DNA from: Octopus bimaculoides
Taxonomy: Eukaryota
Reading direction: 5' to 3'
Length of the DNA stretch: 35,353 nucleotides
Assembly: GCF_001194135.2 (NCBI RefSeq)
Contig: NC_068985.1
Span: 3,610,063-3,645,415, forward strand
Below the pieces are notes generated by a model. It saw nothing but the letters and a program-made list of their open reading frames with translations, ran no database searches and was not told the origin of the DNA. Positions within the stretch are counted from its first letter, which is position 1. The number at the start of each line of letters is the position of its first letter. A program made the translations under genes and the position numbers. Of the stretch, positions 1 through 35,353 are shown one piece after another.

Positions 1-11268: not shown

Positions 11269-11356
11269 CCCGTTTTGGGCCTTTTTATTGATGCGTACTC
11301 GTAGCCAGCCAATCGTATCCTCAGACGAAGATACGACGATTCGTTGTCTCTGGTAT
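11269..11356 (-). repeat. Right arm of inverted pair with 8948-9036
   Basis: Reverse complement matches 8948-9036; the outer end reads CTCTGG|TA. Confidence 0.9.
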
Positions 11357-11779
11357 TCGGTAATGTTACTATCATCAACAGTGTTTATACATAAAGTTTG
11401 ATACGTAGATTACTATTTCAAACGAATACTGTTTCAATAGCGTATATCAGATGCTTTATTAACGGAGTGGTTATTTGTCACTTCAATGAATGCTTTATTC
11501 GCTTTTTTTCCAGTATCGGAGACTAAGAATTATTTTCAGATCATGTGAGTGGCTGAAAGTAAGCGACAAATGCCACTGGTATTCTCGATCGTTGTTGTTG
11601 GGACGAGTTTTCGTCTTTCCTTGATGTTTAATGTATTTTTAAGACAGAAATTCAATAAAAGATGTTATCTCAGAACAAATACTGTAATAACTGGCCTATC
11701 GACAGTGTATATACATTAAGTATGATACATAGACAACTATTTTAATTAAACGCTGCCTCGATTGCCCAGAGAGGATACA

Positions 11780-11811
<32 letters not shown>

Positions 11812-12546
11812 ATATATATATATATATATATANNNNNNNNNNNNNNNNNNNNNNNNNNNNNNNNNNNNNNNNNNNNNNNNNNNNNNNNNNNNNNNNNNNN
11901 NNNNNNNNNNNNNNNNNNNNNNNNNNNNNNNNNNNNNNNNNNNNNNNNNNNNNNNNNNNNNNNNNNNNNNNNNNNNNNNNNNNNNNNNNNNNNNNNNNNN
12001 NNNNNNNNNNNNNNNNNNNNNNNNNNNNNNNNNNNNNNNNNNNNNNNNNNNNNNNNNNNNNNNNNNNNNNNNNNNNNNNNNNNNNNNNNNNNNNNNNNNN
12101 NNNNNNNNNNNNNNNNNNNNNNNNNNNNNNNNNNNNNNNNNNNNNNNNNNNNNNNNNNNNNNNNNNNNNNNNNNNNNNNNNNNNNNNNNNNNNNNNNNNN
12201 NNNNNNNNNNNNNNNNNNNNNNNNNNNNNNNNNNNNNNNNNNNNNNNNNNNNNNNNNNNNNNNNNNNNNNNNNNNNNNNNNNNNNNNNNNNNNNNNNNNN
12301 NNNNNNNNNNNNNNNNNNNNNNNNNNNNNNNNNNNNNNNNNNNNNNNNNNNNNNNNNNNNNNNNNNNNNNNNNNNNNNNNNNNNNNNNNNNNNNNNNNNN
12401 NNNNNNNNNNNNNNNNNNNNNNNNNNNNNNNNNNNNNNNNNNNNNNNNNNNNNNNNNNNNNNNNNNNNNNNNNNNNNNNNNNNNNNNNNNNNNNNNNNNN
12501 NNNNNNNNNNNNNNNNNNNNNNNNNNNNNNNNNNNNNNNNNNNNNN

Positions 12547-12670
12547 GCCCTTCATCTTTTCGGGGGCGATAAAATAAGTACCAGTTGAATACTGGTGTCG
12601 GTGTAAATGACTTACCCCGCCTCCCCCAAAATTGCTACTCTTGCGGCAAAATTTGAAATCATCATCATAA
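12547..12670 (+). mobile_element. 3' half of SINE (GCTGGCAGAATCG family)
   Basis: CCTTCATCTTTTCGGGGGCGATAAAATAAGTACCAGTTGAATACTGG central module plus CCCCCAAAATTGCT tail. Confidence 0.82.
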
Positions 12671-13240
12671 GGCAATTACCTACAAGGGAACATCGAGCGG
12701 ACGATCCACAAGTTGATAAGATAGTTACAAGATCTTTTAGCGATCAGCAAAGTTTATTTTTCTCGCTTCTATTCAAATTATTCTCCCACCACCATTTTTT
12801 TATGTATTTAGTATCATTGTTATTTGTGTTTCGTGTTAATGTTAAAAGCTGCAGTAGAAAACTTGTGACAGGTTTTGTTATTCTTGTTGCTTGTGGAATT
12901 AGGAAATCCTGCGACAGGGAACGGTTTCGTGTTCTGTGGAAGCACGGTATGTATCGGCGCATAGGCCCAGCTGAATATTTTTCAACCACAAACGTTGGTT
13001 TTTTTAATATTACTTGCATATAAACCGAGGGCATTGTATAGCGATGGCCGATCGATCTCAAGTAATATTTAAGAGCCTCAACAGAATCTTCGCAAATCAT
13101 GAATTTACTGTGAGGTGGATCTTGGAAACCATGGCGAATCTCAGAGAATTTAGATGACGTGATGTGACAAACCTTGCATGTAAAACCCAAATGTGGAACG
13201 CTAGAGTGTTGTACAGAACACATATTAAGGTTATTATTAA

Positions 13241-13471
13241 GGTGGTGATATGGCAGAATCGTTAGCACGCCGGATAAAATGCTTAGCGACATTTCGTCTG
13301 TCTTGACGTTCGGAGTTCAAATGCCGCCGTGGTCGACTTTGCATTTCATCTTTTCCGGGTCGATAAAATTAGTACCAGTTGAATACTGAGGGTGACTGTA
13401 TCCGACTGAGCCATTACCTCGAAATTGCTGCCCCTGTGTCACAATTTTAGACCAATATTAATATTATTATT
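13241..13471 (+). mobile_element. SINE (GCTGGCAGAATCG family), first of a tandem pair
   Basis: Head, B box, central module and (ATT)n tail. Confidence 0.87.
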
Positions 13472-13705
13472 GGCGGCGAGCTGGCAGAGTCGTTAGCACG
13501 TCGGGCGAAATGCTCAGCGGTATTTCGTCTGCCGCTACGTTCTGAGTTCAAATTCCGCCGAGGTCGACTTTGCCTTTTATCCTTTCGGGGTCGATTAAAT
13601 GAGTACCTGTTACGCACTGGGGTCGATTTGATCGACTTAATCCCTCTGTCTATCCTTGTTTGTCCACTCTGTGTTTAACTCCATGTGGGCAATAAAGAGA
13701 TATTA
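13472..13705 (+). mobile_element. SINE (GCTGGCAGAATCG family) with alternative 3' tail, second of the tandem pair
   Basis: GGCGGCGAGCTGGCAGAGTCGTTAGCACG head; tail TCCCTCTGTCTATCCTTGTTTGTCC...GGGCAATAAAGAG. Confidence 0.9.
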
Positions 13706-14062
13706 ATGTTATTATTAAATTATGAATTGAATAAATAAAAATAAACACATTTGCTTGATTTCTTAAATCTAAACAAAAAATTAGAACAAATAATTGCTTT
13801 TTGTTTTAGTAGTGAATCCTAATGAGAGTTAAACCGATGACTTAGTAGCTAGGACTAATAACAGTGAGGAGGATGAGTTTGAATCGCTGAATACATCATC
13901 GATGGATCCAAACTAAAGACTGTAAATAAATTGTACCTCGTAATTTTAGTGATCATGTCATGGCTTATCTTGAAATCAATAGAAAAACCAGACGATAGAT
14001 CAATTTTGACTGCTTACCTGACTCGTACATACATACATACATACATACATACATACATACAC

Positions 14063-14104
14063 TACAAGTTCAGATTCATACCCGTGATTCTTGGGGCATT
14101 GGGA
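14063..14104 (+). mobile_element. 5'-truncated REL non-LTR element copy A (continues into gap), preceded by (TACA)n
   Basis: Encodes YKFRFIPVILGALG, homologous to YKFRYIPVINGALG in copy B; directly follows CATA repeats at 14026-14062. Confidence 0.8.
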
Positions 14105-14657
14105 NNNNNNNNNNNNNNNNNNNNNNNNNNNNNNNNNNNNNNNNNNNNNNNNNNNNNNNNNNNNNNNNNNNNNNNNNNNNNNNNNNNNNNNNNNNNNNNN
14201 NNNNNNNNNNNNNNNNNNNNNNNNNNNNNNNNNNNNNNNNNNNNNNNNNNNNNNNNNNNNNNNNNNNNNNNNNNNNNNNNNNNNNNNNNNNNNNNNNNNN
14301 NNNNNNNNNNNNNNNNNNNNNNNNNNNNNNNNNNNNNNNNNNNNNNNNNNNNNNNNNNNNNNNNNNNNNNNNNNNNNNNNNNNNNNNNNNNNNNNNNNNN
14401 NNNNNNNNNNNNNNNNNNNNNNNNNNNNNNNNNNNNNNNNNNNNNNNNNNNNNNNNNNNNNNNNNNNNNNNNNNNNNNNNNNNNNNNNNNNNNNNNNNNN
14501 NNNNNNNNNNNNNNNNNNNNNNNNNNNNNNNNNNNNNNNNNNNNNNNNNNNNNNNNNNNNNNNNNNNNNNNNNNNNNNNNNNNNNNNNNNNNNNNNNNNN
14601 NNNNNNNNNNNACATACATACATACATACATACATACATACATACATACATACATAC

Positions 14658-15320
14658 AAAGGAGTACTGGTGGAATGTCCCAGTGAAGATCTCAATAAAA
14701 TGTAAACACAACAGACCTGATATAATGATTTGGGACAGAGAAGAGAAACAGTCTACGGTTGTGGAAATTTGCTGCCCAGCGGATGTTAACATGAAGCTGA
14801 AGATCAGTGAAAAAGAGAACGTCTATGCTGAACTGTTGGGAAATCTGTAGTTACTCTATCCAGATTACAAATTCAGGTATATACCTGTAATTAATGGAGC
14901 CCTGGGATTTGTAACACACTGCCTAAATACCAATCTTGAGAAATTAGGTTTCTCAAAACCAGAAAGGAGAAAACTAATTCGAAGACTACAGATCCAATCC
15001 ATCACTAGAACTGTAAAAATCTGTAAAACTTTCCAGAAGTTTATCATTTAAATATATATGAGCATGTTTAGATATGCAACTATATGCATGAGAATACATA
15101 TATAAAACATACAAATCTGCACATGCATGCATACATACATACATACATACATACATACATACATACATACATACATACATACATGCATGCATATATACAT
15201 ACATACACACAAAAATATCCTGTTGGTGATGTTGAAATTCCAATAAAGGAGCCTTGGATATAGGTTAGAAACTGACCCTTTCTCTATTAGGAAGAAATCT
15301 TGAAATAAACTGAATAATGA
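14658..15320 (+). mobile_element. 3' end of non-LTR retrotransposon with restriction-like endonuclease (R4/Dong-like), copy B
   Basis: KEYWWNVPVKISIKCKHNRPDIMIWDREEKQSTVVEICCPADVNMKLKISEKENVYAELLGNL*LLYPDYKFRYIPVINGALG...KFII* carries the RPD...E...K-type motif. 3' UTR ends AATAATGA|CATACATA; CATA repeats on both sides. Confidence 0.9.
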
Positions 15321-15339
15321 CATACATACATACACACAA

Positions 15340-15606
15340 AATTGCAAAAGAGCTGTTAATAGTTTCATGCTTTAAGATACATTAAATTAGAAAATTTATA
15401 CATTCTATGTATTTCCAAGAAACCATTCAGACTCAGTTAATAACGTTTTTCTCGTATTTTCTCATAGGCCAGTATTCTTGTTTTTAAATACATCTAATGT
15501 TATGAACTAAACCCGAAAGATTTCTTAGAAATACATAGAATGTTATATAAATCTGCTAATTTAATGTATCTTAAAGCATGAAACTATTGGTAGCTCCTTT
15601 GTAATT
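15340..15606. mobile_element. MITE-like element with ~85-bp imperfect terminal inverted repeats
   Basis: AATAGTTTCATGCTTTAAGATACATTAAATTAG...CATTCTATGTATTTC is mirrored by GAAATACATAGAATG...CTAATTTAATGTATCTTAAAGCATGAAACTATT. Confidence 0.82.
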
Positions 15607-15937
15607 GTTTATATTAAATTACATTAATCTCCCACTGGATGGAGTAATTTTTTGCTGATTCTACCTATAATGGACCTATAAACGGTATATATGTATATCT
15701 ATATACCTATACCAGGGTGTGTGTGTGTGTACGCATGCGCGCGTGTGTGTGTACGTACGCAGATGTCGAACAATGACAATGGGTACTCAACACCGCATTG
15801 GTGGATGAAAATTCTTTGTGTTTTAAGGCTACCATTAGATTCATTTTAAGAAAATATCTTTAGAAATTTCAAGCCGATCACATGGAGAAATTATATTTTC
15901 TTAACATGAAACCAATGCTAGCCTTAATACACAAATA

Positions 15938-15977
<40 letters not shown>

Positions 15978-16543
15978 TAACTTGTGCATGTGTATTGTCT
16001 TTAAAATGTAAAATAAAAACAATAAATTTTAAAATAATTTTGACTTAAAAAAACCCATTAAAATGTGTGTTTCTGCGATCTGCGATCTTCTGGACAGTGG
16101 CATCATAGTCGCTCCAATTCATTGATTGCTGGCTTTCTAATATAAATCGTTTAAAGAAATCTTTAAAAATTCTCGAGAACAATTCCTGCTTGACCGGCAA
16201 ATAAGCCGAAGTAACTTTCTCAACGTTGAAATCTAGAACCAAAATTTCGGCTTTTATGCCGGCATATTCTGTACTTTTAATGCATGGGTTAGTATCAGTA
16301 TAGTATACCTCTTAAGGGTCTATGAAACAAACGCCCGTATCTGTGTGATTGTGTGAATTGTTTGTCCACTATTTTAAGGGATATCCTTCCCATACAAGTT
16401 TTGACGTTCAGTGAGAAGGGTGACACAAACCAAATGACTTTACGGTGGCATTTCCTTCGCAGGTGTTAGGGCTCAGCATATAGGAAATACGGTCCTTAAA
16501 TCCACTGGACATCGAAAATTTACATGTACGACAAGATTATTTT

Positions 16544-16684
16544 AGTTTCGACCTACCAAATACATTCACAAGGCTTTGGTTGGCCCGGGGCAATAGTAGA
16601 AGACACTCTCCCGGGGTGCCACGCAGTGGGACTGAACTCTGAACCATTTGGTTGGGAAGCAAACTTCTTACCACACAACCATAT
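16544..16684 (-). mobile_element. 5' part of SINE (family of 5577-5950)
   Basis: Reverse complement aligns with 5585-5735. Confidence 0.85.
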
Positions 16685-16774
16685 AGAGAATTCTTTGACA
16701 TGTGTAATTTCGTCATATTAAGTCGTTGTCTTTTTTTCTCTGCTCTTTCAGATTCTTTATTTTTCCCAACAGCG

Positions 16775-16863
16775 ATGGCCATACTTTACTATCTTCTCAC
16801 TTTGCTTCTTGTGCTTCCTTATAACTGGGCTTGGTATGATCCGCAACTGAGCGAATTAAACAG
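16775..16863 (+). CDS. Calcitonin-type neuropeptide precursor, coding exon 1 (signal peptide)
   Basis: Acceptor TTTTCCCAACAG at 16772, ATG at 16775, MAILYYLLTLLLVLPYNWA-WYDPQLSELN, donor AG|GTAAAT (phase 2). Confidence 0.85.
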
Positions 16864-17044
16864 GTAAATACCTTTCTGTTTTTTTTATGTCTTTTTTTTT
16901 TTCAATGTTCATAGGGTTGCATTAAAATGAACTCTCGAAGATATAGATACGCGCACACACACACACAAACACACACACACATTATTAATGCCATGTCTAT
17001 TTCTAAATCACGTGATCGACCAGAGTATAGGACGTTGTTATACA

Positions 17045-17195
17045 TCGCTGGTCACAATGCGCTTTGCATCATTTCAGCTTTCGCATGATGCCATCCCGCA
17101 TCATTCGAAACACAACGCGTCGCTTGGTCTGGGAAGCGAACCCACGATTACTAGATTGCTAGTGCAAAACACTAACCACTAGGCCACGCGCCCTC
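17045..17195 (-). mobile_element. SINE head (family of 4331-4576)
   Basis: ACACAACGCGTCGC...ACTAACCACTAGGCCACGCGCC matches 4490-4576. Confidence 0.75.
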
Positions 17196-17336
17196 TCCCA
17201 TTTAAATTCATATTTCAAAATATATTCAATACACGAAGATTAGGCATGAAATCACACTCACGTATAAGAGAACACGGTGTGCGCAAACTAGAAGCAACAC
17301 CCACACTTAATGAATGTAAGCTTACAAGGCATGATA

Positions 17337-17420
17337 CATACACATCACACATATTAGTCATACACATCAAACATATTAGCCATACACATCAGACATATTA
17401 GTCATACACATCAAACATAC
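17337..17420. repeat. 22-bp minisatellite, about 3.8 copies
   Basis: Unit CATACACATCA(C/A/G)ACATATTAG(T/C). Confidence 0.92.
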
Positions 17421-17770
17421 ATGACGGGGTCGGATGAAAAAGTATCCGGGTCGATGCTATAAAAAGAAAACTACACACACATGAGCCCGGCATTTAATCC
17501 CTTTCGAAGTAGTCCCCTTCCTGCGCCGTTTCCATTGATGGAAGCATTCCTGGAACTCCTTTTAAGGGACAACGAGCAGCTGCCTCAGTGCACACTTGTA
17601 TTTCTTCGATGTCTTGAAATCTTGCTGGGGTCTTCCACTGAAAAAAAAACTGAGCCTTGGCTTCGGGATCATAGCTACAGACCCACGATTCGTCACTTGT
17701 TATGACCGTTTTCAAAATGTTTTCGTCTTCTTCGACACAATCAAGGAGATCCTGCGCGGCTAAACCTCTA
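17419..17770 (-). mobile_element. Internally deleted mariner fossil with 3' TIR remnant
   Basis: QDLLDCVEEDENILKTVITSDESWVCSYDPEAKAQ..QWKTP is joined directly to RFQDIEEIQ...GDYFERD; a TIR-like GACGGGGTCGGATGAAAAAGTATCCGG lies at the left end. Confidence 0.88.
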
Positions 17771-18814
17771 TCGTATTTTTGAGACGACCACACTCTACAC
17801 ACTTTACTTCAAAGCACTTCTATAAACAACGGGCGTGGACGTGAACGTTATAACTTAACGATCAGATAAATGGTGATCAGATGATTATTAGTGTCGATCG
17901 AATAGGGAATTTACAAAAAAAAAAATTAAAAAATAAAGAAAAAAACTATTTTCTAAGTCTGGAAAAAATATATAGACACCAATCGCTAATTTGGTTTATT
18001 TGTTATATTTGTGAAAACAGTTATGAATAACAATGTATTGAAGGCGCTCGTGCTTTAGGATGAATTTCTAAATTTAGGATGAATTTCTAGATTTTTAATA
18101 ATCGGCGACGCACATGAATGTCTTTTTCGGTACCGAGTTCAAAGAACGCTGCTCTTCTCTCTTACAAAATGAGAACAAATTTGATTATGTTATTGTATTT
18201 CTATGGGATCATTGGCCAACCCGAACAAAGCTGACCTCCGTATAAATAACAATTCATTTACAAAAACTCCAAAATGCAATCAATGAAATCCACGCACATT
18301 GACAATGACATACGCATAAGCCTATAAACACAGACACACACACACACACACACACACAAACACTGATACAAACACACACGCACTTATATACACACACATA
18401 TACGCATACACACACACACACACACAAACACTAATAGAAACACAAACACACGCGCACACACACGCACACAAACATACAAACGCACTCACACAGAAATAAC
18501 CCCCCACACACACACACACATACACATGAAAACGTTGGTCCACGTAATGTTGTTGATATTCAAGCTTCAGGATGTCCCCAGCGCGTATCTACGACTTAAG
18601 AATATGAAGAAAAGATTTTCCTATAAAAAGACTGGCTTCATTTTTTACCATTTTGAAGTTTCTTTCTTGTCTTAATATCAATCTTCCGTAGAGTTGTGTG
18701 GGATCCGAAGGTAAGGTTTGTAGCCAAGTAAGTGGTGAGTGGCGGCGTACAAAAATGTTTTAAAACCTACTTCGCTAAGTATAGGATTAACTTAAGATTC
18801 GGCTGCTGTTTTTC

Positions 18815-19222
18815 AAATATTGGTTTCAAATTTTGGCACAAAGCCAGCAATTTCGGGAGAGGTGGTAAGACGGTCCCATTGCTCACTTGGTGCTTATTTT
18901 ATCGATCCCGATAGGGATGAAAAGCAAAGAAAACTTCGGCGGAATTTGAACTCAGAATAGAAGATGGACAAAATGCCGCTAAGATTTTGTCCGGCATGCT
19001 AACGATTCTTTTCTACTCTAGGCACAAGGCCCGAAATTTTGGGGGAGGGAGCCAGTCGATTAGATCGAATCCAGGACGCAACTGGCACTTAATTTATCGA
19101 CCCCGAAAGGGATGAAAGGCAAAGTCTACCACGGCAGAATTTGAACTCAGAATGTAACGACAGACGAATTACCGCTACGCATTTCGCCCGACGTGCTAAC
19201 GTTTCTGCTCGCTCGCTGCCTT
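18815..19222 (-). mobile_element. Two tandem SINEs (GCTGGCAGAATCG family)
   Basis: Two consecutive head-core-tail units; junction near 19009. Confidence 0.87.
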
Positions 19223-19678
19223 AAGGCTGTTTATCAAAAGCTAACAGGGAGTAATTCCATAGTGTTTCAATGAAGGACCTAATCCAATAATATAAAATTC
19301 CATATTCGTCATTTTAGCCTTAAGCTATTTATTATCCTGCAATACACTCGCACTGACTAGTTCACCTTACCAATGTGTCTCAAAGTTTATCTCACACCGC
19401 TGTGTGGAAACAAGCTGCGGTAGTTAAGAATCTAGTTGTTAAACATAGCTAAACAGTTTATCGATCTAGGATATGTTAGTGGTTATAACCTGTGTGAACT
19501 GGTATCCAATAGCAACTTGACCGACGTATTACGTTTAGATTACCATCTGACAACCGTTACTGTTAGTGAAACTGTCAATGTAGTATATCGGTTTTAGTTT
19601 GGATTATTGTCAGCATTCTTCCCTTCAGTTGTATGATGTTTCAACATAATGGAATGCTATGATGATCATACTTAATTT

Positions 19679-19865
19679 GGCACTCCGTCGGTTACAATGA
19701 CGCGGGTTGAAGTTGATCCGACCTGCGGAATAGCCTGCTGGTGAAATTAACATTCAAGTGGCTGAGCCCTCTGCACACACGCGTACGCTTAAAGTAGTTC
19801 TCAAGGAGAGTCAACATGACTCAGAAGATGACAAAGCTGGCCCTTTGAATGACAGGTACGACTCA
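19679..19865 (-). mobile_element. 3' module of the 1731-2111 SINE family
   Basis: TGGCACTCCGTCGGTTAC...GTGAAATTAAC...GCTGGCCCTTTGAA is the reverse complement of 1900-2111. Confidence 0.85.
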
Positions 19866-20092
19866 TCTGACCGAAATGAGTTGTACGTCTATTCATAGCT
19901 ATTCACTGGGGCATTAGGAGAGTCAGCTAAGTTGGTTTGGAAGACTGGGTGACTCAACAGACGTTTATATCTTCGCCTTTTTCGTTCGTTCTTTAAACAA
20001 TGTCTGCATGCATGAAATATACAGTATTAAACCGAAAATATATCACAGGATGAATAACTCTTTTCTCCCTTTTTTTCTCTTGTGGTTTACAG

Positions 20093-20170
20093 TATTCGTG
20101 TCAATCCCAGTGCAAGGGATGTGCCGCTAAACAGGTTTCAAAACAGACTTCAGACTCTTCTAAGACAAGC
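20093..20170 (+). CDS. Calcitonin-type precursor, coding exon 2
   Basis: Long pyrimidine tract plus TTTACAG acceptor; 78 nt, phase 2-2, (S)IRVNPSARDVPLNRFQNRLQTLLRQ(A); donor GC|GTGAGT. Confidence 0.83.
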
Positions 20171-20221
20171 GTGAGTATAATCTGCCACAACGGTTTGTTT
20201 CATGACCTTTACTTTTAATCT

Positions 20222-20430
20222 TTTATCTTTTACTTGTTTCAGTCATTGGACTACGACCATGCTGGAGCACAACCTTGAAGAATTTTTAGTCAAATTTATC
20301 GACCCCAGTGCTTTTTTTTAAAAACCTGGTACTTATTTCATCGGCTCCTTTAGCTGAATTGCTAAGTTACGGGAATGTAAACACACCAACACCGGATGTC
20401 AAGTAGTGGTTGGGACAAACACAGACACAA

Positions 20431-20432
<2 letters not shown>
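20222..20432 (-). mobile_element. 3' half of SINE (family of 5577-5950)
   Basis: TTTTACTTGTTTCAGTCATT...CCATGCTGGAGCAC... is the reverse complement of 5765-5940. Confidence 0.85.
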
Positions 20433-20484
<52 letters not shown>

Positions 20485-20495
20485 TTTCTCACACC

Positions 20496-20542
20496 GTCTC
20501 CGATGAAGGATATAAAAAATATCCTGGAAACAGCTGTAAGAC
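20496..20542 (+). ncRNA. Minimal type I hammerhead, variant core, in intron 2 (sense strand)
   Basis: GTCT-CCGATGA-AGGATA(TAAAAAA)TATCCT-GGAAA-CAGCTG-TA-AGAC: helix I GTCT/AGAC, 6-bp helix II, palindromic ACAGCTGT, GUA triplet; U4 is replaced by C. Confidence 0.78.
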
Positions 20543-20645
20543 CTATGTATAAATGTTCTAAANNNNNNNNNNAAAACTTTATATATATGAATGTATGTAT
20601 GTATGTATGTATGTATGTATGTATGTATGTATGTATGTATGTATG

Positions 20646-21102
20646 TCGTTATTCAATTTATTTCAAGATTTCTTGCCAATAGAGAAAGAACCGGTTTCTA
20701 ACCTAGATCCAAGGTTTCTTTACTGGAATTTCAACATCAACAACAGGGTATTTTTGTATGCATGTATGTATGTATGTATATATGTTCTATGTATGTATTC
20801 TCATGTATATACTTGCATGTCTAGACACGCTCATATATATTAAGATAATAAACTTCTGGAAAGTTTTCCAGATCTTTACAGTTCCGCTGATGGATTGGAT
20901 CTGTAGACTTCGAATCAGCTTTCTCCTTTCTGGTTTTGAGAAGCCTAATTTCTCAAGATTGGTATTTATGCAGTGTGAGACATATCCCAGCTCCCCAATA
21001 ATTACAGGTATAAACCTGAACTTATAACCTGGATAGAGTTACTGCAGATTTTTCAATAGTTCAGCATAGGTGTTCTCTTTTTCACTGATCTTCAGTTTTA
21101 TG
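20646..21102 (-). mobile_element. REL non-LTR element copy C, 3' end abutting (TATG)n
   Basis: Reverse complement aligns with 14790-15320 and ends AATAACGA|CATACATA; it carries its own stop (CAG TAA where copy B has TAG TTA). Confidence 0.9.
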
Positions 21103-21909
21103 AAGAAGGAGAAATTAAGAAGACGAAAGAAATGAATTTATTTTAGACTTGAAAGAGTTCAGGTCATAAGANNNNNNNNNNNNNNNNNNNNNNNNNNNNN
21201 NNNNNNNNNNNNNNNNNNNNNNNNNNNNNNNNNNNNNNNNNNNNNNNNNNNNNNNNNNNNNNNNNNNNNNNNNNNNNNNNNNNNNNNNNNNNNNNNNNNN
21301 NNNNNNNNNNNNNNNNNNNNNNNNNNNNNNNNNNNNNNNNNNNNNNNNNNNNNNNNNNNNNNNNNNNNNNNNNNNNNNNNNNNNNNNNNNNNNNNNNNNN
21401 NNNNNNNNNNNNNNNNNNNNNNNNNNNNNNNNNNNNNNNNNNNNNNNNNNNNNNNNNNNNNNNNNNNNNNNNNNNNNNNNNNNNNNNNNNNNNNNNNNNN
21501 NNNNNNNNNNNNNNNNNNNNNNNNNNNNNNNNNNNNNNNNNNNNNNNNNNNNNNNNNNNNNNNNNNNNNNNNNNNNNNNNNNNNNNNNNNNNNNNNNNNN
21601 NNNNNNNNNNNNNNNNNNNNNNNNNNNNNNNNNNNNNNNNNNNNNNNNNNNNNNNNNNNNNNNNNNNNNNNNNNNNNNNNNNNNNNNNNNNNNNNNNNNN
21701 NNNNNNNNNNNNNNNNNNNNNNNNNNNNNNNNNNNNNNNNNNNNNNNNNNNNNNNNNNNNNNNNNNNNNNNNNNNNNNNNNNNNNNNNNNNNNNNNNNNN
21801 NNNNNNNNNNNNNNNNNNNNNNNNNNNNNNNNNNNNNNNNNNNNNNNNNNNNNNNNNNNNNNNNNNNNNNNNNNNNNNNNNNNNNNNNNNNNNNNNNNNN
21901 NNNNNNNNN

Positions 21910-21986
21910 ACTCAGAACGCAGGATGAACGAAATACCGCTAAGCATTTCGTACCGGCGTGCTAACGATTCTGCCAGTTCGCTGCCT

Positions 21987-22030
<44 letters not shown>

Positions 22031-22195
22031 ATGGTTACAAATTTTGGCACAAGGCCAGCAGTTTCGGGGAAGGCGGTAAGTCGATTACATCGACCTCAAT
22101 GTTTTTGATCTCAGAACGGTATTTGAACTCAGAACGTCAAGACGGACGAAATGCCGCTAAGCATTTCTTCCGGCGTTGCTAACGATTCTGCCAGC
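21910..22195 (-). mobile_element. Two SINE fragments (GCTGGCAGAATCG family) separated by (AGT)n
   Basis: CTAACGATTCTGCCAG heads at ~21960 and ~22180; (AGT)n at 21988-22030; the second copy lacks part of the central module. Confidence 0.83.
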
Positions 22196-22382
22196 GTACA
22201 TACAGTCTATAGAATGCGTAAAAAGAACACTTTTCTCACCCGCAGCCATGATGCAATATCCGTTCCTGCTGTGGTTACCACGAGAGCATAGAATCATTGT
22301 CGAATAGATTGTACTACGGAAAAAAAAACAACCACACACTTACTGCGGCATACGACTCTCAGAAAAAACGGGCACTGCATCT

Positions 22383-22560
22383 GTCCCTCCGACAACGAGA
22401 GTTCCAGTTGATTCGATCAACGGAGCAGCTTGCTCGTGAAATTAACACGCAAGTAGCTGAGTACTCCACAGACACGTGTACCCTTAACGTAGTTCACATG
22501 GAGATCCAGTTTGACTCAGAATGACAAAGCTAACCCTTTCAAATACAGGTACTACTCCTT
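22383..22560 (-). mobile_element. 3' module of the 1731-2111 SINE family
   Basis: GCTCGTGAAATTAACACGCAAGT...CACAGACACGTGTACCCTTAACGTAGTT matches the reverse complement of 1990-2090. Confidence 0.85.
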
Positions 22561-23544
22561 TTTACATTGACCTAATCCATTGGGTCAATGTGAAATAAAG
22601 TGTCTTACTTGAGGACCGGAAATCGAACAAGTGCTTAGTGTGGTCCTTAACAAGTCCAGATACGTCTGAAGTGCTCGAACTGTGGGTTACTTTTGTTATT
22701 CCACCAACAGCTGATATGTCCATGATCTGACACAAGGCTCACAGGACACAAGACTTTATATAAACGAATCTTTATATAATCGTCATAGTTTCACAAACGG
22801 ATTTATATATTCTATAAGCTTATACTCTAAACAAAGATGTGAGTAAACAATTTCTTTCTTTATACATTAATGCGAAGCTGTGGTGGGGAATAAAACTTTA
22901 GGTTAGTTGAAATATTATTCTATCATACTTTATATTCTGCAATTTCCCGTGAAGAAAAAGAAAATTCTCACTTATAGAAAGGGTTAAATATATCGTTATC
23001 AGCTTAGTTGCGCCCACTTTGGGGTCCCTAGTTTCATTTCTGGCTCGTTGTCCTCCTTTGGTAGAGGATACCAAAGAGATGTGATCCTCAGTTGATTAGT
23101 AAACCGCCGTAGCTTTATAATAAATTAGTCAATACTAGTGACTGATTTGCATTCGTTGACCGCCCAATCTGAATAAATACTTAAATTGTTGTGTGAAGCA
23201 ATGATGGGAAATAAATTTTAGGTTAGTTCACATATGTTTGTGACATATTTTCACTTCTAAAGGCAATTTCTCCGGAGTTTACCGAGCTAGAAATTTATAA
23301 CGAGCCAGAATTCCATTTTGGGATCCAACAGAAGGCGCCACTGAAGTCACGATGATGTATTTATATATAAGAGAGAAATTTTTCTTGGTAAACTGCAGTG
23401 AAATTGCCTTTAGATGCATAAATATGTCAGAAACATATTTGAAATAACATGAAGCTTCTTCCTTTCTTTATGTAAATAAAACCAAAAACACACTTCCTTC
23501 AGATTCTTGATAAATATATTGTTTTTATTTTCTTTCTCTTATAG

Positions 23545-23728
23545 ACGGAAGAGAGGCTGTGATAGTAAAATAGGCGGCCTTGGAGGTCAGTGTCCAACGT
23601 ACCACACCTCGTTAGATTTAGACAGATGGCGTTATCTGGACAGTTCGCAGAGTCCCGGCCGGAGGAAGAGGAATATCATTCAATTAAAATCAAAACTGCT
23701 GCAGAAGCGTGGCACCAATCTTATGTGA
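23545..23728 (+). CDS. Calcitonin-type precursor, coding exon 3 (mature peptide)
   Basis: Acceptor TTTTCTTTCTCTTATAG, phase 2; RKR-GCDSKIGGLGGQCPTYHTSLDLDRWRYLDSSQSP-G-RRKR-NIIQLKSKLLQKRGTNLM*. An N-terminal Cys pair plus C-terminal Pro-amide between basic sites is the calcitonin-family signature. Confidence 0.88.
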
Positions 23729-23790
23729 AGAATGCTTTATTAATTCCTAAACAAAAACAAACGTTATTTATCTCGTGTTTATATTTCGAG

Positions 23791-23796
23791 AATAAA
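23791..23796 (+). promoter_or_regulatory. Candidate polyadenylation signal of the calcitonin-type gene
   Basis: First AATAAA after the stop codon (62 nt downstream); position only. Confidence 0.35.
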
Positions 23797-23834
23797 GAGA
23801 AATATTTCGGCAACATCTCAGTGTCCTTTCCTTT

Positions 23835-24045
23835 ATCTTTTATTTGTTTCAGCTATCAGACTCCGGTCATGCTGGGGCACCGATTGAAGAATTTTTAGTC
23901 AATCGAATCTATCTCAGTGCTTTTATAAAACCTGGTACTTACTACTATCGGTCTCTTTGACCGAACTGCTAAGTTACGGGAACGTAAACACACCAACGCC
24001 AGTTGTCAAGTTGTGGTTGATGACAAATACAGGCACAAAAGCACA
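23835..24045 (-). mobile_element. 3' half of SINE (family of 5577-5950)
   Basis: TTGTTTCAGCTATCAG...GTCATGCTGGGGCACCG...GCTAAGTTACGGGAACGTAAACACACCA. Confidence 0.83.
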
Positions 24046-24673
24046 CACACACACACACATACACACACACACACACAAACACACGCGCGCGCGCGCACGC
24101 ACACACACACNNNNNNNNNNNNNNNNNNNNNNNNNNNNNNNNNNNNNNNNNNNNNNNNNNNNNNNNNNNNNNNNNNNNNNNNNNNNNNNNNNNNNNNNNN
24201 NNNNNNNNNNNNNNNNNNNNNNNNNNNNNNNNNNNNNNNNNNNNNNNNNNNNNNNNNNNNNNNNNNNNNNNNNNNNNNNNNNNNNNNNNNNNNNNNNNNN
24301 NNNNNNNNNNNNNNNNNNNNNNNNNNNNNNNNNNNNNNNNNNNNNNNNNNNNNNNNNNNNNNNNNNNNNNNNNNNNNNNNNNNNNNNNNNNNNNNNNNNN
24401 NNNNNNNNNNNNNNNNNNNNNNNNNNNNNNNNNNNNNNNNNNNNNNNNNNNNNNNNNNNNNNNNNNNNNNNNNNNNNNNNNNNNNNNNNNNNNNNNNNNN
24501 NNNNNNNNNNNNNNNNNNNNNNNNNNNNNNNNNNNNNNNNNNNNNNNNNNNNNNNNNNNNNNNNNNNNNNNNNNNNNNNNNNNNNNNNNNNNNNNNNNNN
24601 NNNNNNNNNNNNNNNNNNNNNNNNNNNNNNNNNNNNNNNNNNNNNNNNNNNNNNNNNNNNNNNNNNNNNNNNN

Positions 24674-24982
24674 AAAGTCGACCTCGGCGGAATTTGAACG
24701 CAGAACTTCAATACAGACGAAATACCACAAAGCATCTCGCCCGGCGTGCTAACGTTTCTTATTTCTTTATTGTCCACAGGGGGCTAAACATAGAGGGGAC
24801 AAACAAGGACAGACAAAGAGATTAGGTCGATTACATCGACCCCAGTGCGTAACTGGTACTTAATTTATCGACCCCGAAAGGATGAAAGGCAAAGCCGACC
24901 TCGGCGGAATTTGAACTCAGAACGTAACGGCAGACGTAATACCGGTAAGCATTTCGCCTGGTGTGCTAACGTTTCTGCCTTC
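24674..24982 (-). mobile_element. Two tandem SINEs (GCTGGCAGAATCG family)
   Basis: Junction near 24759; the left copy runs into a gap. Confidence 0.87.
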
Positions 24983-25009
24983 CGCTAATTCAATATTGCA
25001 AGCATAAGG

Positions 25010-25110
25010 TGCCGGAGCTGGCAGAATCGTTAGCACGCCGAGCGAAATGCTTCGCGGCATTTCGTCTGTCTTTAAGTTCTGCGTTCATATTCCGTTGGGA
25101 TCGACTTTGC
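25010..25110 (+). mobile_element. SINE head (GCTGGCAGAATCG family), head-to-head with the 24760-24982 copy
   Basis: GGAGCTGGCAGAATCGTTAGCACGCCGAGCGAAATGCTT...GATCGACTTTGC. Confidence 0.85.
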
Positions 25111-25323
25111 AAACAACTTCTCGTGTAATTCTTTGTCATTTAAGTTTCTCAAACTTATTGTATGTTGTCTGTTAATAGATTATAAAGATTAAAACAGAAT
25201 ATCCAGTAACGGATTCGGTATGAAAATTACATCGACAAATTGGTGCGAACATGCCTGATGTAGCGACCTAGAAATTTTGATCAATTAAAATTGCATCAAC
25301 AGTAAGGAGAAAGAACGATTATA

Positions 25324-25800
25324 GTAAAGATTGTTTGCCAACATAACATGGTAGGCCTGGTTTAGGACGAATGTTGCTGTAATTTAACCCCAGGGGACAT
25401 CGTCTCCAGCTGGCTATACGACAAGATCTGTGTCCTTATATTTTCGAACAAGGGAATCTAGCACCCCCACTCAGCTCAAAACAATATCTGTGTATCGCGA
25501 TTTCTGGGTTATTTCCCTTCATCAACACAGGATGATTGTTCGGTTAGAGGTGGCGCTGGTAAATTCCCGCTCGAAATATATAGTTTTGAAAGTGACAACT
25601 AGTCACTGATCTATAAATTAGAAAATTACTATTTTTTAAATCTCACAACGTGAGATATTCTGCAACAGCACCTTGTTCGAAAGTATAAGGACGCAGATCG
25701 TGTCGTATAGCCAGCTGGAGACGATGTCTCCTGGGGCTAAATCACAGCAACATTCGTCCTAAACCAGAACTGCCATGTTGTGTTGGCAAACAATCTTTAC
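25324..25800. mobile_element. 477-bp MITE with ~130-bp TIRs and TA target-site duplication
   Basis: TA|GTAAAGATTGTTTGCCAAC...TTCGAACAAGG (to 25453) is mirrored by CCTTGTTCGAA...GTTGGCAAACAATCTTTAC|TA (from 25671). Confidence 0.92.
25488..25530 (-). ncRNA. Minimal type I hammerhead inside the MITE
   Basis: Minus strand CTGTG-TTGATGA-A-GGG(AAATAA)CCC-A-GAAA-TCGCGA-TA-CACAG: 5-bp helix I, palindromic ATCGCGAT helix III, AUA triplet, UUGAUGA core variant. Confidence 0.75.
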
Positions 25801-26329
25801 TACAAAGAACGACTAGTTCAATTATTTGTGTTCGTTAATAAAGTCAGAGGAGATAAGCTTAGAATTCTAATTAAAATTAAAATGAGAGAAATGCAGTGAG
25901 AGGAATGTGAGTGATCTTAGAAGTGTGCGGATAATTTCGCACGTTTTGTTCTTATTCGGCCTCATCAGTATAGTGTATACAGATTAAAGATAACTAGATA
26001 TAAAACTCTGACTACTGTAAATCTGCAGTGTTCTGCACTTTATGTCAACTTGCATTTAAGTTGCTGACATAAACTGCAGCTTCTGCCACCGCTGCTGCTG
26101 CTGCTACTACTACTTATACCAACCCTATTAAATTGGTAAACAAGTTTGAATCGAAGAATTTTACTTGATGTTCTCCAGACTTGGCACAATCTCATTATAG
26201 AAGCAAAATCTTGAAGACTAACAAGAAGCGCAGACGGATTGGACAACAACAATAACATGACAACAACAACAACAACAACAACACATAAACAGCAGCATCT
26301 AGAACATGAATAACAACAACAATAAAAAC

Positions 26330-26810
26330 TCACATTTCGCATTCTCCCTTTGGTGACCTTCATTCGCACCAAGCATCTATTTAGTCATGTCCCTCTACAT
26401 TCCCTTTCAAAAGCTCAACGTCGTAGATCCCCAAAGCCCCAAAGCTGTTTAAACATCGTCGCAGCTCACCAAACAAGAGGATGGAGACTCTCACTCCCTT
26501 TCGAAAACTGAGTGGCGTTCACCCAGCAACGAAACTCTAGCAAGTCCATTGTCCAGTCTTCTTCATATGGCCCTCAGTCTTTCTCGCCTCTGACATTGCA
26601 ATCGATCTTTCTAGTCCCTTGTCATAGGAATCTTTAACAATTTTATGGAATACTCTGTTCCTTTATCTCGTAACAACGATGGTACCGTGAGATATACCCG
26701 CCTTGAAGAACGCTTCCATCTTCGCTAAGCAACTAACTCCATTCTACACATTCGTTGTCAATCTGCACCGAGTTTATCCCCTTCCAACCTTCGTATGCCT
26801 TTGTAATATC
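26330..26810 (+). mobile_element. Decayed LINE fragment (EN-RT linker, CR1/Jockey-like)
   Basis: SVPLSRNNDGTVRYT followed by a frameshifted ASIFAKQL resembles the linker upstream of CR1/Jockey-group RTs. Confidence 0.5.
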
Positions 26811-26902
26811 TCAAATTTTAAGGATGAATGATTGTACTTATATGTTAATAATAAATATTCAATTGCTGATAAGGCAACGATATTTCGATTTGTTACAATA
26901 AT

Positions 26903-27200
26903 GTACAGGGTGTCCATAAATTATCTTTACAATTTGAAAAATTCAGAAAAAAATATTTGAAAAATATGTAAAATTGAGCAGAATTTATTAGAAAACTCAA
27001 GCAAAGAAATAAAGTTTTATTAGAAACATCAGAATACTTTGTTCACATTGTTCATGCCATCATGTCTTAATTTTGTACCCCAGGATGTGCTCTTACACTC
27101 ACTAACCTCTTTAATCTTTCACTCTTGATTGGGATACAACCTGACATTCAGAAACGTGTCATGATATTCCAAAGAAAACAACCCCCTCGGGGTCGGCTTT
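26903..27200 (-). mobile_element. Probable Tc1/mariner terminal fragment
   Basis: TA-CAGGGTGTCCATAAATTATCTTTACAATT is a typical Tc1/mariner TIR start; internal protein similarity is weak. Confidence 0.4.
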
Positions 27201-27379
27201 CTCATTGCATTCATTGCTAATATCTCTAAGCTAATAGAAACTGTCAAAGACAATGGCGTTCTCTACCATCTTCAATCTCCAGCTGCAGATCCGAAACCGA
27301 ATCGCTGGATAGCCGAGTAGATATCACAACCAAGCCACTGTTGTTTCATGTGCTCTGCCGATTAGCGACCAATCAGCGT

Positions 27380-27700
27380 CGAGCCGTCGAGTGATTCGAC
27401 TTAATAAACTTCCTGGCCTTATAGAAAGCCACTTTTAGCACCAACGCCCTTTGCAGAGTGCTGAGACCGGCCGACTCGTTCACACGTCTCACCTCTTGCC
27501 ATACAGAATGTCGAGGCAGTCGCTTTAACGTCTCCCTTCTCTTTTCATTCACCAGCTGTTGATAGAAAGCACATATTTTGCCGTCAATAATATAGCGCGA
27601 CTATTTTCCTGTTGTGATGGATCAGCCACAAATTGATACGTACCAGATAGTTTGTGTCGCATATCCAAGTAATACATCTCTTCCGTTCTACAATTGTTGC
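27380..27700 (-). mobile_element. Possible LINE RT C-terminal fragment, opposite orientation
   Basis: ICAFYQQLVNEKRRETLKRLPRHSVWQ...SAGLSTLQRALVLKVAFYKA resembles the LERLQ..A.R.I....GL.TL..RR region of L2/CR1-type ORF2. Confidence 0.4.
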
Positions 27701-27789
27701 TTATATTTTTCATCCAAAGAACATCACAGAAAACACTATGTGCAGTAAATAAAGGTTCTCTGAATAGTTCGTGAATGTTGTTGATTTTT

Positions 27790-28930
27790 TTTTACACTCA
27801 GATCTTAGAAACACCTTATCGTTTCGCACCAATATCAATGCAGAAACACATCAACACCCATTCTTCGCTGCCTTTAATGATCCCCAGAATGGCTTGGCTC
27901 CCGCTGAGGCAGATCTATTCGGCACCTATTCTGTGTATGACGATCAATAATGGGTTCTTGCCTCGGAAAATTCCGATTAAAGCAATCTTGTTGCTTTAGA
28001 CATCGGAAAAGCCATCGATCGTGTCTGCGATGCGAGTCACTTATCGAAGTTCTTCACCTAAAGGTACCACACATCTTCTATCGCTTGGATCGACAGCTTC
28101 CAATCAAACCGCGCCGCCGCGAGATGGTGCTGACGTAATTCTTTCTGCTACACTCTCAATCAACAATGGTGTGTTCTCTGTTTTCCTTCTAGACATCAAT
28201 GACTTACCGTCAAGTGCAACAACAATACACACACACACACACACACTGATGATTTCTTCTTCTTCTCCTCCTCCTCCAACCCTACATCTTCCCCATGCAA
28301 CCTACACATCACGTGATTTGGTTGGTGGCTTGATTCCATGGACGGAAACCTCGACAAACTCGAACAAACTCAAATATTTCTCCTATCAAGAAAGAAATCG
28401 CATCCCACACCCCCACCCAGTCACCGAGATTAACCCCCACCTACAGCCTCCGTAGTTGGCCCAAATTCTTGGCCTCACTGTTACCAAGGATCACTGTTAC
28501 CGAAAGTAAATCCTTAACATAATTAGGATCGCATCCTTGAGATTAATCTTTCTCATCAGAAGAAAATATTTTCACTCCCGAACAATTGTCGGCATCCTAG
28601 AAAAGCTAAAGTGGGGTCCACAATGCAATGTTGCTTCCACAACTGGGCCGGTGCTGTTATTACACAAAAAGACATCGAGGACCGCATTCGGAGAAGGGTC
28701 ACTCGACATATACACATTACATGATTCACAGACACATATCAGCCTCTAACTCACAGGTTAGCTCTCTTCTCTCTCTCTGCTTTCTGTATGGCGATTATAA
28801 CACGTCTCTTCAATCCATGCCCCTCACCACCTGTTGTGTCCAACCCTGTACACTGTGGCAACTTGAGGGAGAAAGGACTGCGCCAGAACTCTGTTTGGCA
28901 TTCCTTACAGCTGCTTTTACTGGAGCAATA
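27790..28930 (+). mobile_element. Decayed LINE reverse transcriptase (CR1/Jockey group)
   Basis: NDPQNG, LVALDIGKAIDRV, SIAWIDSFQSNR, FLLDINDLPSS, QILGLTVT, HNWAGA, DRIRRR and QPLTHR appear in the expected order with frameshifts. Confidence 0.88.
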
Positions 28931-29001
28931 TGAAATGAATGAAATGAGTGAAATGAAATGTCTTACAGTTCTATATTCAAGAGATGAGGAATTATGCCCA
29001 C

Positions 29002-29269
29002 GGGCATATCGCGTAGTGGTTAAGAGCACGGGCTACTAACCACAAGATTCCGAGTTCGATTTCAGGTAGTGATCTGAATAATAATAATAATGATAATAAT
29101 AATAATAATAACAACAACAACAACAACATCGAAAGATACCTTGGGAATGAGAACCCAGGTTCGAAATTTCCCCAAGGTACCTGATGAAGGCTGGAGGGTA
29201 TATCAGCTGCAACGTTGTGTTAACAACAAACAAGAGGAGGACAAATATCCGTCAAATGTAAATAATGAA
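29002..29269 (+). mobile_element. tRNA-head SINE-like element with (AAT)n/(AAC)n spacer and hammerhead-type 3' module
   Basis: A-box-like TCGCGTAGTGGTTAAGAGC, B box GAGTTCGATTTC, microsatellite 29077-29128, then a CTGATGA module. Confidence 0.75.
29176..29221 (+). ncRNA. Hammerhead motif, core partly decayed
   Basis: GGTAC-CTGATGA-A-GGCTG(GAGGGTATAT)CAGCT-GCAA-CG-TT-GTGTT: helix I pairs with G-U wobbles, helix II 5 bp, loopless palindromic AACGTT; GAAA reads GCAA. Confidence 0.65.
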
Positions 29270-30409
29270 ATGTCTTGATCGAGTTCATAACATATCGCCC
29301 GTCCAGGAAGGGAACTCATAACTCAATGAATATGAGTCAAACACCCAAACTGCGAGGTCCCATGTTTCCATTTGAACACAAATTAAATATCAAGTATTTC
29401 TAACAAAGCCCTTCATCCGTAATAAAAGTATGCATTGCCTTATGTTATTCGGTGCTAAAGCATTCTATGTTTATTTCATCACTAACACGAATTGATACCT
29501 CCTCTTGTCCAACATCAGTTGTCCCATTGTAGTCTAGCGATTATATAAGTATCTCACTGTCTTCAGCCTGCCACGCTCCTGCCTGTTTTTCTGTTTCTTT
29601 TCTCTCGTTATATCGTCCATTGTCTCAATCTACCTCACCCACTCACCCGTTTCTAATATCACCCCTCTCTCAATCATTCTCTTTAATCAAATTATCCACC
29701 CACCAAAGCCGACTTTATTTCTTTTAATACGTCTCTGGTTTCTTAACGTTTTTATGAAAGACATCAACATCAAAACCGAAATTCGATATATCGGCCGTGA
29801 ATGAATGCATTTATTCTTAAATTCTATTGCGCTGCTTCCTTCTATTAAAGATTGTTTTATTTCACAATAAGGAGATGTGGGACTTGACCAACCGAAGAAT
29901 ACAAGACTGAATACACAAAACAGAGAGAAAACTAACAAGAACAAAAGAAGAACCCTCACCAGCAGTATCCTTTATACAACAATATCAATATCCCATGTTT
30001 CGCCATGTTATTCATGTAAATATAACTTGATACGTTTAAAGCTATTCATTGGAAATTTCATAAAACAATTGTTAATAATTGGCAGACGATAAATATAATT
30101 GTTCAATAAAGACGAACTTTAGAATTCGAGAGAGAATCTATTATATTAACTAAAGTAGTAGAATTTATAGAAAAAGGGCCATGAATTATGATTGTTTATT
30201 GCATATTTTATTTTTATTTTATGATAATATTGGTGAACAATGGCATAATGGGTTTTAGGATTTGAACTGATCAGTCACGAGTTGACTGCATTCCTGACGC
30301 TCATAACGGAAAGGAATTCAGTGCAACATATATCAGATAAAGCTATAAGTAATAGTATGGATGTATTGGGCTGAAAACCATTTGATGGTTGAAAAAAATA
30401 GCCGAAGAA

Positions 30410-30475
30410 TGTCCGTGGGACTCGAACCCACAGACACGACAGGCATTCAACCATTGAATCAATGCAATCCTTCAA
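30410..30475 (-). pseudogene. tRNA-like remnant (SINE head or tRNA pseudogene)
   Basis: Minus strand TGATTCAATGG (A-box-like) and a perfect T arm GTGGG-TTCGAGT-CCCAC; no complete anticodon or acceptor arm. Confidence 0.55.
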
Positions 30476-31319
30476 ATTTCTCGAACCATTTTAGAAACTT
30501 TATTCTTACCAGTGAGAATTGTACGCTGTCGGCTTTTTCTAGAAGATACCGTGTTGGTACAGTCGGTAGAGGTAGGGAGGCTCAGAAATGTAGTTTCCAG
30601 TAAAATAACACAAATGATACAGAAATTCATAACTTATTGAAGTTTGTTAAAACATCAAATACAAAATGTACGCACCATCCAAACATCCACACGGAAGATG
30701 ACAAGTCTTTCAGCAGTTTCACCGATATTGTCTGTCCAATTTTTCTGGAAAAAGAACAAAACAAAACAGAGGACGTTGAAGACTTCACAATATAATAAGA
30801 TTCCATAAATGTAATTAGAAATAATATTCAGCCATATTGATAGATCATCCATTAATGGTGACTATATCGATATTATGAAATTGGTTGTTGATCAAACGTG
30901 ATTTGAAAGTATTGGTCATTGTAATAATGATTTCTTACAGCCGGGTTACAAAAATGGTCGACATTTAAAACGTCTACGTCAGTATATTACAATATTATTT
31001 TTGTTCTTTCTCAGCTCAGTAATAGAATCTCACTGGAATCAATAAAACATCAGTTCCATAGAACTAAGTCATATTGTAGGAGGGGCAGCATATTTGATTG
31101 ACTTTGTTTTGCCACCACCCATTTCTCGATACGCTCTCTTGTTTTTTTTATACGACGGTTTACGCACAGCTCTAATTTATGCGCCAGACGATGATTAATT
31201 CTGAATACCCCCCTCCCCAGATTTATACAAACTAATTGCAGAGCATGTGAGGTTCTATACGCAATTCAGTAACGCATTCAAATGTGTCTCCCACCCAAAC
31301 TTCTGTTGTTCATCTAGAC

Positions 31320-31587
31320 CAGCGGTTCTCAAGTGGGGGTTCATATGACCCTGGCTGGGTGGGGTGGGGGACAATATAAGATTTAGTTGCTAAAATTTAT
31401 GTGCAAGAAATTGGTTATGCTTTTCTACAATACACAGAATATTTTTTTAAAATTTCAATACAATTCCTCTTAATATTTAATTCTAAAAATACATAATTTT
31501 TTTAAACATCGAATGGCTGCAAGGGTCTACCCAAGCACAATAAGAAGCAAAAGGTTCATAGATAAAAGAAATGGTTGAGAACTACTG
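31320..31587. mobile_element. hAT (Charlie-like) MITE
   Basis: TIRs CAGCGGTTCTCAA / TTGAGAACTACTG; left 8-bp flank ATCTAGAC fits the NTCTAGAN Charlie target, right flank GTCTTGTG is decayed. Confidence 0.8.
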
Positions 31588-31609
31588 GTCTTGTGGATCG
31601 GAACCTTCT

Positions 31610-32260
31610 TTCCAGCGTGTGCAGATAGACCTGTCTGTGACCCACGCTCTATCAGCTCTGTTGTACCCCGGGTGTTTCTTCCTCTACATCAATGACCTAC
31701 TTAGCATCACTCATAGTAACGCTTCCTCCAATGTAAAGTCTGTCACTCATCACTCTGATGTAATCTTCCTCACACAAATGTCATCCATATGTAATCTAGA
31801 CGTTTTCTGAACCACATCCATGAAGCGGGACACCGAGAAAAGTCTCCATTGATGTTATATTAATCTTGTCTCGTTCATCGGCGCAAAGACACAATACATA
31901 AATATTGCAAGTAAAACGTATTGTAACCCTAGTCATGGAAAAATGCAAACTGAATCTGAAATTGTTCGAAGCAAATTATCTCAAAAAATGTCTTTACTAT
32001 CTAGGGCCAGAAATTGCTTCAGCTCACTCAAATTGCTGTATCTCTAGAGGGTCGTGTTGGAGCCATGGACGGACCCCGCCCCCAGACCACGTCCAGAAAA
32101 AGCTATCACACTAATTGAAATGACGTTTCTCACAACACTATACAACGGACATGTTCTCTCCTCGCTGAGCCTCTTTTAACCCTCGGAGTTGGTTGGTCTC
32201 ACTCTAATTCATCGAAGTCAAACTAGTTTTCTCGTCTCTGTTCTGTCACTCAAACTGTGG
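31610..32260 (+). mobile_element. Highly decayed LINE RT fragment (same group as 27790-28930)
   Basis: RVQIDLSVTHAL...FFLYINDLLSITHSN corresponds to the PQG..FLLYINDLL..YADD region; later DHVQKKLSHLI-like. Confidence 0.7.
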
Positions 32261-32959
32261 TCTTTCCCGCTAGTTCCACGCGAGAATCTGTAAGGAGACT
32301 ATATGTCACAAAACCAAATACCGGAATCCCGAAAAGCCAAATTATCGAAAGTTTTAAGTAACGAAAACTAACTTACTGAATCCTATAATTTTGATAATTT
32401 TGGAAGATGAGACGCTGAATTTTGAGCTAGTTAAGGATCATATTTACTAAAGAATATTTAAAGTGTACTCTTGTGATTCAATATCAAAGACTTAATCGAA
32501 AATGCAAATAGTTTATTTATAGAATACGACAGCTCTTTAAATTGTTTTGGTATAAAATAATTTCATTATTTCAATACAAACATAAATTTACCGAGACTAA
32601 CTGAGTCAGCTATGTATGCCTGGTCGAGTGGGCAAGTATTTGCATCTCTGGAGTTACATTTTGGAGTTGGCGTCTGGTGTGACTTACGTGTAATAATGTT
32701 TATCGCAGAAGCTGTGAGAAACTTTCACGGAATATTTATTACTATTTTTATACCTATGACTATCTGGGAAATGGTTATTTATCAAGGCTAGGAATTGCCT
32801 ACCTTCGTTCTGTCTTAGCATTCAAAGACAAACGGGGGTGAACCATATGATCTTCCTTGGTCTATTTTTAGGCTTTGTACTTTTTATGGTAGGGGTGTAA
32901 GTTATCTTCTCTTTTAAGACGCTGTTAACTATGGCTGTGTATGTACTTTAGAAGAATTA

Positions 32960-33830
32960 GCGTCCTGCTGAACAATCTACACCAAACCCTGAAATTTACA
33001 AAAGAGAAGAGCCCTACAACATTGTCATTTCTTAATAGAATGGTAACAACAGTTGTATATTAAAAAGTTACAAACTCAGTACCTAAACGTTAAATCATGT
33101 CACCTAGCACATGTAATATATAACATCCCATCCTATCTAACCAAGAAAATTTGCACCGTTATTGATGATGTAAATATCAGAGAACGACAAGCAGAACTCA
33201 AAGGATTTCTATTTAAACAAAAATATCTGCTCCTATTTATTCAAATGGAATTGATTGCACAAAACAAATACCTTTTGAGCAACCCAAGAAAGAGAAAAGC
33301 AGGAAAGAGGAGATTGCAACTTTTGTAGTGATCCATAATACGCAGATTCGTATTTTTAACGTTGCCAAATGAAAACTTTCTATAGTCAGACAATGTGATA
33401 AGTTAAATGACTTAATTATCAATCGAACAATTGCTAAAGAAGGTAAAGTTTGATGTAAACATCAGTGATAAAGAAAACATAATAGTATCTAATTGCAATG
33501 ATGTTCGTTGTTATACATGTCAGTTTCGAAATGCTGATCATTATAGCAACACAAAACCAGAAGACAAATATTTACAAATATGATCTGTGAGAACAGAAAT
33601 ATTGTATACTGTGTTAAATGTTGCCAGACTAGAGATTCTTTATCAGAACGCACACGAATACACCGGCAGCAAATTAAGATACTTATGTCAGGCAAATCTC
33701 TTCATGTACTCTTGTAGAAACATGCAGCTATAAAACAATTTCTAAATTACAATTTCATAAATTTTATGATTCAAATGATGTTAAAATACAAAAGAATAGA
33801 GATTTGCTCAGATGTGCAAATCAGTTTTGA
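32960..33830 (+). mobile_element. Decayed Penelope-like element: RT C-terminus plus GIY-YIG endonuclease
   Basis: LLNNLHQTLKFTKEK..LSFL, QYLNVKSCHLAHVIYNIPSYLTKKICTVI, ELKGFLFKQKY (PLE RT thumb); then NCNDVRCYTC and NMICENRNIVYCVKC...SLSERTRIHRQQIK (GIY-YIG, with the YIG segment deleted). Confidence 0.82.
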
Positions 33831-34197
33831 ATGGATATGAATTTTAATTAAAGTTTATTTGAAAATAACATTCATTCAAAAGTTCATGGAATACGGTAGC
33901 ATGCTCTCCATGTAAGTACACTTCGATTAATTAATTGTAGCCACTGTTGCTATGAAAAGATCAATATTCATTTAAATATCCACCTAAATGTATTTGCTAT
34001 ATAAGTATTTACCTAAATAAAACCGTTATCACAACAAACATTCACCTGATGTTTGTTGTGAAAAAATATATATAATTAACCGAAAAAACCTGGGTTTGTT
34101 GAAGTTTGATTGACTAATATAAACTTTCTGTATACAGTTTCACCGACCATAAGTAACTATATAAGTAAATACATACATACATATATGCATATATCAG

Positions 34198-34229
<32 letters not shown>

Positions 34230-34447
34230 TGTATGTCGAAATTGCAATAGAGAATTTAACAATTTATTTTTAAATTGTGGATTTTAGATATCATGTCGCT
34301 CGCAGACAGCTTTATTGTGAGGAGATAAAATATGATTGATAATAGTGGCTTTATAGTGGTTTTTGACTGCTATTTCTAAACATGTAAAGGTTTTTGTAGC
34401 CCTCTCTGTTATAATTGTGATTTATTCAAAATTATAAACACTCTTCT

Positions 34448-34480
<33 letters not shown>

Positions 34481-34568
34481 GGTTCAAAATTGTACAAAAA
34501 AGACAGAGATAGGTGAAGGAACAGCAAACAAGGTGTATTAGTTTGACACACAGGGGATATGTGAGAGT

Positions 34569-34604
34569 CTTTGATGTTTCGAGCCTACGCTCTTCTGCAG
34601 AAAG
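34569..34604 (-). ncRNA. Decayed minimal hammerhead in Penelope-like terminal repeat
   Basis: Minus strand CTTT-CTGCAGA-A-GAGC(GTAG)GCTC-GAAA-CA-TC-AAAG: helices I and II are perfect, but the core and helix III are mutated. Confidence 0.65.
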
Positions 34605-34867
34605 GAATGAGGATAGAAAACTGATGCAGGGAGAGAAAAAGCATGTTTGGCGAACACGTTGAATTCATATATGGCCTACTTGGGTAAAAGAAAATACAGG
34701 AGGATCAGTTAATTATGATTTTATTTAACATATTCCCCTCACAGATTCATACACTTATTGCAGCGATCCTTCAGTTTTTCTAAGTCCTGTAAAAGAACTC
34801 TGAAGTTTGGTACTCCTACCAGGCTTTTCACGATGCCCTTAAAGCCAGGGACTTCTCAGTACCAACT

Positions 34868-35010
34868 CGTGTGTGTGTGTCTGTGTGTGTGTCTGTGTGT
34901 GTATGTATGTATGTATGTATGTATGTATGTATGTATGTATGTATGAATGTATGTGTATATGTATATTGTGTATATATATATATATCTATATATATAAAAA
35001 TGAGAATGTG

Positions 35011-35041
<31 letters not shown>

Positions 35042-35044
35042 GTG
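34868..35044. repeat. Compound microsatellite (TG, TATG, TA, TCTG)
   Basis: Direct reading. Confidence 0.95.
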
Positions 35045-35353
35045 AATCCCTAAAACTCGAGAACTACGCAACCAATTTCATTCAAATTTTACACATGCCT
35101 TACTTAGGGTTCCAGTTGTGTTTTAGTAAAAAAAAAATTATTAACTTCTTGCAGAGTTCGAGCACACGGCAACATAATATCTACTCCACTATTTAAGTAT
35201 TACGTGTCAAAAGTGAAACAAAAACACTCATGTCAAATACTTTCACTTTAAAAATGAAACTATTCCACTAACTGAAACAATCACATTTCGATACTGTAGT
35301 GACAGATACTTTCACAGAGAGAGAAAGTGAGAAAGAGAGAGACAGAAAGAGAG

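What the first reader, a model, noticed from the sequence alone, without database searches (positions are those of the whole stretch)
16775..23728. Hidden calcitonin-type neuropeptide gene with an unusually large disulfide ring
Seen: three exons with canonical splice sites and matching phases (2/2) join into 351 nt, giving a 116-aa precursor with a signal peptide. The predicted mature 34-mer is GCDSKIGGLGGQCPTYHTSLDLDRWRYLDSSQSP-amide, between RKR and G-RRKR. Established: calcitonin-family peptides have an N-terminal Cys-Cys ring and a C-terminal Pro-amide, and bivalve calcitonin-type peptides end in similar YLxS..SP-amide (recalled, not searched). Unusual: 10 residues (Gly-rich IGGLGG) lie between the cysteines, versus 5 in vertebrate calcitonin. 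A second small peptide NIIQLKSKLLQ could be released between RKR and KR. The gene is not evident from the ORF track.
Basis: partly seen in the sequence, partly recalled or inferred. Interest (0 to 1): 0.78.

Follow-up and report, generated by a model that had tools for sequence, protein, structure and literature searches.

The report
Octopus calcitonin-type peptide gene, already annotated
The three exons do encode a real, conserved octopus hormone precursor of the calcitonin type, but public databases already hold this exact gene model, and its large disulfide ring has precedents in worms and mussels, so it is a modest addition and not a discovery.

Summary
Exons 16775-16863, 20093-20170 and 23545-23728 have GT-AG borders and join into 351 nt encoding the stated 116-aa precursor. 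Both assembly gaps lie inside intron 2. A gap-free Octopus sinensis locus has the same exons, order and splice sites.

The gene is not hidden. The protein is 100% identical to RefSeq XP_014768345.1 (Octopus bimaculoides LOC106867831), which UniProt names 'Calcitonin peptide-like domain-containing protein'. Orthologues are annotated in O. sinensis, O. vulgaris and Argonauta hians.

The calcitonin-type reading is supported:
- A profile built from octopod sequences alone finds accepted annelid and mollusc calcitonin precursors among 1.8 billion proteins.
- The peptide has the family's Cys pair, the 21-residue spacing from the second Cys to Pro, and SP-G-RKR.
- Selection is purifying (dN/dS 0.04 to 0.19).

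The 10-residue ring is not unprecedented. Capitella, Urechis and Mytilus calcitonin-type peptides also have 10. It is a 3-residue insertion relative to the closest subfamily, where 7 is the rule. The proposed second peptide is not conserved in Argonauta.

No paper I could search describes this peptide. Cardoso et al. 2020 list a different octopus paralogue. Expression, processing and the receptor remain untested.

The parts
16752..16774 (+). 5' untranslated part of the first coding exon. It follows an AG acceptor at 16750-16751, which implies at least one further upstream exon.
   Evidence: The O. vulgaris 131-aa isoform P0004 reads ...DSLFSPTA-M through this stretch. tblastn maps it to 16751-16783. 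The upstream exon was not found in the window or within 10 kb in L002.
16775..16863 (+). Coding exon 1: start codon, hydrophobic signal peptide (MAILYYLLTLLLVLPYNWAW) and the start of the propeptide. The donor is GTAAAT.
   Evidence: Mean Kyte-Doolittle hydropathy is 2.0-2.2 over residues 1-16. AlphaFold2 places a helix at residues 2-18. The exon is conserved in O. sinensis with 1 synonymous change and in Argonauta.
16864..20092 (+). Intron 1 (3,229 nt, phase 2).
   Evidence: GT...AG borders. The junction sequence AAACAG|TATTCG is contiguous in the mRNA contig L004 of a homologue.
20093..20170 (+). Coding exon 2: propeptide (SIRVNPSARDVPLNRFQNRLQTLLRQ). The donor is GTGAGT.
   Evidence: Conserved in L002 at 17568-17645 and in L003 at 17240-17317.
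20171..23544 (+). Intron 2 (3,374 nt as written, phase 2). It contains both assembly gaps, 20563-20572 and 21172-21909.
   Evidence: for gap positions. for collinearity with the gap-free L002, where the intron is 2,199 nt. A homologue in another species has a phase-2 intron at almost the same position.
23545..23728 (+). Coding exon 3: RKR cleavage site, mature peptide, amidation and cleavage signal G-RRKR, C-terminal flanking peptide, TGA stop.
   Evidence: 98% protein identity in L002. 72-75% identity to the two Argonauta copies.
23555..23656 (+). Predicted mature 34-residue peptide GCDSKIGGLGGQCPTYHTSLDLDRWRYLDSSQSP. A Cys2-Cys13 disulfide and a Pro-amide are inferred.
   Evidence: Coordinates read. 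Family alignment A4 shows invariant Cys, Cys, Pro and Gly. The spacing from Cys2 to Pro is 21 residues, as in 59 of 63 family peptides.
23657..23671 (+). Gly amide donor plus the RRKR convertase site.
   Evidence: G-R-[RK]-K-R is conserved in all octopod copies, and SPG[RK][RK]R across the family.
23672..23725 (+). C-terminal flanking peptide NIIQLKSKLLQKRGTNLM. It is poorly conserved, and the internal KR is Octopus-specific.
   Evidence: Annelid precursors end in a loosely similar ...LISGKLLQ tail.
23791..23796 (+). AATAAA polyadenylation signal, 63 nt after the stop codon.
   Evidence: The surrounding motif is conserved in O. sinensis and after both Argonauta terminal exons.

Best explanation
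This is the Octopus bimaculoides gene LOC106867831. It encodes a small secreted prohormone of the protostome, cysteine-containing calcitonin-type family.

Shown here:
- The exon structure and its conservation across octopods.
- Purifying selection on the coding sequence.
- Family-level sequence homology to accepted calcitonin precursors.
- The presence of all processing motifs.

Inferred from established prohormone biochemistry:
- The signal peptide is removed near residue 19-20.
- Prohormone convertases cut after R57-K58-R59 and after R95-R96-K97-R98.
- Carboxypeptidase trims the basic residues.
- Peptidylglycine alpha-amidating monooxygenase uses Gly94 to amidate Pro93.
- Cys61 and Cys72 form a 12-membered disulfide ring, with 10 residues between the cysteines.
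- The product would be a 34-residue amidated peptide of monoisotopic mass 3708.705 Da.

Inferred by analogy: the peptide would act as a neuropeptide or hormone on one or more calcitonin-receptor-like class B GPCRs, as shown for mussel peptides.

Its closest relatives are the 'b/II-type' peptides, with the pattern C-x-x-x-L-G-G-x-C-x-T...[WY]-x-Y-L-x-S-x-x-S-P-amide. Compared with them, octopods carry a 3-residue insertion in the ring and have lost the T-E motif.
For: Gene model:
- The spliced protein is 100% identical, over 100% of its length, to XP_014768345.1. UniProt names that entry 'Calcitonin peptide-like domain-containing protein'.
- Orthologues exist in O. sinensis and O. vulgaris (1 aa different) and in Argonauta (72%).
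- The three exons, their phases and their GT-AG sites are the same in the gap-free L002 and in L003.

Selection:
- O. bimaculoides vs O. sinensis: 7 synonymous and 1 non-synonymous change, dN/dS 0.04.
- O. bimaculoides vs Argonauta: dS about 1.0, dN/dS 0.19.
- The mature peptide is 29/34 identical to Argonauta, while the propeptide and the tail diverge more.

Family homology:
- The octopod-only profile A1 finds the Owenia calcitonin precursor P0008 (E 2.9e-5) and the transcript-derived P0009 (E 4.3e-4) in 1.84 billion proteins.
- Pairwise BLASTP gives 1e-14 (P0009) and 1e-9 (P0008).
- The widened profile recovers Urechis 'calcitonin-1' and 'calcitonin-2', Capitella CAPTEDRAFT_222382 and Lottia LOTGIDRAFT_151867. 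The last two are the precursors used by Cardoso et al. 2020.

Peptide architecture:
- Invariant Cys, Cys, Pro and Gly, and a near-invariant Leu.
- 21-residue spacing from the second Cys to Pro, as in 59 of 63 peptides.
- AlphaFold2 places a helix at residues 73-88, directly after the ring.

Intron conservation: a homologue with both mRNA and genomic contigs has a phase-2 intron 4 codons before Cys1. Octopus intron 2 is phase 2 and lies 5 codons before Cys1.

Receptor precedent: mussel CALCIIa, which also has a 10-residue Gly-rich ring, activates mussel receptor CALCRIIc (PMC7200681 abstract). That paper lists 13 octopus family B GPCR models, with no subfamily split shown in the text I read.
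Against: - I could reach no transcript or peptide evidence for the octopus gene itself. The exact protein occurs only on genome assemblies in the contig index.
- Pfam's calcitonin model does not match it. A profile of lophotrochozoan peptides finds no vertebrate calcitonin-family chain in the PDB. The link to vertebrate calcitonin therefore rests on published receptor orthology and shared motifs, not on a test made here.
- The post-ring segment is not measurably amphipathic: 1707 of 2000 shuffles reach its hydrophobic moment. P0009 (9/2000) and mussel CALCIIa (92/2000) are amphipathic by the same measure.
- The AlphaFold2 model has low confidence (mean pLDDT 60).
- A Pro follows Cys2 directly, and the family's T-E motif is T-Y here. 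Receptor specificity may therefore have shifted.
Confidence: 0.78

Rival explanations
1. It is a calcitonin-derived paralogue that no longer signals through calcitonin-type receptors. The ring insertion, the Pro after Cys2 and the loss of helix amphipathicity would have re-targeted it to another class B receptor (for example PDF-type) or to a non-neuronal role such as a salivary-gland secretion.
For: - The octopod tail has a low hydrophobic moment, unlike P0009 and mussel CALCIIa.
- The ring has 10 residues, against an invariant 7 in the closest subfamily.
- Octopus keeps a second, more canonical paralogue, GCTTNFEHLCSAQEAAELAELLRFLQSGEGP-amide.
- A 2025 eLife paper title reports peptides acting on both calcitonin-type and PDF-type receptors in a deuterostome (title and abstract only).
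- A scorpion calcitonin-like precursor carries the source name 'Venom protein' (P0041).
Against: - The peptide and its processing sites are under strong purifying selection, with the canonical 21-residue spacing and the YL-x-S-x-x-SP-amide end.
- Mussel CALCIIa, with an equally large ring, does activate a calcitonin-type receptor.
- No expression data point to a gland.
Confidence: 0.15
2. It is an annotation-pipeline artefact or a decaying gene. The three short exons would be joined by gene predictors but not expressed as a functional prohormone.
For: All octopus records are predicted models named 'uncharacterized' or 'hypothetical'. No transcript-assembly contig carrying the exact protein was found.
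Against: - Reading frame, splice sites, cleavage sites, both cysteines and the Pro-Gly are intact in four species. These include Argonauta at saturated synonymous divergence, with dN/dS 0.19.
- The CDS is 97.7% identical between Octopus species, against about 85-92% for neighbouring non-coding DNA.
- A homologue is present as spliced mRNA in 17 transcriptome contigs.
- The AATAAA and its surrounding 3'-UTR motif are conserved.
Confidence: 0.04
3. It belongs to a different family of cysteine-ring amidated peptides, and the calcitonin resemblance is convergent.
For: Pfam PF00214 does not match, and there is no PDB calcitonin-family hit.
Against: - The only non-repetitive hits of the exhaustive search are calcitonin-type precursors.
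- Homology with P0009 extends beyond the peptide into the signal peptide and the 'NSIR' propeptide, and to intron phase.
- Accepted lophotrochozoan calcitonin precursors also fail Pfam, so that negative result does not discriminate.
Confidence: 0.03

Closest known systems
Lophotrochozoan 'b/II-type' calcitonin-type peptides, e.g. Lottia gigantea CALCII (XP_009062318), Owenia fusiformis CAH1785545.1 second peptide, Capitella teleta third peptide, Urechis unicinctus calcitonin-1
   Same: - A single terminal peptide directly before SPG-[RK][RK]R.
- The L-G-G-x-C-x-T core.
- An aromatic-x-Y-L-x-S-x-x-S-P-amide end.
- 21 residues from Cys2 to Pro.
- A short basic C-terminal tail.
- 38-44% identity over the peptide.
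   Different: - The ring has 10 residues in place of an invariant 7; the MAFFT alignments place a 3-residue gap within the ring.
- Pro follows Cys2.
- T-Y replaces T-E.
- The helix segment is not amphipathic by hydrophobic moment.
Mytilus galloprovincialis CALCIIa (CTWGGGMSDEMCSTVDIDEIQRSFQVIHDRNSP-amide), Capitella peptide b and Urechis calcitonin-2 first peptide
   Same: A 10-residue, Gly-rich ring. The mussel peptide also has the 21-residue tail, and it activates a calcitonin-type receptor.
   Different: - Only 21-30% identity to the octopus peptide.
- These are the first or middle peptides of multi-peptide precursors.
- The annelid ones have 22-residue tails.
Octopus bimaculoides Obi.CALC (GCTTNFEHLCSAQEAAELAELLRFLQSGEGP-amide; WGS contig LGKD01399119.1; Cardoso et al. 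2020, PMC7200681, supplement)
   Same: The same species and the same family, with G-C at the N-terminus and the 21-residue tail ending P-G-RK.
   Different: - A different locus that is not in this window.
- A 7-residue ring and only 28% identity.
- No annotated protein carries it in the 5.8-billion-protein collection, whereas the window's gene is annotated but is not in that paper's list.
Vertebrate calcitonin / CGRP (CALCA) family
   Same: An N-terminal disulfide ring, a helix after the ring, a C-terminal Pro-amide in calcitonin, about 32 residues, and a precursor with a C-terminal flanking peptide. This rests on established knowledge and PMC6002491.
   Different: - Four to five residues between the cysteines.
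- No detectable sequence similarity by Pfam or by PDB profile search.
- In Octopus there is one terminal exon, not alternative CT and CGRP exons.
DH31-type peptides (protostome calcitonin-like diuretic hormone)
   Same: The same superfamily according to the literature, with a C-terminal Pro-amide.
   Different: DH31 lacks the cysteine pair. The octopus peptide has it.

Membership tests
Protostome cysteine-containing calcitonin-type peptide precursors | Significant sequence similarity to accepted members | tested here: met
   The octopod-only profile hits the Owenia precursor at E 2.9e-5 and P0009 at E 4.3e-4 in 1.84 billion proteins. BLASTP gives 1e-9 and 1e-14. The widened profile recovers Urechis calcitonin-1 and -2 and the Capitella and Lottia precursors.
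Protostome cysteine-containing calcitonin-type peptide precursors | A pair of N-terminal cysteines forming a ring (7-9 residues between them according to PMC6002491) | tested here: met
   Cys61 and Cys72 have 10 residues between them. In 63 distinct family peptides the ring has 6 to 10 residues. Ten occurs in Capitella, Urechis, P0021 and Mytilus CALCIIa. The disulfide itself was not tested.
Protostome cysteine-containing calcitonin-type peptide precursors | C-terminal Pro followed by Gly and basic residues (Pro-amide) | tested here: met
   S-P-G-R-R-K-R at residues 92-98. Pro and Gly are invariant in alignment A4. Amidation itself was not tested.
Protostome cysteine-containing calcitonin-type peptide precursors | Fixed length of the post-ring segment (second Cys to Pro) | tested here: met
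   21 residues in the octopod peptides and in 59 of 63 family peptides.
Protostome cysteine-containing calcitonin-type peptide precursors | Secretory precursor: signal peptide and basic cleavage site before the peptide | tested here: met
   The N-terminus is hydrophobic (mean hydropathy 2.0-2.2 over residues 1-16) and forms a helix at 2-18 in the model. RKR lies before Gly60. No dedicated signal-peptide predictor was available.
Protostome cysteine-containing calcitonin-type peptide precursors | [quoted passage not shown] | tested here: inconclusive
   AlphaFold2 predicts a helix at 73-88, but at pLDDT of about 60-79. The hydrophobic moment of the tail is 0.30, and 1707 of 2000 shuffles reach it.
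Protostome cysteine-containing calcitonin-type peptide precursors | Activates a calcitonin-receptor-like class B GPCR | not testable with these tools
   Only precedent exists: mussel CALCIIa on CALCRIIc. Octopus family B GPCR models are listed in the PMC7200681 supplement.
Protostome cysteine-containing calcitonin-type peptide precursors | The gene is transcribed and spliced as modelled | tested here: inconclusive
   There are no octopus transcript contigs in the index. Indirect support comes from conserved exons and splice sites in three other genomes. The homologous mRNA L004 is contiguous across the exon 1/2 junction, and a homologous phase-2 intron matches intron 2.
Vertebrate calcitonin/CGRP/amylin family (Pfam PF00214) | Match to the family profile | tested here: not met
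   There is no Pfam hit at E up to 10. The test does not discriminate, because eight accepted or candidate lophotrochozoan calcitonin precursors also give no hit. UniProt's name suggests that some other domain signature matches, but I could not check that here.
Vertebrate calcitonin/CGRP/amylin family (Pfam PF00214) | Sequence similarity to solved calcitonin-family peptides | tested here: not met
   Neither the peptide alone nor the 29-peptide profile finds any calcitonin-family chain in the PDB at E up to 10.
Vertebrate calcitonin/CGRP/amylin family (Pfam PF00214) | Ring with 4-5 residues between the cysteines | tested here: not met
   There are 10 residues here. Deuterostome peptides have 4-5 (PMC6002491).

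The most novel reading that the evidence does not exclude
Octopods carry a lineage-specific, strongly conserved calcitonin-type paralogue. Its ring grew by three residues and its helix lost amphipathicity, which would give it a receptor preference distinct from that of the canonical octopus paralogue. In Argonauta the locus has two complete alternative terminal peptide exons, so one gene could make two calcitonin-type hormones by alternative 3'-exon choice. That would be an independent parallel to vertebrate calcitonin/CGRP splicing.
Probability: 0.15. Interest if true: 0.55.

Novelty: new member of a known kind. Interest (0 to 1): 0.3.

Why it matters
Calcitonin-type signalling in molluscs has been tied experimentally to ion balance and shell mineralisation. 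For cephalopods, the papers I could search give only binding-site and immunoreactivity data plus a single predicted octopus peptide. This gene gives octopods a second, divergent calcitonin-type ligand. The pair could be tested against the octopus calcitonin-like receptors to ask how ligand-receptor pairs diversified in an animal with a reduced shell and a large brain. The practical gain is small, because the gene model is already public. What is added here is the explicit peptide prediction, its placement within the family, the finding that a 10-residue ring is not unique, and the Argonauta exon duplication.

Tried and rejected
1. Second peptide exon or relic in Octopus. tblastn of the window and of L002 finds only exon 3. 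A weak hit at L002 27613-27702 (E 0.03, with an internal stop) has no counterpart in the orthologous window stretch 30150-30510, so I treat it as chance.
2. The published octopus peptide Obi.CALC. It is not encoded in this window, and no annotated protein contains it. Its linkage to this gene could not be tested.
3. The upstream 5' exon encoding MSKRGHE of the O. vulgaris isoform. It was not found in the window or in 10 kb of L002.
4. Pfam on the precursor gives no hit. The control shows that accepted family members also fail, so the result is uninformative.
5. PDB sequence searches return only chance hits, such as T-cell receptor gamma chains at E about 0.2.
6. Three other significant hits of the exhaustive search (P0005, P0006, P0007) are internally repetitive proteins whose scores add up over 6-8 repeats. 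I rejected them as spurious.
7. The species of the homologue P0009/P0017 could not be identified. Run accessions gave no usable paper. I therefore cannot say whether the 7-residue-ring homologue is a squid orthologue or comes from another mollusc.
8. Rfam finds nothing in the window at gathering thresholds. Six other long ORFs have no Pfam match.
9. Full-text searches for the peptide sequence, gene id and accession numbers found no paper.

Full report
**1. What is in the sequence**

- 16775-16863 starts with ATG and ends ...AAACAG|GTAAAT.
- 20093-20170 follows ...GGTTTACAG| and ends ...ACAAGC|GTGAGT.
- 23545-23728 follows ...CTCTTATAG| and ends in TGA.

Joined, they give 351 nt. Both introns are phase 2.

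The window has nine N-runs. The two flagged ones, 20563-20572 and 21172-21909, lie inside intron 2 (20171-23544), so no codon or splice site depends on unread bases.

**2. Continuity across the gaps**

The window is part of O. bimaculoides chromosome CM046605.1 (assembly GCA_001194135.2). Locus L001 is base-for-base identical to window 6775-33728, gaps included.

The orthologous O. sinensis locus L002 has no N at all. It has the same exons at 10001-10089, 17568-17645 and 19845-20028, with the same donor and acceptor sequences, and an uninterrupted 2,199-nt intron 2. blastn shows the window to be collinear with L002 on both sides of the gaps: 20483-20562 matches 18260-18341, and 22771-24098 matches 18639-20399. 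The gaps therefore hide only intronic, repeat-rich DNA.

**3. The gene is not hidden**

The spliced protein is 100% identical over 100% of its length to XP_014768345.1 ('uncharacterized protein LOC106867831', O. bimaculoides). The same sequence is UniProt A0A0L8HYE1, which UniProt names 'Calcitonin peptide-like domain-containing protein'.

Other annotated octopod records:
- XP_029637143.1 (O. sinensis) and CAI9723354.1 (O. vulgaris) differ by one residue, L108Q.
- CAI9723353.1 is a 131-aa isoform with an N-terminal extension.
- GAB1598914.1 is the Argonauta hians orthologue, 72% identical in the alignment.

The extension reads through the 23 nt upstream of the ATG, which follow an AG acceptor at 16750-16751. 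The gene therefore has at least one more 5' exon. I did not find that exon.

**4. Evidence that it is a functional coding gene**

- Between the two Octopus species the CDS has 8 differences in 348 nt, 7 of them synonymous (dN/dS 0.04). Flanking and intronic DNA is about 85-92% identical.
- Against Argonauta, synonymous sites are saturated (dS about 1.0) while dN is 0.19 (dN/dS 0.19).
- Conservation is highest where a bioactive peptide is expected. The 34-mer is 29/34 identical. RKR, both Cys, P-G and the basic site are invariant. The propeptide and the C-terminal tail diverge.
- An AATAAA lies 63 nt after the stop, inside a motif conserved in O. sinensis and Argonauta.
- I found no octopus transcript contig carrying the protein, so direct expression evidence is missing.

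There is indirect support from a homologue. P0009 occurs on 17 transcriptome contigs. Its mRNA is contiguous across the sequence AAACAG|TATTCG, which is the octopus exon 1/2 junction. A genomic contig of a close relative (L010) shows a phase-2 intron (TG|G) four codons before Cys1. Octopus intron 2 is phase 2 (GC|A) and lies five codons before Cys1.

**5. Which family**

Pfam gives nothing. A word-indexed search finds only the octopod orthologues.

The exhaustive HMMER search of 1.84 billion representatives, using a profile made only from octopod sequences (A1), gives six hits at E <= 0.001.
- One is the Argonauta orthologue.
- Three are internally repetitive proteins whose scores sum over 6-8 repeats. 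I discard these.
- Two are informative. P0008 (E 2.9e-5) is an Owenia fusiformis protein with two peptides, TCAIGGGLSHHC...SP-GRRRR and NCLFNLGGHCATEKAASVADQWHYLNSAISP-GRKRR. P0009 (E 4.3e-4) is a transcript-derived protein ending in CRLNLGGRCATEIASDLVKAWHYLNSANSP-GRKRR.

Pairwise BLASTP gives 1e-9 for P0008 and 1e-14 for P0009. With P0009 the similarity also covers the signal peptide and an 'NSIR' propeptide motif.

A profile including these two sequences recovers named or published calcitonin precursors:
- Urechis unicinctus calcitonin-1 and calcitonin-2.
- Capitella CAPTEDRAFT_222382 and Lottia LOTGIDRAFT_151867, which are the reference precursors in Cardoso et al. 2020.
- An Elysia protein with the same UniProt calcitonin-like name.

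Accepted family members also fail Pfam, so the Pfam negative carries no weight. A profile of 29 lophotrochozoan peptides does not find vertebrate calcitonin-family chains in the PDB. The tie to vertebrate calcitonin is therefore taken from the literature (PMC6002491, PMC7200681) and was not shown here.

**6. Peptide anatomy against the family**

I extracted every C-x(n)-C...[PA]-G-basic peptide from the retrieved precursors, the Cardoso supplement and the scallop paper.
- Post-ring length (second Cys to Pro) is 21 residues in 59 of 63 distinct peptides. It is 21 in all three octopod peptides.
- Ring sizes are 7 (43 peptides), 8 (9), 9 (3), 10 (7) and 6 (1).
- The seven 10-residue rings are the three octopod peptides, Capitella peptide b (CDVSGGNAGYSC), the first peptide of Urechis calcitonin-2 (CDISAGNAGYAC), P0021 (CNVGAGMPGYQC) and Mytilus CALCIIa (CTWGGGMSDEMC).

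Cai et al. 2018 had already noted 7-9 residues in protostomes against 4-5 in deuterostomes. Mytilus CALCIIa is the one mussel peptide shown to activate a mussel calcitonin-type receptor. So the ring is large only by vertebrate standards.

Within the family, the octopod peptide is closest (38-44% identity) to the 'b/II-type' peptides, whose ring is invariably 7 residues. The alignments place a 3-residue insertion in the octopod ring and retain the L-G-G-x-C-x-T core. The lineage-specific differences are the insertion, Pro after Cys2, and T-Y in place of T-E.

The central helix is predicted by AlphaFold2 at residues 73-88, with block pLDDT up to 79 and a mean of 60 for the whole model. Its hydrophobic moment is no higher than that of shuffled sequences, unlike P0009 and mussel CALCIIa. 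I score that feature as inconclusive.

**7. The proposed second peptide**

NIIQLKSKLLQ depends on a KR that is present only in Octopus. Argonauta has ...NITSKSENQHPTNFM and, in its second exon copy...SIIQFKSKMQHHSNLH. The tail loosely resembles the C-terminal flank of annelid precursors (...LISGKLLQ). It is more likely an ordinary flanking peptide than a conserved second hormone.

**8. Relation to what is published**

Cardoso et al. 2020 list one O. bimaculoides calcitonin-like peptide, GCTTNFEHLCSAQEAAELAELLRFLQSGEGP-amide, from WGS contig LGKD01399119.1. It is a different gene:
- It is not in this window.
- It has a 7-residue ring.
- It is absent from annotated proteins.

Full-text searches for the window's peptide, gene id and accessions found nothing. 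Cephalopod neuropeptide papers I could open do not describe it. The Sepia neuropeptidome paper (J Proteome Res 2016) is not in the searchable library, so I cannot exclude a cuttlefish orthologue having been reported there.

**9. How it most likely works**

Shown: the gene structure, its conservation, family homology and the processing motifs.

Inferred from standard prohormone biochemistry:
- Signal-peptide removal.
- Convertase cleavage at RKR and RRKR.
- Carboxypeptidase trimming.
- Amidation of Pro93 using Gly94.
- A Cys61-Cys72 disulfide.
- The product would be a 34-residue peptide of 3708.705 Da.

Inferred by analogy with the mussel data: signalling through calcitonin-receptor-like class B GPCRs.

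The main rival (15%) is that the ring insertion and altered helix have shifted the receptor or the site of action. An annotation artefact (4%) or membership in another family (3%) is unlikely.

**10. Verdict**

However, the gene model is already public and already carries a calcitonin-like label. The ring size has precedents. The second peptide is not conserved. This is a new, uncharacterised member of a known peptide family, with a modest lineage-specific twist. Interest 0.3.

Noticed in passing
L003 (Argonauta hians BAAFZT010000005.1) 27777-27954 and 34659-34833: Argonauta has two intact copies of the terminal peptide exon behind a single exon 1 and exon 2. The unannotated copy encodes QKR-GCNSQVGGLGGQCPTYNASVDLDRLRYLNSAQSP-GRRKR-SIIQFKSKMQHHSNLH*. 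Both copies have a phase-2 AG acceptor, a stop codon and AATAAA about 60 nt downstream. They are old duplicates (dS 1.56) under purifying selection (dN/dS 0.16). This layout would allow alternative terminal exons, as in vertebrate calcitonin/CGRP. Octopus has only one copy.
   Followed up: partly
window 16750-16774: An AG acceptor lies 24 nt upstream of the ATG, and the frame stays open through it (DSLFFPTA-M). The O. vulgaris 131-aa isoform CAI9723353.1 uses it with an upstream exon encoding MSKRGHE. That exon was not found in the window or in 10 kb of the O. sinensis locus.
   Followed up: partly
L004-L009 (mRNA contigs, runs SRR7369732 and SRR82816xx) and L010-L012 (genomic contigs, runs ERR12370320 and others): These carry a homologous precursor (P0009/P0017) from unidentified, closely related species. 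It shares the signal peptide, the 'NSIR' motif and the intron phase with the octopus gene, but has the canonical 7-residue ring (CRLNLGGRC). If it comes from a squid or cuttlefish, the ring insertion would be octopod-specific.
   Followed up: partly
not in window (WGS contig LGKD01399119.1, from the PMC7200681 supplement): The only octopus calcitonin-like peptide listed in that paper, GCTTNFEHLC...GEGP-amide, has no annotated protein in the 5.8-billion-protein collection. Conversely, the annotated gene in this window is missing from that paper.
   Followed up: partly
window 2601-3179, 6035-6201, 9721-9730, 10720-11146, 11833-12546, 14105-14611, 20563-20572, 21172-21909, 24111-24673: Most of the nine assembly gaps (at least six) are bordered by microsatellite-like repeats, seen as (TH)n, (CV)n, (IY)n or (YVCM)n runs in the ORF translations. 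The gaps probably mark repeat arrays that short reads could not span.
   Followed up: no
window 24760-24979, 19054-19224, 21910-22000, 24674-24759: A short interspersed repeat of roughly 170-220 bp recurs in the window and at five or more places in the O. sinensis locus at 80-92% identity. Some copies lie in introns 1 and 2.
   Followed up: no
window 17494-17802 (- strand), inside intron 1: A 102-aa ORF (...DESWVCSYDPEAKAQ...) recalls a mariner-type transposase fragment, from memory. Pfam gives no match at E <= 0.01.
   Followed up: partly
P0041 (Hadrurus spadix, UniProt A0A1W7R946): A scorpion protein that its source names 'Venom protein' is a two-peptide calcitonin-like precursor with 8-residue rings. 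It surfaced at E 1.2e-3 in the family search.
   Followed up: no
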